This document shows, piece by piece, positions 1 to 64,000 of a stretch of 64,000 bases of DNA (position 1 is the stretch's first letter; the number at the start of each line of letters is the position of its first letter). The notes below the pieces were generated by a model. It made no database searches. It was given only the letters and a program-made list of their open reading frames with translations, and was not told where the DNA came from. The stretch lies in the NCBI RefSeq assembly GCF_003019035.1, contig NZ_CP027447.1; one strand, written 5' to 3'. A program made the position numbers and the translations under genes. The stretch is from Escherichia coli (lineage in GTDB: Bacteria > Pseudomonadota > Gammaproteobacteria > Enterobacterales > Enterobacteriaceae).

Positions 1-897
1 GATAATGCCGATATTTTCCAGGGTGTGGTAAGCCAGCAGGCGCTGGATGTTGTGTTCCATCAACGCATACAGACCACCGACGAACGCGGTGATCATACCG
101 AGCACCAGCAGCGCGATCCCCCACCACAGCGGTGCGTTACCGCCCAGCAGTGACAGGGTTAAAATGCCCAGCAGGCCAATTTTCATGACTACCGTAGAAA
201 ACAACGCGGCAGCTGGCGCAGAGGCGTTAGCATGTGCCTGCGGCACCCAGCCGTGCAGCGGAATAATCCCTGCCAGCAGACCAAAGCCAATCACACCGAG
301 CAGCCAGATATCGGAACCGAGCGGCAGCTGTTGCATACGCATATCCAGCAGGCGCAGATCCAGCGTGCCGTAACGCTGCCACAGCAGCCAGCAAGCAATC
401 GCCAGCAGCAGAGTGCCAAGACGCCCCAGCGCAAACCACAGTTTGCCCTCTTTGCTGTTGCTGGTGAGGAACACCGCACACAGGGCCATGATTTCGGCCA
501 TTACCACGAACATGCCGAGGTTGCTGGCGATGACGGCACAGACGGCGGCAGCCATCAACATATTGATCTGCAAGCCGTTGCACTTCACCTGCGCGTGGCG
601 ATGCCAGTCAATGTTGTAGAGGCTGACAAACAGACCGCACATACCGAGCGTAATCAGCCAAATCGCGTTAAGCGGAGAGATTTGCACATCGTAGCTTACC
701 AGCGACAGCGCACCGCTCACGCCAACCGCGCCAGTCAGCACAGTAAAGCCCGCGGCTGCCGTATACAGGCTACCCACCGCGCCGCCAATTCCGGCTATCC
801 AGCCACTTAGCGCTTTTTGAAAAGAAAAGAGAAATGCCAGAACAGCGGCGGCGACAAACCACGCCACGCCGCTATTGATCAGGGAAATTGCGCTCAT
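1..897 (-). CDS. hycC: Formate hydrogenlyase membrane subunit HycC (NuoL/ND5-like), N-terminal ~299 codons; gene continues beyond window start
   Basis: Minus-strand frame open from ATG at 897 to window edge; own translation MSAISLINSGVAWFVAAAVLAFLFSFQKALSGW... is hydrophobic antiporter-like; overlaps hycB stop; operon context. Confidence 0.85.
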   Translation of the reverse strand, partial: MSAISLINSGVAWFVAAAVLAFLFSFQKALSGWIAGIGGAVGSLYTAAAGFTVLTGAVGVSGALSLVSYDVQISPLNAIWLITLGMCGLFVSLYNIDWHRHAQVKCNGLQINMLMAAAVCAVIASNLGMFVVMAEIMALCAVFLTSNSKEGKLWFALGRLGTLLLAIACWLLWQRYGTLDLRLLDMRMQQLPLGSDIWLLGVIGFGLLAGIIPLHGWVPQAHANASAPAAALFSTVVMKIGLLGILTLSLLGGNAPLWWGIALLVLGMITAFVGGLYALMEHNIQRLLAYHTLENIGII

Positions 898-1505
898 TTA
901 GCCTCTCCACTTTGAGCCTGCTGAAACAAGGTGAGATCGCCAAAGTCCGTGTTAAAGGTCAGCTCACGCTTACGTTTGCTGACGCGGGCGATATCGGTGT
1001 TATCCACCAGATGCAGGGCTTTAGTCGGGCACATCCGCACGCAGGCCGGACCTTGTTCATCAAAACTGCAAAGGTCACATTTGACGGCGATCGCGCGAAT
1101 ACCTGGCACCCAGTCAAGCAATGTGCTGACACGCGCCGGAGCAGGCGGTGCCGGTGGCGCTTTCGGGGTATTGGCGTTTGCCGGAATATCCAGCGGACGG
1201 CTGCCGGAAAATTCAATTGCGCCAAACGGGCAGGCGATGCCGCACAGTTTGCAGCTTACGCACAGACTTTCATTCAACTGCACGGCCCCATCAACGCGGG
1301 TGATGGCGTTAACCGGGCAAACCACCGCACAGGGCGCATCTTCACAGTGGTGACAGAGCTGCGGCGCAGATTCTTTTTCATTGAGCATCACTCGCAGGCG
1401 CGGCATTGATTGCAGGCCGTGCTGGCGATGCGTCTCTGAACAGGCAGCCTCACAAGTGTGGCAGCCGATACAGAGCGTGGAGTCAGCAATTACAAAACGA
1501 TTCAC
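894..1505 (-). CDS. hycB: Formate hydrogenlyase Fe-S subunit HycB (4Fe-4S ferredoxin-type, 203 aa)
   Basis: ORF 203 aa with multiple CxxCxxCxxxCP motifs; position between hycA and hycC. Confidence 0.93.
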   Translation of the reverse strand: MNRFVIADSTLCIGCHTCEAACSETHRQHGLQSMPRLRVMLNEKESAPQLCHHCEDAPCAVVCPVNAITRVDGAVQLNESLCVSCKLCGIACPFGAIEFSGSRPLDIPANANTPKAPPAPPAPARVSTLLDWVPGIRAIAVKCDLCSFDEQGPACVRMCPTKALHLVDNTDIARVSKRKRELTFNTDFGDLTLFQQAQSGEAK

Positions 1506-1629
1506 CAGGCATTCCTCAGGTGATTGTCATTTTTGACGAAAACATGCCGATGAAATGTCATTTTCGACACTCATCGACACGCCCATCCCCAAACAGGCGT
1601 AACGCCTGCAAAACGGGCAAAGCCTCAGC

Positions 1630-2091
1630 TCATGCTGCCGGGCTTTGTCCCTTTACCAGTTGGCTTAAATTCACCGGCACATTGTTTTCAATGGCGGTAT
1701 ATAAGCTGTCGTAAACGCCAGCGATTTTTTCGAGATAGTGTTCCAGAACCTGTTCGCGATCGCGGATGTTGACCTTGCCATCAATCATGCCGTCAATGCT
1801 CAGTTGCGCCTGCGCAATCCGCTGTTTGTCTTCACCCTCTTTCGTTTCGACGTAATACTCGATGGTGTGGCTGTTAAAGCCATCCGCCAGGGTGACGTAA
1901 ATACGAAAATGTTCAAAAAGGACGAAACAGAGTTCTTTGTCCGGCGCGCAGCTCATGGCGTGATGCAGGCGCGCTTTCGATAACGTGATCCCCTGAACCA
2001 GCGAATTACAGTAGATGTGCCACTGGTCCTGTAGGCGACGATGCCGCTGTGCGATGTAATCGGCTTTCTCGCTTATTTCCCAAATAGTCAT
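1630..2091 (-). CDS. hycA: Formate hydrogenlyase regulatory protein HycA (153 aa)
   Basis: ORF of 153 aa, first gene of hyc operon, divergent from hypA. Confidence 0.88.
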   Translation of the reverse strand: MTIWEISEKADYIAQRHRRLQDQWHIYCNSLVQGITLSKARLHHAMSCAPDKELCFVLFEHFRIYVTLADGFNSHTIEYYVETKEGEDKQRIAQAQLSIDGMIDGKVNIRDREQVLEHYLEKIAGVYDSLYTAIENNVPVNLSQLVKGQSPAA

Positions 2092-2127
2092 TGTCAGGTT
2101 ACCCGTTTAACAGAGATGCCAGCTTTA

Positions 2128-2143
2128 AGCATTTTTTATGCCA
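2128..2143 (-). promoter_or_regulatory. Sigma-54 -24/-12 promoter element for hyc operon (TGGCAT-N-TGCT on minus strand)
   Basis: Reverse complement reads TGGCATAAAAAATGCT with GG-N10-GC spacing, ~35 nt upstream of hycA start; FhlA-dependent operon. Confidence 0.5.
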
Positions 2144-2256
2144 ACTTTTAATTCATTGTTATTAAAACGATTTTTAAGCTAAAGATGAATTTCGTCGCCG
2201 TGTCGACGTGTCATTTCGACATCATCGACATTATTTACCGCAGGGATAATCAATGC

Positions 2257-2272
2257 TGGCACAATTATTGCT
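2257..2272 (+). promoter_or_regulatory. Sigma-54 -24/-12 promoter for hyp operon (TGGCAC-N5-TTGCT)
   Basis: Exact match to TGGCAC-N5-TTGC consensus ~30 nt upstream of hypA ATG. Confidence 0.6.
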
Positions 2273-2302
2273 TGTAGCTGGCAATAGTTAATGGGAGGCG
2301 AT

Positions 2303-2653
2303 ATGCACGAAATAACCCTCTGCCAACGGGCACTGGAATTGATCGAACAGCAGGCCGCAAAACACGGCGCAAAACGCGTAACTGGGGTCTGGCTCAAAAT
2401 TGGCGCATTTTCTTGTGTCGAAACCAGCTCTCTTGCCTTTTGTTTTGATCTGGTTTGCCGCGGCAGCGTGGCGGAAGGTTGTAAACTGCACCTCGAAGAA
2501 CAAGAGGCCGAATGCTGGTGTGAAACATGCCAACAGTATGTGACGCTACTGACCCAGCGCGTCCGCCGCTGTCCACAGTGTCATGGTGACATGCTACAGA
2601 TTGTGGCAGACGACGGTTTACAGATTCGGCGGATAGAAATAGACCAGGAGTGA
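2303..2653 (+). CDS. hypA: Hydrogenase nickel incorporation protein HypA (116 aa)
   Basis: ORF with CxxC...CxxC zinc motif; start chosen at MHEITLCQ; operon context. Confidence 0.9.
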   Translation: MHEITLCQRALELIEQQAAKHGAKRVTGVWLKIGAFSCVETSSLAFCFDLVCRGSVAEGCKLHLEEQEAECWCETCQQYVTLLTQRVRRCPQCHGDMLQIVADDGLQIRRIEIDQE

Positions 2654-2656
2654 GCG

Positions 2657-3529
2657 ATGTGTACAACATGCGGTTGCGGTGAAGGCAACCTGTATATCGA
2701 GGGTGATGAACATAACCCTCATTCCGCGTTTCGTAGCGCGCCATTTGCCCCGGCGGCACGCCCGAAGATGAAAATCACCGGCATTAAAACGTCTGAATTT
2801 ACCCCCAGCCAGACTGAAGAAGGCGACCTGCATTACGGTCATGGCGAAGCGGGCACTCACGCGCCGGGCATGAGCCAGCGTCGGATGCTGGAAGTCGAAA
2901 TTGACGTGCTGGACAAAAATAACCGTCTGGCTGAACGCAACCGCGCGCGCTTTGCTGCCCGCAAGCAACTGGTGCTCAACCTGGTTTCCAGCCCTGGTTC
3001 CGGTAAAACCACCCTGCTGACGGAAACCTTAATGCGCCTGAAAGACAGCGTTCCGTGTGCAGTTATTGAAGGCGACCAGCAAACCGTGAACGATGCCGCG
3101 CGCATTCGCGCTACCGGCACACCAGCGATTCAGGTGAACACCGGTAAAGGCTGCCATCTCGACGCTCAGATGATCGCCGACGCCGCACCGCGCCTGCCAC
3201 TGGCCGATAACGGTATTCTGTTTATCGAAAACGTTGGCAACCTCGTATGTCCGGCGAGCTTCGATCTCGGTGAAAAACACAAAGTGGCGGTGCTTTCCGT
3301 TACCGAAGGTGAAGACAAACCGCTGAAATATCCACATATGTTTGCCGCCGCCTCACTGATGCTGCTCAACAAAGTTGACCTGCTACCGTATCTCAATTTC
3401 GACGTTGAGAAGTGCATCGCCTGCGCCCGTGAAGTCAATCCAGAAATTGAAATCATCCTTATTTCCGCCACCAGCGGCGAAGGGATGGACCAGTGGCTGA
3501 ACTGGCTGGAGACACAGCGATGTGCATAG
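2657..3529 (+). CDS. hypB: Hydrogenase maturation GTPase HypB (290 aa)
   Basis: His-rich N-terminus, P-loop GSGKTT, 290 aa. Confidence 0.95.
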
Positions 3530-3792
3530 GCGTTCCCGGCCAGATCCGCACCATTGACGGCAACCAGGCGAAAGTCGACGTCTGCGGTATTCAGCGCGAC
3601 GTCGACCTAACGTTAGTCGGCAGCTGCGATGAAAACGGTCAGCCACGTGTGGGCCAGTGGGTACTGGTTCACGTTGGCTTTGCCATGAGCATAATTAATG
3701 AAGCCGAAGCGCGCGACACTCTCGACGCCTTACAAAATATGTTTGACGTTGAGCCGGATGTCGGCGCGCTGTTGTATGGCGAGGAAAAATAA
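3520..3792 (+). CDS. hypC: Hydrogenase maturation factor HypC (90 aa)
   Basis: Starts MCIGVPGQI (conserved Cys2), 90 aa, overlaps hypB end. Confidence 0.9.
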
Positions 3793-4913
3793 TGCGTTTT
3801 GTTGATGAATATCGCGCGCCGGAACAGGTGATGCAGTTAATTGAGCATCTACGCGAACGTGCTTCACATCTCTCTTACACCGCTGAACGCCCTCTGCGAA
3901 TTATGGAAGTGTGCGGCGGCCATACCCACGCCATTTTTAAATTCGGCCTCGACCAGTTACTGCCGGAGAACGTTGAGTTTATCCACGGTCCGGGTTGCCC
4001 GGTATGTGTACTGCCGATGGGAAGAATCGACACCTGCGTGGAGATTGCCAGCCATCCGGAAGTCATCTTCTGTACCTTTGGCGACGCCATGCGCGTACCA
4101 GGGAAACAGGGGTCGTTGTTACAGGCAAAAGCGCGCGGTGCCGATGTGCGCATCGTTTACTCGCCAATGGATGCGTTAAAACTGGCGCAGGAGAATCCAA
4201 CCCGCAAAGTGGTGTTCTTCGGCTTAGGTTTTGAAACCACCATGCCGACCACCGCCATCACTCTGCAACAGGCAAAAGCCCGCGATGTGCAGAATTTTTA
4301 CTTCTTCTGCCAGCACATTACGCTCATCCCAACACTGCGCAGTTTGCTGGAACAGCCGGATAACGGTATCGACGCGTTCCTCGCGCCCGGCCACGTCAGT
4401 ATGGTTATCGGCACCGACGCCTATAATTTTATCGCCAGCGATTTTCATCGTCCGCTGGTGGTGGCTGGTTTCGAACCGCTTGATCTACTGCAAGGCGTGG
4501 TCATGCTGGTGGAGCAGAAAATAGCAGCCCACAGCAAGGTAGAGAATCAGTATCGTCGGGTGGTGCCGGATGCCGGTAACCTGCTGGCGCAACAGGCGAT
4601 TGCCGATGTGTTCTGTGTCAACGGCGACAGCGAATGGCGCGGCTTAGGCGTGATTGAATCTTCTGGTGTACACCTGACGCCGGATTATCAACGATTCGAT
4701 GCCGAAGCGCATTTCCGCCCGGCACCGCAGCAGGTCTGCGATGACCCGCGCGCACGTTGTGGCGAAGTATTAACGGGCAAATGTAAGCCGCATCAATGCC
4801 CGCTGTTTGGTAACACCTGTAATCCTCAAACCGCGTTTGGTGCGCTGATGGTTTCCTCCGAAGGAGCGTGCGCCGCGTGGTATCAGTATCGTCAGCAGGA
4901 GAGTGAAGCGTGA
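3792..4913 (+). CDS. hypD: Hydrogenase maturation factor HypD (373 aa)
   Basis: 373-aa ORF with CGxH and CPVC motifs, operon position. Confidence 0.95.
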   Translation: MRFVDEYRAPEQVMQLIEHLRERASHLSYTAERPLRIMEVCGGHTHAIFKFGLDQLLPENVEFIHGPGCPVCVLPMGRIDTCVEIASHPEVIFCTFGDAMRVPGKQGSLLQAKARGADVRIVYSPMDALKLAQENPTRKVVFFGLGFETTMPTTAITLQQAKARDVQNFYFFCQHITLIPTLRSLLEQPDNGIDAFLAPGHVSMVIGTDAYNFIASDFHRPLVVAGFEPLDLLQGVVMLVEQKIAAHSKVENQYRRVVPDAGNLLAQQAIADVFCVNGDSEWRGLGVIESSGVHLTPDYQRFDAEAHFRPAPQQVCDDPRARCGEVLTGKCKPHQCPLFGNTCNPQTAFGALMVSSEGACAAWYQYRQQESEA

Positions 4914-5920
4914 ATAATATCCAACTCGCCCACGGTAGCGGCGGCCAGGCGATGCAGCAATTAATCAACAGCCTGTTTATGGAAGCCTTTGCCAACCCGT
5001 GGCTGGCAGAACAGGAAGACCAGGCGCGCCTTGATCTGGCGCAACTGGTGGCGGAAGGCGACCGTCTGGCGTTCTCCACCGACAGTTACGTTATTGACCC
5101 GCTGTTCTTCCCTGGCGGTAATATCGGCAAGCTGGCGATTTGCGGCACCGCGAATGACGTTGCGGTCAGTGGCGCTATTCCGCGCTATCTCTCCTGTGGC
5201 TTTATCCTCGAAGAAGGATTGCCGATGGAGACACTGAAAGCCGTAGTGACCAGCATGGCAGAAACCGCCCGCGCGGCAGGCATTGCCATCGTTACTGGCG
5301 ATACTAAAGTGGTGCAGCGCGGCGCGGCAGATAAACTGTTTATCAACACCGCTGGCATGGGCGCAATTCCGGCGAATATTCACTGGGGCGCACAAACGCT
5401 AACCGCAGGCGATGTTCTGCTGGTGAGTGGAACTCTCGGCGACCACGGGGCGACTATCCTTAACCTGCGTGAGCAGCTGGGGCTGGATGGCGAACTGGTC
5501 AGCGACTGTGCGGTACTAACGCCGGTTATTCAGACGCTGCGTGACATTCCCGGCGTGAAAGCGCTGCGTGATGCCACCCGTGGTGGAGTGAACGCGGTAG
5601 TTCATGAGTTCGCGGCAGCCTGCGGTTGTGGTATTGAAATTTCAGAAGCGGCACTGCCGGTTAAACCTGCTGTACGCGGCGTTTGCGAACTGCTGGGACT
5701 GGACGCCCTTAATTTTGCCAACGAAGGCAAACTGGTGATCGCCGTTGAACGCAACGCAGCAGAGCAAGTGCTGGCGGCGTTACATTCCCATCCATTGGGA
5801 AAAGACGCGGCGCTGATTGGTGAAGTGGTGGAACGTAAAGGTGTTCGTCTTGCCGGTCTGTATGGCGTGAAACGAACCCTCGATTTACCACACGCCGAAC
5901 CGCTTCCGCGTATATGCTAA
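4910..5920 (+). CDS. hypE: Hydrogenase maturation factor HypE (336 aa, AIR-synthase-like)
   Basis: 336 aa ending ...PRIC, overlaps hypD stop. Confidence 0.95.
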   Translation: MNNIQLAHGSGGQAMQQLINSLFMEAFANPWLAEQEDQARLDLAQLVAEGDRLAFSTDSYVIDPLFFPGGNIGKLAICGTANDVAVSGAIPRYLSCGFILEEGLPMETLKAVVTSMAETARAAGIAIVTGDTKVVQRGAADKLFINTAGMGAIPANIHWGAQTLTAGDVLLVSGTLGDHGATILNLREQLGLDGELVSDCAVLTPVIQTLRDIPGVKALRDATRGGVNAVVHEFAAACGCGIEISEAALPVKPAVRGVCELLGLDALNFANEGKLVIAVERNAAEQVLAALHSHPLGKDAALIGEVVERKGVRLAGLYGVKRTLDLPHAEPLPRIC

Positions 5921-5993
5921 TAAAATTCTAAATCTCCTATAGTTAGTCAATGACCTTTTGCACCGCTTTGCGGTGCTTTCCTGGAAGAACAAA

Positions 5994-8072
5994 ATGTCAT
6001 ATACACCGATGAGTGATCTCGGACAACAAGGGTTGTTCGACATCACTCGGACACTATTGCAGCAGCCCGATCTGGCCTCGCTGTGTGAGGCTCTTTCGCA
6101 ACTGGTAAAGCGTTCTGCGCTCGCCGACAACGCGGCTATTGTGTTGTGGCAAGCGCAGACTCAACGTGCGTCTTATTACGCGTCGCGTGAAAAAGACACC
6201 CCCATTAAATATGAAGACGAAACTGTTCTGGCACACGGTCCGGTACGCAGCATTTTGTCGCGCCCTGATACGCTGCATTGCAGTTACGAAGAATTTTGTG
6301 AAACCTGGCCGCAGCTGGCCGCAGGTGGACTATACCCCAAATTTGGTCACTATTGCCTGATGCCACTGGCGGCGGAAGGGCATATTTTTGGTGGCTGTGA
6401 ATTTATTCGTTATGACGATCGCCCCTGGAGCGAAAAAGAGTTCAATCGTCTGCAAACATTTACGCAGATCGTTTCGGTCGTCACCGAACAAATCCAGAGC
6501 CGCGTCGTTAACAATGTCGACTATGAGTTGTTATGCCGGGAGCGCGATAACTTCCGCATCCTGGTTGCCATTACCAACGCGGTGCTTTCCCGCCTGGATA
6601 TGGACGAACTGGTCAGCGAAGTCGCCAAAGAAATCCATTACTACTTCGACATTGACGATATCAGCATCGTCTTACGCAGCCACCGTAAAAACAAACTCAA
6701 CATCTACTCCACTCACTATCTTGATAAACAGCATCCCGCCCACGAACAGAGCGAAGTCGATGAAGCCGGAACCCTCACCGAACGCGTCTTCAAAAGTAAA
6801 GAGATGCTGTTGATTAATCTCCACGAGCGGGACGATTTAGCCCCCTATGAACGCATGTTGTTCGACACCTGGGGCAACCAGATTCAAACCTTGTGCCTGT
6901 TACCGCTGATGTCTGGCGACACCATGCTGGGCGTGCTGAAACTGGCGCAATGCGAAGAGAAAGTATTTACCACTACCAATCTGAGCTTACTGCGCCAGAT
7001 TGCCGAACGTGTGGCAATCGCTGTCGATAACGCCCTCGCCTATCAGGAAATTCATCGTCTGAAAGAACGGCTGGTTGATGAAAACCTCGCCCTGACCGAG
7101 CAGCTCAACAATGTTGATAGTGAATTTGGCGAGATTATTGGCCGCAGCGAAGCCATGTACAGCGTACTTAAACAAGTTGAAATGGTGGCGCAAAGTGACA
7201 GTACCGTTCTGATCCTCGGTGAAACTGGTACAGGTAAAGAGCTGATTGCCCGCGCGATCCATAATCTCAGTGGGCGTAATAATCGCCGCATGGTCAAAAT
7301 GAACTGCGCGGCGATGCCTGCCGGATTGCTGGAGAGCGATCTATTTGGTCATGAGCGTGGGGCTTTTACCGGTGCCAGCGCTCAGCGCATTGGTCGTTTT
7401 GAACTGGCGGATAAAAGCTCACTATTCCTCGATGAAGTGGGCGATATGCCGCTGGAGTTACAGCCGAAGTTGCTGCGTGTATTACAGGAACAGGAGTTTG
7501 AACGTCTTGGCAGCAACAAAATCATTCAGACGGACGTACGTTTAATTGCCGCGACTAACCGCGATCTGAAAAAAATGGTCGCAGACCGAGAGTTCCGTAG
7601 CGATCTCTATTACCGCCTGAACGTATTCCCGATCCACCTGCCGCCACTACGCGAGCGTCCGGAAGATATTCCGCTGCTGGCGAAAGCCTTTACCTTCAAA
7701 ATTGCCCGTCGTCTGGGGCGCAATATCGACAGCATTCCTGCCGAGACGCTGCGCATCCTGAGCAACATGGAATGGCCGGGCAACGTGCGTGAGCTGGAAA
7801 ACGTCATCGAGCGCGCGGTATTGCTGACACGTGGCAACGTGCTGCAGCTGTCATTGCCTGATATTGCTTTACCAGAACCTGAAACGCCGCCTGCCGCAAC
7901 GGTTGTCGCTCAGGAGGGCGAAGATGAATATCAGTTGATTGTTCGCGTGCTGAAAGAAACTAACGGCGTGGTTGCCGGACCTAAAGGCGCTGCGCAACGT
8001 CTGGGGCTGAAACGCACGACCCTGCTGTCACGGATGAAGCGACTGGGAATTGATAAATCGGCATTGATTTAA
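5994..8072 (+). CDS. fhlA: Formate hydrogenlyase transcriptional activator FhlA (sigma-54 enhancer-binding protein, 692 aa)
   Basis: GAF domains plus AAA+ sigma-54 activator motifs (GETGTGKE, GAFTGA) and C-terminal HTH; start at MSYTPMSD. Confidence 0.95.
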   Translation: MSYTPMSDLGQQGLFDITRTLLQQPDLASLCEALSQLVKRSALADNAAIVLWQAQTQRASYYASREKDTPIKYEDETVLAHGPVRSILSRPDTLHCSYEEFCETWPQLAAGGLYPKFGHYCLMPLAAEGHIFGGCEFIRYDDRPWSEKEFNRLQTFTQIVSVVTEQIQSRVVNNVDYELLCRERDNFRILVAITNAVLSRLDMDELVSEVAKEIHYYFDIDDISIVLRSHRKNKLNIYSTHYLDKQHPAHEQSEVDEAGTLTERVFKSKEMLLINLHERDDLAPYERMLFDTWGNQIQTLCLLPLMSGDTMLGVLKLAQCEEKVFTTTNLSLLRQIAERVAIAVDNALAYQEIHRLKERLVDENLALTEQLNNVDSEFGEIIGRSEAMYSVLKQVEMVAQSDSTVLILGETGTGKELIARAIHNLSGRNNRRMVKMNCAAMPAGLLESDLFGHERGAFTGASAQRIGRFELADKSSLFLDEVGDMPLELQPKLLRVLQEQEFERLGSNKIIQTDVRLIAATNRDLKKMVADREFRSDLYYRLNVFPIHLPPLRERPEDIPLLAKAFTFKIARRLGRNIDSIPAETLRILSNMEWPGNVRELENVIERAVLLTRGNVLQLSLPDIALPEPETPPAATVVAQEGEDEYQLIVRVLKETNGVVAGPKGAAQRLGLKRTTLLSRMKRLGIDKSALI

Positions 8073-8116
8073 CAGATGTGGTTATACTCGATCAACATTC
8101 AATGAAAGGAGGCAGT

Positions 8117-8545
8117 ATGGCAGTTTCAGCAAGAAATCAATTAACCGGAACAGTTAGCGCAGTAGCAATGGGCGCTGTGAATGACGAAGTAGAACTGACG
8201 CTGGCAGGTGGTGCAAAGCTGGTGGCAATTGTGACTCACAGCAGCCAGCAAGCGCTGGGTCTGGCGAAAGGGAAAGAAGCGATTGCCCTGATTAAAGCCC
8301 CGTGGGTAACGCTGGCAACGGAAGACTGTGGACTGAAATTCTCTGCTCGCAACCAGTTTGCTGGCAGCGTGTCGACAATCACCGAAGGCGCAGTGAACGC
8401 CACTGTCCATATCAAAACGGATGCGGGTTTTGAAATTGTGGCAGTGGTAACAAATGAAAGTCAGGATGAAATGAAACTCACCACTGGCTCGCGCGTTATT
8501 GCATTGATCAAAGCATCAGCCATCCTGATTGCCACCAAAGCGTAA
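8117..8545 (+). CDS. Tandem Mop/TOBE-domain molybdate-binding protein (molbindin-like, 142 aa)
   Basis: Two repeated ~70-aa units each beginning SARNQ(L/F)xG(T/S)V; strong GGAGG RBS 5 nt upstream of ATG 8117; E. coli-like codon usage. Confidence 0.8.
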   Translation: MAVSARNQLTGTVSAVAMGAVNDEVELTLAGGAKLVAIVTHSSQQALGLAKGKEAIALIKAPWVTLATEDCGLKFSARNQFAGSVSTITEGAVNATVHIKTDAGFEIVAVVTNESQDEMKLTTGSRVIALIKASAILIATKA

Positions 8546-8556
8546 GCGCCTTATTT

Positions 8557-8579
8557 GCCGGAGAGTATGGCTCTCCGGC
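8557..8579 (+). terminator. Hairpin (9-bp stem GCCGGAGAG/CTCTCCGGC) after the Mop gene, followed by T-rich tract
   Basis: Perfect inverted repeat with 5-nt loop read directly. Confidence 0.4.
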
Positions 8580-8583
8580 AGAT

Positions 8584-8928
8584 TTATTTCTTTGGACGAT
8601 ATTTTTCTGGCAACTCCGGCACCGGACGCTTGTCATCGATGAGATGACGCACGGTTAAGATCGGATGACGCCACAGCATTCTCGGCCCGGCCCAACGCAT
8701 AATCTGTTTCATCTCTTCACGCTTTGCAGGCTGGTAACAGTGCACCGGACACTGCTTACAGGCTGGTTTCTCTTCGCCGAACACACATTTATCCAGCCGC
8801 TTTTGCGCGTAGGCAAACAGCGCGTCGTAATGCTCCGGCTCCGCTGACGCCTGCGGGCATTTCGCTTGATAAAGATCGATCATTTTTTTAATCGTCAGTT
8901 TTTCACGAGAGATACGCTTGCCGGACAT
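8584..8928 (-). CDS. ygbA: Small Cys-rich protein YgbA (114 aa)
   Basis: 114-aa ORF divergent from mutS, conserved Cys residues; matches remembered YgbA position. Confidence 0.8.
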   Translation of the reverse strand: MSGKRISREKLTIKKMIDLYQAKCPQASAEPEHYDALFAYAQKRLDKCVFGEEKPACKQCPVHCYQPAKREEMKQIMRWAGPRMLWRHPILTVRHLIDDKRPVPELPEKYRPKK

Positions 8929-9214
8929 GCTGCCTCCATACTCTTAAGGTGTATTTATATTACAACTTAATTTGAAAGGGGACTATGGCTCTGAAGGAGG
9001 AGGTTTATTCAACCGACGCAATTTTGCGTACTTGCTTCATAAGCATCACGCAAAAGCTGCAAAACAGCATCTTTCCCGGAATCACCATCAAGAACTCGCC
9101 GTTCGCTTCTTCCCCTGAAATGATTAACTCCGGTATCATGTGCGCCTTATGTGATTACAACGAAAATAAAAACCATCACACCCCATTTAATATCAGGGAA
9201 CCGGACATAACCCC

Positions 9215-11776
9215 ATGAGTGCAATAGAAAATTTTGATGCCCATACGCCCATGATGCAGCAGTATCTCAAGCTGAAAGCCCAGCATCCCGAGATCCTGCT
9301 GTTCTATCGGATGGGTGACTTTTACGAACTGTTTTATGACGACGCGAAACGCGCCTCGCAGCTGCTGGATATTTCACTGACCAAACGCGGTGCTTCCGCG
9401 GGAGAGCCGATCCCGATGGCGGGGATCCCCTACCATGCGGTGGAAAACTATCTCGCCAAACTGGTGAATCAGGGCGAGTCCGTTGCCATCTGCGAACAAA
9501 TTGGCGATCCGGCGACCAGCAAAGGTCCGGTTGAGCGCAAAGTTGTGCGTATCGTTACGCCGGGCACCATCAGCGATGAAGCGCTGTTGCAGGAGCGTCA
9601 GGATAACCTGCTGGCAGCTATCTGGCAGGACAGCAAAGGGTTCGGCTACGCGACGCTGGATATCAGTTCCGGGCGTTTTCGCCTGAGCGAACCGGCTGAC
9701 CGGGAAACGATGGCGGCAGAACTGCAACGCACTAATCCGGCGGAACTGCTGTATGCAGAAGATTTTGCTGAAATGTCGTTAATTGAAGGTCGTCGCGGTC
9801 TGCGCCGTCGTCCGCTGTGGGAGTTTGAAATCGACACCGCGCGCCAGCAGTTGAATCTGCAATTTGGCACCCGCGATCTGGTCGGTTTTGGCGTCGAGAA
9901 CGCGCCGCGCGGACTTTGTGCTGCCGGTTGTCTGTTGCAGTATGCGAAAGATACCCAACGTACGACTCTGCCGCATATTCGTTCCATCACCATGGAACGT
10001 GAGCAGGACAGCATCATTATGGATGCCGCGACGCGTCGTAATCTGGAAATCACCCAGAACCTGGCGGGCGGTGCGGAAAACACGCTGGCTTCAGTGCTCG
10101 ACTGCACCGTCACGCCGATGGGCAGCCGTATGCTGAAACGCTGGCTGCATATGCCAGTGCGCGATACCCGCGTGTTGCTTGAGCGCCAGCAAACTATTGG
10201 CGCATTGCAGGATTTCACCGCCGAGCTGCAGCCGGTACTGCGTCAGGTCGGCGACCTGGAACGTATTCTGGCGCGTCTGGCTTTACGAACTGCTCGCCCA
10301 CGCGATCTGGCCCGTATGCGTCACGCTTTCCAGCAACTGCCGGAGCTGCGTGCGCTATTAGAAAATGTCGATAGCGCTCCGGTACAGGCGTTGCGTGAAA
10401 AAATGGGCGAGTTTGCCGAGCTGCGCGATCTGCTGGAGCGAGCAATCATCGACACACCGCCAGTGCTGGTACGCGACGGTGGTGTTATCGCACCGGGCTA
10501 TAACGAAGAGCTGGATGAGTGGCGCGCGCTGGCTGACGGCGCGACCGATTATCTGGAGCGTCTGGAAGTCCGCGAGCGTGAACGTACTGGCCTGGACACG
10601 CTGAAAGTCGGCTTTAACGCGGTTCATGGTTATTACATTCAGATCAGCCGTGGACAAAGCCATCTGGCACCCATCAATTACATGCGTCGCCAGACGCTGA
10701 AAAACGCCGAGCGCTACATTATTCCAGAGCTAAAAGAGTACGAAGATAAAGTTCTCACCTCAAAAGGCAAAGCACTGGCACTGGAAAAACAGCTTTATGA
10801 AGAGCTGTTCGACCTGCTGTTGCCGCATCTGGAAGCGTTGCAACAGAGCGCAAGCGCACTGGCAGAACTTGATGTGCTGGTTAACCTGGCGGAGCGGGCC
10901 TATACCCTGAACTACACCTGCCCGACCTTTATTGATAAACCGGGTATTCGCATCACCGAAGGCCGCCATCCGGTGGTTGAACAGGTACTGAACGAGCCAT
11001 TTATCGCCAACCCGCTGAACCTGTCGCCGCAGCGCCGCATGTTGATCATCACCGGTCCGAACATGGGCGGTAAAAGTACCTATATGCGCCAGACCGCGTT
11101 GATTGCGCTGATGGCCTATATCGGCAGCTACGTACCGGCGCAAAAAGTCGAGATTGGGCCGATCGACCGTATCTTCACGCGCGTAGGAGCAGCGGACGAT
11201 CTGGCATCCGGGCGTTCAACCTTTATGGTGGAAATGACCGAAACCGCCAATATTTTACATAACGCCACCGAGTACAGTCTGGTGCTGATGGATGAGATTG
11301 GGCGCGGAACCTCCACTTACGATGGTCTGTCGCTGGCGTGGGCGTGCGCGGAAAATCTGGCGAATAAGATTAAAGCGTTGACGTTGTTTGCCACCCACTA
11401 TTTCGAGCTAACCCAGTTACCGGAGAAAATGGAAGGCGTCGCCAACGTGCATCTTGATGCACTGGAGCACGGCGACACCATTGCCTTTATGCACAGCGTG
11501 CAGGATGGCGCGGCGAGCAAAAGCTACGGCCTGGCGGTTGCTGCTCTGGCGGGCGTGCCAAAAGAGGTTATTAAGCGCGCACGGCAAAAACTGCGTGAGC
11601 TGGAAAGCATTTCGCCGAACGCCGCCGCTACGCAAGTGGATGGTACGCAAATGTCTTTGCTGTCAGTGCCAGAAGAAACGTCGCCTGCGGTCGAGGCACT
11701 GGAAAACCTGGACCCGGATTCACTCACCCCGCGTCAGGCGCTGGAATGGATTTATCGCTTGAAGAGTCTGGTGTAA
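9215..11776 (+). CDS. mutS: DNA mismatch repair protein MutS (853 aa)
   Basis: 853 aa, Walker [10 protein letters not shown], characteristic N-terminal mismatch-binding region. Confidence 0.97.
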
Positions 11777-11881
11777 TAACAATTCCCGATAGTCTTTTGC
11801 TATCGGGAATATTAACGACAACTGACGAATCAAATAAAAATACCCTGTATAATAGGAAAGCTTATTTTACAGGGTAAAACC

Positions 11882-12538
11882 ATGCCATCTACACGCTATC
11901 AAAAAATCAATGCCCATCACTATCGCCATATATGGGCCGTTGGTGATATTCATGGTGACTATCAATTATTACAATCCCGCTTACATCAACTCTCTTTTTG
12001 CCCTGAAACCGACTTACTTATTTCTGTCGGCGATAATATTGATCGTGGGCCGGAGAGTCTTAACGTACTACGCCTGTTAAACCAGCCCTGGTTTACATCG
12101 GTTAAAGGCAACCATGAAGCGATGGCGCTTGATGCATTCGAAACTGGCGATGGAAATATGTGGCTTGCCAGCGGTGGTGACTGGTTTTTCGATTTAAATG
12201 ATTCAGAGCAACAAGAGGCAATAAATCTGTTGCTGAAATTTCATCGCCTTCCACATATTATTGAAATCACTAACGACATAATAAAATATGTCATCGCACA
12301 TGCAGATTATCCGGAGAATGAATATCTCTTTGGCAAAGAAATAGCGGAGAGCGAATTACTCTGGCCTGTTGATCGTGTGCAGAAATCACTTAATAGCGAA
12401 TTACAAAAAATAAACGGTGCCGACTTCTTTATATTTGGTCATATGATGTTTGATAACACTCAGACGTTCGCTAACCAGATTTATATTGATACCGGATCGC
12501 CGAAAAGCGGGCGGCTGTCATTTTATAAAATAAAGTAG
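11882..12538 (+). CDS. pphB: Serine/threonine protein phosphatase 2 (PPP family, 218 aa)
   Basis: GDIHG and GNHE metallophosphatase motifs, 218 aa. Confidence 0.9.
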   Translation: MPSTRYQKINAHHYRHIWAVGDIHGDYQLLQSRLHQLSFCPETDLLISVGDNIDRGPESLNVLRLLNQPWFTSVKGNHEAMALDAFETGDGNMWLASGGDWFFDLNDSEQQEAINLLLKFHRLPHIIEITNDIIKYVIAHADYPENEYLFGKEIAESELLWPVDRVQKSLNSELQKINGADFFIFGHMMFDNTQTFANQIYIDTGSPKSGRLSFYKIK

Positions 12539-12563
12539 TCTCATGCTTCTTCTGTGAAGCATG
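12539..12563. terminator. Bidirectional hairpin between convergent pphB and ygbI (TCATGCTTC...GAAGCATGA)
   Basis: 9-bp inverted repeat immediately after pphB stop. Confidence 0.4.
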
Positions 12564-12588
12564 AGTAACCCGGTGTTATTGCAGGCCA

Positions 12589-13386
12589 TTATTCATTTTT
12601 CGCTACCAGCAAAGAGAGATCCTGCTTCGCCAGCGCGCGACTGGCACTCTCCGGCAAACCGTCGTCTGTAATAATCTGATCAAACTCGCTTAATGGTAAC
12701 GCCAGCCATGTCGCCACCTGACCATATTTCGTCGCATCACAGACCAAAACTCGCTGGCGGCTGGCACTGGCAATCGCCCGTTTCACCGTGACTTTATCTT
12801 CCGCTGGCGTAGAAATCCCCCGCACACTCCATGACGATGCAGAAATAAAAGCCTGATCAATCATCAGGCTGCGCAGCATGGTCGCAGCGGCTTCCCCGAC
12901 ACAGGAACGGTTTTCCCGACACACTGCACCGCCAGTGTGAATAATTGTGCAATTACTGTTGTCGAGCAAGTAGTCCGCAATAACGAAATCGTTTGTGACC
13001 ACAGTCAGTGACTCCATGTGAATCAGATGCTGTGCTATCGCTAGCGTGGTCGTTCCCGCATCCAGATAGATACAACTTCCCGGCTGAACAAGACTTGCCG
13101 CCAGCTTGCCAATAGCCGCTTTTTGCGTCATTGCCAGCGCAGTTTTTACCTGATGAGAAGGTTCATGCGCCACGCGTCCCGGAGACTGGACGCCTCCGGA
13201 CACCAGCACAACGGCTCCCTGCTGCTCCAGTTTTTGTAAATCCCGACGAATGGTCATATGTGACACATTCATTCTGTCCGTTAGTTCAGCAATACTGACA
13301 ATGCCTTTTTCAGCTACCATCTCAAGGATGATTTGGCGACGCTCTACGGGTATCAACTTTTGCTCCTTCCTTTGTCCTGCTGACAT
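12589..13386 (-). CDS. ygbI: DeoR-family transcriptional regulator of the adjacent tetronate operon
   Basis: N-terminal HTH and C-terminal DeoR sugar-binding fold; start uncertain (reference protein is ~10 aa shorter). Confidence 0.85.
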   Translation of the reverse strand: MSAGQRKEQKLIPVERRQIILEMVAEKGIVSIAELTDRMNVSHMTIRRDLQKLEQQGAVVLVSGGVQSPGRVAHEPSHQVKTALAMTQKAAIGKLAASLVQPGSCIYLDAGTTTLAIAQHLIHMESLTVVTNDFVIADYLLDNSNCTIIHTGGAVCRENRSCVGEAAATMLRSLMIDQAFISASSWSVRGISTPAEDKVTVKRAIASASRQRVLVCDATKYGQVATWLALPLSEFDQIITDDGLPESASRALAKQDLSLLVAKNE

Positions 13387-13464
13387 TCTACGCTATTTGC
13401 CTGCGAAACGTGCGCGGCGCAACTAACGCTTAGTTCACATAAAATAACACACAATGTTAATTTT

Positions 13465-13480
13465 TGTGAATCAGCTCACC
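13465..13480. promoter_or_regulatory. CRP-like site TGTGA-N6-TCACC in ygbI/ltnD divergent promoter
   Basis: Match to TGTGA-N6-TCACA half sites read in sequence. Confidence 0.35.
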
Positions 13481-13551
13481 ATATCGTTATCTTCCAGCGC
13501 TTATATTCACAATATCAAACAAAATATCACTTAAATTAACAAGGAGAACAG

Positions 13552-14460
13552 ATGAAAACGGGATCTGAGTTTCATGTCGGTATCGTTGGCTTAGGGTCAA
13601 TGGGAATGGGAGCAGCACTGTCATGTGTCCGCGCAGGTCTTTCTACCTGGGGCGCAGACCTGAACAGCAATGCCTGCGCTACGTTGAAAGAGGCAGGTGC
13701 TTGCGGGGTTTCTGATAACGCCGCGACGTTTGCCGAAAAACTGGACGCTCTGCTGGTGCTGGTGGTCAATGCGGCCCAGGTTAAACAGGTGCTGTTTGGT
13801 GAAACAGGCGTTACACAACATCTGAAACCCGGTACGGCAGTAATGGTTTCTTCCACTATCGCTAGTGCTGATGCGCAAGAAATTGCTACCGCTCTGGCTG
13901 GATTCGATCTGGAAATGCTGGATGCGCCAGTTTCTGGTGGTGCAGTAAAAGCCGCTAACGGTGAAATGACTGTCATGGCCTCCGGTAGCGATATTGCCTT
14001 TGAACGACTGGCACCCGTGCTGGAAGCCGTTGCCGGAAAAGTTTATCGCATAGGTGCAGAACCGGGACCAGGTTCGACCGTAAAAATTATTCACCAGTTG
14101 TTAGCGGGCGTACATATTGCTGCCGGAGCCGAAGCGATGGCACTTGCAGCCCGTGCGGGGATCCCGCTGGATGTGATGTATGACGTCGTGACCAATGCCG
14201 CCGGAAATTCCTGGATGTTCGAAAACCGGATGCGTCATGTGGTGGATGGCGATTACACCCCGCATTCAGCCGTCGATATTTTTGTTAAGGATCTTGGTCT
14301 GGTTGCCGATACAGCCAAAGCCCTGCACTTCCCGCTGCCATTGGCCTCAACAGCATTGAATATGTTCACCAGCGCCAGTAACGCGGGTTACGGGAAAGAA
14401 GACGATAGCGCAGTTATCAAGATTTTCTCTGGCATCACTCTACCGGGAGCGAAATCATGA
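13552..14460 (+). CDS. ltnD: L-threonate dehydrogenase (3-hydroxyisobutyrate dehydrogenase family, 302 aa)
   Basis: N-terminal Rossmann GxxGxxG (VGIVGLGSMGMG); corresponds to ygbJ. Confidence 0.88.
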   Translation: MKTGSEFHVGIVGLGSMGMGAALSCVRAGLSTWGADLNSNACATLKEAGACGVSDNAATFAEKLDALLVLVVNAAQVKQVLFGETGVTQHLKPGTAVMVSSTIASADAQEIATALAGFDLEMLDAPVSGGAVKAANGEMTVMASGSDIAFERLAPVLEAVAGKVYRIGAEPGPGSTVKIIHQLLAGVHIAAGAEAMALAARAGIPLDVMYDVVTNAAGNSWMFENRMRHVVDGDYTPHSAVDIFVKDLGLVADTAKALHFPLPLASTALNMFTSASNAGYGKEDDSAVIKIFSGITLPGAKS

Positions 14461-15719
14461 TCAAGATTGGCGTTATCGCCGATGATTTTACCGGCGCGAC
14501 GGATATCGCCAGTTTTCTGGTGGAAAACGGTCTACCAACGGTACAAATTAACGGTGTTCCAACAGGTAAAATGCCGGAAGCAATCGACGCACTGGTGATC
14601 AGCCTGAAAACGCGTTCCTGTCCGGTGGTTGAAGCCACACAGCAATCGCTGGCGGCTCTGAGCTGGTTGCAACAGCAAGGTTGCAAACAGATCTATTTCA
14701 AATACTGCTCTACTTTCGACAGTACGGCGAAAGGTAATATCGGCCCGGTTACCGATGCATTAATGGATGCTCTCGACACGCCGTTTACGGTCTTCTCTCC
14801 GGCCCTGCCGGTCAACGGACGTACGGTTTATCAGGGGTATTTGTTCGTAATGAATCAACTGCTGGCCGAATCCGGGATGCGCCATCACCCGGTAAATCCC
14901 ATGACCGACAGCTATCTTCCTCGTCTGGTTGAAGCGCAATCCACAGGGCGCTGCGGCGTCGTTTCGGCACATGTTTTCGAACAAGGTGTGGATGCCGTTC
15001 GTCAAGAGCTGGCTCGCTTACAGCAAGAGGGCTACCGCTACGCGGTGCTTGATGCGCTGACCGAATACCATCTGGAAATTCAGGGAGAAGCCTTGCGCGA
15101 TGCCCCACTGGTAACGGGCGGTTCTGGTCTGGCGATTGGCCTTGCCCGGCAGTGGGCGCAAGAAAACGGTAACCAGGCTCGCAAAGCAGGGCATCCGCTC
15201 GCTGGGCGCGGCGTAGTGCTCTCCGGTTCATGCTCTCAAATGACCAACCGCCAGGTAGCACATTACCGTCAAATTGCACCAGCCCGTGAAGTTGATGTGG
15301 CACGCTGCCTCTCAATTGAAACTCTGGCCGCTTATGCACACGAACTGGCAGAGTGGGTTCTGGGCCAGGAAAGTGTACTTGCTCCACTGGTTTTTGCCAC
15401 CGCAAGCACTGACGCATTGGCAGCAATTCAACAGCAATACGGTGCACAAAAAGCCAGTCAGGCAGTAGAAACACTGTTTTCTCAACTAGCGGCGCGGTTA
15501 GCAGCGGAAGGCGTGACACGCTTTATTGTCGCAGGCGGTGAGACCTCCGGCGTAGTCACACAGAGCCTGGGAATAAAAGGGTTTCATATTGGCCCAACCA
15601 TTTCCCCTGGCGTGCCGTGGGTAAACGCACTGGATAAGCCTGTCTCACTCGCCCTTAAATCTGGCAACTTCGGTGATGAAGCCTTTTTTTCACGAGCCCA
15701 AAGAGAGTTTTTATCATGA
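14457..15719 (+). CDS. otnK: 3-oxo-tetronate kinase (DUF1537 family, 420 aa)
   Basis: 420 aa, overlapping start/stop with neighbours; corresponds to ygbK. Confidence 0.85.
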   Translation: MIKIGVIADDFTGATDIASFLVENGLPTVQINGVPTGKMPEAIDALVISLKTRSCPVVEATQQSLAALSWLQQQGCKQIYFKYCSTFDSTAKGNIGPVTDALMDALDTPFTVFSPALPVNGRTVYQGYLFVMNQLLAESGMRHHPVNPMTDSYLPRLVEAQSTGRCGVVSAHVFEQGVDAVRQELARLQQEGYRYAVLDALTEYHLEIQGEALRDAPLVTGGSGLAIGLARQWAQENGNQARKAGHPLAGRGVVLSGSCSQMTNRQVAHYRQIAPAREVDVARCLSIETLAAYAHELAEWVLGQESVLAPLVFATASTDALAAIQQQYGAQKASQAVETLFSQLAARLAAEGVTRFIVAGGETSGVVTQSLGIKGFHIGPTISPGVPWVNALDKPVSLALKSGNFGDEAFFSRAQREFLS

Positions 15720-16354
15720 GCGATTTCGCAAAAGTAGAGCAGTCTTTGCGAGAGGAGATGACGCGGATTGCCAGTTCATTCTTTCAGCGCGGCTATGCAA
15801 CCGGTTCGGCTGGCAATCTGTCGCTGCTTTTACCTGACGGGAATTTACTGGCGACACCGACAGGTTCATGCCTGGGCAATCTCGATCCGCAGCGGCTTTC
15901 CAAAGTCGCCGCGGATGGCGAATGGTTAAGTGGTGACAAACCCTCGAAAGAGGTGCTCTTTCATCTGGCGCTGTATCGCAACAATCCGCGCTGTAAAGCG
16001 GTGGTGCATTTGCACAGCACATGGTCGACGGCGCTTTCCTGCCTGCAAGGGCTGGACAGCAGCAACGTTATTCGTCCGTTCACACCATACGTGGTGATGC
16101 GGATGGGAAATATCCCGCTGGTGCCTTATTACCGACCGGGCGATAAACGCATCGCACAGGATCTGGCGGAACTGGCAGCAGACAATCAGGCTTTTTTACT
16201 GGCAAATCATGGCCCAGTGGTTTGCGGTGAAAGCCTGCAAGAAGCCGCCAACAATATGGAAGAGCTGGAGGAAACGGCAAAGCTGATTTTTATTCTCGGT
16301 GACCGCCCGATCCGTTATCTGACCGCAGGTGAAATTGCGGAATTAAGGAGTTAA
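15716..16354 (+). CDS. otnC: 3-oxo-tetronate 4-phosphate decarboxylase (class II aldolase/adducin family, 212 aa)
   Basis: Class II aldolase-like sequence; corresponds to ygbL. Confidence 0.85.
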
Positions 16355-16358
16355 TGCA

Positions 16359-17135
16359 ATGCCTCGTTTTGCAGCTAATTTATCCATGATGTTCACCGAA
16401 GTGCCTTTTATTGAACGCTTCGCCGCAGCGCGAAAAGCCGGGTTCGATGCTGTGGAATTTCTGTTTCCCTATAACTACTCCACCCTGCAAATCCAAAAGC
16501 AACTGGAGCAAAACCATCTGACACTGGCGCTGTTCAATACCGCTCCCGGAGATATTAATGCGGGGGAATGGGGATTATCCGCCCTTCCCGGACGTGAGCA
16601 CGAAGCACACGCAGACATCGACCTGGCACTGGAATATGCATTGGCGCTCAATTGTGAACAAGTCCATGTGATGGCAGGCGTCGTGCCCGCTGGCGAAGAT
16701 GCTGAACGGTACAGGGCAGTATTTATCGATAATCTCCGCTACGCTGCCGACCGCTTTGCGCCACACGGCAAGCGAATATTAGTTGAAGCACTCAGCCCCG
16801 GCGTTAAGCCTCATTATCTCTTCTCCAGCCAGTATCAGGCACTGGCTATTGTTGAAGAAGTTGCGCGAGATAACGTGTTTATTCAACTAGATACTTTTCA
16901 TGCGCAAAAAGTAGATGGCAACCTGACGCATTTAATCCGCGACTACGCCGGGAAATATGCGCACGTACAAATTGCCGGACTACCTGATCGACATGAACCG
17001 GACGATGGAGAAATCAACTATCCGTGGCTGTTCCGCCTGTTCGATGAGGTGGGATATCAGGGCTGGATCGGTTGTGAATATAAACCTCGTGGCCTCACCG
17101 AAGAAGGGCTTGGCTGGTTTGACGCCTGGCGCTAA
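16359..17135 (+). CDS. otnI: 2-oxo-tetronate isomerase (hydroxypyruvate isomerase/TIM-barrel family, 258 aa)
   Basis: Xylose isomerase-like TIM barrel; corresponds to ygbM. Confidence 0.85.
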
Positions 17136-17223
17136 TTCGTTAAATCCCTAATTACAACGTACCCATACATCCCCCCATCTACGGATGGGGTAGGTTAACT
17201 ATAACTTTCAGACAGGGTTTCCC

Positions 17224-18588
17224 ATGTCCACAATTACATTGTTATGCATTGCGTTAACTGGCGTAATCATGCTGTTGCTGCTGGTCATCAAGGCAAAGGT
17301 ACAACCATTCGTTGCTCTGCTCCTCGTCAGCCTGTTAGTCGCACTTGCGGCGGGTATACCGGCGGGCGAAGTGGGTAAAGTGATGATCGCCGGGATGGGC
17401 GGTGTGCTTGGTTCCGTCACTATTATTATTGGTCTGGGCGCTATGCTGGGGCGTATGATCGAACACTCTGGTGGTGCAGAGTCACTGGCTAATTATTTCA
17501 GTCGCAAGTTAGGTGACAAACGAACTATCGCTGCACTGACTCTGGCAGCGTTCTTCCTCGGTATCCCCGTCTTCTTTGATGTCGGCTTTATTATTCTTGC
17601 GCCAATCATTTACGGTTTTGCCAAGGTTGCCAAAATATCGCCACTCAAATTTGGCCTGCCTGTCGCTGGGATCATGCTCACTGTTCATGTGGCGGTACCG
17701 CCGCATCCAGGCCCTGTCGCCGCAGCGGGGTTACTCCACGCAGACATCGGCTGGCTAACCATCATCGGTATTGCGATTTCTATTCCCGTAGGGATTGTTG
17801 GCTACTTTGCAGCGAAAATAATCAATAAGCGCCAATATGCAATGTCGGTGGAAGTACTGGAACAGATGCAACTGGCTCCGACCAGTGAGGAAGGCGCGAC
17901 AAAATTAAGCGATAAAATAAATCCACCGGGCGTCGCGCTGGTCACCTCGCTAATTGTTATTCCTATCGCGATTATCATGGCGGGTACGGTTTCCGCAACA
18001 CTGATGCCGCCTTCGCATCCCCTGCTTGGTACGCTACAGCTGATCGGCTCACCAATGGTAGCTCTAATGATTGCGCTGGTGCTGGCATTCTGGTTATTGG
18101 CTTTACGTCGCGGCTGGAGCTTACAACACACCAGCGACATTATGGGCTCAGCCCTTCCCACCGCGGCGGTAGTGATTTTGGTTACTGGTGCTGGAGGGGT
18201 ATTTGGCAAAGTGCTGGTGGAATCGGGCGTCGGCAAAGCCCTTGCCAACATGCTACAAATGATTGACCTGCCTCTGTTACCAGCCGCATTTATTATTTCA
18301 CTGGCGCTGCGTGCATCGCAGGGGTCAGCAACCGTAGCAATCCTGACAACCGGCGGGTTACTCTCAGAAGCGGTGATGGGATTGAATCCGATTCAGTGCG
18401 TATTGGTGACGCTGGCAGCCTGCTTTGGTGGGCTTGGCGCGTCACATATTAATGACTCAGGGTTCTGGATTGTGACCAAATATCTGGGGTTGTCGGTAGC
18501 AGACGGTCTGAAAACCTGGACAGTGTTAACGACCATTCTCGGTTTTACCGGATTCTTAATTACCTGGTGCGTATGGGCGGTAATTTGA
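17224..18588 (+). CDS. ygbN: GntP-family acid-sugar permease (454 aa)
   Basis: Highly hydrophobic 454-aa ORF with GntP-like topology. Confidence 0.88.
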   Translation: MSTITLLCIALTGVIMLLLLVIKAKVQPFVALLLVSLLVALAAGIPAGEVGKVMIAGMGGVLGSVTIIIGLGAMLGRMIEHSGGAESLANYFSRKLGDKRTIAALTLAAFFLGIPVFFDVGFIILAPIIYGFAKVAKISPLKFGLPVAGIMLTVHVAVPPHPGPVAAAGLLHADIGWLTIIGIAISIPVGIVGYFAAKIINKRQYAMSVEVLEQMQLAPTSEEGATKLSDKINPPGVALVTSLIVIPIAIIMAGTVSATLMPPSHPLLGTLQLIGSPMVALMIALVLAFWLLALRRGWSLQHTSDIMGSALPTAAVVILVTGAGGVFGKVLVESGVGKALANMLQMIDLPLLPAAFIISLALRASQGSATVAILTTGGLLSEAVMGLNPIQCVLVTLAACFGGLGASHINDSGFWIVTKYLGLSVADGLKTWTVLTTILGFTGFLITWCVWAVI

Positions 18589-18595
18589 CCTTAAT

Positions 18596-18626
18596 AAAAA
18601 GGTCCGATGGGCATCGGACCTTTTAT
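18596..18626. terminator. Bidirectional rho-independent terminator between convergent ygbN and the decarboxylase small-subunit gene
   Basis: AAAAGGTCCGATG..CATCGGACCTTTT inverted repeat flanked by A/T runs. Confidence 0.55.
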
Positions 18627-18863
18627 TTAGCGCTTACCTTCCGCCAGCAGCGGCGGGATGCTCGGCACCATCGGCGCGTCATCAATATCTTTCTGCGTCA
18701 TGCGGAACGCTTCGGGATAATGTTCGCGGCTGGTGCGGCGCAGCGGTTCGGTATCGCGCCAGGTATAGAGGCAATGCTGGCACTGGTAGACCGTCCAGAC
18801 ATCTTTTACCGGCGATTTCGCCATCACTTCAATCTGTTCATCAGCACAACGTGGACAAATCAT
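18627..18863 (-). CDS. Small subunit of UbiD/UbiX-type aromatic acid decarboxylase (EcdD/KpdD/BsdD-like, 78 aa), zinc-ribbon CPRC...CQHC
   Basis: 78-aa ORF with two Cys pairs, AAGGAG RBS, immediately downstream of UbiD-like gene. Confidence 0.75.
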   Translation of the reverse strand: MICPRCADEQIEVMAKSPVKDVWTVYQCQHCLYTWRDTEPLRRTSREHYPEAFRMTQKDIDDAPMVPSIPPLLAEGKR

Positions 18864-18873
18864 CTTGTTCTCC

Positions 18874-20325
18874 TTATTGACGTGCGGCCAGCATAGCGGT
18901 CAGTTTTTCAGCCCAGGCTTTGGTTTCCGGTAAATCCACCACCGGCTGACTGTAGTGACCGCGGTTGTCCGGGGCGACAGGCGTGGTGGCGTCGATAATC
19001 AGCTTGTCGGTGATCCCCGCCGGGCTTGAGCCTGGGTCGAGTTCCAGCACGGACATATTCGGCAACTGCACCAAATCCCCTGCCGGGTTCACTTTCGAGG
19101 AGAGCGCCCACATCACCTGCGGCAGGTTGAACGGATCAACGTCTTCATCGACCATAATCACCATCTTCACATAGCCCAGACCGTGCGGCGTGGTCATCGC
19201 ACGGAGGCCCACCGCGCGGGCAAAGCCACCGTAGCGTTTTTTGGTGGAGATAATCGCCAGCAGGCCGTGGGTGTACATGGCGTTTACCGCCTGCACTTCC
19301 GGGAACTCGGCTTTCAGTTGCTGATACAGCGGCACGCAGGTGGCTGGCCCCATCAGGTAGTCGATTTCCGTCCACGGCATCCCGAGATAGAGCGATTCAA
19401 AAATGGGTTTGCTGCGATAAGAGACGTTATCGATGCGCACCACGGTCATGTTGCGCCCGCCGGAGTAGTGCCCGGTAAACTCACCGAACGGCCCTTCGAT
19501 TTCACGTTTACGGCTTTCGATGACACCTTCGAGGATCACTTCTGAACCCCACGGCACATCAAAACCAGTCAGCGGGGCGGTGGCGATCGGGTACGGGCTT
19601 TCACGCAGCGCGCCTGCCATTTCGTACTCGGACTGATCATATTTCAGCGGCGTGGCCCCCATCAGCGTGATGATCGGATCGTTACCGAGGGTGATCGCAA
19701 TCGGCAGATCTTCACCGCGCTCTTCCGCTTTATGCAGATGCAGGGCGATATCGTGCATCGGCACCGGTTGCAGGCCGAGCTTACGTTTGCCCTTCACTTC
19801 CATGCGGTAGATACCGACGTTCTGCTTGCCGAAGTTATCCGGATCAAGCGGATCGCGGGAAACCACGCACGCTTTGTCGAGATAGAAACCGCCATCGCCA
19901 TCGTTTAAACGAAACAGCGGCAGGATATCGAACAGGTTGATCTCGTCTCCATCGACGGTGTTCTGCGCCCAGGCTGGATTGGCTCGGCGTTCCGGGGCAA
20001 TCGGGAAGTTGTCCCAGCGGCGGATAAACTCATCGATCTGTTTTTTAACCGGGGTATTTGGCGGCAGGCCGAGGGAAATCGCGTGGTTCTGCCAGGAACC
20101 GATGGTGTTCATCGCCACGCGGGCATCGGTAAAGCCGCGAATATTATCAAACCACAGCGCTGGCGCGCCGTCGCCGATACGCCCGGTGGCGTTGGCTGCG
20201 GCTGCCAGATCCGGTTCTGCGTTCACCTCTTCGCTGATTTTCAGCAATTGCCCATGGTCGTCGAGCGCCCTACCAGGCCATCGGCGTAACCGGCACGGAT
20301 ACCGGCGAGCGTTTTCATACTGCAC
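18874..20325 (-). CDS. UbiD-family (prenyl-FMN dependent) decarboxylase, EcdC/KpdC-like; N-terminal ~18 codons are non-homologous read-through from a deletion junction, start codon uncertain
   Basis: ~465 residues of UbiD-family sequence; ORF begins at GTG 20325 inside the upstream UbiX-like fragment. Confidence 0.7.
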   Translation of the reverse strand: MQYENARRYPCRLRRWPGRALDDHGQLLKISEEVNAEPDLAAAANATGRIGDGAPALWFDNIRGFTDARVAMNTIGSWQNHAISLGLPPNTPVKKQIDEFIRRWDNFPIAPERRANPAWAQNTVDGDEINLFDILPLFRLNDGDGGFYLDKACVVSRDPLDPDNFGKQNVGIYRMEVKGKRKLGLQPVPMHDIALHLHKAEERGEDLPIAITLGNDPIITLMGATPLKYDQSEYEMAGALRESPYPIATAPLTGFDVPWGSEVILEGVIESRKREIEGPFGEFTGHYSGGRNMTVVRIDNVSYRSKPIFESLYLGMPWTEIDYLMGPATCVPLYQQLKAEFPEVQAVNAMYTHGLLAIISTKKRYGGFARAVGLRAMTTPHGLGYVKMVIMVDEDVDPFNLPQVMWALSSKVNPAGDLVQLPNMSVLELDPGSSPAGITDKLIIDATTPVAPDNRGHYSQPVVDLPETKAWAEKLTAMLAARQ

Positions 20326-20579
20326 GGAATAACGATCATGCCGTCGGTACGAAAGGAACCTGAGGAGATGGTCGCCGCCTGATCCGCCGAGTTATGGCTG
20401 AAGTCTGCGAGGGCAGCAACATCGCGAGCGCTGTAAGGCGTTTCCAGTTCAATGGTGGTTTTCGCCCACGTCGACATCACCAGATGAGTCTCGACATTCG
20501 GCATCTCCCGCAGCGCTTGCAGTAATGCCACACCAAGAGGCGCACCGGTAGCCCCTGTCATCCCGACGATCAGTTTCAT
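20241..20579 (-). pseudogene. Truncated UbiX/Pad1-family flavin prenyltransferase (EcdB/KpdB-like): only N-terminal ~105 residues remain, then frameshifted tail and stop
   Basis: Translation matches UbiX through ...DGLVGR then diverges (STTMGNC*); full UbiX is ~190 aa; 3' end overlaps UbiD-like ORF. Confidence 0.75.
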
Positions 20580-20596
20580 TGCTTACTCTCTTAATT

Positions 20597-20610
20597 GTTC
20601 GTATACGAAC
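20597..20610. promoter_or_regulatory. Perfect 14-bp palindrome GTTCGTATACGAAC in divergent promoter region; candidate MarR-family operator
   Basis: Read directly; lies between divergently oriented decarboxylase genes and MarR-family gene. Confidence 0.35.
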
Positions 20611-20725
20611 GTTATTATTAACATACTCCTTCATTTCCACAGCGGCAAGGATTGAAAAGTAACAACATCTTCTTCGTCACTGAAAAACCGCTATGATAGC
20701 GACAGAGAATTAGCCCGGAGTTTAC

Positions 20726-21133
20726 ATGGCGTTACGAAATAAAGCGTTCCATCAGTTACGACAGCTTTTTCAGCAGCATACGGCCCGCTGGCAGCACGAG
20801 TTACCTGACCTGACCAAACCACAGTACGCGGTGATGCGCGCCATTGCTGATAAGCCTGGTATCGAACAGGTGGCACTGATAGAAGCAGCAGTCAGCACCA
20901 AAGCAACGCTGGCAGAAATGTTGGCAAGAATGGAAAATCGTGGCTTAGTCAGACGTGAACATGACGCCGCTGATAAGCGGCGACGCTTTGTCTGGCTGAC
21001 TGCCGAAGGAGAAAAGGTACTTGCTGCGGCGATACCGATTGGCGACAGTGTGGATGAGGAATTTTTGGGGCGTTTGAGTGGAGAAGAGCAGGAGCTGTTT
21101 ATGCAGCTGGTGCGCAAGATGATGAGCAAATAG
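20726..21133 (+). CDS. MarR/SlyA-family transcriptional regulator (135 aa)
   Basis: Winged-helix MarR-like sequence, divergent from decarboxylase genes. Confidence 0.8.
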   Translation: MALRNKAFHQLRQLFQQHTARWQHELPDLTKPQYAVMRAIADKPGIEQVALIEAAVSTKATLAEMLARMENRGLVRREHDAADKRRRFVWLTAEGEKVLAAAIPIGDSVDEEFLGRLSGEEQELFMQLVRKMMSK

Positions 21134-21207
21134 GATGTTGATTGCCGGATGGGACGCTGACGTGTCTTATCCAGGCGACAAAACACACCGACTCCCAAAT
21201 AAAAGAA

Positions 21208-21240
21208 AAAGGCCAGCCTCGCTTGAGACTGGCCTTTCTG
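21208..21240 (-). terminator. rpoS rho-independent terminator (AAAGGCCAG...CTGGCCTTT hairpin followed by T-run on minus strand)
   Basis: Inverted repeat with adjacent A-run on plus strand just downstream of rpoS stop. Confidence 0.55.
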
Positions 21241-21252
21241 ACAGATGCTTAC

Positions 21253-22245
21253 TTATTCGCGGAACAGCGCTTCGATATTCAGCCCCTGCGTTTGCAGGAT
21301 TTCGCGCAAACGGCGCAGGCCTTCAACCTGAATCTGGCGAACACGTTCACGGGTGAGGCCAATTTCACGACCTACATCTTCCAGTGTTGCCGCTTCGTAC
21401 CCCAGCAAACCGAATCGACGTGCCAGTACTTCACGCTGTTTGGCGTTCAGCTCGAACAGCCATTTGACGATGCTCTGCTTCATATCGTCATCTTGCGTGG
21501 TATCTTCCGGACCGTTCTCTTTTTCATCGGCCAGGATGTCCAGCAACGCTTTTTCGGAATCACCACCCAGCGGGGTGTCTACCGAGGTAATGCGCTCGTT
21601 AAGACGAAGCATACGGCTGACGTCATCAACTGGCTTATCCAGTTGCTCTGCGATCTCTTCCGCACTTGGTTCATGGTCCAGTTTATGGGACAACTCGCGT
21701 GCGGTTCGCAGGTAAACGTTCAGCTCCTTTACGATGTGAATCGGCAAACGAATAGTACGGGTTTGGTTCATAATCGCCCGTTCGATCGTCTGGCGAATCC
21801 ACCAGGTTGCGTATGTTGAGAAGCGGAAACCACGTTCCGGGTCAAACTTCTCTACCGCGCGGATCAGCCCCAGGTTGCCCTCTTCGATAAGATCCAGCAA
21901 AGCCAGACCACGATTGCCATAACGGCGGGCAATTTTTACCACCAGGCGCAAGTTACTCTCGATCATCCGGCGGCGAGAGGCAACATCTCCACGCAGTGCG
22001 CGACGCGCAAAATAAACTTCTTCTTCGGCCGTTAACAGTGGTGAATAACCAATCTCACCAAGGTAAAGCTGAGTCGCGTCCAGCACACGCTGTGTGGCTC
22101 CCTGCGATAACAGTTCCTCTTCGGCCAAATCGTTATCACTGGGTTCCTCTTCTACTAAGGCCTTTTCGTCAAAAACCTCAACTCCGTTCTCATCAAATTC
22201 CGCATCTTCATTTAAATCATGAACTTTCAGCGTATTCTGACTCAT
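21253..22245 (-). CDS. rpoS: RNA polymerase sigma factor RpoS (sigma-38, 330 aa)
   Basis: Sigma-70 family regions 2-4; start [14 protein letters not shown]; codon 33 is GAG (Glu), no amber. Confidence 0.97.
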
Positions 22246-22307
22246 AAGGTGGCTCCTACCCGTGATCCCTTGACGGAACATTCAAGCAAAAGCCTGGTTC
22301 CGCCGAT

Positions 22308-23447
22308 TTATCGCTGCGGCAAATAACGCAGCGGGTTTACGGATTTCCCCTTGTAACGAATTTCAAAATGCAAGCGTGTTGAACTGGTTCCGGTGCTACC
22401 CATGGTTGCTATTTTTTGCCCCGCCTTCACTTCTTGTTGTTCCCGGACCAGCATTGTGTCGTTATGGGCGTAGGCACTCAGGTAATCATCATTATGTTTG
22501 ATGATAATCAGATTACCGTAGCCGCGCAGCGCGTTACCGGCATAAACAACGCGGCCATCTGCAGTCGCGATAATTGCCTGTCCTTTGCTGCCTGCGATAT
22601 CAATCCCCTTGTTGCCCCCCTCAGAAGCGCCAAAGGTTTCGATCACTTTGCCCTCAGTCGGCCAGCGCCAGGTGGAGATAGGCGTACTGGTTGATGTACT
22701 GCTGACAGTCGGCTCGGTTGTGCTTGCTGTTGGTACCGTTACAGGCGCTGTGACCGTGGTCGCAGTTGGCTTGTTGTTCGGCAACATTTTGTTAGCACTC
22801 TGTTCACCCGAAGACTCAGAATACGTAATTGTCGGTTGCGACGCAACAGCAACGGTGGAATTTTGTGCAGGCTTGATCACAACTCCTTGCTCTGCTGCGT
22901 CGGCCTGGGTAATGGCATTTCCGCCAGTGATTGGCGTACCGGAAGCATTCCCCACCTGTAAGGTCTGACCGACGTTCAGCGCGTATGGTGCCTGAATATT
23001 GTTGCGCTGAGCAAGGTCACGGAAATCGTTGCCAGTAATCCAGGCGATATAGAAAAGTGTGTCGCCTTTTTTCACTGTATAGGTACTGCCGCTATAACTG
23101 CCTTTCGGAATGTTCCCATACTGACGGTTATAGACGATGCGTCCGTTTTCCATCTGTACCGGCTGCTGAGCTACTGGCTGCACCGGCTGGATTTGCGGTT
23201 GTTGAGTGGCCTGAATTTGTGGCTGCTGTACCGGCTGAATTTGCGGTTGCTGCGCTGTAGACGTCGTCCCCATTTTCGGCGGCGGCGTAATCAACATACC
23301 AGAATTGGTATTTGCAGGCGCATTGCCATTAACGGAGCTGACCGGGGCCGGTGGATTTGAAGTGTCAGAACAGCCTGCCAGCCATAGCGAAACCAGTGAC
23401 AAAGCCGCAATGCGGCGAACGGTGAATTTTGGGCTTCCCGCGCTCAT
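22308..23447 (-). CDS. nlpD: Murein hydrolase activator lipoprotein NlpD (LysM + LytM/M23 domains, 379 aa)
   Basis: Lipobox LAGC, LysM, C-terminal M23-like domain. Confidence 0.95.
23154..23252 (-). repeat. In-frame imperfect tandem repeat inside nlpD encoding QQPQIQ(P/A)(V/T) units
   Basis: Three ~24-27-bp repeats visible in DNA and protein. Confidence 0.6.
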
Positions 23448-23586
23448 TTATCCCCCAGGAAAAATTGGTTAATAACCAGTGACATAATTACCGTGCAAGG
23501 CACCATACTGAACACTGGAAAAGATGTTCACGATACGCTGACCTGCGGCAAAATAACCAGGAAAAATCCAGGTATTTCCTCACGTT

Positions 23587-24948
<1,362 letters not shown>

Positions 24949-24968
<20 letters not shown>

Positions 24969-25998
24969 AATCACCTGTTGTGTTGATAAGTTCCCTGACA
25001 ACGCTGGTTGCAAAACTACCCGCCGGAAGCCAGAAACGGATTTCTACGGTGACGTCATCCCACCAGTTCCAGCTTAATTGTTGCGGATACAGCAGCATCG
25101 CTCTGCGCGCGGCTTCAACTTTTTCGCGCACCAGTAAGGCTTGTAATTCAGTTTCTGCGGCGACAGCTGCTTGTTCGAATGCCAGCGCTTCACGCTGAGT
25201 TCCCCATTCGCCACTGCCCGGCAATGCGGCGGTTATCATTAGCTCTTTATCGTTGACGCGACACTGTAATTCCGCCAGTTCTTCGGTGGTTGCGACAAAC
25301 CAGCTACCACGTCCGGCTAATTGTAGCGCATCGCCGTCAACAACTTGATTAACGTCTGCTTTTTTGAGGCGCTCAGCAACAATCTGATTAAACAACGCAC
25401 TGCGGGCTGCCGACAACCAAAAACTCCGTTTATTGCGATCGCGCACCGGAGTATTGGTTTGCGCCCAGCGCAGCGCGCCCTGCAAGTTGCTACCGCCAAT
25501 CCCAAAACGTTGGGCACCGAAGTAGTTCGGTACACCTTTTACGCAAATATCGATCAGACGTTGTTCAACGTCATCGCGATTGCTCACTTCGCGTAGTACC
25601 AGGGTAAAGGCGTTACCTTTCAGCGCCCCTAAACGCAGCTTGCGCTTGTGCCGCGCATACTCCAGCACCTGGCAGCCTTCCAGTTGAAAGGCGCTCAGAT
25701 CGGGCATCTCTTTGCCCGGCACGCGAGCGCATAACCACTGTTCCGTAACAGCATGTTTGTCTTTTTGCCCAGCGAAGCTGACTTCACGGGAATGAATTTT
25801 CAGGAATTTCGCCAGTGCATCCGCCACAAAACGGGTATTGCAGCCGTTTTTGAGGATTCTAACCAGAATATGCTCACCTTCACCATCAGGCTCAAAGCCC
25901 AAATCTTCCACCACCACAAAGTCTTCCGGATTGGCTTTCAGCAGCCCGGTGCCTTGCGGTTTACCGTGGAGGTAAGTGAGATTATCAAACTCAATCAT
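24949..25998 (-). CDS. truD: tRNA pseudouridine-13 synthase TruD (349 aa)
   Basis: 349 aa, conserved context. Confidence 0.93.
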
Positions 25999-26474
25999 TT
26001 TGTTGCCTTAATGAGTAGCGCCACCGCTTCACAGGCAATCCCTTCCCCACGTCCGGTAAATCCAAGTTTTTCCGTAGTAGTGGCTTTCACGTTAACATCA
26101 TCCATATGGCAGCCGAGATCTTCGGCAATAAACACGCGCATTTGTGGAATGTGCGGCAACATCTTCGGTGCCTGAGCGATGATAGTGACATCGACGTTGC
26201 CAAGGGTATAACCCTTCGCCTGAATACGACGCCAGGCTTCGCGTAGCAGCTCGCGGCTGTCGGCACCTTTAAATGCCGGATCGGTATCCGGGAACAGCTT
26301 GCCGATATCTCCCAGCGCCGCCGCGCCAAGCAATGCATCGGTCAACGCATGGAGCGCCACATCGCCATCAGAATGCGCCAGCAATCCTTTTTCGTAAGGA
26401 ATGCGTACGCCACCAATGATAATTGGGCCTTCACCGCCAAAGGCGTGTACGTCAAAACCGTGTCCAATTCGCAT
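25995..26474 (-). CDS. ispF: 2-C-methyl-D-erythritol 2,4-cyclodiphosphate synthase IspF (159 aa)
   Basis: [12 protein letters not shown]... His/Asp zinc motif. Confidence 0.96.
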
Positions 26475-27184
26475 TATGTATTCTCCTGATGGATGGTTCG
26501 GGTGAGGTAAAACTCGGCCAGTGCCAAATCTTCCGGGCGCGTGACTTTAATGTTATCCGCGCGGCCTTCGACCAACTGCGGATGAAATCCGCAATATTCC
26601 AGCGCCGAGGCTTCGTCGGTAATGGTAGCGCCTTCATTTAGAGCGCGCGTCAGGCAGTCATGTAACAGCTCACGAGGGAAAAATTGCGGCGTCAGCGCGT
26701 GCCATAAGCCGTTGCGATCAACGGTATGAGCAATGGCATTTTTGCCCGGTTCGGCACGTTTCATCGTATCGCGCACTGGTGCGGCGAGGATCCCCCCCGT
26801 GCGGCTGGTTTCGCTCAACGCCAACAGGCGCGCGAGGTCATCCTGATGCAGACAAGGACGAGCGGCGTCATGCACCAATACCCACTGCGCGTCGCCAGCG
26901 GCTTTCAGACCTGCCAGCACGGAATCGGCACGCTCTTCACCACCATCAACAACCGTGATTTGTGGATGATTCGCCAGAGGAAGTTGTGCAAAACGGCTAT
27001 CGCCAGGACTTATGGCAATGACGACATGTTTCACCCGGGGATGCGCCAGCAGCGCATGCACCGAGTGTTCAAGAATGGTTTGATTACCGATTGAGAGATA
27101 TTGCTTAGGACATTCCGTTTGCATTCGACGGCCAAATCCGGCCGCCGGAACCACGGCGCAAACATCCAAATGAGTGGTTGCCAT
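26474..27184 (-). CDS. ispD: 2-C-methyl-D-erythritol 4-phosphate cytidylyltransferase IspD (236 aa)
   Basis: PAAGFGRRM motif, 236 aa, overlaps ispF. Confidence 0.96.
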
Positions 27185-27202
27185 GTTAATTCCTGGGCTG
27201 AT

Positions 27203-27514
27203 TTATCGATTGTTTTGCCCCGCAGACTGTGCGCGCTTCGACGCGTCAGGCACCAGACGATAAAAAGTTTCGCCCGGCCTGGTCATGCTGAGTTCATTAC
27301 GCGCACGCTCTTCGAGCGCCTCCTGGCCGCCATTGAGATCGTCAATTTCGGCAAAAAGTTGATCGTTTCGCGCTTTAAGTTTCGCGTTTGTAGCTTGCTG
27401 TGCCGCCACATCATCATTGACGCGGGTATAGTCATGTATACCGTTCTTACCGAACCACAGCGAATACTGTAGCCAGACCAGAATAGCCAGCAACAGCAGC
27501 GTTAGTTTACCCAT
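27203..27514 (-). CDS. ftsB: Cell division protein FtsB (103 aa)
   Basis: TM helix + coiled coil, 103 aa. Confidence 0.93.
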
Positions 27515-27707
27515 CCTGCCCCCTGAAAAACGGCATCATCATCCCATGCATCCGAAGACGACTCTACATCCTCTGTTGGGGATACCGCGACAACGCGGGC
27601 AAATGTACCACATTTGTCCATTGTTACGTATACCCAGGGCGTGCAGAACATAATCTCATTATTAGTTACGGTTTGAATTATGAACAGAGGAGACAAGAAA
27701 GTACAAA

Positions 27708-28031
27708 TTAGCCCAGTAGCCACATAAACAGTGCGCCAAACATAATGCCTACTGTCACCAGGGTGAAAACAATACTGTAGCGTAGCTTTCCGTCCATCAA
27801 TGAATGCAGCGCAATCCCCACCACTACCGCGACAGGCATCAGTGCCAGAAAGAAAGGCCAGGTGTAGATAAAGAAGAACAGCGTGTTAGAGCCATAAATC
27901 AACATCGGCATCGCCAGCGCAAATAACCATGAGATAAAACCGACCACGGCACCAGGCAGTGACCATGTGGTTTCTTCATCCTCAGTAAGGCTGTCGTTAT
28001 TTGTTAGTGTAATGTTATGGCTATTACGCAT
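27708..28031 (-). CDS. ygbE: Small inner-membrane protein YgbE (DUF3561-like, 107 aa)
   Basis: 107-aa hydrophobic ORF in conserved position. Confidence 0.8.
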   Translation of the reverse strand: MRNSHNITLTNNDSLTEDEETTWSLPGAVVGFISWLFALAMPMLIYGSNTLFFFIYTWPFFLALMPVAVVVGIALHSLMDGKLRYSIVFTLVTVGIMFGALFMWLLG

Positions 28032-28080
28032 ATTTGATCCTGTTACTTTGACGAACCGGGCATGGAAACCCGGTGGTGTC

Positions 28081-28686
28081 TCAGGATCTGATAATATCGT
28101 TCTGTCTCAACAGATCTAATAATTGCTGTACCAAATTTGTTACTAATTGTTCACCATTGAGATGAATTTCTGCCGATTCAGGCGCTTCGTAAACGGAATC
28201 TATTCCCGTAAAGTTGCGCAGTTCACCGGCACGCGCTTTCTTATATAAGCCTTTTGGATCGCGGGCTTCGCAAATCGCCAGCGGTGTATCGACAAACACT
28301 TCGATAAAGCGCCCTTCTCCTACGCGTTCGCGAACCATCTGGCGTTCGGCGCGGTGTGGCGAGATAAATGCGGTCAGCACCACCAGTCCGGCTTCAACCA
28401 TCAAATTCGCCACTTCACCGACGCGACGGATATTTTCTTTACGATCGGCATCGCTAAAACCGAGATCGCTGCATAATCCGTGGCGAACATTGTCGCCATC
28501 CAGCAGATACGTACTGACGCCAAGTTTATGTAACGCCTCCTCCAGCGCCCCCGCGACGGTTGATTTACCGGAACCAGAGAGGCCGGTAAACCACAGCACA
28601 ACACCACGATGACCGTGGTGCTGTTCGCGTTGTTGCGGAGTTACTGGGTGGCTATGCCAGACGACGTTTTCGTCATGCAGCGCCAT
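28081..28686 (-). CDS. cysC: Adenylylsulfate kinase CysC (201 aa)
   Basis: P-loop GLSGSGKST. Confidence 0.96.
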
Positions 28687-30113
28687 TATTTATCTCCCAG
28701 TAAATCGCGCGCACCCCAATGCGGGAAATGGCGGCGAACCAGGGCATTCAATTCCAGTTCGAATGCACTGAATTGAGATGGCGCAGCAGTTGCCTGGCTA
28801 ACTGGCTCGTGCACCATACCGGCACCTACGGTCACATTGCTCAGGCGATCGATAAAAATCAGCCCACCGGTCACCGGATTTTGCTGATAACGATCTAACA
28901 CCAGTGGCTCGTCAAAAGTGAGATCCACCAGGCCGATGCCGTTCAGCGGCAGGTTTTCAACTTCGCGTTGGGTAAGGTTATTGATATCAACCTGATAACG
29001 AATGCCATCAACACGAGCACGCGTCTTCTTACCGGCAATTTTGATGTCGTAACTCTGGCCCGGGGAAAGCGGCTGTTCCGCCATCCATACCACATCCACC
29101 GACGCGCTCTGCACAGCCGGTAACGCTTCGTCTGCCGCCAGCAGCAGATCGCCACGGCTGATGTCGATTTCATCCGTCAGCACCAGGGTGATCGCTTCTC
29201 CGGCAAAGGCTTCTTCGCGATCACCATCAAAAGTCACGATCCGCGCGACGTTTGATTCCACACCAGAGGGCAGCACTTTTACACGTTGCCCGACTTCCAC
29301 GCGACCGGATGCCAGCGTTCCGGCGTAGCCACGAAAATCGAGATTCGGACGGTTAACGTACTGCACCGGGAAGCGCATTGGCTGAGCATCCACCACTCGC
29401 TGGATCTCCACGGTTTCCAGCACTTCGAGCAGTGTCGGACCGCTGTACCACGGCATACTTTCACTTTGCGAAGCCACGTTGTCGCCTTCCAGTGCGGAGA
29501 GCGGCACAAAGCGGATATCCAGATTACCCGGCAGCTGCCCGGCAAAAGTCAGATAATCTTCACGAATACGGGTGAACGTCTCTTCACTGTAATCCACCAG
29601 ATCCATTTTGTTGATCGCCACGACCAGATGTTTGATCCCCAACAGTGTGGAGATAAAACTGTGACGACGGGTTTGATCGAGCACGCCTTTACGGGCATCG
29701 ATCAGTAAGATCGCCAGTTCACATGTCGATGCGCCAGTCGCCATATTGCGGGTGTACTGCTCGTGCCCCGGGGTGTCGGCGATAATAAATTTACGCTTCT
29801 CGGTAGAGAAATAGCGGTAGGCCACATCAATAGTGATGCCCTGTTCGCGCTCAGCTTGCAGGCCGTCCACCAGCAGTGCCAGATCCAGCTTTTCGCCCTG
29901 GGTGCCGTGACGCTTACTGTCGTTATGCAGCGATGAGAGCTGATCTTCGTAGATTTGGCGGGTATCGTGTAGCAGGCGACCAATCAGGGTACTTTTGCCG
30001 TCATCGACGCTACCACAGGTCAGAAAACGCAGCAGGCTTTTATGTTGTTGCGCAATCATCCAGGCTTCGACGCCGCCTTCATTGGCGATTTGTTGTGCAA
30101 GTGCGGTGTTCAT
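28686..30113 (-). CDS. cysN: Sulfate adenylyltransferase subunit 1 CysN (GTPase, 475 aa)
   Basis: GTP-binding motifs [18 protein letters not shown]. Confidence 0.96.
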
Positions 30114-30114
30114 C

Positions 30115-31023
30115 TTAAAAATACCCCTGACGTTTTTTCAGCTCCATAGACCCCGCCTGGTCGCGGTCAATCACGCGGCCCTGACGTTCACTGGTGGTGG
30201 AAACCAGCATCTCTTCGATGATCTCCGGCAGTGTTTGTGCATTTGACTCCACCGCACCGGTCAGCGGCCAGCAGCCCAGCGTACGGAAACGCACCATCCG
30301 TTTTTTAATCACTTCGCCCGGTTGCAGGTCGATACGGTTGTCATCAATCATCATCAACATACCGTCGCGTTCCAGAACCGGACGTTCCGCAGCGAGATAC
30401 AGCGGCACAATGTCGATATTTTCCAGCCAGATGTATTGCCAGATATCCTGCTCGGTCCAGTTAGAGAGCGGGAAGACGCGGATGCTTTCGCCTTTGTTAA
30501 TTTGCCCGTTGTAGTTGTGCCACAGCTCCGGGCGCTGATTTTTCGGATCCCAGCGATGGAAGCGGTCACGGAAAGAGTAGATTCGCTCTTTAGCGCGGGA
30601 TTTCTCTTCGTCACGACGTGCGCCACCGAAGGCGGCATCAAAACCGTATTTGTTCAGCGCCTGTTTCAGGCCTTCAGTTTTCATAATATCGGTATGTTTC
30701 GCGCTGCCGTGTACGAATGGATTAATCCCCATCGCCACGCCTTCCGGGTTTTTATGCACCAGCAGCTCGCAGCCGTAGGCTTTCGCCGTACGATCGCGGA
30801 ACTCATACATCTCGCGGAATTTCCAGCCGGTATCGACATGCAGCAACGGGAAAGGCAGCGTACCTGGATAAAACGCCTTGCGCGCCAGATGCAGCATGAC
30901 GCTGGAATCTTTACCGATAGAGTAGAGCATCACCGGATTTGAGAATTCTGCAGCCACCTCGCGAATAATGTGGATGCTTTCCGCCTCCAGTTGCCGCAGG
31001 TGAGTAAGTCGTTTTTGATCCAT
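30115..31023 (-). CDS. cysD: Sulfate adenylyltransferase subunit 2 CysD (302 aa)
   Basis: PAPS reductase-like fold, 302 aa. Confidence 0.96.
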
Positions 31024-31275
31024 AACCGTTCCTTTGCAATACCGCTATTTTCTTGCCATCAGATGTTTCGACTATAGGGAGCGCAGGAGAACGAATGAAA
31101 TTACCAATTAGAATGAGTAGTTCCTTAACGGAATAACGATTTGGCAAAGCTAATATCAAAAAGTGCTTAAGGCACCGGATTTCGGGCGTTTAGGAAGATT
31201 TGAAATTGTTTTAGCGCATCGGCAGTTTCATACTATGGCGGTAAAAAAAATTTGCATGGTATTTAAGGACTCACT

Positions 31276-32313
31276 ATGTTTTCCGCATTGCGCCACCGTA
31301 CCGCTGCCCTGGCGCTCGGCGTATGCTTTATTCTCCCCGTACACGCCTCGTCACCTAAACCTGGCGATTTTGCTAATACCCAGGCACGACATATTGCTAC
31401 TTTCTTTCCGGGACGCATGACCGGAACTCCAGCAGAAATGTTATCTGCCGATTATATTCGCCAACAGTTTCAGCAAATGGGTTATCGCAGTGATATTCGG
31501 ACATTTAATAGTCGGTATATTTATACCGCCCGCGATAATCGCAAGAGCTGGCATAACGTGACGGGAAGTACGGTGATTGCCGCTCATGAAGGCAAAGCGC
31601 CGCAGCAGATCATCATTATGGCGCATCTGGATACTTACGCCCCGCTGAGCGATGCTGACGCCGATGCCAATCTCGGCGGGCTGACGTTACAAGGAATGGA
31701 TGATAACGCCGCAGGTTTAGGTGTCATGCTGGAATTGGCAGAACGCCTGAAAAATACGCCTACCGAGTATGGTATTCGATTTGTGGCGACCAGCGGCGAA
31801 GAGGAAGGGAAATTAGGCGCTGAGAATTTACTCAAGCGGATGAGTGACTCCGAAAAGAAAAATACACTGCTGGTGATTAATCTCGATAACTTAATTGTTG
31901 GCGATAAATTGTATTTCAACAGCGGTGTAAAAACCCCTGAAGCAGTAAGGAAATTAACGCGCGACAGGGCGCTGGCAATTGCGCGTAGTCATGGAATTGC
32001 CGCAACGACCAATCCGGGTTTGAATAAAAATTATCCGAAAGGCACTGGGTGTTGTAATGACGCAGAAATATTCGACAAAGCGGGCATTGCTGTACTTTCG
32101 GTTGAAGCGACTAACTGGAATCTTGGGAATAAGGATGGTTATCAGCAACGCGCAAAAACAGCCGCATTCCCTGCAGGAAATAGCTGGCATGACGTAAGAC
32201 TGGATAATCAACAACATATTGATAAGGCACTTCCTGGAAGAATAGAACGTCGCTGCCGTGACGTTATGCGGATAATGCTACCTCTGGTGAAGGAGCTGGC
32301 GAAGGCGTCTTGA
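31276..32313 (+). CDS. iap: Alkaline phosphatase isozyme conversion aminopeptidase Iap (M28 family, 345 aa)
   Basis: Signal peptide, M28 metal ligands, position adjacent to CRISPR array. Confidence 0.9.
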   Translation: MFSALRHRTAALALGVCFILPVHASSPKPGDFANTQARHIATFFPGRMTGTPAEMLSADYIRQQFQQMGYRSDIRTFNSRYIYTARDNRKSWHNVTGSTVIAAHEGKAPQQIIIMAHLDTYAPLSDADADANLGGLTLQGMDDNAAGLGVMLELAERLKNTPTEYGIRFVATSGEEEGKLGAENLLKRMSDSEKKNTLLVINLDNLIVGDKLYFNSGVKTPEAVRKLTRDRALAIARSHGIAATTNPGLNKNYPKGTGCCNDAEIFDKAGIAVLSVEATNWNLGNKDGYQQRAKTAAFPAGNSWHDVRLDNQQHIDKALPGRIERRCRDVMRIMLPLVKELAKAS

Positions 32314-32394
32314 TGGGTTTGAAAATGGGAGCTGCGAGTTCTACCGCAGGGGCGGGGAATTCTAAGTGATATCCATCATCGCATCCAGTGCGCC

Positions 32395-33094
32395 CGGTTT
32401 ATCCCCGCTGGCGCGGGGAACACTTGCAGTAGCACTTCAGTTCTGTTTTTGTCACCGGTTTATCCCCGCTGGCGCGGGGAACACGCCTGATAGCGCCTCC
32501 AGCCTTCGCCCTGGTGCGGTTTATCCCCGCTGGCGCGGGGAACACTGCATAGCTTTGGCTTCTTCTTTAACGGACGCCGGTTTATCCCCGCTGGCGCGGG
32601 GAACACAGTACCACTGTTTTTTCTTCGGTGCCCAGCCACGGTTTATCCCCGCTGGCGCGGGGAACACGTTTACATATTTATACCTACACGCTCAATCGAC
32701 GGTTTATCCCCGCTGGCGCGGGGAACACCCGTTTTCGATTGAACAGAAAGATTTCAACACCGGTTTATCCCCGCTGGCGCGGGGAACACAATACAGACCC
32801 GTTGTACGGTTTTTGCGAGCACGGTTTATCCCCGCTGGCGCGGGGAACACTTGGAAATCACCTCCCCGATCTCCGCGCTGTCCGGTTTATCCCCGCTGGC
32901 GCGGGGAACACCCCTCGGCAAAAATGCCTTTTTCCTCGTCGGTCGGTTTATCCCCGCTGGCGCGGGGAACACCACGGGCCAGACGGTAGCAACAATTTTA
33001 CGGCCGGTTTATCCCCGCTGGCGCGGGGAACACCAAAACGGAAGTGCCAGTATTGCCAGAATCACCGGTTTATCCCCGCTGGCGCGGGGAACAC
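32395..33094 (-). CRISPR. CRISPR array 1 (type I-E): 12 identical 29-bp repeats CGGTTTATCCCCGCTGGCGCGGGGAACAC (plus-strand reading), 11 spacers of 32 bp; leader at high-coordinate end
   Basis: Repeat starts at 32395, 32456, 32517, 32578, 32639, 32700, 32761, 32822, 32883, 32944, 33005, 33066; perfect 61-bp periodicity. Confidence 0.98.
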
Positions 33095-33190
33095 ACTAAG
33101 CATACGTATCTGTTTTTAAACAATTTTATTCCACATCAACAATCTACCAACTAAATTCAAACATTTCCTTATTTTTAAAGAACGGGTAAC
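33095..33190 (-). other. CRISPR leader of array 1 (AT-rich, contains CAATCTACCAACT motif shared with array 2 leader)
   Basis: AT-rich sequence between last repeat and cas2 stop; motif recurs downstream of array 2. Confidence 0.6.
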
Positions 33191-34400
<1,210 letters not shown>

Positions 34401-34404
<4 letters not shown>

Positions 34405-35051
34405 GCCTCTGCTCCAGGTTTGATCAGCATCAGACCACAACCGAACGCCCGGCTTTTGCCATACCCCTGACTGAGACGTTGCAGAAATAACCCAGGATCG
34501 GTGACCGTAAGCATCCCCGTATAATCCACGCTACTGAACTGGATCAGTTGCCGGGAGTTTTCCCGCCGCAGTTGCTGTTGTCGGTAGGCATCAACCGAAG
34601 TATCCAGCAGTGTAAAACCGCTTCTCTCCCCCTGCGCTGCCAGCCAGTCCAGCGCCGCCTGTTGTTGATGCAACCAGACATTTCTTCCTTCCGCCTGCCC
34701 CCTCACCTGCCGTTTCGCCTCCATCAGCAGATCGTGGCGCTTACCCGCTTTACAGACTGTTGGATTCGCCCGCAGGTTGAAACAAAGGGATTGTCCGGTA
34801 TGCAGTTCAGGCGCAAATGACCGGCATTCGATGGTGAACGTTTCACTTTCCGCCGGGCGTTCCTGCGACAGGACAAAAAAGCGAAACGCGCCCTGGAGTT
34901 CTTCCCGACGATAAAGAAATTGCCTTTCTTTGCCGCCAGGAAAAAGATCCCACAGCCACTGATGCATCACATATTCACCGCGATCCACCAAATGCAGCAA
35001 CTGCGCAGGCGAAAGCTGACCGGTATGTAAGGTTATTCTTGAGAGGTACAT
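34401..35051 (-). CDS. cas6e: Cas6e (CasE/Cse3) crRNA endoribonuclease
   Basis: ~216 aa starting MYLSRITL, C-terminal G-rich loop GYGKSRAFGCGLM; position in operon. Confidence 0.85.
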
Positions 35052-35779
35052 GGTTCCTCCTTGCTGAGCCACGGCCCCTGATTGACGGTGCGTTCCCCAA
35101 ACAGCCACTGCTGACGATTTAAAGGAACATCCCGGCGGCGTAATATTTTGCTCGAGACCAGGCCATCGTGCTCCCCTTCCCACCAGCATTCATCCTGAAG
35201 TTTCGGGAGTGAGACTTTCAGTTCGTGGAAACGATCCTGATACTGTTGGTATGCGTTACGTAAGGCATCAGACGCGTTACCTTCAAGCAGTAACGGCGCA
35301 AGGGGTAATGCCAGCGGATGGCTTTTTCGCCCCAGATAAAGCGGAAAAGCCGGATGGCGTAAACCTTCCTGCAACTGTTCGAGGCTGTAAGGCGCATCAG
35401 CTGTTGTTGCCACGGCCACCATCCACCAGGCATCGGTGTAGTAGTCGCGCCGGGAGATAATCGCGCTTAGAAGATCAGGGTCGCTCAACTCTTCGCGACG
35501 GCTGAAATAACGCGCTTTACGCACCTCTTTTGGCATCTGGACCGTGTGATAATCCCGTGCCCAGCGCGGGTTACGGCTGGCGCAAACCACCAGTGAATAG
35601 TGGCGATTAAACGCGTTTAAGCATTCGGTGTCATCACGCCGTATCCCTACCCCGGCAGCCAGCAGCCCCAGCAATGCTGAACGCGAAGGCAGTTCATGGG
35701 TATGACGCACCTCACCGGGTGCATCAACGCCCCAGGATGCCATTGGCCCATGAAGCTGAAAAATCAGATATTGGCTCAT
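35033..35779 (-). CDS. cas5: Cas5e (CasD) Cascade subunit
   Basis: 248-aa ORF with Cas5 N-terminal signature LHGPMASWG; operon position. Confidence 0.85.
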   Translation of the reverse strand: MSQYLIFQLHGPMASWGVDAPGEVRHTHELPSRSALLGLLAAGVGIRRDDTECLNAFNRHYSLVVCASRNPRWARDYHTVQMPKEVRKARYFSRREELSDPDLLSAIISRRDYYTDAWWMVAVATTADAPYSLEQLQEGLRHPAFPLYLGRKSHPLALPLAPLLLEGNASDALRNAYQQYQDRFHELKVSLPKLQDECWWEGEHDGLVSSKILRRRDVPLNRQQWLFGERTVNQGPWLSKEEPCTSQE

Positions 35780-35789
35780 AAGCCGCCCC

Positions 35790-36845
35790 TTACGCGCAGA
35801 TAAAGTCCAGCACGTCCTTCATGCTTCCCTGTTTGTTCATCACGTCAAAACTTGCGCATTCGGTCTTCTGTTCGTAAACCGTATTCATGTTTTCGCGAAG
35901 CGTTGTAATACGCTGCACCGCCACATCTAACTGACGTGTGCCATTAATGGGTTCATAGAAAGCCGCCGCCAGAGAACGCGGTTGTTCGGTGCCTTTTTCT
36001 GCCAGCGCCCAGGAGGCGTAGGCACGGCTGGCAAAGCTGTTTTGTTTACCGGTTGGGGAAACTTTAAACGCTGCTTCCGTAAAGGCGCGCAGGGTCTGAT
36101 TAGCTAATGCTTCGTCACCGCCGAGGTTTTCGACCAGCAGATCTTTATCAATGCAGATATAGGTGTAGAACAGCGCAGAACCAAATCCAGTTTCACCAAG
36201 ATGCCCTGCACCAGCATCTTCAGAGGCCTGGCGCAAATCATCAACGGCGGTGAAAAAATCATCTTCGACAATCGTTTCACTGACACCAAATGCATGCGCG
36301 ACCTGGCAGGCGGCTTCAACATTAAATTCGGGTTTATTCGCCAGCATACGACCAAACATAGCGATATCTACCGCCATGCGATCTTTACGTAACAAAGCGA
36401 GATCTTCCTCTTTTGGCGCGCGCTTTTCTTCGGCCAGTTGATGGGCCAGCGCTTTTACGGCGTCAAATTCTGCCGGGCTGATATGGACGAGCTGTTCAGT
36501 TTCGGCGTTAGTGAGCGGATCTTTTGGTTTTTTGTCGTTTTTAGCTTTCCCAAGATAATCCGCAATTTTTGCCGCCCATTCGATGGCTTTTTTCTCTTCG
36601 ATGCCTTTCTCAATCAGGATAGTTGCCGCCTCACGCGCAATACGCCCACTGCGAATACCAATATGGCCCGCCAGTGCCTGTTCAAAAAGTGCAGAAGTGC
36701 GCCACGCACGTTTCAGACTTTGCGAGGAAACGCGCAGACGCGTTGCTCCACCCAGCACCACGGTTTTCGGCGCACCGGTGTCATCACGGTTAAGGTTGGC
36801 TGCAGGGTAAGCGGTTAACAAATGAAGCTGAATAAATGTCGTCAT
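35790..36845 (-). CDS. cas7: Cas7e (CasC/Cse4) Cascade backbone subunit
   Basis: 351 aa, operon position between cse2 and cas5. Confidence 0.85.
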   Translation of the reverse strand: MTTFIQLHLLTAYPAANLNRDDTGAPKTVVLGGATRLRVSSQSLKRAWRTSALFEQALAGHIGIRSGRIAREAATILIEKGIEEKKAIEWAAKIADYLGKAKNDKKPKDPLTNAETEQLVHISPAEFDAVKALAHQLAEEKRAPKEEDLALLRKDRMAVDIAMFGRMLANKPEFNVEAACQVAHAFGVSETIVEDDFFTAVDDLRQASEDAGAGHLGETGFGSALFYTYICIDKDLLVENLGGDEALANQTLRAFTEAAFKVSPTGKQNSFASRAYASWALAEKGTEQPRSLAAAFYEPINGTRQLDVAVQRITTLRENMNTVYEQKTECASFDVMNKQGSMKDVLDFICA

Positions 36846-36859
36846 GAGATAGTCCTTTA

Positions 36860-37396
36860 TTAATTTTGTTCGTTATCGGCGTCGCCAGCCTGGTAATATT
36901 CCAGCGCCCAGCGGATACGGATAAATTCTGTTGGCCGCTGCTGACGGCGGTGATGGTTGAGCAGGTCGTCACTCTCCTGGCACCAGCGGAAAATATCGTC
37001 TGCCAAAGAGATAAGATTGACGGAACCGTTTAATAATTTGACCGCGCGACGTAACTGGCGCAGTAAATCATCCGGCGTTTTGACTGCCGACAGGCGAGTA
37101 AAACGCCCCTCAGACATTACCGCCGCCAACTGCGCGGCAAAAGGCTGCCGTTCATCAATGGCTTTTACATTGGCGGCAACGGCGGCAACCAGCGCCAGTG
37201 CGGTAAAACGCCACTCCTGTGATTCAATTTTCCACAACGTGTGGGTCTGCATCAGCAGAGAACGAAAACCTTCTGACAGACAAACATCATTAACCGTTGT
37301 GCTACGCCGCAGACTGGCACGATTGCCGCGTTTTTCCTGCAACTCTTCGAGCCATTTACGCAGCGTGGCTTTGTGCTCCTCTTTTACAATACTCAT
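36860..37396 (-). CDS. cse2: Cse2 (CasB) Cascade small subunit
   Basis: 178-aa helical ORF, operon position. Confidence 0.82.
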   Translation of the reverse strand: MSIVKEEHKATLRKWLEELQEKRGNRASLRRSTTVNDVCLSEGFRSLLMQTHTLWKIESQEWRFTALALVAAVAANVKAIDERQPFAAQLAAVMSEGRFTRLSAVKTPDDLLRQLRRAVKLLNGSVNLISLADDIFRWCQESDDLLNHHRRQQRPTEFIRIRWALEYYQAGDADNEQN

Positions 37397-38961
37397 TCAG
37401 CAGCCTCCTGCTTTTTCTCCCTGGCGGCTTTAGCACTTTGCTTCTCCGCCGATGTTGTAAAATATTTCTTGCGCGCGGTCATGACGCGTTTCAAATCAAC
37501 GGGCTCATAAGGATTGGTGAATACCCGCTCGTCAAAATCCTGACGCGCGAATAACCACATTTCCTTTTGCCATTTGCTGAGTAATTCATCCGGCTCCTGA
37601 CCTTCTTCAATTTGACGCACTAACCTCAGGAAGCGATGCTGAGTTTTGTTCCAAAAGTCGATATCCACAAAACTGAAATCACCCCGTGCACCTTTTGGAT
37701 CGGAGAACCATGCTTCTTTCAATGCACTCCGTAACAGACTTAGAATCCGTGAAGCCGTTTGCGCAGCCAGCCGCAGCTTTGGTATCTGGCCTTCTTTTTT
37801 ATTGAGCAGCAGCGGGAAATGGTGTTCGTACCAACAGCGCGCTTTCATGTTGTCAAAATCATAACCAAATCCCCATAGGCCCACTTTTGCCTGTTTCAGA
37901 CTGCTGGCATTAAAGAGTTTCACCACCAGCGCGGGAAGTTCCGTATTGTTTTCTGATTTACCCGTTTCGATAAGGCCTAACCAGTCGCGCCAGATTAAAC
38001 CGCCCGGTTGTGGTTTAACGGAGTAAAACTCGCCACCCTCTTTAAGTGGTACACGGTAAGGCGTTAAGGGATGCTGCCACATGGCATAATTGGCACCATA
38101 ATTTTTGGTCGTCATCAGGCTCAGGAGCGCGTCGTTCTGCTCGTCGCAAATATCGCAGTTGCCGACTGTCGTGGTATTAAAATCAATACGTATACGCCGC
38201 GGCATTCCCCAGTACGCCTGGAGTTTATTGACCTGATCATGGGTTACCACCGCACCGGCCAGTTCGCTGGTACGCGTCGGGCCTAGCCAGGGGAAAATCA
38301 GATCGTCAAATTTTTTGGGTAGCGGTAAGTCGGCTTCATCCTGCGGCATCACGTTGAGCCACAGTTTGCGCCACAAGGGTGTTTGTTGATTGCCCTGATA
38401 TTCCTGTAATTCAATGAGAGTCGTCATCGGCCCACCGCCGCGTAAACCGGTGCGATAGCCTTTGCCGCCCGCGGGTGCATTCAACTGTAAAGAGAACAAG
38501 GCCAATGCTAAGCAATGGGGGCACAGATATTCCGTTACACCCCGCTTGATAAAATGGTCTTTATTAAACTTCGTCGTTTGAAAGCCGGGAATCTCAGGCA
38601 GTAGCGAAGCGACCGGAACTTTATCTCCCGTGAGCGCCTCAAAATCCTGCATAAATGAAGATGAATCAGGCCCAAACTGGAAAGCATGTTCTAAAGACAG
38701 CAATGCTTCTCGTAGCTTTTCAGCTTCCAGTCCGTCTTCCCAGATATCATCCCAACGACGATGATCTTTTGGCGCGAAGCTGGTTTGTAGTAGTCCCAGC
38801 AAAAACTGCCAGGCCGCACCTTGTAAATCTGCTCGCGGTGCGGCGATATCGACAACATTCTCATCAGCCAGATCGACTGATGCCAGCTTGCCTGTCGTTC
38901 CGTCTTTGAAACGAACAGGCAACCACGGGGTTGTCAGAAGTGAAAACGAGTTCATACGCAT
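37393..38961 (-). CDS. cse1: Cse1 (CasA) Cascade large subunit
   Basis: 522 aa, operon position directly after cas3; called from size and position (not the K-12 sequence variant as recalled). Confidence 0.82.
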   Translation of the reverse strand: MRMNSFSLLTTPWLPVRFKDGTTGKLASVDLADENVVDIAAPRADLQGAAWQFLLGLLQTSFAPKDHRRWDDIWEDGLEAEKLREALLSLEHAFQFGPDSSSFMQDFEALTGDKVPVASLLPEIPGFQTTKFNKDHFIKRGVTEYLCPHCLALALFSLQLNAPAGGKGYRTGLRGGGPMTTLIELQEYQGNQQTPLWRKLWLNVMPQDEADLPLPKKFDDLIFPWLGPTRTSELAGAVVTHDQVNKLQAYWGMPRRIRIDFNTTTVGNCDICDEQNDALLSLMTTKNYGANYAMWQHPLTPYRVPLKEGGEFYSVKPQPGGLIWRDWLGLIETGKSENNTELPALVVKLFNASSLKQAKVGLWGFGYDFDNMKARCWYEHHFPLLLNKKEGQIPKLRLAAQTASRILSLLRSALKEAWFSDPKGARGDFSFVDIDFWNKTQHRFLRLVRQIEEGQEPDELLSKWQKEMWLFARQDFDERVFTNPYEPVDLKRVMTARKKYFTTSAEKQSAKAAREKKQEAAE

Positions 38962-39044
38962 CCTCTCGTAAAAAAGACCATCCCTGGTCGGTTGTCCATC
39001 CTTTTTTGTGTATCAACTATTCAGAGAATCCTGTCGCAGACATC

Positions 39045-41744
39045 TCAACCAACCTTGCCAATCAATCCCTCCGTAGCCGAATACCCACAACTTTCGTCAT
39101 CGGTGACTAAAATCACGTTTGCCATCTCCGGATCATGCCGCTGTTCAACGCACCACTGCCTGAACGCATCCCCTTCCAGTAAAGAAAACTCATCCCGATG
39201 TTTTTTCCACCAGCTTCGGCGCACTCTGACAACGCTCATTTCCCATGCGTGTGCACCTGTGGCATAAGGCTTCACCACACCGTCAATACAGGTAGCCAGC
39301 CACAGGGAAACAGACTCTTCAGCCAGACGTGTCGACAGTTTTTCCGGGAGGTAATCGTTGATATTGGCGGCATAGCCGGGCCTGAAGTTCAGTACAAACT
39401 TTTTAGCCATTGCGCGATCGCAGTAATATTTGCCCACTTGCTCCTGCTCGCTGCGGGCAAACCCTTCCGGCATTACTACGTCCTCACCGTAGACTGATTC
39501 AATCAGAAGCCGGGCTGAGTGTGGCATCTGAATAGCACCTTGCTCACGCAGCACACGCTGCGTCAGCCAGATTCGCCCATGATCGGGATAGACAAATGCA
39601 CTGTTACGCATGGCACTGCCAAACCATTCGTCACCCGGAGAGTCGTCCCAGACGGGGGCCAGAATCAGCAATTCAGGAGGGTGACGCTCGTCTTTACCGT
39701 CACGCTTTAACTGGCCATTCATATCGCGGATATGTCGCTGTAATCGCCCTGCTCGCTGGATCAGTAAATCAACAGGGGCAAAGTCGGAAATCATTTCGTC
39801 CAGGTCGCAGTCAACGCTCTGCTCCAGGACTTGAGTACAAATGAGGACTTTTCCGGCACGCTGTGAACAGTCTTCTTTACCAAAGCGTGCCAGCGTCTCC
39901 GTTTCAATTCGCTGGCGATCGCTAAAAGCAAAGCGGCTATGAAAAAGTGAAAGGCTGGAAGCAGGAATGACGCCGCGGGCAAGTAACTGACGATGAACCT
40001 GGATGGCGTCATCGACAGAATTTCGGATCCAGGCGATACATTTCCCCTGACTTACCGCCGATTCGATACGCGCAATACACTCTTGTTCGCTATGAAGCCA
40101 ACCCACACTCACGCTGCGCTCAACGTCTTTGCGCGTCGCTACCCGGTGTGAATGCACATCGGATTTCGTAACGTGCGTCAGCCAGGGGTAATCATCCTTT
40201 TCCAGGAACGGAGCTTCTTGCTGGCCCTCTATACCACGCGCAAAGGCAGCAACGAGTTTGTCGCGCTGCTGTTGAGATAACGTGGCAGAAAGCAAAATGA
40301 CGCTGTTTCCGCCACGCGCCTGCCGCTCGATCAGCCCTTCAAGAATGCATGACATGTAAGCGTCACAGGCATGGATCTCATCAGCCAGCAGGATTTTGTT
40401 ACTCAGTCCCAGAAGCCGCAGATTATTATGTTTGAACGGCATCACAGCCATCATCGCCTGATCCAGCGTGCCGACGCCAATTTCAGCCAGTAGCGCCTTC
40501 TTGTTACTGTCGGCAAACCAGGCCGCACATCCCTGACTGCACGTTTGTTCATCCGGTTCTTCTGACCCGACTAAATCACCGGACCAGAGTGATTCATTAA
40601 AGCGGTCCATTAATGTTCGGGCACTGTGTGCCAGCACCAGGCTGGGGCGGGACTCTGGCGAATAGAAAGCAAGCCAGGTTTTGACCAGTCGATCGTACAT
40701 GGCATTGGCCGTTGCCATTGTTGGCAGGCCAAAAAACAAACCCTGCGCTTTCCCCGCAGCCATCAACCTGTGCGCCAGGATAAGCGCCGCTTCTGTTTTA
40801 CCTGCGCCGGTTACATCCTCCAGAATAAATAACTGTGGTCCCGGCTGGCTGATATCCAGATCCAGCACCTTTTGCTGTAGCGGTGTCGGATTCTCAATAA
40901 AAGGAAACAGCGTATTAATTCCGGTGAAAGGCGCGCTTTCTGCTTTTGGAGGAAAGACGGTTAAGGCGTTTTGAGCCTGAACTAAAGTTTTCTGCCAGTA
41001 ATCTTCAATATCCATTGTCTGTGCGACGCGTGGAAAATATCGCGTTGACGATCCCGTCCAGTCTGCAAGTACGACGGTTGCAGAGATATACCAGGAAAGT
41101 TGTTTTATAAGTTCAACGCCCTCGTCATCATCCCAGAATGTGGGGATCTCTATGAGCGGAAACAGTACCTTGATTGCAAGGAGAAAATCTCGTGCGGCAC
41201 CTTTGTCTTCAGGCAGAAAATTATCCAGTTCATCCATACGCTCAGGGGGTCGACCATGATGCCCGGTAGTCATGGGCATCCACATCTCCATCACCCGTTT
41301 AAGTTTGCGCGGAGAGAGTGAAGATGAAGGAAGCAACTCCTGACATTCACTTAAATAATGGTTCCACAACCAGTAGCCCAGCGTTGAATGAGAGATCTTT
41401 TCGTAATTCTTTCTTGCGCCTTCCGGAACCTTGAGTTGTGGGTGCAGGTAAAGTTGCTGAAAAGAGCGGGCAAATTTTCCAATATCGTGCCAGCACAGCA
41501 GCCAGGCGAAAAATTGTGCTGCCAGCTCCGTGTCAGCGAAACCTAATTGACGAAAATAGTCAGCCAGTCCGAAGCAATTGCTTTTAACCATTAAATAGCC
41601 CATCGCGGCTACATCCAGCGAATGCCAGCAAAGAAGGTGATAGTCGTCACCACCCTCTTTCTCGCCGCGTCGGGTTTTTCCCCAGAAATCAAAAAAAGTC
41701 ACAATATTTTTATCCTTCAGTAAACTTAAAGGATATTTACGCAT
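39045..41744 (-). CDS. cas3: Cas3 HD nuclease/SF2 helicase (type I signature, 899 aa)
   Basis: N-terminal HD domain, DEAD-box helicase motifs (GAGKTE, DEIH). Confidence 0.92.
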   Translation of the reverse strand: MRKYPLSLLKDKNIVTFFDFWGKTRRGEKEGGDDYHLLCWHSLDVAAMGYLMVKSNCFGLADYFRQLGFADTELAAQFFAWLLCWHDIGKFARSFQQLYLHPQLKVPEGARKNYEKISHSTLGYWLWNHYLSECQELLPSSSLSPRKLKRVMEMWMPMTTGHHGRPPERMDELDNFLPEDKGAARDFLLAIKVLFPLIEIPTFWDDDEGVELIKQLSWYISATVVLADWTGSSTRYFPRVAQTMDIEDYWQKTLVQAQNALTVFPPKAESAPFTGINTLFPFIENPTPLQQKVLDLDISQPGPQLFILEDVTGAGKTEAALILAHRLMAAGKAQGLFFGLPTMATANAMYDRLVKTWLAFYSPESRPSLVLAHSARTLMDRFNESLWSGDLVGSEEPDEQTCSQGCAAWFADSNKKALLAEIGVGTLDQAMMAVMPFKHNNLRLLGLSNKILLADEIHACDAYMSCILEGLIERQARGGNSVILLSATLSQQQRDKLVAAFARGIEGQQEAPFLEKDDYPWLTHVTKSDVHSHRVATRKDVERSVSVGWLHSEQECIARIESAVSQGKCIAWIRNSVDDAIQVHRQLLARGVIPASSLSLFHSRFAFSDRQRIETETLARFGKEDCSQRAGKVLICTQVLEQSVDCDLDEMISDFAPVDLLIQRAGRLQRHIRDMNGQLKRDGKDERHPPELLILAPVWDDSPGDEWFGSAMRNSAFVYPDHGRIWLTQRVLREQGAIQMPHSARLLIESVYGEDVVMPEGFARSEQEQVGKYYCDRAMAKKFVLNFRPGYAANINDYLPEKLSTRLAEESVSLWLATCIDGVVKPYATGAHAWEMSVVRVRRSWWKKHRDEFSLLEGDAFRQWCVEQRHDPEMANVILVTDDESCGYSATEGLIGKVG

Positions 41745-41912
41745 ATATTAAAAATTATCTGTGATATATATCGTTCAATAAAATATTTACATTATGAATA
41801 ATCAAATAATTTTCATCCGTAATATATATGAATAATAAACATAGGCATAATATTCACATAAACAATATAAATTAAAAAAGGGTGCAGGAGACCAAACCAT
41901 CACAATTCAGTA

Positions 41913-41932
41913 CGCGGGGTTTTACCCCCGCG
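41913..41932 (-). terminator. Hairpin CGCGGGG-TTTTA-CCCCGCG just downstream of hok-like ORF stop
   Basis: 7-bp GC-rich inverted repeat read directly. Confidence 0.45.
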
Positions 41933-41938
41933 TGGTGG

Positions 41939-42091
41939 CTACTTCTTCGATTCGTAAGCGAGAACCGCCTTAAACTCCATACCACGTTCTCTGATACTCA
42001 ACTCACACAACGAGTCGCCTACCATCAGCGTGAATCCCAGTACTGTAAAACACAGCACTATGATTGCCACAAGGGCATATTTTGTCAGCAT
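41939..42091 (-). CDS. hokX: Hok/Gef-family type I toxin (50 aa), likely hokX of the hokX-sokX locus
   Basis: Own translation [52 protein letters not shown] helix + conserved LCE...AYES Hok signature; GGAGG RBS; below 60-aa cutoff so absent from ORF track. Confidence 0.8.
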
Positions 42092-42355
42092 GTCTTGCCT
42101 CCCTGCAAAGAAGAGACTAACATTCGAATTGTTTGGGTTCGAACGCTGGCCTCAGGTTGATAGAAATATCGCCTGGGGCTTTTGTCCATCTGGAACCTCG
42201 CGAATGCTTAACGCCAGACAGCCTCAAGCACCCAACGCCATTCTATACCTGTTAATTCTTCCAACGACGTTCACGTTTAAAATCAGGAATGCTGCTCGCA
42301 AAATAAAAACGCCCCCATCATTTCTGACAGAGGCGTTTAATTTATCCGGCAATAT

Positions 42356-43090
42356 TTACCCTTCGTGTAATCCACATTCCCTTTTTAAGCCAAAGAAACG
42401 CGTTTCTTCTTCCGCCATGCCGGGTTCCCATTTACGGGTTGTATGGGTATCGCCCACCGATAAATATCCTTCATCCCATAATGGGTGATATTTCAGGCCA
42501 TGTTTTTGCAGGTACTGATAAATAGTTCGGTTATCCCAGTCGATAATCGGCAACACTTTAAATACACCACGCTGGATAGCCAGCACCGGTAAATTAGCAC
42601 GGCTGCCGGATTGTTCACGGCGCAGGCCAGCAAACCAGGTTTGCGCATTCAGTTCTTTCAGCGCCCGGTTCATCGGTTCGACTTTGTTGATGTCATTGTA
42701 CTTTTCAATGCCTTCAACGCCCTGCTCCCACAGTTTGCCGTAGCGTGCTTCCTGCCAGGCGGCGCTTTCAGTAGCACGGTACACTTTCAGGTTGAGCTTG
42801 AGTTTATCCGTTAACTCGTCAATAAAGCGGTAGGTTTCCGGGAACAGATAACCGGTATCGGTGAGGATCACCGGAATATCCGGGTGAATCTGATTCACCA
42901 GATGCAGGCTCACCGCCGCCTGAATGCCGAAGCTGGAAGAAAGCACATATTCACCGGGCAGATTATCCAGCGCCCAGGCAACGCGGCCTTCAGCGTCCAG
43001 TTTTTCCAGTTCGGCGTTAGTTTCCGCCAGCGCCAGAATGCGATCTACCTTCGGCAGTTCGTTCAGGGCGTTTAGATCGAGTTTGGACAT
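42356..43090 (-). CDS. cysH: Phosphoadenosine phosphosulfate reductase CysH (244 aa)
   Basis: Starts [15 protein letters not shown]-terminal ECGLH motif. Confidence 0.96.
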
Positions 43091-43111
43091 AGATTCCTCA
43101 CTGTTTGCCTT

Positions 43112-43150
43112 GCCTGATGCGACGCTCACGCGTCTTATCAGGCCTACAAG
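43112..43150. repeat. REP (repetitive extragenic palindromic) element between cysI and cysH
   Basis: GCCTGATGCGACGC...GCGTCTTATCAGGCCTACAAG, typical REP palindrome. Confidence 0.6.
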
Positions 43151-43163
43151 ACCGGGCTGATGG

Positions 43164-44876
43164 TTAATCCCACAAATCGCGCGCCGGATCGAGCACCGGG
43201 CGAATGATGCCCGCACGCACCGTAAAGTCGCCGAAGCCTTCACCCGCTTCGCGCTCTTTCGCCCAGCGCCCTATCAGTTCATCAAGCGACGCCAGGATTT
43301 CCGGTTCGGTGATGTTTTCTTTATACATCCGTGGGATACGTGTCCCAATGCGGTTGCCGCCAAGATGCAGGTTGTAGCGACCCGGCGCTTTACCCACCAG
43401 GCCCACTTCCGCCAGCATCGCGCGACCACAACCGTTCGGGCAGCCTGTTACACGCATCACGATATGCTCATCGCTGACACCATGTTTCGCCATTAAATTA
43501 TCGATGTTGTCGATAAAAGACGGCAGGAAACGCTCCGCTTCCGCCATCGCCAGCGGGCAAGTCGGGAATGACACGCAGGCCATTGAGTTTTCACGCTGCG
43601 GCGTGACGGCATTCATTAACCCGCTTTCTTTGGCGATCTTCTCGATCTTCGCTTTCTCGCTTTCCGGCACGCCGGCGATGATCAGATTCTGGTTCGCCGT
43701 AATGCGGAAATCACCTTTGTGGATCTTCGCGATCTCCAGCAAGCCGGTTTTCAGCGGACGCCCCGGATAATCAAGGATGCGACCATTTTCGATAAACAGC
43801 GTCAGGTGCCAGTTATCATCAATGCCCTTAACCCAGCCAATACGATCGCCGCGTCCGGTAAACTCATACGGGCGAATCGGCTCGAATTTGATCCCCGCGC
43901 GACGCTCAACTTCCGCTTTAAACGTCTCAACCCCTACGCGCTCCAGCGTGTATTTGGTTTTGGCATTTTTACGATCGGTTCGGTTACCCCAGTCACGCTG
44001 AGTTGTCACGACGGCTTCCGCCACCGCCAGCGTATGCTCCAGCGGCAGATAGCCAAACTCACTCGCCGTGCGGGCGTAGGTTTTCTTGTTGCCATGTTCG
44101 ATGGAAAGCCCACCGCCCACCAGCAGGTTAAAGCCCACCAGCTTGCCGTTTTCGGCGATCGCCACGAAGTTCATGTCGTTGGCGTGCAGATCGATATCGT
44201 TCTGCGGCGGGATCACTACCGTGGTTTTGAATTTACGCGGCAAATAAGTCTGACCGAGGATCGGTTCTTCATCGGTGGTGGCGACTTTTTCCTGATCGAG
44301 CCAGATCTCCGCATACGCGCGGGTACGCGGCAGCAGATGTTCAGATATTTTCTTAGCCCATTCATAGGCTTCCGCGTGCAGCTGCGACTCGTAAGGGTTC
44401 GAGGTGCAGAGTACGTTACGGTTCATGTCGTTAGCAGTCGCCAGCGCATCAAGACCGACCGAGTGCAGCATCTGGTGCACCGGTTTGACGTTCTTTTTCA
44501 GAATGCCGTGGAACTGAAACGTCTGGCGGTTGGTCAGGCGAATGCTGCCATAGATGGTGTTTTCACCGGCAAATTTGTCTATCGCCTGCCACTGTTTGGT
44601 GGTGATCACGCCACCCGGCAGACGGCAGCGCAACAGCATCGCGTGGCGCGGCTCCAGCTTCTGTTCAGCACGTTCGGCGCGGATGTCGCGGTCATCCTGC
44701 TGATACATGCCGTGGAAGCGGATCAGCAGGAAGTTGTCGCCCTTAAAGCCGCCGGTCAGACCGTCGTTTAAATCTTCCGCAATGGTGCCGCGCAGGTAGT
44801 TGCTTTCAAGCTTCATGCGCTCGGCGTCTGTCAGTTTTCCTTCGACCACTAAAGGCCCTGGATGCTTTTCGTTCAT
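43164..44876 (-). CDS. cysI: Sulfite reductase hemoprotein beta subunit CysI (570 aa)
   Basis: 570 aa, siroheme/4Fe-4S Cys cluster. Confidence 0.96.
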
Positions 44877-46675
44877 TAGTAGACATCTCGCTGATAACGG
44901 CGCTCTACGCGCAGCTCACTTAAAAATTCATCCGCCGCTTCGGTGTCCATGCCACCAAATTCGGCAATCACTTCCAGAAGTGCCTGTTCAACGTCTTTCG
45001 CCATGCGATTAGCGTCGCCGCAGACATAAATGTGGGCACCGTCATTGATCCAGCGCCACAGCTCTGCGCCCTGTTCGCGCAGTTTGTCTTGTACGTAAAC
45101 TTTTTCTTTTTGATCGCGCGACCAGGCAAGATCGATGCGGCTCAATACGCCTTCTTTCACGTAGCGCTGCCACTCCACCTGGTAGAGGAAATCTTCCGTA
45201 AAGTGCGGGTTGCCAAAGAACAACCAGTTTTTACCCGGCGCTTCGTCAGCAGCACGTTGCTGCATAAAGGCGCGGAACGGCGCAATACCGGTGCCTGGGC
45301 CAATCATAATCACCGGGGTTTCCGGGTTGGCTGGCAGGCGGAAGTTGTCGTTATGTTCGATAAAGACGCGAACTTCGCCCTCTTCTTCCACACGATCCGC
45401 GAGGAAACTAGAGGCACCACCGGCACGGGCGCGGCCTTCCACGTCGTAACGCACCACACCAACGGTGACGTGTACTTCGTTCTCGACTTCCGCCTGCGAG
45501 GAGGCGATGGAATACAGGCGCGGCGTCAGCGGGCGCAGCAAGTTAATGAGGGCTTCAGCGTCAAGCTGTGCCGGAGAGAAACGCACCATGTCAACAATCG
45601 GCGTCGTCGCGGCGTAATGCTGCAACTTCGCTTTATCGCCCACCAGCGGCAGCAGCGTTTCGCTGCGGGTAAGCGTGGCATAGTTCTCAACAATGTTGGC
45701 GGTGTTGACGGTCAGTTCGAAGTGCCACTGTAGCGCTTCGTTCAGAGGCAACGTTTTGCCCTCAACGGTGACAGGTTCATCGCCTTTCAGCCACAGCAGT
45801 TCGACAAGTTCTTTCACCAGTGCCGGATCGTTCTGATACCAGACGCCCAGCGCGTCACCCGGCTGGTAACGCAGGCCCGAGTCACCTAAGTCAATTTCGA
45901 TATGGCGAACGTCTTTTTCAGAGTTACGCCCGGTAATTTTCTGGTTAACAGAGAGGCTCGCCACCAGCGGCGCGTCTTTGCTATACGGGCTGGTGTGGAT
46001 TTCATTTACCGTGCCAGTAGCGACGGATTGCGAAGGTGCCGCGACAGGCGCACGCGATTTAAGCGCATCAACCACGCGGGCGCGCCACTCGCTGGCAGCG
46101 GCCTGATATTCAACATCGGCATCGACACGGTCGAGCAGGCGTTCACCGCCCAGTTCCGCCAGCTTGCTGTCAAAATCTTTCCCGGACTGGCAGAAAAATT
46201 CATAAGAGCTATCGCCGAGGCTAAACACGGCAAATGCGGTGTTTTCCAGCTTCGGCGCTTTTTTGGAGAACAGGAACTTATGCAGCGCGACGGCTTCTTC
46301 CGGCGGTTCCCCTTCCCCTTGCGTTGACGTCACCACGATAAGCAGTTTTTCGCTGGCGATTTGTTTGAATTTATAGTCGCCCGCGTTCACCAGCTTAACG
46401 TTTAGTTTTGCCGCTAATAAGTCATCGCGTAACGCTTCAGCAACCCGGCGCGCATTGCCGGTTTGCGAGGCGGAGATAATAGTTATACCCGGCATTTCTG
46501 CGGCGGGCGCTGGCGTCGCTGCAAGCGCAGCAGGCTGCTGGTTGAGCACGCCCCAGAAATAGCCAGAAACCCAGGCAAGCTGGGTGGGAGTTAAATCGGT
46601 CGTGGCCGCCTGAAGGCGTGCCAGTTGCTCCGGGTTCAACGGAAGCAACGCGGAAGGTGAGACCTGTGTCGTCAT
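44876..46675 (-). CDS. cysJ: Sulfite reductase flavoprotein alpha subunit CysJ (599 aa)
   Basis: Flavodoxin + FAD/NADPH reductase domains, 599 aa. Confidence 0.96.
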
Positions 46676-46990
46676 GCGTCGTTATGTTCCAGTAAGCAAA
46701 GCTGTTTCTGCGCCCTGTCAGCGCCCATAAAACAGAAGAGAAGGTAAGGTTAACGGGGTGAACGGTGTGGATTAAAGACGGGATAGCGATAACTAATAAC
46801 CAAATCGACTAACCTGTTTTAGCAATAGTCTTTAACAACAAAATAGATTACTCAACCCAATGAAAAACAAGTGAATTTAGCCAATCATTAAGATAAATCA
46901 GCGATTTTGCGCAACAAAGTCGTTTTAGATAATGCGAAAAAACAGCCTTTCCGGTACTCTACGGCGGTTTTATCGTCCTGTAGAGAAATT

Positions 46991-47356
46991 ATGATGTCCA
47001 CCACGTTATTTAAAGATTTCACCTTCGAAGCCGCTCACCGCTTACCACACGTCCCGGAAGGACATAAATGTGGTCGCCTGCACGGGCATTCCTTTATGGT
47101 GCGACTGGAAATTACCGGGGAAGTCGATCCGCATACGGGCTGGATTATCGATTTCGCTGAACTGAAAGCAGCGTTTAAACCAACCTATGATCGCCTCGAT
47201 CACTATTATCTCAATGATATTCCTGGCCTGGAAAACCCGACCAGCGAGGTTTTAGCAAAATGGATTTGGGATCAGGTTAAACCGGTTGTTCCGCTGTTAA
47301 GTGCGGTGATGGTGAAAGAAACCTGCACCGCAGGTTGCATCTATCGCGGCGAATGA
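46991..47356 (+). CDS. queD: 6-carboxy-5,6,7,8-tetrahydropterin synthase QueD (121 aa)
   Basis: Starts [18 protein letters not shown], conserved CxxxHGH motif. Confidence 0.92.
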
Positions 47357-47433
47357 TAAGAGTGTGTCGGCGGTCAATTTCCCTTAAGTAACGCTATGTT
47401 AGGGTGTTGCGCTCTGGATATCTGGGGCATGAC

Positions 47434-48705
47434 ATGGAAGACGACTGCGACATTATTATTATTGGTGCCGGTATAGCAGGCACCGCTTGTGCTTTACGCT
47501 GCGCGCGGGCAGGTTTATCCGTTCTGTTACTGGAACGCGCTGAAATTCCCGGCAGTAAAAACCTTTCCGGCGGGCGTTTATATACCCAGGCGCTCGCGGA
47601 ACTCCTCCCTCAGTTTCACCTGACCGCGCCTCTTGAACGACGCATCACTCACGAAAGTCTTTCTCTGCTAACGCCGGATGGCGCAACGACGTTTTCCAGC
47701 TTACAGCCCGGCGGTGAATCCTGGAGCGTATTACGTGCACGGTTCGATCCGTGGCTGGTTGCCGAAGCCGAAAAAGAAGGTGTCGAATGCATCCCTGGTG
47801 CGACGGTAGATGCGCTGTATGAAGAAAACGGCAGGGTGTGTGGTGTCATTTGTGGTGACGATATTCTCCGCGCCCGTTATGTGGTGCTGGCAGAAGGTGC
47901 CAACAGCGTCCTGGCTGAGCGTCACGGGTTAGTGACTCGTCCTGCTGGCGAAGCGATGGCGTTGGGGATCAAAGAAGTGCTGTCGCTGGAAACATCCGCT
48001 ATTGAAGAACGTTTTCATCTGGAGAATAACGAAGGCGCAGCGTTGCTGTTCAGCGGCGGGATCTGTGATGACTTACCCGGCGGCGCATTTCTTTATACTA
48101 ATCAACAAACGCTCTCGTTAGGGATTGTTTGCCCGCTCTCTTCCCTTACGCAAAGTCGTGTTCCGGCAAGCGAGCTGCTGGCTCGCTTTAAAACGCATCC
48201 GGCAGTGCGCCCGCTTATCAAAAACACGGAATCACTGGAGTATGGTGCGCATCTGGTGCCAGAAGGTGGCTTGCACAGTATGCCGGTGCAATACGCCGGT
48301 AACGGCTGGCTGCTGGTGGGCGATGCGTTGCGCAGTTGCGTCAATACCGGAATTTCCGTGCGCGGCATGGATATGGCGCTGACTGGCGCGCAGGCGGCGG
48401 CACAAACGCTGATAAGCGCCTGCCAGCACCGCGAGCCGCAAAATCTGTTTGCGCTTTATCATCACAACGTAGAGCGCAGCCTGCTATGGGATGTTCTACA
48501 ACGTTATCAGCATGTTCCGGCGCTTTTGCAACGCCCTGGATGGTACCGTGCGTGGCCTGCGTTAATGCAGGATATTTCCCGCGATTTATGGGATCAGGGT
48601 GATAAACCTGTTCCACCGCTGCGCCAGTTATTCTGGCGTCATTTACGTCGTCATGGCCTGTGGCATCTGGCGGGCGATGTTATCAGGAGTCTGCGATGTC
48701 TGTAG
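47434..48705 (+). CDS. ygcN: FixC-like FAD-dependent oxidoreductase (ETF-quinone oxidoreductase family, 423 aa)
   Basis: N-terminal dinucleotide-binding motif DIIIIGAGIAG; start chosen at MEDDCD. Confidence 0.85.
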   Translation: MEDDCDIIIIGAGIAGTACALRCARAGLSVLLLERAEIPGSKNLSGGRLYTQALAELLPQFHLTAPLERRITHESLSLLTPDGATTFSSLQPGGESWSVLRARFDPWLVAEAEKEGVECIPGATVDALYEENGRVCGVICGDDILRARYVVLAEGANSVLAERHGLVTRPAGEAMALGIKEVLSLETSAIEERFHLENNEGAALLFSGGICDDLPGGAFLYTNQQTLSLGIVCPLSSLTQSRVPASELLARFKTHPAVRPLIKNTESLEYGAHLVPEGGLHSMPVQYAGNGWLLVGDALRSCVNTGISVRGMDMALTGAQAAAQTLISACQHREPQNLFALYHHNVERSLLWDVLQRYQHVPALLQRPGWYRAWPALMQDISRDLWDQGDKPVPPLRQLFWRHLRRHGLWHLAGDVIRSLRCL

Positions 48706-48956
48706 CCCGTAATCTCTGGCGCGTTGCCGATGCGCCGCACATTGTTCCGGCTGACTCCGTTGAGCGTCAGACGGTACAACGGTTGATTAACGCCTGTCCG
48801 GCTGGTCTTTTTTCGCTCACACCAGAAGGTGACTTACGTATTGACTATCGCAGTTGCCTGGAGTGTGGCACCTGCCGTTTGCTGTGCGACGAAAAAACAC
48901 TACAACAGTGGCGCTATCCACCTTCCGGATTCGGCATCACCTACCGCTTTGGATAA
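48696..48956 (+). CDS. ygcO: FixX-like ferredoxin (86 aa)
   Basis: Cys cluster CLECGTCRLLCD; overlaps ygcN end. Confidence 0.82.
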   Translation: MSVARNLWRVADAPHIVPADSVERQTVQRLINACPAGLFSLTPEGDLRIDYRSCLECGTCRLLCDEKTLQQWRYPPSGFGITYRFG

Positions 48957-48972
48957 ATAACAAGGATAATTT

Positions 48973-49548
48973 ATGTCCCTCTTACACCTGCTCCGCCAGA
49001 ATCCGGTGATTGCTGCCGTTAAAGATAATGCCAGCCTGCAACTGGCAATCGATTCTGAATGCCAGTTTATTTCCGTGCTATACGGCAATATCTGCACCAT
49101 CAGTCAAATCGTCAAAAAGATTAAAAACGCCGGGAAATATGCCTTTATTCATGTCGATTTGCTGGAAGGCGCGTCAAATAAAGAAGTGGTGATTCAGTTT
49201 TTGAAACTGGTGACTGAGGCGGACGGCATTATCAGTACCAAAGCCTCAATGTTGAAAGCGGCAAGAGCGGAAGGTTTTTTCTGTATTCATCGCCTGTTTA
49301 TTGTTGATTCAATTTCGTTTCACAACATTGATAAGCAAGTTGCGCAATCGAATCCGGATTGTATTGAGATCCTGCCAGGCTGTATGCCCAAAGTGCTGGG
49401 CTGGGTGACGGAGAAAATCCGCCAACCGCTGATTGCTGGCGGGCTGGTGTGCGATGAAGAAGATGCGCGTAATGCGATTAACGCGGGTGTTGTGGCGCTT
49501 TCCACCACGAATACTGGGGTCTGGACGTTAGCGAAAAAATTGCTTTGA
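48973..49548 (+). CDS. ygcP: GlpP-family glycerol-3-phosphate-responsive antiterminator-like regulator (191 aa)
   Basis: 191-aa ORF of GlpP/G3P-antiterminator family length and architecture. Confidence 0.8.
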   Translation: MSLLHLLRQNPVIAAVKDNASLQLAIDSECQFISVLYGNICTISQIVKKIKNAGKYAFIHVDLLEGASNKEVVIQFLKLVTEADGIISTKASMLKAARAEGFFCIHRLFIVDSISFHNIDKQVAQSNPDCIEILPGCMPKVLGWVTEKIRQPLIAGGLVCDEEDARNAINAGVVALSTTNTGVWTLAKKLL

Positions 49549-49583
49549 CGGGATAATCGTAACAAGTTGAATTTGGTGTGATT

Positions 49584-49656
49584 TGTAGGCTGCACGCCAC
49601 ATCCGACATTCAGCGCCTGATGCGACGCTTGACGCGTCTTATCAGGCCTACAAGTC
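49584..49656. repeat. REP/BIME element between convergent ygcP and ygcQ
   Basis: GCCTGATGCGACGCTTGACGCGTCTTATCAGGCCTACAAG plus inverted partial copy upstream. Confidence 0.6.
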
Positions 49657-49695
49657 CCCAGGCCAGAACCGTAGGCAGGATCATCCGGCAACACG

Positions 49696-50556
49696 TTATT
49701 GGCAATCTGCGTGAATGTTTGTCACCAGTGCCTCCAGCACCACTTTCCAGTCATCAACCACGCCAACATCTGCCTGTGAAAATACCGCTGCGCTGGCGTC
49801 ATGATTAATCGCCACCACAAACTTGCTATTGCATACGCCCGCCATTAACGCTGCTGCGCCAGAAGCGCCAACAACAATACACACCTCAGGTGCCAGCAGA
49901 TGTCCGGAAATACCAATCACTTTTTCAGCATCAACGCCACCGTTCATCACTCGCGCCCGACTGTAGCCCACTTCGGCTCCCAGCTTTTCTGCCAGCATAG
50001 CGATTTCCTGGTTATCTGCCTCTCCGCCCTGCCCCACCACCAGCACCCGTCTGGCCTCAGCTAATGGGTCACGGGTAACATTTTTCAGATCCTCTGTGCT
50101 AACCAGCCAGTCGGGAAGCGCGCCGGGGACAATGTTCAGTTGCTGCATACCAGAGGGCAATGTGGCGTTTTTCACTGCTCCCGCCTGGCGGGCAAGGGAA
50201 AGGCATAGCGGGCGTTTTTCTGTTTGCAGCGTCGCCGTTAGCGCATTTCCCCAGTGGGATTTGCGCACGCTTACGGTTGAAATATCTAACGAAGTCACCT
50301 GGCAGATGCTTGCACCATGTAAACGCCAGGCCAGCCGTGTCGACAGTTCATCACCAAACGTTCCCGGCGGAAAGAGAACAACGTCCGCTGGCGTTCGCTG
50401 CCACTGTTCCACCAGCGCATCCAGCACCTGTTCCGCCACTACGGGCTGAGGTTCAATCTGCCAGTGTGCCAGGGTACAACCGCTGAAATCCTGTTCTGCC
50501 AGACAGCTCGCTATTGCGGCATTCTCCTGATTTATTGTCACAATTGCGATATTCAT
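49696..50556 (-). CDS. ygcQ: Electron transfer flavoprotein alpha subunit-like (FixB family, 286 aa)
   Basis: ETF alpha C-terminal FAD-binding region; start at MNIAIVTIN. Confidence 0.85.
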   Translation of the reverse strand: MNIAIVTINQENAAIASCLAEQDFSGCTLAHWQIEPQPVVAEQVLDALVEQWQRTPADVVLFPPGTFGDELSTRLAWRLHGASICQVTSLDISTVSVRKSHWGNALTATLQTEKRPLCLSLARQAGAVKNATLPSGMQQLNIVPGALPDWLVSTEDLKNVTRDPLAEARRVLVVGQGGEADNQEIAMLAEKLGAEVGYSRARVMNGGVDAEKVIGISGHLLAPEVCIVVGASGAAALMAGVCNSKFVVAINHDASAAVFSQADVGVVDDWKVVLEALVTNIHADCQ

Positions 50557-51338
50557 GGCTGCATCCTTTGGCGTAAATAGTCCTGCCATAGCTTTTGCGC
50601 TTTTTCTGCTACCGTTTGCCCATCAATCAGCGTCGCTCCGCGTTGTTGCTCTGCTCTTGCCAGTTGCAGACACAGCATCGCTGGCGATTCGGCAGCAACA
50701 GTTTTACGGATAATTTCTGCTTTCCCCGCCGCCATTCGCTGACGCATTCCCGGTACTGGCAAGGCCACTTCACCACACTGACGCACGGCAATCACCGCAG
50801 GCAAGCGAACCCGGCAACAGCGCAGCCCGTTTTCAGTACGCTGTTCAAGGGTGATAAACGGCGCGTCGAGAGTAAAACGCTCCACCTGGGTGAAGCAGGG
50901 CCAGCCCAGCATTTCCGCCAGCAAAAATGGCGTTTGCCCATTCTGCCCTTCGCTGCTTTGGCAGCCGGTAATGATCAGATCCAGCGGATTCTGACGCTGC
51001 CATTCGGCAATATGGCGAGCGACAAATTCCGGCGCAAAGCGCAGATCTGCCACCGTCTCCAGCAATACAGCGTCCTCAAACCCAAGAGCCATGAGATAGC
51101 GCAGCCAGTGCAACGCCCGTTCATCCCCCATGCTCAACGCGGTTAAAGACATCGGCGTACCGTTTTTTCTCTGCGCTAACAGAAGCGCGGCAGCCGCCTG
51201 TTCATCAGCACCGAGTAAACTTCGCAGCAGCGAAACATCCGGTCCGCAATTACCCTGAGCCGCCACCTGCCACTCTTTTTCTGCCAGCATTCCGGCATCC
51301 GGTTCGGCTTTAAACGCTAACAGAATGTTCATTCGCAC
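50553..51338 (-). CDS. ygcR: Electron transfer flavoprotein beta subunit-like (FixA family)
   Basis: ETF beta-like ORF overlapping ygcQ start; exact start uncertain. Confidence 0.83.
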   Translation of the reverse strand: MRMNILLAFKAEPDAGMLAEKEWQVAAQGNCGPDVSLLRSLLGADEQAAAALLLAQRKNGTPMSLTALSMGDERALHWLRYLMALGFEDAVLLETVADLRFAPEFVARHIAEWQRQNPLDLIITGCQSSEGQNGQTPFLLAEMLGWPCFTQVERFTLDAPFITLEQRTENGLRCCRVRLPAVIAVRQCGEVALPVPGMRQRMAAGKAEIIRKTVAAESPAMLCLQLARAEQQRGATLIDGQTVAEKAQKLWQDYLRQRMQP

Positions 51339-52647
51339 CTCCTACATTTCCCGCCGCCACCAGCGGGAGTGCTTTGGTTTCTGGCGCCCATAACCAGGTA
51401 ACAACAAAACCAACCAACAACACTGCCGCCAGAAGCAATAAAGTGACCGGCATCCCCCACTGCGCCAGCACCCACGGCAGCAGGCCAGTACTTACCGCCG
51501 CCCCCAACCGACTCATGGCGGTGGCAAAACCGACGCCCAGCGAGCGAATGTCAGTAGGAAAACTTTCCGCAGGCAAAATGCCCACCAGATTACTGACTGC
51601 AGAAATGGTGGTGCTGAAGAGAACAAAAAGCAGCAGCGTTAATGAACTGCCGGAAGGCAAACAGGCCATCACTACCAGCGTTGCCGCCAGCAGCAAAAAA
51701 CTTCCCAGCAAAAACTTGCGATGTGCCAGCAGGTGCGTCAGAACTAATCCCAGCAGCGCGCCCACAATTAACAACGCATTAAGCATCAGGCTGGCGGTCA
51801 GCGCATCCTCCAGACCAATAGTCTGGGCGATGGTCGGCAGCCAGGTATAAATCACAAACCATGGGATTACGAGGCAGACAAAGAAGACGCTGTTAAACGC
51901 CGTGCGTCGCCAGTAGCGCGAAGAGAACAAGGTTTTGATGTGTTTATGGGTCGCCGCTGCCACTTCATCGCCCAGTAAAACATGTGGCCCCAAATAGCGA
52001 TGCACAATAGCGTGAGCTTCAGCAAAACGTCCCTGACGCATCAGCCAGCGTGGCGATTCTGGCGTTCCCCAGCGTAATAACGTAATCAACAATGCGGGCA
52101 GAGCTGCCGATGCCAACAGCCAGCGCCAGGCCTCCGGGTTTTCGGAAATAAAGTGATGTCCAGCAATACTTGCCAGCACATAGCCTACGGTCCACACCAC
52201 GCTGAATGCGCCCAGCAAAATACCGCGATGGCGGCGCGGGGAAAATTCAGCCAGCAAGGTGTGACCGACTGAGTAATCGCCTCCCAGACCAATGCCGATC
52301 AAAATGCGCAATCCAATAAGATGCTCTGGCGTGGTGGCAAAAAATTGCAAGAACGAAGCGAGCGTAATCAGCATAAAACTGAAGGTGAAAATTTTTTGCC
52401 GCCCGATATGGTCGGAGATCCACCCCAAAACCAGGCTGCCAAGAAACAAACCAAGTAACGCCGAGCCGCCGATCATTCCCGCCATAAACGGCGTCAGTTG
52501 CATGGCTGGAGTAAGCTGAATAATGGCGTAACCAATGACGCCGAGGACATAACCGTCGGTCAGGTGCGCACCGAAAGTGAGCGCAGCAATTCGACAGTGA
52601 AAACGGTTAAGCGGTAAATCATCCATTCGCACCGGTGAAGTGTTCAT
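51310..52647 (-). CDS. ygcS: MFS transporter (445 aa)
   Basis: 12-TM MFS topology; start at MNTSPVRMDDLPLNRFH. Confidence 0.83.
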   Translation of the reverse strand: MNTSPVRMDDLPLNRFHCRIAALTFGAHLTDGYVLGVIGYAIIQLTPAMQLTPFMAGMIGGSALLGLFLGSLVLGWISDHIGRQKIFTFSFMLITLASFLQFFATTPEHLIGLRILIGIGLGGDYSVGHTLLAEFSPRRHRGILLGAFSVVWTVGYVLASIAGHHFISENPEAWRWLLASAALPALLITLLRWGTPESPRWLMRQGRFAEAHAIVHRYLGPHVLLGDEVAAATHKHIKTLFSSRYWRRTAFNSVFFVCLVIPWFVIYTWLPTIAQTIGLEDALTASLMLNALLIVGALLGLVLTHLLAHRKFLLGSFLLLAATLVVMACLPSGSSLTLLLFVLFSTTISAVSNLVGILPAESFPTDIRSLGVGFATAMSRLGAAVSTGLLPWVLAQWGMPVTLLLLAAVLLVGFVVTWLWAPETKALPLVAAGNVGGANEHSVSV

Positions 52648-52740
52648 CTTTACCCCTTCATTGTCCGGTAATAAGAACGGCTTCTCGCCTGAGAAGCCGA
52701 AAAGGCAACGCCCCGACATCACGGGACGCTGCCTGACACA

Positions 52741-54195
52741 TTATTTTTCAATCGGATAGATAGTACCCGTATTCATAATGCCGTTAGGATCGAACTGCTT
52801 TTTCAGCCCTTCCAGCAACGCCCACGCGCTGCCGTGTTCCAGTTTGCTCCAGTGAACGCGATGTTTACCGATACCGTGGTGGTGCACCATCGAACCGCCG
52901 AGGCGAATGGTTTCTTCGCAGATGATTTTGTTGAGCGGATTGTGGTACTTGTCGATTTCCTCTTCCGGCTTACAGTCAACGACGTTGTAGTCGTAGACGA
53001 AGTACATGTTGGTGCCGTTCTGATAGCTATGAGAGGAGTGACCGCCCAGCATGGTGATGTCGTCGGCGTGCGCGAACTCGGTACGAATACGGTTAATAAC
53101 GCTTTCGTAGATTTCGTGGATGCAGCTCCAGCAGCCGGACACTTCGGTGGTAAAGCCCATGTTGCCGGTTTTGAGGATCTGCACACGTTCAGCGGCCACT
53201 TTATCCGGCCCCCAGTTCAGGTGATTAAACCAGGTTTCGATCAGCTTGCTGTCCACGCGCTGGCATTGCGGGTAACGTGCCACGATTTCAGCAATCCCTT
53301 CGCCCGTCGCCTTCGCAATGCGAGGGTTACCTTCAGCCATAAAGATCAGCACACATTTACCATCGGCAAAATGGGTGAAGTGTTGGGTGCCATCTTCAGC
53401 GTCATACAAACGAGCGATCGACGGACGATACCCTTCCACCATGATTTCACGCAGGATGTTGAAGCCGGTTTTCATGTCTTCCAGGATATAGCCGTAGAAG
53501 AGGTTGTTTTCCGGGGTGAACTTAAAGATTTTCACTGTTACTTCAGTGATATAGCACAATGCACCTTCGTTGCCGATGATAATGTGACGAATGTCCGGGC
53601 CTGCCGCGCGGCGTGGTACGTTTTTAATACGTGTGACGGTGCCATCAGCCAATACTGCTTCCAGACCAACGACCATATCTTCGATTGCGCCGTAGAGTGT
53701 GGAGAACTGCCCGATACTGCGGGTTGCTACCAGGCCGCCCATCTGCGCCAGCGGTTTTGATTGCGGTGAATGCCCCGTGGTGTAACCTTTTTCACGCAAC
53801 GTGTTTTCCAGCACCTCCAGCGGAACACCACATTGCGCCGTGGCCTGCATATTCTCAATATCAATATTAATGATTTGATTCATGGCAGAGCCGTCGAGCA
53901 CCACCGAGTTTTCCACAACGGTTTCCAGCCCACCTTCGGTAGCGGAAGCACCGGTACGCGGCACACCGTTAATTTTGTGCGCATTCATAAAATTCAGCAC
54001 ACGGGATACTTGTTCTGTGGAACCGAGTTTTACGACCGATGCCGGAATCGGCAAAGTATAAATGCCATGAATATCCGGAAATTTGCGAAAACGGTCAATA
54101 CTGTTTTTCTTTAATACTGTTTCATCGGTAATTACGCGATCTGCACCAACAATTTCCTTTAGCTGGTCGACAATCGCTGCGCGGGATAAAGACAT
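52741..54195 (-). CDS. ygcU: FAD-linked oxidase (PCMH/GlcD-like, alkyl-DHAP synthase family, 484 aa)
   Basis: FAD-binding PCMH-type domain sequence, 484 aa. Confidence 0.88.
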   Translation of the reverse strand: MSLSRAAIVDQLKEIVGADRVITDETVLKKNSIDRFRKFPDIHGIYTLPIPASVVKLGSTEQVSRVLNFMNAHKINGVPRTGASATEGGLETVVENSVVLDGSAMNQIINIDIENMQATAQCGVPLEVLENTLREKGYTTGHSPQSKPLAQMGGLVATRSIGQFSTLYGAIEDMVVGLEAVLADGTVTRIKNVPRRAAGPDIRHIIIGNEGALCYITEVTVKIFKFTPENNLFYGYILEDMKTGFNILREIMVEGYRPSIARLYDAEDGTQHFTHFADGKCVLIFMAEGNPRIAKATGEGIAEIVARYPQCQRVDSKLIETWFNHLNWGPDKVAAERVQILKTGNMGFTTEVSGCWSCIHEIYESVINRIRTEFAHADDITMLGGHSSHSYQNGTNMYFVYDYNVVDCKPEEEIDKYHNPLNKIICEETIRLGGSMVHHHGIGKHRVHWSKLEHGSAWALLEGLKKQFDPNGIMNTGTIYPIEK

Positions 54196-54264
54196 AGTAA
54201 TTCCTTCCTGATAATAAAAATGGAATAGTCATTAATAAGAGAAAACAGAAACCACCGTTATGGA

Positions 54265-55050
54265 TTAGCGCACTAAATAACCGCCATCGACCACTAATAA
54301 ATGCCCGTTAACATAATTTGAAGCCGGACTTGCGAGGAATACGGCTGCGCCCATTAAATCCTGAGTATCACCCCAACGGTTTGCCGGTATATGATCAAGA
54401 ACGCGCTGATTGGTTTCTGGATTACTGCGTGTTGCCAGCGTAATATCGGTTGCATAATATCCCGGGGCAATACCATTCACCTGAATATTATATTGACCTA
54501 ATTCATCGCAATAGGCTTTGGTGAATCCAGCAAGAGCATGTTTAGTGGCAGAATAAGCAGGTGACCATTGTCCACCTAAGTAAGAGAACAATGAACAGAT
54601 ATTAATGATTTTACCGCTTTTCTGCGGGATCATAATTTTTGCTGCTTCGTAGCTTAACTCGAATGCGGCGGTCAGGTTCACATCAATCATCGGGTCCCAG
54701 TCGGCACGACCGAAGTCCAGCACCTTATTCAGCTTACAAATACCGGCATTGTTAACCAGAATATCTACGGTACCGAAGCGCTCACAGCAGGCAGCGATAA
54801 TCTTCTGCGGCGCGCCTTCTGCGGTGATATCCACCTGCATAAAATCAACTTCGACACCCTGTTTTTCAATCATTTCCTTTGTTTCGCCGTTATCTTTGAC
54901 GAAGCTAGGGATAAAGACATTTGCGCCAGCTTTGGCCAACGCCATGGCAAATGCCTGGCCTAAACCGCTATTCCCGCCGGTAACAATTGCTGTTTTACCT
55001 TTCAGGGAGAAAAAATCCATTGAGAACGCATTGAGAGATTCGATTGACAT
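54265..55050 (-). CDS. ygcW: Short-chain dehydrogenase/reductase (KduD/gluconate 5-dehydrogenase-like, 261 aa)
   Basis: TGGNSGLG cofactor motif and YxxxK catalytic motif. Confidence 0.9.
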   Translation of the reverse strand: MSIESLNAFSMDFFSLKGKTAIVTGGNSGLGQAFAMALAKAGANVFIPSFVKDNGETKEMIEKQGVEVDFMQVDITAEGAPQKIIAACCERFGTVDILVNNAGICKLNKVLDFGRADWDPMIDVNLTAAFELSYEAAKIMIPQKSGKIINICSLFSYLGGQWSPAYSATKHALAGFTKAYCDELGQYNIQVNGIAPGYYATDITLATRSNPETNQRVLDHIPANRWGDTQDLMGAAVFLASPASNYVNGHLLVVDGGYLVR

Positions 55051-55074
55051 AGTTAGCTCCAATTTCCGTAAGGC

Positions 55075-55120
55075 AAAAAAAAGAAAGGTAACTTCCCCCG
55101 CGAGAGGGAAGTTACCTTTC
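55075..55120 (-). terminator. Strong intrinsic terminator-like hairpin (15-bp perfect stem GAAAGGTAACTTCCC / GGGAAGTTACCTTTC, 8-nt loop) followed by U8 on minus strand, located in the 5' leader ~25 nt upstream of ygcW start; candidate attenuator
   Basis: Inverted repeat 55083-55097 / 55106-55120 and A8 run 55075-55082 on plus strand read directly. Confidence 0.6.
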
Positions 55121-55366
55121 TCATTATCTCTGGTAACTGGATATAATTTTTAGCATAAGGGCATAAGCGCTAATGTGATCGTAATCACAGTGTGATATTC
55201 GTATTATCAAATAATTTTAAAAAGCAGAAGCGTGACTACTCTCACACAACACCACTGCTTTCCATGTTATTTCTTATTGCAATTACTAGAGACCTGAGAA
55301 AAGTAATCCACCTGAAAGGGCGGCTTACTTTTCTCTTTTTTTGTCTATTACAAATGGGAATACGAT

Positions 55367-56644
55367 ATGCAACACAACTCATATCGCCGTTGGATAACCC
55401 TCGCGATAATTAGTTTTAGCGGCGGCGTTAGTTTCGACCTGGCTTATTTACGTTATATTTATCAAATTCCCATGGCGAAATTTATGGGATTCAGCAATAC
55501 CGAGATAGGTTTAATAATGAGTACCTTTGGTATTGCAGCTATTATTCTTTATGCGCCCAGTGGCGTTATTGCCGATAAATTCTCACATCGCAAAATGATT
55601 ACTTCCGCGATGATCATTACCGGATTACTGGGTCTGTTAATGGCAACTTATCCACCGCTGTGGGTAATGCTCTGTATTCAGGTTGCCTTTGCGATAACGA
55701 CGATTTTAATGCTGTGGTCGGTGTCGATTAAAGCCGCATCGTTGCTGGGCGATCATAGCGAGCAAGGGAAAATTATGGGCTGGATGGAAGGGCTGCGCGG
55801 CGTCGGTGTAATGTCGCTGGCGGTGTTTACCATGTGGGTCTTTTCTCGCTTTGCACCGGATGACAGCGCCAGCCTGAAAACGGTCATTATCATCTACAGT
55901 GTGGTCTACATTTTATTGGGGATTCTGTGCTGGTTTTTTGTTAGCGATAACAACAACCTGCGCAATACCAATAACAAAGAAAAACAGTCATTCCAGCTTA
56001 GCGACATCCTGGCCGTTTTGCGCATCAGCACCACCTGGTATTGCAGCATGGTGATTTTTGGTGTCTTCACCATCTACGCCATTCTGAGTTACTCCACCAA
56101 CTATCTCACCGAAATGTACGGCATGTCGCTGGTGGCGGCGAGCTACATGGGGATTGTGATCAACAAAATATTCCGCGCGCTGTGTGGTCCACTTGGCGGC
56201 ATTATCACCACCTACAGTAAAGTGAAATCCCCTACCCGCGTGATCCAAATCCTTTCCGTACTCGGCTTGCTGGCGTTAACTGCCCTGCTCGTCACGAACT
56301 CTAACCCGCAATCGGTCGCGATGGGGATTGGCCTGATTTTACTGCTGGGATTCACCTGTTACGCCTCACGCGGGCTGTACTGGGCCTGCCCTGGCGAAGC
56401 GAGAACACCGTCTTACATTATGGGCACCACGGTAGGTATTTGTTCGGTGATTGGATTCCTGCCGGATGTCTTCGTTTACCCGATTATCGGCTACTGGCAA
56501 GACACCCTGCCCGCTGCAGAAGCCTACCGCAATATGTGGCTGATGGGCATGGCGGCGCTTGCCATGGTGATCGTCTTTACCTTTTTGCTGTTCCAAAAAA
56601 TTCGTACTGCTGATAGCGCCCCTGCTATGGCTAGCAGCAAGTAA
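55367..56644 (+). CDS. yqcE: MFS transporter (425 aa)
   Basis: Hydrophobic 12-TM ORF. Confidence 0.85.
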   Translation: MQHNSYRRWITLAIISFSGGVSFDLAYLRYIYQIPMAKFMGFSNTEIGLIMSTFGIAAIILYAPSGVIADKFSHRKMITSAMIITGLLGLLMATYPPLWVMLCIQVAFAITTILMLWSVSIKAASLLGDHSEQGKIMGWMEGLRGVGVMSLAVFTMWVFSRFAPDDSASLKTVIIIYSVVYILLGILCWFFVSDNNNLRNTNNKEKQSFQLSDILAVLRISTTWYCSMVIFGVFTIYAILSYSTNYLTEMYGMSLVAASYMGIVINKIFRALCGPLGGIITTYSKVKSPTRVIQILSVLGLLALTALLVTNSNPQSVAMGIGLILLLGFTCYASRGLYWACPGEARTPSYIMGTTVGICSVIGFLPDVFVYPIIGYWQDTLPAAEAYRNMWLMGMAALAMVIVFTFLLFQKIRTADSAPAMASSK

Positions 56645-56670
56645 GTCCAGAAAATTACAGGAGAAAAATC

Positions 56671-58149
56671 ATGTCGAAAAAATACATCATAGGGATTGAT
56701 GGCGGAAGTCAGAGCACAAAAGTGGTGATGTATGATCTGGAAGGTAATGTGGTTTGCGAAGGCAAAGGCTTATTGCAGCCGATGCACACGCCAGATGCCG
56801 ATACCGCAGAACATCCTGACGACGATTTATGGGCATCATTATGTTTTGCCGGTCACGATTTGATGAGTCAGTTTGCCGGAAATAAAGAAGATATTGTCGG
56901 CATTGGTCTGGGATCCATCCGTTGCTGCCGTGCGTTATTGAAAGCCGATGGCACACCAGCTGCGCCGTTGATTAGCTGGCAGGATGCACGCGTTACACGC
57001 CCTTACGAACATACGAATCCTGACGTGGCATATGTCACCTCTTTTTCGGGTTATCTGACGCATCGCTTAACCGGCGAGTTTAAAGACAATATCGCCAACT
57101 ATTTTGGTCAGTGGCCGGTGGATTATAAGACCTGGGCATGGAGCGAAGATACCGCGGTAATGGAGAAGTTTAATATTCCCCGACAGATGCTTTTTGATGT
57201 GCAAATGCCGGGCACTGTTCTTGGGCATATCACTCGTCAAGCCGCGCTGGCGACACATTTCCCGGCTGGGCTGCCGGTTGTTTGTACCACCAGTGATAAA
57301 CCGGTAGAAGCTCTGGGAGCCGGATTACTGGATGATGAAACGGCGGTGATTTCTCTTGGCACCTACATCGCGCTGATGATGAACGGTAAAGCACTGCCGA
57401 AAGATCCGGTAGCGTACTGGCCGATTATGTCTTCTATTCCGCAAACCTTGCTGTATGAAGGTTACGGTATCCGCAAAGGCATGTGGACGGTGAGCTGGCT
57501 ACGCGACATGCTAGGCGAGTCGTTAATTCAGGATGCCAAAGCACAGGATCTTTCACCGGAAGATTTGCTCAACAAAAAAGCGTCTTGTGTGCCGCCTGGC
57601 TGTAATGGTCTGATGACGGTGCTGGACTGGCTGACCAATCCGTGGGAACCATACAAACGCGGGATTATGATCGGCTTTGATTCCAGCATGGATTACGCAT
57701 GGATATATCGTTCGATACTGGAAAGCGTGGCGCTGACGCTGAAGAACAATTACGACAATATGTGTAATGAAATGAATCACTTTGCAAAGCATGTGATCAT
57801 TACTGGCGGCGGTTCGAACAGCGATCTGTTTATGCAGATTTTTGCCGACGTGTTCAACCTTCCGGCACGCCGTAACGCCATTAATGGTTGTGCAAGTCTG
57901 GGGGCAGCGATCAATACGGCGGTAGGTCTGGGGCTATACCCGGATTACGCAACGGCTGTCGACAAAATGGTTCGCGTGAAAGATATCTTTATGCCTGTTG
58001 AGAGCAACGCCAAACGCTACGACGCGATGAATAAAGGCATTTTCAAAGACCTAACCAAACACACTGATGTGATCCTGAAAAAATCGTATGAAGTGATGCA
58101 TGGTGAGCTGGGGAATGAAGATTCGATCCAGAGCTGGTCGAATGCGTAA
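56671..58149 (+). CDS. ygcE: FGGY-family carbohydrate kinase (492 aa)
   Basis: FGGY kinase N-terminal motif IGIDGGSQSTK, 492 aa. Confidence 0.9.
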   Translation: MSKKYIIGIDGGSQSTKVVMYDLEGNVVCEGKGLLQPMHTPDADTAEHPDDDLWASLCFAGHDLMSQFAGNKEDIVGIGLGSIRCCRALLKADGTPAAPLISWQDARVTRPYEHTNPDVAYVTSFSGYLTHRLTGEFKDNIANYFGQWPVDYKTWAWSEDTAVMEKFNIPRQMLFDVQMPGTVLGHITRQAALATHFPAGLPVVCTTSDKPVEALGAGLLDDETAVISLGTYIALMMNGKALPKDPVAYWPIMSSIPQTLLYEGYGIRKGMWTVSWLRDMLGESLIQDAKAQDLSPEDLLNKKASCVPPGCNGLMTVLDWLTNPWEPYKRGIMIGFDSSMDYAWIYRSILESVALTLKNNYDNMCNEMNHFAKHVIITGGGSNSDLFMQIFADVFNLPARRNAINGCASLGAAINTAVGLGLYPDYATAVDKMVRVKDIFMPVESNAKRYDAMNKGIFKDLTKHTDVILKKSYEVMHGELGNEDSIQSWSNA

Positions 58150-58196
58150 GTGAGGAAGACCGGGCGGGAAACTGCCCGGCCTGAACATACCTGAAT

Positions 58197-58334
58197 GGTT
58201 ATCCCCGCTGACGCGGGGAACATAAGTTCGACAACTTAAAAAATGATAACAAGTCCGGTTTATCCCCGCTGATGCAGGGAACATAATAAAAACTTTAACT
58301 AGTTCGGTTTATCCCTGTTTTTACAAGGAATATT
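58197..58334 (-). CRISPR. Degenerate CRISPR remnant: three decayed repeats (…GGGGAACAT, …GCAGGGAACAT, …CAAGGAATAT) with one 32-bp and one 20-bp spacer
   Basis: Repeat-like units at 58197-58224, 58257-58285, 58306-58334 with accumulating mismatches. Confidence 0.7.
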
Positions 58335-58786
58335 AACTACACTCGATGTCTTTAGAATAAAAGACAATACGAATCGCACTTTATCAATTTTCACTTAAAG
58401 TATGAACTGGATATCTTTATTCATAAGAACTATTCATCAACAGCCTATAGAGGCGGTTATGTAAAACCACTCATTAGCCTCAAAACAAAGACAAATTTCC
58501 AGATTTATTACTTAATCAATGAATAACAAGCTTAAAAAATACACTGTTATTCTAAAGAAAAAATTAACAGGCATTAATTAATATTAAAAAAATAATAGAT
58601 TAAAATTTCTTAACGGTTTAAGGATTATACAAATAACACTTTGATTAAATTTGATTTTTTGTATCGATAATTGTGAACTTATCTGGCATGGAGAACTATT
58701 TTGAACATGAGGTGTTATGTGGATATGTTGCTTATTACAAGTACAGCTAATATAAAAACTTGAGAAAGAGATAACGGGTTATATGG

Positions 58787-59059
58787 TGGTTTATCCCCGC
58801 TGGTGCGGGGAACTCTTGGCATAGGCGCTATAGCGGCGCTCTGTGTCCGGTTTATCCCCGCTGGCACGGGGAACTCGTTGGTGCCGTTGTTGTAACCGTA
58901 GAAACCGACGGTTTATCCCCGCTGACGTGGGGAACTCGCAGGTCAACACGGGCGATAAACCCGGCTGACCGGTTTATCCCCGCTGACGTGGGGAACTCGA
59001 TAAGCAGATTGCAGAACTACAGGCGAAGGACGGTTTATCCCCGCTGACGTGGGGAACTC
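58787..59059 (-). CRISPR. CRISPR array 2 (type I-E repeats, 5 repeats / 4 spacers of 32 bp); repeat variants ending AACTC; leader at high-coordinate end
   Basis: Repeats at 58787, 58848, 58909, 58970, 59031; R1 TGG…GCTGGTGCGGGG, R2 …GCTGGCACGGGG, R3-R5 …GCTGACGTGGGG. Confidence 0.93.
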
Positions 59060-59250
59060 TCTAAACATAACCTATTATTAATTAATGATTTTTTAAGCCA
59101 GTCACAATCTACCAACTTTACAGGATCACACAAACAACACATCCATTATGTTAAAGAACACTTAATCCATTGATTAAAAAAGTAAATATTTAAAATAACT
59201 CTATACCCACTAAAATCTACCAAACTTTACCGCAATAATTTTCACTCCAA
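59060..59250 (-). other. Putative leader of CRISPR array 2 (AT-rich, shares CAATCTACCAACT motif with array 1 leader)
   Basis: Motif at the same distance (~60 nt) from the last repeat in both arrays. Confidence 0.5.
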
Positions 59251-59397
59251 CGAAAAATTAACGCCACAGAATTTGTAGAGAATGATAATGATTAGCCCAG
59301 AATGGGCAAAATGGAGTTTTTTCAGAGGCGACAAAGAATATAAATAAGTGGAAGTCTTTACAGGTTCCACCCATTTATAACGCTTATAAATGTTTAA

Positions 59398-60069
59398 TCA
59401 GGCAATATTCAAATATTTATGTGTCTGCATCGACAAACGCCAGTTGCGCGCTATGCAGGTATCGATACATAAACGCGTAGCATCTTCCTTCTGGCTAATT
59501 GGCTGAAGTGCAATGACTCGCGGTTTATCATCGGTCAGCGTCGCAAGCAATTCATCCAGTGCTTCGATATCACGTACGCGTCCCACTGGATGCTTGATTT
59601 CGTTGGCTCGCTCCAGTGCCTGTGACAACACTTCATAGCCGCCGCGCATATTCAGCTTTGGCGATACGGTAACCCAGGTATTCGGTGTGCAGCGTACTTC
59701 ATGAGTACCACTGGTTTCGATCTGGCAGCTAAAACCGTTCTTTTCGAGCTGGTCAGTCAGTGGCAGCAAATCATGAATGCAAGGCTCACCACCCGTAATC
59801 ACCACATGCCGTGCGGTGTATCCCTGGCGACCAATGACAGCCAGCAAATCTTCACTGCTCGCAGCCCCCCACTTATCACTCTCTTTGGTCTTCGCCAGAA
59901 TGCTGAAAAGGGAAACTTCCCGATCCTCAAGCTTTTCCCAGGTGTGTTTGGTGTCGCACCAGGCACAGCCAACCGGGCATCCCTGTAAACGAATAAAAAT
60001 GGCGGGGACGCCGGTAAAGTAACCCTCACCTTGCAGGGTCTGGAACATCTCGTTAATCGGGTACTGCAT
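59398..60069 (-). CDS. queE: 7-carboxy-7-deazaguanine synthase QueE (radical SAM, 223 aa)
   Basis: Starts MQYPINEMFQTLQGEG, radical SAM Cys motif CPVGCAWCDT. Confidence 0.95.
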   Translation of the reverse strand: MQYPINEMFQTLQGEGYFTGVPAIFIRLQGCPVGCAWCDTKHTWEKLEDREVSLFSILAKTKESDKWGAASSEDLLAVIGRQGYTARHVVITGGEPCIHDLLPLTDQLEKNGFSCQIETSGTHEVRCTPNTWVTVSPKLNMRGGYEVLSQALERANEIKHPVGRVRDIEALDELLATLTDDKPRVIALQPISQKEDATRLCIDTCIARNWRLSMQTHKYLNIA

Positions 60070-60241
60070 AGCATTCTCTGTGAAGTGGATAATTGTTAAT
60101 TATTGCAGATCCTGCCACAACAATCATGTCTTATTAACATTCTGTTACAGGCAGGTTTAAGGCAAAAAGTGGATGAGATCATAAAGAATAAAATGAAGCG
60201 GCGTATTATGTTTTAAGGAATTAATTAAAAGGGACATAGAC

Positions 60242-60844
60242 ATGCTCAGGATATTCATCGTAATTATATTTATTGTCAATTTATCAGGCTGTGGATATAA
60301 CGATATTCAAACCTATGATGAGCAGGTTAACGCCTCCTGGTCTGAGGTATTGAATCAATATCAACGTCGCGCCGATCTTATTCCTAATCTTGTCGCCAGT
60401 ATTAAAGGTTATTCCAGCCATGAACAAGAGGTACTGGAAGCCGTAACATTGGCACGTAGCCAGGCTAATCGCGCCAGTAGCGATCTTCAGCAAGCTCCGG
60501 GAGATGCGCAAAAATTACAAGCCTGGCAACAAGCCCAGGCGCAGGTGTCTCGCACTCTCGGTCAGTTAACGATAATTAGTGAACGTTACCCTGAGTTAAA
60601 AGCTCAGGAACTCTATCAAAACTTAATGGTACAGCTCGAAGGAAGTGAAAATAGAATTGCCGTTGCGCGAGGAAGATATATTAAAGCCATTGAACAATAT
60701 AATGTCACTATCCGCAAATTCCCCGCTGTATTAACCGCAAAGGTCATGGATTACACACCAAAGAAAAATTATTTGCCGGATGATGTCACCGCAGTAAGTA
60801 AAGCCCCAACAATAGATTTTAGCCAGAATGCTAATGCGCATTAA
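60242..60844 (+). CDS. LemA-family lipoprotein (200 aa)
   Basis: Lipobox LSGC, LemA-like helical region; RBS present; AT-rich. Confidence 0.85.
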   Translation: MLRIFIVIIFIVNLSGCGYNDIQTYDEQVNASWSEVLNQYQRRADLIPNLVASIKGYSSHEQEVLEAVTLARSQANRASSDLQQAPGDAQKLQAWQQAQAQVSRTLGQLTIISERYPELKAQELYQNLMVQLEGSENRIAVARGRYIKAIEQYNVTIRKFPAVLTAKVMDYTPKKNYLPDDVTAVSKAPTIDFSQNANAH

Positions 60845-60857
60845 GCGGGGAAGTTCT

Positions 60858-61751
60858 ATGCGAAATTTTATCTTCCTTATGGCTTTCTTCTGTTCATCTG
60901 TGTTTGCCACACAAATTCCAGTACCTGAATCCCCCAAGTATGTGAATGACTTAACCGGCACATTAACAAACAGCGAAGTAAACACCCTGACCAACCAGAT
61001 TAAAGCCCTGACGCAAAAAAACCACGCACAGTTGGTCGTGTTAGTGGTTGATACAACAGGCGATGAAACCATCGAGCAGTACGCAACGCGGGTATTCGAT
61101 AGCTGGAAACCGGGTGATAAAGACCGCGATGATGGCGTTCTACTGTTAGTCGCCTGGCAGGATCATACCGTGCGTATTGAAATCGGTTACGGACTGGAAG
61201 GTATTATTACGGATGCACAGTCCGGGAAAATTATTCGCAACAGTATTATTCCGGCATTTAAAAAAGGCGACCTGGCTGGTGGTTTACAAAAGGGGATCAA
61301 CGATATTGAAAGTCGCCTGACGGGGAATAATTCAGCAACGATAACACCGACCGATCACCCTTTGCCCTTTAGCGGTTGGTGGGCTTTGTTAGTCTGGGCG
61401 ATAATACTGACGTTTATTTCTGCCAGAGGATATATCAAAACGCTGGGACTGATTTGCTTCGCAGCTATTGTACTGGCCTTTGTTTTACCTATAGCAGGTT
61501 TCAGCGGAAGCTGGGGAGTGCTCGCAACATTACTCTGCTTCGCCACACCGTTCCTGGCTGTCGCCATCGCTTTTACTCCCTTCGGCAAAAAGGTTCGGGA
61601 TTCGATGCGTAATACCAACCAGCCATCACGCCATACAAGAAGTAATTCTTCCTCCCACTATTCGTCATCGTCATCCTCTTCATTCGACAATGACAATTTC
61701 CGCGGTGGTGGCGGTTCATCTGGTGGCGGTGGCGCTTCCGGACGCTGGTAA
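60858..61751 (+). CDS. TPM-domain (YgcG-like) membrane protein paralog 1 with Gly-rich C-terminal tail ...[16 protein letters not shown]
   Basis: Signal peptide, TPM domain, TM segment, Gly-rich tail; start at MRNFIFL. Confidence 0.8.
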   Translation: MRNFIFLMAFFCSSVFATQIPVPESPKYVNDLTGTLTNSEVNTLTNQIKALTQKNHAQLVVLVVDTTGDETIEQYATRVFDSWKPGDKDRDDGVLLLVAWQDHTVRIEIGYGLEGIITDAQSGKIIRNSIIPAFKKGDLAGGLQKGINDIESRLTGNNSATITPTDHPLPFSGWWALLVWAIILTFISARGYIKTLGLICFAAIVLAFVLPIAGFSGSWGVLATLLCFATPFLAVAIAFTPFGKKVRDSMRNTNQPSRHTRSNSSSHYSSSSSSSFDNDNFRGGGGSSGGGGASGRW

Positions 61752-61765
61752 CAAAAGGAATTGAT

Positions 61766-62914
61766 ATGCGTATTTTTCTCTTACTTCTGATGCTATGCGG
61801 TTTTCAGGTATTCGCTGAACAATTGCCTTCAGTAACTGACTTAACCGGGACATTAACGACAGAAGAACAAACTGCTTTAAATCAACAATTACAGACTCTC
61901 GAGCAGCAAAACCACTTCCAGGTGGCCGTGTTGGTTACGCCGACTACAGGGGGCAAAAACATTAAACTTGCAGCCTCGCAGAGATACGGGTTATATCACT
62001 GGAAACCCGTTGGAGAGAAGCGATATGGCGAAGGTATCTTAATTCTCGTCGTATGGCCGGAAGGGCTGGCGTCAATGAAGATTGGACATGGACTGGAACA
62101 GATGTTGCCGCCAGAACAAGCTGCGCAAATTGTTCGTTACCATATGCAGCCAGAATTCGAAAAAAGCAATCTCTTTGCTGGATTAACGGGCGGAATTGAA
62201 AGCATCGCACAGTTTACCCATATCAAAGCGAACCTTAGCCCTTTGGATGCTTTAGCCAATCATCTGTTTGCTAATCCACAACGTTCGCTGCCATGTCTTG
62301 CCTGGACACTGCTGATGATCGTTGCCATCGTTGTCCTCTGGCGATTTACCAGCCGTCCTGGGCCTGGCATATGGATGATATCGATGATTACCCCTATGGT
62401 CTGGTTTTTCTTCTTTCAGGATGATGTCATCATTCGGCGGGTGTCGATCGTTTGTTTTAGTTTATTGTTAGCAACAACCTGCTGGCAGCGTCTCGCGGTA
62501 GTTTTTAATATGTGCCGCGCATTTCCTATGATGCTGGCCCCCAAAAATAAAAACACTAAAGTGAAAAAACAAAAGAAGACCCAGCAATTTCCTGAATCAG
62601 GACGAAATTCATTGTTTGTCGTGATGCTGATAATTGTTGTGGGATGGTGCCTGGTGTTCGCCAGTAATAAAGATATTGCATTCATCTCAACAATTATTGG
62701 GTTAATTGATCATTTTATCGGCCCAATAACCATTGCTGGCATCGTTCTGCTGATCATTGTGGCCAAATTTACTGGCAATCTTAAACTGGGGTCAGGAGAA
62801 AAAAGCAACAGGAAAACGGGGAATCGTAATGCTCATTCTCGCTCTTCGTCGAAAAATTCTTTCCGCGGTGGCGGCGGTTCTTCAGGAGGCGGCGGTTCAT
62901 CCGACCGTTGGTGA
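61766..62914 (+). CDS. TPM-domain membrane protein paralog 2 with extended multi-TM C-terminal region and Gly-rich tail ...[15 protein letters not shown]
   Basis: ATG with AAGGAA RBS; TPM N-terminal domain similar to neighbours. Confidence 0.8.
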
Positions 62915-62919
62915 TCGTT

Positions 62920-63792
62920 ATGCGTATAATCCTTTTTCTACTCACTTTATGGTGCCTTCCTGTGCTTGCCCAGCAAATTGCTGTGCCGGAGCTGCGCCAA
63001 CAGGTGACCGATATTACTGGTACCTTAAGCACGTCTGAACAACAATCACTAACACAACAGCTGCAGGATATTACACAAAAAACACGGGCACAGGTCGCTG
63101 TATTAATAGTGCCATCCACCGGAGACGATTCTATTGAACAATATGCTACAAGAGTTTTTGACAATTGGCGTTTAGGAGATGCCAAACGTAATGATGGGAT
63201 ACTGATCATTGTTGCCTGGTCGGATCGTACTGTCCGCATCCAGGTAGGTTATGGGCTGGAAGAAAAGGTAACCGATGCTCTGGCTGGCAATATCATCCGT
63301 AGCATCATGATACCCGCCTTTAAAAAACAAAAATTAGCTAAGGGATTAGAATTAGCTATAATCGCTTTGAATAACCAACTCACTTCACAACACCAATATT
63401 CGTCTAATCCTTCAGAAAGTGAATCAGCGTCTTCCAGTGATCATTACTACTTTGCTATTTTTTGGGTATTTGCAGTGATGTTCTTCCCTTTCTGGTTTTT
63501 TCATCAAGGCAATAATTTTTGTCGGGCATTTAAAAGCAGTGTTTGTATTTCAACAGTCTATCTTATAGATTTATTCCTGTTCTCCGATCAAACTTTTTCC
63601 ATTGCTGTATTTTCCTTCTTTTTTACTTTCACCACCATTATGGTCTTTACCTGTTTATGTGTACTTCAGAAAAAAGCATCTGGTAGAAGTTATCATTCAG
63701 ACAACAGCGGTTCCGGTGGCGGCTCAAGTGGCGGCGGATTTAGCGGCGGGGGCGGTTCTTCTGGCGGTGGCGGCGCGTCCGGTCGCTGGTAA
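62920..63792 (+). CDS. ygcG: TPM-domain membrane protein (290 aa), likely the YgcG ortholog adjacent to eno
   Basis: 290 aa from ATG 62920, TPM domain, tail [15 protein letters not shown]; position immediately upstream of eno. Confidence 0.75.
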
Positions 63793-63851
63793 CTCAACCA
63801 TAAAAAATGCCAGCCCGAAGGCTGGCATTTTTAAATCAGATAAAGTCAGAC

Positions 63852-64000
<149 letters not shown>

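Follow-up and report, generated by a model that had tools for sequence, protein, structure and literature searches.

CRISPR2.2 and the AT-rich separator of the Escherichia coli CRISPR-II locus: ancestry, composition, and conservation

The CRISPR-II locus of Escherichia coli includes a mini-array, CRISPR2.2, whose name, like that of the neighboring CRISPR2.3, is said to come from Diez-Villasenor et al., so that the element has reportedly been named since 2010. Other authors call CRISPR2.2 part of CRISPR2 or CRISPR II, and it is mentioned routinely in E. coli CRISPR typing papers. Published descriptions give it three repeats and two invariable spacers and place it 0.5 kb from CRISPR2.3 (PMC4489801, PMC3903273, PMC10910852). 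Some strains have a single fused array, CRISPR2.2-3, in place of two arrays 0.5 kb apart (PMC3903273), and the separator has been worded as a sequence that “splits” the array (PMC10910852). Leaders are recognized solely beside arrays 2.1 and 2.3, and BL21 derivatives are reported to carry CRISPR2.2 (PMC3737337).

We analyzed a window of 64,000 nucleotides from E. coli (RefSeq assembly GCF_003019035.1, contig NZ_CP027447.1), in which a first-pass annotation had drawn attention to repeat-like units and AT-rich DNA just after ygcE. This feature is the CRISPR2.2 mini-array with the 0.5-kb AT-rich separator of the CRISPR-II locus, an already known element. According to the annotation of an identical RefSeq record and of K-12, it is located between ygcE and ygcF/queE, on the ygcE side. 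The flanking genes, the three repeats, the two nonvarying spacers, and the roughly 0.5 kb of AT-rich DNA before CRISPR2.3 are the same as described, and a single fused array in some strains is likewise seen here; there are no differences, and as a feature CRISPR2.2 with its separator adds nothing new. The sole point of wider interest is the contrast in conservation between the remnant and its flanks. In the CRISPR-II literature covered, which did not extend to the original description of 2010, we found neither this comparison nor the genus-wide occurrence of the first repeat (R1), the 49-bp deletion variant, or the relic repeat in the tract that are reported below.

Our full explanation, to which we assign a probability of about 0.8, is that CRISPR2.2 and its separator comprise an ancestral terminal repeat (R1) and very old trailer-end units, that the AT-rich tract is partly decayed array, and that the R1-R3 block with the next ~105 bp is under selection.

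Layout and orientation of the locus

The 1.35-kb ygcE-queE interval is 100% identical to that of E. coli SCU-301 and is present in 5,421 of 5,426 complete genomes. Its features are listed in Table 1.

Table 1. Features between ygcE and queE in the window
Feature	Position	Strand	Remarks
ygcE	56671-58149		Stop at 58149
G+C-rich hairpin	58158-58181		Just 3' of the ygcE stop codon; sequence, predicted stem; also in Citrobacter (locus L010), without CRISPR there
R1, terminal (leader-distal) type I-E repeat, 28 nt	58196-58223	-	TGGTTATCCCCGCTGACGCGGGGAACAT; 24/29 to consensus; 1-nt deletion in 3' handle
S1, invariant spacer, 32 bp	58224-58255	-	Identical in 4,048/4,062 genomes
R2, repeat	58256-58284	-	24/29 to consensus; AUAAACCG handle intact
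S2, short spacer, 20 bp	58285-58304	-	Possibly a partial copy of the S1 3' end
R3, most degenerate repeat	58305-58333	-	18/29 to consensus
AT-rich tract, 453 bp	58334-58786		27.4% GC (51.5% for the whole window)
AT-rich tract, conserved proximal part	58334-58440		0/105 differences among five diverse E. coli strains
AT-rich tract, variable core	58441-58724		About neutral rate, with indels; weak repeat-like 29-mer at 58670-58698
Probable remnant of a decayed repeat-spacer unit, adjoining array 2.3	58725-58786	-	Clear in lineage L006, barely detectable in the window
CRISPR2.3 array, 5 repeats and 4 spacers of 32 bp	58787-59059	-	Annotated CRISPR in the identical RefSeq record
Leader 2.3, true leader, 338 bp, AT-rich, up to the queE stop codon	59060-59397	-	ACAATCTACCAACT block at 59104-59117

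The first-pass annotation had reported three repeat copies with spacers of 32 and 20 bp, followed by about 450 bp of extremely AT-rich DNA. All of these elements lie within 1 nt of where it had put them, and the length and composition of the tract agree. Its wording “progressively degenerate” suits R3, which is clearly worse, but not R1 and R2, which match the consensus (CGGTTTATCCCCGCTGGCGCGGGGAACTC) equally well. R1, R2, and R3 have the same orientation. Measured against a 61-bp period with 32- to 33-bp spacers, R1 to R2 fits (60 nt, with the 32-bp spacer), whereas R2 to R3 is off (49 nt, with the 20-bp spacer). In accordance with the 29-nt palindromic-stem consensus of type I-E, a 7-bp hairpin is predicted for each of the three repeats in the crRNA sense. 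The 11 changes that separate R3 from the consensus all raise A+T (ten from G/C to A/T and one from T to A). Alignment across strains, which the annotation had proposed as a check, finds the CRISPR2.2 block orthologous and at the same place in 4,123 of the 5,426 complete E. coli genomes.

On the plus strand, the type I-E repeats of the arrays appear as the reverse complement of their crRNA sense, which means that reading proceeds on the minus strand, away from queE and in the direction of ygcE. This puts the AT-rich tract at the old (trailer) end of array 2.3. The tract had been described as lying “ahead” of that array, a position that belongs instead to the leader beside queE. On the plus strand, the ACAATCTACCAACT block stands at -45 to -58 from the first repeat in leader 2.3, and it stands at the same distance in leader 2.1 (33095 onward), the leader of the cas-linked array, where it occupies 33139-33152. 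It corresponds to the conserved leader region at -44 to -59 (Yoganand et al., PMC5224486; for leader 2.3, see also PMC3903273), and its position coincides with that of the integrase-anchoring region that type I-E leaders are reported to conserve. Apart from this 14-mer at exactly equal distance, leader 2.3 does not resemble leader 2.1. The block is absent next to R3. Local alignment of the tract with leaders 2.3 and 2.1, scored against dinucleotide shuffles on both strands, gave no significant similarity (z ≤ 1.4) and thus no support for descent of the tract from a copy of either leader. A scan for the IHF consensus WATCAANNNNTTR at ≤1 mismatch gave no match, the two genuine leaders included, and because both of these failed, the scan does not discriminate.

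Several further observations were made in the window. The complete type I-E operon (33191-41744, minus strand) has full-length cas2, cas1, cas6e, cas5e, cas7e, cas11e, cas8e, and cas3 (PADLOC), and beside it lies the CRISPR2.1 array (32395-33094), with 12 repeats ending in AC. Between cas3 and cysH, Rfam identifies the sok antitoxin RNA over its full length (111 bits; 42076-42233, minus strand); thus, a hok/sok-type toxin-antitoxin locus adjoins the cas operon. Beyond queE (60242-63792), LemA-family and TPM-domain genes take the place of K-12 yqcG/ygcG, and three open reading frames (ORFs) there end in similar glycine-rich direct repeats (61702-61752, 62865-62915, and 63743-63793). Within array 2.3, the three leader-proximal repeats (58909-59059) have in common the variant CTGACGTGGGG (A17, T20), which places an A.C mismatch in the Cas6e hairpin in the crRNA sense (-9.7 versus about -15 kcal/mol). 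Its occurrence in three identical copies in a row at the leader end suggests that spacer acquisition propagated this variant.

The spacers of CRISPR2.2 show no turnover or strain polymorphism across more than 4,000 genomes. CRISPR2.2 no longer acquires spacers, as their invariance and the lack of an adjoining leader motif show. S1, R2, S2, and R3 are very old trailer-end units. S1 (GACUUGUUAUCAUUUUUUAAGUUGUCGAACUU on the minus strand) is single copy in the 4,048 of 4,062 genomes with an identical copy. It has no target in the phage and plasmid collections or elsewhere in E. coli genomes, in a search that would miss matches below about 28/32. BLAST of S1 through the tract against phages and plasmids returned only mislabelled E. 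coli chromosomes and 40-nt low-complexity matches (E about 0.5), so that the BLAST of the remnant spacers put forward in the first-pass annotation yielded no phage or plasmid protospacer.

S2, which had been called a truncated spacer, is indeed 20 bp long, but truncation may not be its origin. Anchored on the following repeat, it matches the last 20 nt of S1 at 12 of 20 positions (P ~0.02), R2 and R3 have in common the derived bases T18 and A21 and the AT end, and a search for repeat families recovered one (D2) with 49-nt spacing. From the match and the common derived bases, S2 with R3 may be a 49-bp partial duplication of the 3' part of S1 with R2; these data weakly suggest a partial duplication rather than a truncated acquisition.

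Ancestry of R1 and history of the locus

Loci from other species were retrieved through YgcE. The two genes also converge in Citrobacter, Klebsiella, Enterobacter, Cedecea, and others, where about 45 to 110 bp separate the stop codons of ygcE and queE; the hairpin is present there, and no CRISPR repeats lie between the two genes. An array in one Klebsiella locus (L034) lies about 2.5 kb beyond queE. This absence in other genera shows that the whole CRISPR-II locus is an insertion that arose within Escherichia, where a type I-E leader and array entered between these convergent genes.

The R1 junction “...CTGAATGGTTATCCCCGCTGACGCGG...” is common to E. albertii, E. whittamii, and the E. coli strains without the tract (seen in loci L003, L005, L008, and L040), and the 5' part of R1 is genus-wide in Escherichia. 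In E. albertii the junction is followed by two more repeats and a leader, and in E. whittamii it consists of a single repeat joined directly to the leader. The comparison shows R1 to be the original terminal repeat of the whole locus and not part of a separate array. Thus, of the earlier proposal that CRISPR2.2 is a fossil array apart from the live array, the relic type I-E repeats and the AT-rich gap of ~0.45 kb stand, but R1 belongs to the locus as its terminal repeat.

The block from S1 to the tract is missing in ~24% of E. coli genomes. The tract-less genomes have a hybrid repeat that keeps the 5' part of R1, including the one-base deletion and the GAC loop, and whose end follows the genome's own array (TC in E. 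coli, CC in E. albertii). Such a hybrid would result from recombination between R1 and a repeat of array 2.3, removing S1 through the tract. Single-array strains occur on both backgrounds beyond queE, yqcG/ygcG and LemA/TPM; therefore, the block was probably lost more than once. The opposite polarity, a gain of the S1-to-tract block in the E. coli lineage, is possible: E. albertii, E. whittamii, and MOD1-EC7003 all lack the tract, and a gain is not separable from repeated loss. Another kind of loss is seen in NZ_AP042535 (L004, 1748-2566), where IS1 directly adjoins the final ~60 bp of the AT-rich tract; ygcE, CRISPR2.2, and most of the tract are missing, which makes this an IS-associated deletion.

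A divergent lineage, CP089930 (L006; labelled E. coli E69), differs from E. coli by 25 to 29% at the four-fold sites of ygcE. Its locus (5470-6120) contains R1 without the one-base deletion, S1 with two changes, R3 directly thereafter, and a recognizably homologous tract. R3 is identical to that of the window at all 29 positions, and the missing 49 bp are exactly R2 and S2, a deletion that a crossover within the 11 bases common to the starts of R2 and R3 would yield. Because L006 carries R1, S1, R3, and the tract, the block is older than the split of this lineage from E. coli.

Origin of the AT-rich tract

L006 also bears on what the tract was. There, the first repeat of array 2.3 follows R3 at a distance of 489 nt (8 x 61 + 1), and the 29-mer that starts exactly 61 nt ahead of this first repeat, ATGTTATTTATTGCTGATACAGGGAACGA, matches R2 at 18 of 29 positions, including 14 of 15 in GCTGAT.CAGGGAAC (P ~0.0004 at this prespecified position). 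At the same position in the window, the 29-mer at 58725-58753 matches R2 at 14 of 29 positions, which is marginal (P ~0.04). Equally marginal is the best repeat-like 29-mer in the tract of the window (58670-58698; 15/29, P = 0.04). Its K-12 equivalent scores 17/29 and lies exactly 6 x 61 nt from R3; the P value is 0.001 against the consensus alone and becomes 0.14 when the AT-rich R3 may also serve as reference, and this 29-mer is only suggestive of a relic repeat. Autocorrelation along the tract gives no signal at a period of 61 bp (z = 0.2 at this lag). Taken together, at least 58725-58786 is probably a decayed repeat-spacer unit, and the remainder of the tract may also be decayed array. The end of the tract that adjoins array 2.3 would then be repeat-spacer DNA made AT-rich by mutation bias.

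A different origin would be an old leader: CRISPR2.2 would once have been an independent array, the tract would be its leader in degenerate form, and the leader and array of CRISPR2.3 would have been added later upstream. In the orientation of transcription the tract sits where a leader of R3-R1 would be, and its conserved part is the repeat-proximal ~105 bp. Moreover, R1, R2, and R3 end in AT, which differs from the TC of array 2.3 and the AC of array 2.1 and makes them a subfamily of their own, and the 336 bp to the left of the weak 29-mer (58334-58669) are about as long as leader 2.3 (338 bp). However, neither similarity to the two genuine leaders nor the ACAATCTACCAACT block is found in the tract. 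The leader-proximal repeat is normally the best preserved one, whereas R3, which adjoins the tract, is the most degenerate. The tract contains a relic repeat, and the published leaders are those of 2.1 and 2.3 alone (PMC3737337). We therefore consider an old leader possible but somewhat improbable.

Alternatively, foreign AT-rich DNA, such as a mobile-element remnant, might have been inserted into an ancestral continuous array and have split it. The very low GC content (27%) and the absence of the tract from E. albertii, E. whittamii, MOD1-EC7003, and 24% of E. coli genomes would agree with such an insertion, as would the published wording that the sequence “splits” the array (PMC10910852). 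Yet, apart from mislabelled E. coli chromosomes, the tract has no match among 50,697 phage and 72,556 plasmid records, nor does it have a second copy in any E. coli genome, including the 1,262 genomes that lack it at this locus. It contains no ORF of more than 31 amino acids, and a relic repeat at canonical spacing lies inside it. These findings make a foreign origin rather unlikely.

It is very unlikely that the tract hides a small protein gene or a small RNA of a known type. The first-pass annotation had raised the idea of a hidden small gene, and two features speak for it: 58334-58440 is strongly conserved, and the predicted fold of the tract's minus strand is somewhat more stable than those of shuffled sequences (z = -2.6). 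Nevertheless, no small ORF is conserved: in other strains or L006, each of the six ORFs of 20 to 31 amino acids is interrupted, is shifted in frame, or has changes that mostly alter the protein. Rfam 15 gives no match at the gathering score or at E ≤ 1, promoter-like sites occur at the chance level (5 found, 4.5 expected) with no terminator-like site, and the K-12 RefSeq record has no gene or RNA annotated between ygcE and queE. Finally, chance similarity of the repeat-like units, named at the outset as what would overturn the original claim and in line with the 18/29 score of R3 taken alone, has a negligible probability in view of the 24/29 scores of R1 and R2, the 17 occurrences of the consensus at ≤3 mismatches in the window versus none in 100 shuffles, the orientation and register that R1-R3 have in common with the arrays, their intact hairpins, and the orthology of the block in thousands of genomes and its continuity with the array in single-array strains.

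Conservation, possible function, and comparison with other CRISPR elements

Four 244-bp blocks were compared with 5,426 genomes, and the genomes with at least 99% identity were counted. The remnant block (58197-58440) reaches this level in 4,000 of 4,163 genomes (96%), compared with 161 of 5,371 for the last 244 bp of ygcE, 131 of 4,096 for the distal tract (58500-58743), and 2 of 4,561 for leader 2.3 (59100-59343); that is, the flanks do so in 3% or fewer. Likewise, five diverse strains show one difference in 58197-58440 versus 4 to 16 per 110 bp slightly further on. The four-fold sites of ygcE diverge by 10 to 17% among diverse E. coli strains, in agreement with a published dS of 0.148 for this gene (Higashi 2016, S2 Table). 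ygcE is unusually polymorphic within E. coli, with a mosaic pattern of divergence along its length. Erosion of the remnant is not under way at present, and its degenerate repeats are almost invariant across the species. Thus, erosion of the array, as proposed in the first-pass annotation, has left a trace in the relic that L006 carries 61 nt before array 2.3 but is not in progress now.

The same contrast extends to L006. R1-S1-R3 differs from E. coli by two substitutions and a 1-nt indel in ~90 aligned nt, and the 105 bp after R3 (58334-58440) diverge by 10.5% versus ~27% at neutral sites, while the rest of the tract is 23 to 31% different. The simplest reading is that purifying selection acts on 58196 to about 58440 and would hold the R1-R3 block and the next ~105 bp nearly invariant. 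An alternative is that a short homogenizing recombination tract produced this conservation; ygcE itself has a 100-bp window without variation among four strains.

If purifying selection is the cause, its probable target is the minus-strand transcript, since only in that sense do the repeats form intact hairpins. In the crRNA sense, R1, R2, and R3 are predicted to form the canonical 7-bp stem and tetraloop (-15.1, -12.1, and -7.9 kcal/mol, respectively). The R1 hairpin is perfect, the R2 stem is intact through a G.U pair, and the R3 stem is kept by two double changes and one G.U pair. On the plus strand, C.A mismatches fall in the stems of R2 and R3 (-8.7 and -4.4). By enumeration, random G/C-to-A/T changes would retain the R3 stem in ~16% of cases, and R2 adds a factor of only ~0.5, so retention of the R3 stem is only suggestive of selection.

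Two candidate roles fit the evidence. (i) The AUAAACCG handle of R2, the 32-nt S1, and the R1 hairpin have the layout of a normal crRNA, and they may give rise to a crRNA-like RNA, fixed throughout the species, that would have a housekeeping or regulatory target. (ii) The block, rich in hairpins, may insulate the ygcE and CRISPR2.3 transcripts, which converge, from each other. We only tentatively propose that 58196-58440 is a functional noncoding element under purifying selection across E. coli and a lineage at ~27% neutral divergence. The least variable 250 bp of this locus, which elsewhere ranks with the more polymorphic, H-NS-bound regions of the chromosome, are a relic with degenerate repeats and no acquisition. 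Were selection confirmed, E. coli would carry a fixed CRISPR-derived noncoding element.

For the tract itself, binding of H-NS, as the first-pass annotation surmised, is plausible. It has 27% GC and two 8/10 matches to the high-affinity H-NS motif TCGATAAATT, and ygcE is flagged as H-NS bound in chromatin immunoprecipitation (ChIP) data at the gene level, in a list that does not include the intergenic tract (Higashi 2016, S2 Table).

Like the terminal repeats of CRISPR arrays (Touchon & Rocha 2010), R1 is leader distal and altered at its outer end. However, the most degenerate copy here is not the terminal one but R3, which faces the AT-rich tract, and unlike degenerate terminal repeats generally, the CRISPR2.2 block as a whole is frozen, not drifting. 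CRISPR2.2 also resembles the orphan arrays without acquisition in E. coli strains that lack cas genes: it has neither a leader motif nor spacer turnover, and it too is kept in strains without cas genes. In contrast to orphan arrays, CRISPR2.2 lies ~17 to 25 kb from a complete type I-E operon in the same window, and it may therefore be processed by Cas6e.

Follow-up and report, generated by a model that had tools for sequence, protein, structure and literature searches.

A window of Escherichia coli DNA, by which we mean the whole stretch of 64,000 nucleotides that was analysed, carries two CRISPR arrays. In the second of them, the three repeats next to the leader are identical to each other and differ from the canonical repeat by two bases, one of which lies in the stem of the hairpin that Cas6e acts on. 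This raises the question of how the same variant came to occupy three successive repeats, by acquisition of spacers after the mutation arose or by homogenisation, and of whether the RNA of such an array is still processed by the Cas6e encoded in the same window.

Two arrays and one type I-E cas operon

Arrays 1 and 2 are the classical CRISPR2.1 (CRISPR-I) and CRISPR2.3 (CRISPR-II), respectively. Array 1 is flanked by iap and a complete type I-E operon. The features of this region are as follows, with the coordinates of the cas genes obtained by combining the ends of open reading frames with annotated gene lengths.

32334..33094, minus strand: CRISPR2.1 (CRISPR-I) array of 12 spacers, its 12 CRISPR-A repeats identical, its terminal repeat degenerate
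33095..33190, minus strand: leader 2.1 (type A), with CAATCTACCAACT at 33140-33152
33191..41744, minus strand: type I-E cas operon of the cas-E1/'cas-EO' variant, complete, no pseudogene flags
33191-33484, minus strand: cas2
33481-34404, minus strand: cas1
34401-35051, minus strand: cas6e, the single Cas6e gene, product of 216 aa
35033-35779, minus strand: cas5
35790-36845, minus strand: cas7
36860-37396, minus strand: cse2
37393-38955, minus strand: cse1
39045-41744, minus strand: cas3

The 12 identical repeats of array 1 (CGGTTTATCCCCGCTGGCGCGGGGAACAC) occupy 32395-33094 with a spacing of 61 bp, and all of them end in AACAC. Their number and identity had been given correctly in the earlier note, which left uncounted the degenerate terminal repeat at 32334-32362. 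The window encodes one Cas6e, as had also been stated there, and the protein shares 27% identity with K-12 CasE.

Array 2 and its surroundings comprise the following features.

58195-58223 (...TGACGCG...), 58256-58284 and 58305-58333, minus strand: degenerate repeats of the CRISPR2.2 remnant, which is also present in K-12
58787..59059, minus strand: CRISPR2.3 (CRISPR-II) array, the identical span being annotated as CRISPR by RefSeq
58787..58815, minus strand: R1, the terminal (oldest) repeat, TGGTTTATCCCCGCTGGTGCGGGGAACTC, T-initial
58848..58876, minus strand: R2, ...GCTGGCACGGGG..., with a U11·G16 wobble as the loop-closing pair of the crRNA hairpin
58909..59059, minus strand: R3-R5 block, identical ...GCTGACGTGGGG..., with spacers S3 and S4
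59060..59130, minus strand: leader 2.3, the repeat-proximal part of about 70 bp, AT-rich, with CAATCTACCAACT at 59105-59117

The neighbours of array 2 are ygcE and queE (ygcF) in the RefSeq annotation of the matching record, and the window as a whole is nearly identical to E. coli SCU-301, with a match of 100% over positions 57800-59900. Elsewhere, between cas3 and casA, the window and the SCU-301 record differ by an 8-bp indel. The CRISPR2.2 remnant sits about 0.5 kb from CRISPR2.3. The array consists of five repeats of 29 bp, starting at 58787, 58848, 58909, 58970, and 59031, and four spacers of 32 bp, with an exact period of 61 bp. A degenerate pattern spanning all repeat forms gave 17 matches in the window and none in 100 shuffles. 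An Rfam scan of 30000-64000 matched sok alone and no CRISPR repeat family. The AT-rich leader on the right, the T-initial degenerate repeat on the left, and the agreement with K-12 place the crRNA of array 2 on the minus strand. With this orientation, R3-R5 are the newest, leader-proximal repeats, the leader starting at 59060 and the degenerate terminal repeat lying at the opposite end.

Three different centre variants are found among the five repeats. In the crRNA sense, R1 has a loop change from GCCA to ACCA and a terminal A; this terminal-repeat allele recurs in other strains among the arrays that we parsed. R2 (...GGCACGG...) does not represent a step from the canonical to the variant repeat. 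R3-R5 read GAGUUCCCCACGUCAGCGGGGAUAAACCG in the crRNA sense, where the canonical repeat reads GAGUUCCCCGCGCCAGCGGGGAUAAACCG; the changes are G10A in the stem and C13U in the loop, corresponding to GCGC to ACGT on the plus strand. All five repeats end in AACTC and not in AACAC. The earlier note had described these forms, their endings and the leader-proximal position of the identical ones from the letters of the window, and every one of its sequence statements on them was reproduced.

It had also reported that the two leaders share CAATCTACCAACT at an equal distance, which holds: the motif occupies leader positions -46 to -58 in both, 45 nt off the repeat, and the K-12 CRISPR I leader has CAACCCACCAACC at the equivalent positions. 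A conserved leader block at -44 to -59 has been described, in which the CBS2 element (-46 to -57) contains the IAS (-50 to -53), the integrase anchoring site for Cas1-Cas2 that is needed for spacer integration (PMC5224486). Judged by position, CAATCTACCAACT coincides with this published CBS2/IAS leader element. For the IHF site, expected at -9 to -35, WATCAANNNNTTR was absent from both leaders at up to one mismatch, IHF sites being degenerate. A scan for consensus promoters near array 2 yielded 5 sites against 4.2 expected, none convincingly placed, and the promoter and terminator scan around the array as a whole stayed at chance level. Array 2 is a satellite of the type I-E system encoded beside array 1.

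Distribution and copying of the variant repeat

Among 5,426 complete E. coli genomes, 118 contain the exact 29-mer of R3-R5, in 415 copies that are all chromosomal, with a median of 4 per genome. The earlier note had called for a comparison of these repeats across strains and had supposed something less ordinary; the variant is shared, and it amounts to an ordinary inherited polymorphism present in about 2% of sequenced E. coli. An 85-nt query made of the variant repeat and the leader was matched exactly in 101 genomes, so that the variant is leader-proximal there, and 4,087 of the 5,426 genomes match the 85-nt repeat-plus-leader query, that is, carry leader 2.3. An exact-pattern scan of 100,044 species-representative genomes gave no occurrence of the 29-mer, and a full-text literature search for the variant sequence in either orientation returned no paper. 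Related alleles were counted as well. The loop-only allele (...TGACGCG...AACTC) occurs in 231 genomes with 972 copies, the stem-only allele (...TGGCGTG...) in 3 genomes as single copies, and the double variant on an AACAC repeat in 4 genomes, again as single copies. The variant probably arose from the commoner loop-only allele by one further transition. The simplest history would lead from the canonical repeat to the loop-only form, which is common and energetically neutral, and from there by one more transition to the variant.

To follow the allele through individual arrays, CRISPR2.3 was read and parsed from 18 other E. coli genomes. Variant blocks of 1 to 11 repeats abut the leader in these genomes, and the older spacers beneath them, with canonical repeats, belong to at least four different sets. 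Seventeen distinct spacers are flanked by the variant on both sides, and every unit measures exactly 61 bp. In one array (L003), a second mutation (G to A at plus-strand position 2) is confined to the five newest variant repeats, which is the nested pattern that serial copying would be expected to produce. Two Korean isolates capture what may be a single step: the array of L012 ends with a single variant repeat, and that of L010 has one extra spacer and a second variant repeat. The extra spacer matches phage P1 at lox over 32 of 32 positions with an ATG PAM. The comparison of two further related strains (L009 and L004) likewise fits the addition of variant-flanked units. Two spacers of the L004 lineage, one old and one flanked by the variant, match a single E. 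coli phage on one strand at sites separated by 1.17 kb; each match has 3 mismatches, and the PAMs are AAG and ATG. This pair resembles priming, although two spacers are no proof of it. These two spacers and the P1 spacer of L010 were the only matches of the phage search (E<=0.5), in which the window's own 15 spacers had none. In the plasmid search, all 40 among the matches listed (of 656 more) were to the P1-lox spacer, and no protospacer was present in the first 50 kb of the 226-kb P1-like plasmid resident in strain MFDS1019527.

These observations fit a simple mode of propagation. At the leader-repeat junction, Cas1-Cas2 inserts the new spacer and copies the leader-proximal repeat in doing so. 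With the allele beside the leader, each further unit inherits it, and the three identical repeats R3-R5 imply two acquisitions (S3 and S4) made after the allele became leader-proximal. The copying step is shown by the comparison of genomes. It bears out the first of the two explanations that the earlier note had offered, acquisition after the mutation arose: arrays whose spacers are unrelated have the allele at their head, one variant-flanked unit separates sister strains, the blocks vary in length, and a second mutation is nested within one of them.

The allele also occurs away from the leader. In L013 and L017 it occupies the second-oldest position, beneath newer repeats of canonical sequence; in L015 this position holds the variant on an AACAC repeat, and a repeat of the CRISPR2.2 remnant of this strain reads ACGT, too. 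The terminal repeat of L003 carries the variant as well. Old internal and terminal copies of this kind call for recombination between repeats, exchange between arrays, or recurrent mutation, since leader-end copying from one origin alone could not yield them. Recombination of E. coli CRISPR arrays is documented (PMC3903273), and L026 corresponds to L013 minus one repeat-spacer unit. We infer that the allele would reach other positions and lineages through recombination, both among repeats and between the arrays of different strains. Taking both steps together, the array 2 variant is very probably a heritable repeat allele that is copied at each acquisition and is later moved by recombination.

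Other accounts of the identical block have to be weighed against this one. The second explanation in the earlier note was homogenisation, in which gene conversion or unequal recombination, and not acquisition after the mutation, would have made R3-R5 identical. Such processes do appear to contribute, as seen from old internal or terminal repeats that carry the allele in L013, L015, L017, and L003, from ACGT even in the CRISPR2.2 remnant repeat of L015, from the missing unit of L026, which points to repeat-repeat recombination, and from the documented array recombination (PMC3903273). As the origin of the block itself, however, homogenisation is most improbable. Contiguous variant blocks abut the leader in 101 of the 118 genomes, the spacers within them are all different and 32 bp each, the nested mutation of L003 and the one-unit step from L012 to L010 fit sequential copying, and gene conversion would hardly halt exactly at the older repeats in each lineage.

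A further possibility is that the double change arose several times independently, at a hotspot or by palindrome-templated mutation (GCGC to ACGT), and not once followed by recombination. The altered bases sit symmetrically in a palindrome of 4 nt, repeats of both the AACTC and the AACAC type show the change, as does one repeat of a CRISPR2.2 remnant, and it is associated with two leader haplotypes, which have G or T at about -64. We nevertheless regard recurrence as unlikely, because one extra transition suffices given a loop-only allele in 231 genomes, the AACAC versions are rare single copies (4 genomes), a palindrome of 4 nt is below the length for known template-switch mechanisms, and recombination is documented for this locus (PMC3903273). 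That the variant is a sequencing or assembly artefact is next to inconceivable, given that 118 complete assemblies, each independent, contain the identical 29-mer and that the window has it three times.

The copying of a changed repeat bears on the sequence requirements of integration. The inverted repeats IR1 (CCCCGCG) and IR2 (GCGGG) anchor two molecular rulers, and multi-base mutations in them lower adaptation about 100-fold (Goren et al., PMC5039180). The variant alters one base of the 7-nt IR1, at position 5 (CCCCGCG to CCCCACG). Natural arrays with this change keep 29-bp repeats and 32-bp spacers, which shows that accurate integration tolerates a single IR1 substitution. The allele occurs in three cas backgrounds: with a cas-E1/cas-EO operon in the window and in MDR_56, whose cas3 is frameshifted; with a K-12-type operon in MFDS1019527; and with a cas deletion in 2020CK-00188. 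The variant allele is a competent integration template with both cas variants. Since the cas genes of some carriers are damaged, the persistence of the allele may reflect relaxed selection and not tolerance.

The variant hairpin as a probable Cas6e substrate

The repeat RNA of type I-E systems forms a stem of 7 bp with a loop of 4 nt, and Cas6e cuts after G21. In the crRNA hairpin of R3-R5, A10 faces C17 as a mismatch in place of the fifth pair, counted from the stem base; a single pair separates this mismatch from the loop, which changes from GCCA to GUCA (C13U). The two changes leave untouched the U5-A22 pair, the four C-G pairs beside the cleavage site, and the 5' handle of 8 nt. The predicted folding energies are -15.1 kcal/mol for the canonical repeat, -14.3 for R1, -12.8 for R2, and -9.7 for R3-R5, so that the mismatch is predicted to cost 5.4 kcal/mol relative to the canonical repeat. 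The stem-loop architecture is common to all four predicted folds, the mismatch of R3-R5 appearing as a 1x1 internal loop. The earlier note had termed the variant stem-disrupting. The A·C mismatch is real, but the predicted fold has the hairpin weakened and not abolished; as the stem-loop is kept in R3-R5, 'stem-weakening' is the better term. We also considered C13U as a thermodynamic compensation of the stem mismatch and rejected it: in the nearest-neighbour model the loop change alone has no energy cost, and -9.7 kcal/mol results equally for the stem change by itself and for the double variant.

Cas6e would read mainly the base of the stem, a view that draws on the PERSIST result. K-12 CasE 'strongly cleaves' the Thermus thermophilus repeat hairpin GUAGUCCCCACGCGUGUGGGGAU (PMC9095627, text and supplement), and U5A at the stem base abolishes CasE cleavage (PMC9095627). 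The T. thermophilus hairpin differs in its loop and has at position 10 an A that pairs with U. Its cleavage implies that K-12 CasE reads neither the identity of pair 5 nor the loop. The case shows tolerance of base identity, and not of a mismatch. Cascade can be loaded and can bind its target in vitro when most of the 3' handle is missing (PMC4288178). Two points count against carrying these results over: the Cas6e of the window is only 27% identical to K-12 CasE, and a sequence search and the literature consulted gave Cas6e structures and cleavage data for the K-12 and T. thermophilus enzymes only, and none for the Cas6e of the window. Taken with the predicted fold, the indirect evidence favours cleavage, and Cas6e would probably still cut the variant hairpin, perhaps less efficiently.

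The opposite case is that the variant repeats are cleaved poorly or not at all, leaving S2-S4 without mature crRNA and array 2 as a recording-only array. Cas1-Cas2 would then add units without immunity, and an H-NS-silenced type I-E system under weak selection would keep the allele. This is possible, and we lean against it. It would be in keeping with the predicted cost of the mismatch, with the spread of a 5'-handle mutation (AUAAACCG to AUAAACUG) through five units of L003, a strain that has since lost its cas operon, with the frameshifted cas3 of MDR_56, and with CRISPR2 repeats being exactly consensus in only 75% (Touchon & Rocha 2010, PMC2886076). Against this, the variant leaves the lower five pairs, the cleavage site, and the 5' handle as they are, the hairpin is kept in the predicted minimum-free-energy fold, K-12 CasE tolerates an A at position 10 and a different loop, and the cas operon of the window is annotated as intact. 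Moreover, the allele has expanded to many units in several lineages, which the stem-only allele never did.

A more specific form of this idea, which we hold to be doubtful, is that the variant is a natural hypomorph, copied by Cas1-Cas2 of both type I-E variants and poorly processed by Cas6e. If this were true, CRISPR2.3 in about 2% of E. coli would be a memory that is written and hardly read, and adaptation would be naturally uncoupled from crRNA biogenesis. In one version of it, C13U would rescue recognition, explaining why the stem-only allele never spread. Continued cleavage of a weakened hairpin remains our preferred reading. The canonical, loop-only, stem-only, and double-variant repeats constitute a natural series for the tolerance of Cas6e towards hairpin imperfection, and the allele is found with either of the two E. 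coli Cas6e proteins, which are far apart in sequence at 27% identity.

Comparison with known systems

The phenomenon as such had been described before. For Escherichia and Salmonella arrays, Touchon & Rocha (2010) noted 'stretches of conserved repeat variants' and inferred copying of the adjacent repeat (PMC2886076, Table S6), so that runs of identical variants with the same explanation have been in print since 2010. What is new here is the frequency of a stem-mismatch allele (about 2%), its competence as a template, and its probable origin from the loop-only allele, which together make a modest addition. Tolerance of a single IR1 substitution in natural arrays complements the multi-base mutants made in the laboratory, and the allele could serve as a lineage or recombination marker in E. 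coli CRISPR typing. The established type I-E model is unaltered by the variant repeat. The run in S. Schwarzengrund listed in Table S6 (PMC2886076) involves the loop change TGACGCG and an AATAC change, and neither breaks a stem pair. Unlike that example, the run in array 2 has an A·C stem mismatch and has been quantified here over 5,426 genomes.

K-12 CRISPR II (CRISPR2.3), between ygcE and ygcF/queE, is the closest counterpart of array 2. The two have in common the locus, leader 2.3 including CAATCTACCAACT, the CRISPR2.2 remnant, the 29/32-bp architecture, and a T-initial terminal repeat. They differ in that K-12 CRISPR II has CRISPR-A repeats (...AACAC) with a canonical centre and different spacers, whereas array 2 has CRISPR-T repeats (...AACTC). 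The endings AACAC and AACTC are the published CRISPR-A/CRISPR-T dimorphism (Díez-Villaseñor 2013, PMC3737337). In the window, all repeats of array 1 end in AACAC and all of array 2 in AACTC; in K-12 the two types are exchanged, CRISPR2.1 having the T form and CRISPR2.3 the A form. Regarding the cas-EO and cas-EK (E1/E2) variants (PMC3737337, PMC3903273), the operon of the window is cas-EO/E1, with CRISPR-A repeats in array 1 and a type-A-like leader, and a Cas6e of 216 aa with 27% identity to K-12 CasE agrees with what is expected of this variant. Leader 2.3 is alike in both E. coli cas backgrounds (cas-EO and cas-EK). The ACGT centre variant goes unmentioned in Díez-Villaseñor 2013 (PMC3737337) and Almendros 2014 (PMC3903273).

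Outside E. coli, the type I-E hairpin of T. thermophilus, the substrate of Cse3/TtCas6e, has a 5' stem half (UCCCCACG) identical to that of the variant, A10 included. There A10 pairs with U17, whereas in the E. coli variant it faces C17 as a mismatch. Within K-12 itself, old repeats of CRISPR I contain natural stem and loop changes (...CCCTGC..., ...GCTAACG..., ...TGATGCG...). These degenerate repeats are single, leader-distal, and unpropagated; in contrast, the variant of array 2 is leader-proximal and, judged by the arrays compared here, is being copied.

Form of the variant repeat and decay of old repeats

Window 58925-58928 and equivalents, plus strand: centre of the variant repeat, GCGC->ACGT
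L018 (K-12 CRISPR I) 702-852: its three oldest regular repeats

The double change (G10A and C13U in crRNA sense) is a symmetric pair of transitions: read on the plus strand, the palindromic GCGC becomes ACGT, again a palindrome. The one-step form ACGC was found in a CRISPR2.2 remnant repeat (window 58195-58223), and this form is given as 'consensus' in PMC3737337. In K-12 CRISPR I, all three of the oldest regular repeats have substitutions in the stem or loop, and these differ from one repeat to the next (...TGATGCG...AACAC, ...CCCTGC... and ...GCTAACG...), so old repeats of this family usually decay.

Spacers and variant repeats in other CRISPR2.3 arrays

L004 1408-1439 and 1652-1683: phage-matching spacers (protospacers at L019 301-332 and 1474-1505)
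L003 1135-1956: array of E. coli 2020CK-00188, 11 variant repeats
L010 1469-1500: newest spacer of MFDS1019527 (compared with sister strain L012; protospacer at L020 301-332)

Two spacers of the L004 array, one old and one with a variant repeat at both sides, match sites in Escherichia phage vB_EcoM-569R10, within its tail-gene region. Their protospacers lie on the same strand with 1.17 kb between them, an arrangement reminiscent of primed adaptation. In strain 2020CK-00188, the five newest of the 11 variant repeats share an additional substitution, by which the crRNA 5' handle becomes AUAAACUG instead of AUAAACCG, and one spacer is duplicated in tandem. This strain has lost cas2 through casA, retaining only a cas3 fragment. 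The newest spacer of MFDS1019527 matches phage P1 at 32/32 positions; the protospacer overlaps loxP, has the PAM ATG (CAT), and occurs on ~700 P1-like plasmids in the plasmid search, where 40/40 among the matches listed corresponded to the P1-lox spacer. The cas operon of MFDS1019527 is K-12-type, and in published assays CAT motifs were not sampled by the K-12-type operon.

The cas operon of the window and its Cas6e

Window 42076-42233, minus strand: sok RNA (RF01794), 111 bits
Window ~41939-42091: hok ORF, annotated as a Hok/Gef family CDS
Window 38956-39044: cas3-casA intergenic region, site of difference from the SCU-301 RefSeq record
Window 34401-35051, minus strand: Cas6e gene, product of 216 aa

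A hok/sok toxin-antitoxin locus is flanked by cysH and cas3, with the cas operon directly downstream. The array-2 region is 100% identical to the SCU-301 RefSeq record; between cas3 and casA, upstream of the latter, the window has one copy of the 8-bp tandem unit AAGGATGG and that record has two.

The Cas6e of the window is a cas-E1/cas-EO variant, for which little biochemistry was found in the literature. Its top match in a PDB search was K-12 CasE (E ~1e-10). Although the window protein shares only 27% identity with K-12 CasE (199 aa), the same repeat is the substrate for both enzymes.

What the first reader, a model, noticed from the sequence alone, without database searches (positions are those of the whole stretch)
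60242..63792. lemA plus three tandem TPM-domain paralogs with conserved Gly-rich tails upstream of eno
Four co-directional genes with overlapping or near-abutting boundaries: a LemA-family lipoprotein and three TPM-domain membrane proteins that each end in a near-identical tail (…[16 protein letters not shown], …[15 protein letters not shown], …[15 protein letters not shown]). From memory only a single ygcG lies between queE and eno in K-12; the third paralog (290 aa) is the likely ygcG ortholog, so lemA and two extra paralogs may be a strain-specific expansion. The region is visibly AT-richer than flanking core genes. Paralog 2 has an unusually long multi-TM C-terminal region and paralog 3 has a Phe-rich low-complexity segment. 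LemA/TPM pairs are widespread but functionally obscure.
Basis: partly seen in the sequence, partly recalled or inferred. Interest (0 to 1): 0.5.

Follow-up and report, generated by a model that had tools for sequence, protein, structure and literature searches.

The report
LemA plus three TPM membrane genes
This is a real, intact four-gene cell-envelope operon of unknown function (one LemA lipoprotein and three TPM-domain membrane proteins) carried by about a quarter of E. coli strains, and E. coli K-12 keeps only a cut-down remnant of it (yqcG-ygcG), so it is an ordinary accessory locus with an interesting history, not a new kind of system.

Summary
Four co-directional intact genes lie between queE (divergent) and eno (convergent, not downstream): lemA 60242-60844, TPM1 60858-61751, TPM2 61766-62914 and TPM3 62920-63792. 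All three TPM proteins end in F-x-GGGG-xx-GGGG-x-S-x-x-W. The locus is AT-rich (45.1% GC against 51.6% for the window).

The tail is not special to this locus. In other Proteobacteria, 72 of 73 lemA-adjacent TPM membrane proteins end the same way. Those taxa have one tailed TPM gene; three occur only in Escherichia, and the paralogues form one clade (bootstrap 85).

Among 5,426 complete E. coli genomes, lemA is in 1,454, TPM2 in 1,104 and the K-12-type yqcG-ygcG junction in 3,949. E. albertii has the four-gene form at the same site. The first 22 codons of K-12 yqcG lie on DNA homologous to the lemA leader and first 11 codons, so K-12 looks like the reduced state. Window TPM3 is a recombinant: O157-type up to about 63150, then K-12 ygcG-type.

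All four genes are under purifying selection.

The function is inferred, not shown. I read it as a periplasm-facing assembly or maintenance module for membrane complexes, probably induced by envelope stress. Interest is low to moderate.

The parts
60070..60241 (.). The 172-nt intergenic region between divergent queE and lemA. It holds a PhoP-box-like direct repeat TGTTAC-AGGCA-GGTTTA (60143-60159) and a short upstream ORF, ATG TTT TAA (60208-60216). The ATG of that short ORF is the position used as the yqcG start codon in K-12.
   Evidence: Sequence read. Alignment of six haplotypes: the ~90 nt nearest queE are nearly identical in all of them. In K-12 this region carries a sigma-S ChIP peak (PMC4447067) and binds PhoP (PMC4974570). 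No convincing sigma-70 consensus was found here.
60242..60844 (+). lemA: a 200-aa LemA-family lipoprotein. It has a signal peptide with lipobox LSG-C17 and Gly at +2, followed by a bundle of four long helices.
60858..61751 (+). TPM1: 297 aa. Signal peptide, periplasmic TPM domain, about 3 transmembrane segments, a basic and Ser-rich stretch, then the Gly-rich tail ...[17 protein letters not shown].
   Evidence: Pfam PF04536. PDB 7TBR 2e-22, 5ANP, 2KW7. Hydropathy. TPM domain modelled at pLDDT 88-98. dN/dS 0.11-0.23.
61766..62914 (+). TPM2: 382 aa, the divergent paralogue. It has a TPM domain that has lost several residues nearly invariant in the family (E73K, D92E, R106, D119P in TPM1 numbering), about 5 hydrophobic segments, a Lys-rich loop, and the tail ...[17 protein letters not shown].
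   Evidence: Alignment. Pfam hit; no NCBIfam hit. Long branch in the tree. Least constrained of the four, dN/dS 0.22-0.64. Present in 1,104 of 5,426 genomes.
62920..63792 (+). TPM3: 290 aa, a recombinant gene. The 5' part (62920 to about 63150) is of the O157 and E. albertii third-paralogue type. The 3' part (about 63145 to 63792) is of the K-12 ygcG type, including the Phe-rich membrane region and the tail ...[15 protein letters not shown].
   Evidence: Sliding-window identity. BLAST against K-12 and O157 loci. dN/dS 0.11-0.40.
63115..63160 (+). Approximate crossover point inside TPM3, in the conserved core of the TPM domain.
   Evidence: Identity to O157 falls from 93% to 65% while identity to K-12 rises from 57% to 100% across these windows.
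61702..61752 (+). Tail-coding direct repeat, copy 1. The other copies are at 62865-62915 and 63743-63793. Each is 51 nt and they are 75-84% identical.
   Evidence: the repeat finder family D1.
63809..63832 (.). Hairpin GCCAGCC-CGAA-GGCTGGC with an A-tract before it and a T-tract after it. It is probably a bidirectional intrinsic terminator shared by the operon and the convergent eno gene.
   Evidence: Read directly from the sequence. The simple terminator scan did not list it.

Best explanation
What it is (well supported). This is an intact copy of the Escherichia lemA-TPM operon, an accessory cell-envelope operon at a fixed chromosomal site between queE and eno. It is a lineage-specific elaboration of a module found widely in Proteobacteria: a LemA lipoprotein followed by a YgcG-family membrane protein. 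That protein has a signal peptide, a periplasmic TPM domain, about 3 transmembrane segments and a cytoplasmic Gly-rich tail ending in Trp. In Escherichia the tailed TPM gene was duplicated into several paralogue types. These types have since been shuffled and lost by recombination between alleles and paralogues. K-12's yqcG-ygcG is the reduced form, and the window's TPM3 is a recombinant between the two main haplotypes.

How it most likely works (inferred, about 0.3). LemA is lipid-anchored and faces the periplasm. The +2 rule predicts the outer membrane. The TPM domains sit on the periplasmic face of the inner membrane. Like the characterised TPM proteins, they would act as non-enzymatic assembly, repair or auxiliary factors for integral membrane complexes. 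In Psb32 the membrane helix is what docks onto the client complex. By analogy, the divergent, cassette-like membrane regions of the three paralogues would choose different clients, while the conserved TPM domain and cytoplasmic tail provide functions common to all three. Expression probably comes from the queE-divergent control region, which in K-12 is bound by sigma-S and PhoP and drives the envelope-stress protein YqcG.

For: Conserved module: 67 of 69 non-Escherichia lemA loci with enough flanking DNA have an adjacent tailed TPM gene, and 72 of 73 such proteins end in GGG[AS]S[GD]xW. No other neighbouring gene is conserved apart from a ~171-aa soluble TPM-like protein.

Lipoprotein: the lipobox Cys is invariant in 40 homologues.

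Topology: signal peptide, about 3 hydrophobic segments, then a stretch with net positive charge before the tail.

Functional genes: dN/dS is below 1 for all four.

Duplication within the lineage: all Escherichia paralogues form one clade, bootstrap 85.

Polymorphism and history: census; E. albertii; yqcG scar; crossover.

Domain conserved, membrane region variable: alignment.

Analogies from papers: the Psb32 TPM domain plus a client-binding membrane helix in PSII (bioRxiv 10.1101/2025.05.08.652833); CcoZ and the mycobacterial supercomplex subunit (PMC8267372); TPM proposed as an assembly chaperone rather than a phosphatase (PMC11237479; PMC12419801); the LemA-family protein MamQ is individually essential for magnetosome formation (PMC4902198, PMC3905215).

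Regulation in K-12.
Against: There is no experimental function for any LemA-TPM pair outside magnetosomes and photosystems. PMC4902198 states that MamQ is the only LemA protein linked to a known process.

A fused LemA-linker-TPM model built on a paired 32-sequence alignment gave pTM 0.50, so it offers no support for direct docking.

The LemA fold is a generic helical bundle and says nothing about function.

Outer-membrane sorting rests only on the +2 rule. The number of transmembrane segments comes from a crude hydropathy scan. No sigma-70 consensus was found in the leader, and promoter use is extrapolated from K-12.

The locus is dispensable and often damaged. 73% of genomes carry the K-12-type yqcG-ygcG junction in place of the lemA form. 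In O157, lemA has ATG changed to ACG and TPM1 is truncated at 224 aa. One strain has an IS1-associated deletion.
Confidence: 0.5

Rival explanations
1. A recent, strain-specific horizontally acquired island or gene expansion.
For: The GC and GC3 are low. In the scan of species-representative genomes, LemA relatives above 90% identity appeared only in E. coli and E. albertii, and no Salmonella, Klebsiella or Citrobacter was among the best 80 loci; the next best were a 69% Enterobacteriaceae MAG and Buttiauxella and Erwinia at 53-55%, located elsewhere in their genomes. This fits an old acquisition by an Escherichia ancestor.
Against: The locus is always at the same chromosomal site and never on a plasmid. 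It is shared with E. albertii, with synonymous divergence like that of queE. It occurs in 20-27% of complete genomes. K-12 retains a scar of the lemA 5' end. No integrase, tRNA gene or flanking repeats were seen, and the only IS found is secondary.
Confidence: 0.1
2. The TPM proteins are periplasmic enzymes (phosphatase, ATPase or ADPase) and the operon is a catalytic pathway, not an assembly factor.
For: The Pfam family is named TPM_phosphatase. Low acid-phosphatase activity has been reported for TLP18.3, and an ATPase/ADPase activity for a TPM domain (citations inside). TPM1 and TPM3 keep a conserved set of acidic residues (D31, E73, D92, E114, D119).
Against: The reported activity of TLP18.3 is low. 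Recent comparative work argues against a phosphatase role. ATP is not expected in the periplasm (general knowledge). TPM2 has lost several of the conserved acidic residues yet is still under purifying selection. The structure of Psb32 bound to PSII shows a scaffolding role.
Confidence: 0.15
3. An anti-phage defence or phage-derived cassette. The locus is polymorphic, AT-rich, next to a CRISPR array, and LemA resembles a phage protein family.
For: It lies about 1.2 kb from type I-E CRISPR repeats. It shows presence/absence and allelic polymorphism. LemA matches PHROG 1383, annotated 'virion structural protein', at E = 3.5e-22.
Against: None of the proteins matches PADLOC. The TPM proteins have no PHROG match. 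The same module sits in unrelated, non-island contexts across Beta- and Gammaproteobacteria with no conserved defence neighbours. No nuclease, ATPase or other effector-like domain is present. Proximity to the CRISPR array is a fixed feature of the E. coli chromosome, K-12 included.
Confidence: 0.05
4. The cluster is a decaying, functionless remnant even in this strain.
For: The locus is repeatedly lost or damaged in other strains. TPM2 reaches dN/dS of 0.64 between close alleles.
Against: All four reading frames are intact in the window, with plausible ribosome-binding sites. dN/dS is well below 1 over the deep comparisons: 0.03 for lemA, 0.18 for TPM1 and 0.22 for TPM2 against E. albertii. 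The tail motif and lipobox are preserved.
Confidence: 0.1

Closest known systems
E. coli K-12 yqcG-ygcG locus (b4682, b2778)
   Same: It occupies the same site between queE and eno. The queE-proximal control region is the same. YgcG has the same architecture and tail. The part of ygcG from about codon 76 onward is 92-100% identical in DNA to window TPM3.
   Different: K-12 lacks lemA, TPM1 and TPM2. In their place is a 46-codon ORF, yqcG, whose first 22 codons lie on DNA homologous to the lemA leader and first 11 codons. A 265-nt stretch (the yqcG 3' part plus ygcG codons 1-59) has no DNA match in the lemA haplotypes.
Canonical proteobacterial lemA-TPM operon (for example Pseudomonas, Azospira, Xanthomonas, Methylobacillus; loci L009-L083)
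   Same: A LemA lipoprotein with the invariant lipobox, directly followed by a membrane TPM protein that ends in GGGG..GGGGASGxW.
   Different: Those operons have one tailed TPM gene, and 27 loci also have a ~171-aa soluble TPM-like protein without a tail. The window has three tailed paralogues and no short one.
Psb32 / TLP18.3 (photosystem II assembly and repair factor)
   Same: A TPM domain on the extracytoplasmic (lumenal) side, tethered by a C-terminal membrane segment. In the cryo-EM structure it is the membrane helix that contacts the client complex.
   Different: The match is only weak and below cut-off (34-37 bits against a cut-off of 160). Psb32 has one membrane helix and no Gly-rich tail. 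It has no LemA partner, and E. coli has no photosystem.
MamQ (LemA-family magnetosome protein)
   Same: It has a LemA domain facing the extracytoplasmic side and is individually essential for magnetosome formation. The match is E = 5e-26.
   Different: The score of 91 bits is far below the 250-bit equivalog cut-off. MamQ is anchored by a transmembrane helix, not a lipid, and has no TPM partner.
B. subtilis YdjH in the pspA-ydjGHI operon; CcoZ (C. jejuni); MSMEG_4692
   Same: These are membrane-associated TPM proteins tied to membrane stress or to respiratory complexes. [quoted passage not shown]
   Different: Their operon partners are different (PspA and a band-7 protein, or cbb3 oxidase genes). 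No sequence-level orthology was tested here.

Membership tests
LemA family (Pfam PF04011) | Full-length significant match to the LemA profile | tested here: met
   E = 1.2e-48, covering model positions 1-149 of 149.
LemA family (Pfam PF04011) | Helical-bundle fold of T. maritima TM0961 (PDB 2ETD) | tested here: met
LemA family (Pfam PF04011) | N-terminal membrane anchor with the helical domain outside the cytoplasm | tested here: met
   Signal peptide plus lipobox LSGC; the Cys is invariant in 40 homologues. Lipidation and the membrane of residence were not tested experimentally.
MamQ (NCBIfam NF040966, equivalog) | Score at or above the curated cut-off of 250 bits | tested here: not met
   91.4 bits. 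It is a relative, not a MamQ.
TPM domain / YgcG family (Pfam PF04536) | Significant TPM-domain match in each paralogue | tested here: met
   All 3 of 3 members match at E <= 0.001, best 2.4e-41. TPM1 against PDB 7TBR 2.4e-22, 5ANP 1.6e-20, 2KW7 2.5e-19.
TPM domain / YgcG family (Pfam PF04536) | Conserved core residues (VxDxT..L, IE, DDG, GYGLE, D119, PxF) | tested here: inconclusive
   TPM1 and TPM3 keep all of them. TPM2 departs at E73, D92, R106 and D119 and has GHGLE.
TPM domain / YgcG family (Pfam PF04536) | Signal peptide, membrane region and C-terminal tail F-x-GGGG-xx-GGGG-x-S-x-x-W; gene adjacent to lemA | tested here: met
   All three window proteins have these. 72 of 73 lemA-adjacent homologues share the tail.
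TPM domain / YgcG family (Pfam PF04536) | Phosphatase or nucleotidase activity, as the family name implies | not testable with these tools
   This needs biochemistry. The literature is divided.
Psb32 (NCBIfam NF047379, equivalog) | Score at or above the curated cut-off of 160 bits | tested here: not met
   34.4 bits for TPM1, 36.9 bits for TPM3 and no hit for TPM2.
Orthologue of K-12 ygcG (for TPM3) | Allelic-level DNA identity over the whole gene | tested here: inconclusive
   92-100% from about 63145 to the end, but 52-62% over 62920-63114. Overall protein identity is 79%. The gene is a chimera.
Known anti-phage defence systems (PADLOC-DB 2.0) | Match of any component to a defence-system model | tested here: not met
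   No match for any of six proteins at E <= 0.01.

The most novel reading that the evidence does not exclude
The three paralogues are client-specific adaptors of one trans-envelope device. An outer-membrane-anchored LemA would pair with inner-membrane TPM proteins whose interchangeable membrane cassettes each dock onto a different inner-membrane complex. The invariant cytoplasmic tail (an aromatic residue, a Gly-rich spacer, then the C-terminal Trp) would be a previously undescribed motif that clusters the proteins or recruits a cytoplasmic partner. The long-lived polymorphism between the full operon and the reduced K-12 form would then reflect selection, not simple decay.
Probability: 0.12. 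Interest if true: 0.6.

Novelty: new member of a known kind. Interest (0 to 1): 0.3.

Why it matters
LemA and YgcG-type TPM proteins are among the most widespread bacterial envelope proteins that still lack a function. This locus gives natural genetic material in E. coli for studying them: strains with the full operon, strains with lemA plus one TPM gene, and strains with only ygcG.

It also changes how two K-12 genes should be read. By its sequence, the envelope-stress small protein YqcG is an ORF built on the remains of the lemA 5' end, and ygcG is the last survivor of a larger operon. K-12 results may therefore understate what the system does.

The contrast between a conserved periplasmic domain, a conserved tail and a freely replaced membrane region gives a concrete hypothesis to test about how TPM proteins choose their partners.

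Tried and rejected
1. LemA profile against K-12 yqcG. A profile built from about 70 homologues found nothing in the three forward frames of K-12 2280-2480. Only the first ~22 codons of yqcG (to ~30 on a weaker alignment) can be tied to lemA, by DNA alignment. The idea that yqcG is an internally deleted lemA that keeps its 3' end is not supported.

2. LemA-TPM docking. I fused mature LemA, a 30-residue linker and the TPM domain, using a paired alignment of 32 species. The model had pTM 0.50, which gives no evidence of an interface, and the tool returns no PAE.

4. Defence-system reading. PADLOC was negative. The LemA match in PHROGs was noted but not pursued.

5. Homologue search with K-12 YgcG. 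The best 120 hits were all 81% identical or more, and every source name given was E. coli or Enterobacteriaceae, so it gave no outgroup that would show where the K-12-type N-terminus came from.

6. Promoter scan. It found no sigma-70 consensus in the leader and missed the obvious terminator hairpin.

7. Literature. Searches for LemA with TPM domain, ygcG and LemA family found no functional study of this operon. The 2010 small-protein paper on YqcG (recalled from memory) is not in the library, so 'envelope stress' rests on the RefSeq product name and on PMC4447067.

8. The first bootstrap tree run timed out and was redone.
Full report
1. WHAT IS IN THE SEQUENCE

ORF listing confirms four co-directional genes on the + strand: lemA (60242-60844, 200 aa), TPM1, TPM2 and TPM3. 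The longest ORFs for TPM1 and TPM3 start at 60828 and 62908. The start codons that RefSeq uses for the equivalent genes in other strains are 60858 and 62920; Shine-Dalgarno-like GGGGAAG lies before 60858 and GGTGAT before 62920. With those starts the proteins are 297, 382 and 290 aa and the gaps between genes are 13, 14 and 5 nt, as expected for one operon.

queE (59398-60069) is on the minus strand and divergent. eno is also on the minus strand, with its stop codon at 63852-63854, so it converges on the operon. A hairpin, GCCAGCC-CGAA-GGCTGGC, flanked by A and T tracts at 63809-63832, lies between the two.

The locus is 45.1% GC against 51.6% for the window, in the lowest 4.5% of windows of its size. 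lemA and TPM3 have the lowest GC3 (0.378) of all long ORFs in the window. The window is E. coli: this stretch is 100% identical to strain SCU-301.

2. WHAT THE PROTEINS ARE

Pfam gives LemA (PF04011, E = 1.2e-48, full length) and a TPM domain (PF04536) in all three paralogues. LemA matches the solved T. maritima LemA structure 2ETD at E = 1e-32. TPM1 matches the solved TPM domains 7TBR, 5ANP and 2KW7.

NCBIfam shows only below-threshold relatives: MamQ at 91 bits against a cut-off of 250, and Psb32 at 34-37 bits against 160. These proteins are family members but not orthologues of MamQ or Psb32.

An alignment of 40 proteobacterial LemA homologues shows an invariant lipobox L-[STA]-G-C with Gly at +2. 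This subfamily is therefore a lipoprotein. By the E. coli +2 rule (established knowledge; an inference here) it would be sorted to the outer membrane and face the periplasm.

A hydropathy scan gives each TPM protein a signal peptide, then the TPM domain, then about three hydrophobic segments (about five in TPM2). Next comes a stretch with more basic than acidic residues (K+R against D+E: 6 to 3, 8 to 1 and 3 to 1), and finally the tail. This places the TPM domains in the periplasm and the tails in the cytoplasm. That topology is an inference.

3. THE TAIL BELONGS TO THE FAMILY; THE TRIPLICATION BELONGS TO ESCHERICHIA

A scan of one genome per species with the window's LemA gave 80 loci. Of the 69 non-Escherichia loci with enough flanking DNA, 67 have a membrane TPM gene next to lemA. 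Of 73 such proteins, 72 end in GGG[AS]S[GD]xW with an invariant final Trp.

Clustering all neighbouring ORFs showed only three conserved genes: lemA, the tailed TPM gene and, in 27 loci, a ~171-aa soluble TPM-like protein without a tail. The usual module therefore has one tailed TPM gene. Three tailed paralogues occur only in E. coli and E. albertii.

In the alignment of paralogues and outgroups, the TPM domain and the tail are conserved (F281, G283-286, G289-292, S294 and W297 are invariant), but the membrane region between them cannot be aligned across paralogue types. TPM2 has also lost several residues that are nearly invariant in the rest of the family.

A bootstrapped neighbour-joining tree of the TPM domains puts all Escherichia paralogues, K-12 YgcG included, in one clade (85%), apart from the single-copy proteins of 20 other genera. 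This indicates duplication within the lineage.

4. POPULATION AND HISTORY

Among 5,426 complete E. coli genomes, the markers are distributed as follows.
- lemA: 1,454 genomes.
- TPM2: 1,104 genomes.
- The O157-type third-paralogue C-terminus: 783 genomes.
- A 120-aa two-helix gene that replaces TPM2 and TPM3 in a lemA-TPM1 form: 340 genomes.
- The K-12-type yqcG-ygcG junction: 3,949 genomes.

All copies are chromosomal and almost always single. The lemA form and the K-12 form together account for 5,403 of the 5,426 genomes; I did not check per genome that no strain carries both. By subtraction, the window's exact architecture is present in roughly 300 genomes.

E. albertii has lemA, TPM1, TPM2 and TPM3 directly next to queE. 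Synonymous divergence between the window and E. albertii is 0.75 for lemA, 0.39 for TPM1 and 0.44 for TPM2, against 0.64 for queE. This is consistent with presence before the two species split.

Close LemA relatives were not found in other enteric genera among the best 80 loci. The next best are a 69% metagenome-assembled genome and Buttiauxella and Erwinia at 53-55%, where no queE was found within the fetched flanks. An old acquisition by an Escherichia ancestor is therefore plausible but not shown.

5. K-12 IS THE REDUCED FORM

K-12 DNA aligns with the window from queE through the intergenic region and 33 nt into lemA (window 60070-60274, 82%). It aligns again only from 63097, inside TPM3.

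The yqcG start codon corresponds to a conserved ATG at window 60208. In the lemA haplotypes this ATG opens only a 2-6 codon upstream ORF. In K-12 a 1-nt deletion just after the lemA ATG lets that frame run on through the lemA signal-peptide codons, and the lipobox Cys is lost.

The rest of yqcG shows no LemA signal with a family profile, so only its 5' part can be called a lemA relic. The 265 nt that K-12 has between the two breakpoints (the yqcG 3' part and ygcG codons 1-59) have no DNA match in the three lemA-carrying loci compared (window, JNE120393, O157). At protein level, however, that ygcG N-terminus is a TPM3-type sequence.

6. THE WINDOW'S TPM3 IS A RECOMBINANT

Sliding-window identity shows that window TPM3 is 88-97% identical to the O157 and E. 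albertii third paralogue over 62920 to about 63150. It is then 92-100% identical to K-12 ygcG to the end. Identity to the other parent is only 52-62% over 62920-63114 and 27-68% over most of the K-12-like part, rising again only in the shared tail. The crossover is at about 63115-63160, in the conserved TPM core.

The simplest reading is two old haplotypes at this site, plus recombinants between them. The 51-nt tail-coding repeats (75-84% identical) and the conserved domain cores supply the homology for such events.

Decay recurs in other strains. In O157, lemA has ATG changed to ACG and TPM1 stops at 224 aa. Strain 14EC033 has an IS1 element with a deletion running from lemA into TPM2.

7. 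ARE THE GENES FUNCTIONAL HERE?

All four reading frames are intact. Pairwise dN/dS is 0.03-0.18 for lemA, 0.11-0.23 for TPM1, 0.22-0.64 for TPM2 and 0.11-0.40 for TPM3, against 0.01-0.05 for queE. The genes are therefore constrained, but less so than a core enzyme, and TPM2 is the least constrained.

8. HOW IT PROBABLY WORKS (INFERRED)

No paper in the library assigns a function to this operon. One paper states that MamQ is the only LemA protein linked to a known process.

Characterised TPM proteins act on the extracytoplasmic face of membrane complexes:
- Psb32/TLP18.3 in photosystem II assembly and repair. A cryo-EM structure shows the lumenal TPM domain tethered by a C-terminal helix, and that helix is the part contacting the core complex.
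- CcoZ, needed for cbb3 oxidase activity, and a related subunit of the mycobacterial respiratory supercomplex.
- Two comparative studies argue that the domain is an assembly chaperone, not a phosphatase.

Putting this together with the anatomy, my best reading is as follows. LemA and the TPM proteins form a periplasm-facing maintenance or assembly module for inner-membrane complexes. The divergent membrane regions of the paralogues select different clients. The conserved domain and tail provide the common activity.

The leader region is shared with K-12. There it carries a sigma-S ChIP peak and binds PhoP, and deleting yqcG raises queE expression. A PhoP-box-like repeat at 60143-60159 is conserved in all haplotypes. 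Induction in stationary phase or under envelope stress is therefore likely but untested.

I put about 0.9 on the identity and history and about 0.3 on the mechanism.

9. RIVALS

A recent strain-specific gain is contradicted by E. albertii, by the census and by the K-12 scar. An enzymatic role cannot be excluded without biochemistry. A defence role has no support (PADLOC negative), although LemA does match a phage protein family. Complete loss of function in this strain is unlikely given the intact frames and the level of constraint.

10. VERDICT

The feature is real and correctly described. It belongs to known but uncharacterised families and is already annotated as such in more than a thousand genomes.

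What this analysis adds:
- The tail is a family signature.
- The triplication is Escherichia-specific and arose within the lineage.
- K-12 yqcG-ygcG is a reduced derivative.
- The third gene is a recombinant.

Interest is low to moderate.

Noticed in passing
window 58195-58333 and 58787-59067: Two short arrays of type I-E CRISPR repeats (CGGTTTATCCCCGCTG..GGGGAAC, 61-nt spacing; some copies degenerate) lie between the ygcE-like kinase gene and queE. K-12 has an annotated CRISPR array at the same position.
   Followed up: partly
window 60143-60159: A direct repeat TGTTAC-AGGCA-GGTTTA resembles a PhoP box. It lies in the queE-lemA intergenic region and is conserved in the five E. coli haplotypes aligned; E. 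albertii has two substitutions. Which of the two divergent genes it serves is unknown.
   Followed up: partly
window 60193-60216: A short upstream ORF precedes lemA (ATG AAG CGG CGT ATT ATG TTT TAA). Its inner ATG at 60208 is the position of the yqcG start codon in K-12. It could be a translational leader for the operon.
   Followed up: partly
window 60242-60844 (LemA protein): LemA matches PHROG 1383, annotated 'virion structural protein' in the head and packaging category, at E = 3.5e-22. LemA-like proteins are therefore encoded by some phages. I did not look into why.
   Followed up: no
L019-L080, for example L020:8515-9030: In 27 beta- and gammaproteobacterial loci a third gene follows lemA and the tailed TPM gene. 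It encodes a ~171-aa TPM-like protein with no signal peptide, no membrane segment and no tail, ending ...NELPD.P... Escherichia has no such gene.
   Followed up: partly
L002:3902-4264 (strain JNE120393): In 340 complete genomes TPM2 and TPM3 are replaced by a 120-aa protein with two predicted membrane helices. It has no match in the PADLOC or PHROG libraries; Pfam and NCBIfam were not run on it.
   Followed up: partly
L002:2961-3866: RefSeq marks TPM1 of strain JNE120393 as an incomplete pseudogene that lacks its C-terminus. The reading frame nevertheless runs uninterrupted for 301 aa to a normal ...GGGGASGRW end, so this looks like an annotation artefact. That allele is also very divergent (dS about 0.9-1.0 from other TPM1 alleles).
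   Followed up: partly
L004:7001-10287 (GTDB representative E. coli genome): A further arrangement has no TPM2: lemA, TPM1, an O157-type third paralogue (about 300 aa) and then a ygcG-type chimera (about 290 aa). At least four tailed paralogue types therefore exist.
   Followed up: partly
protein P0001: A single metagenome-derived 459-aa protein is 96% identical to YgcG over 83% of the query. It carries precomputed Pfam hits PF17174 and PF17175 in addition to the TPM domain. It may be a fusion or a gene-calling artefact.
   Followed up: no
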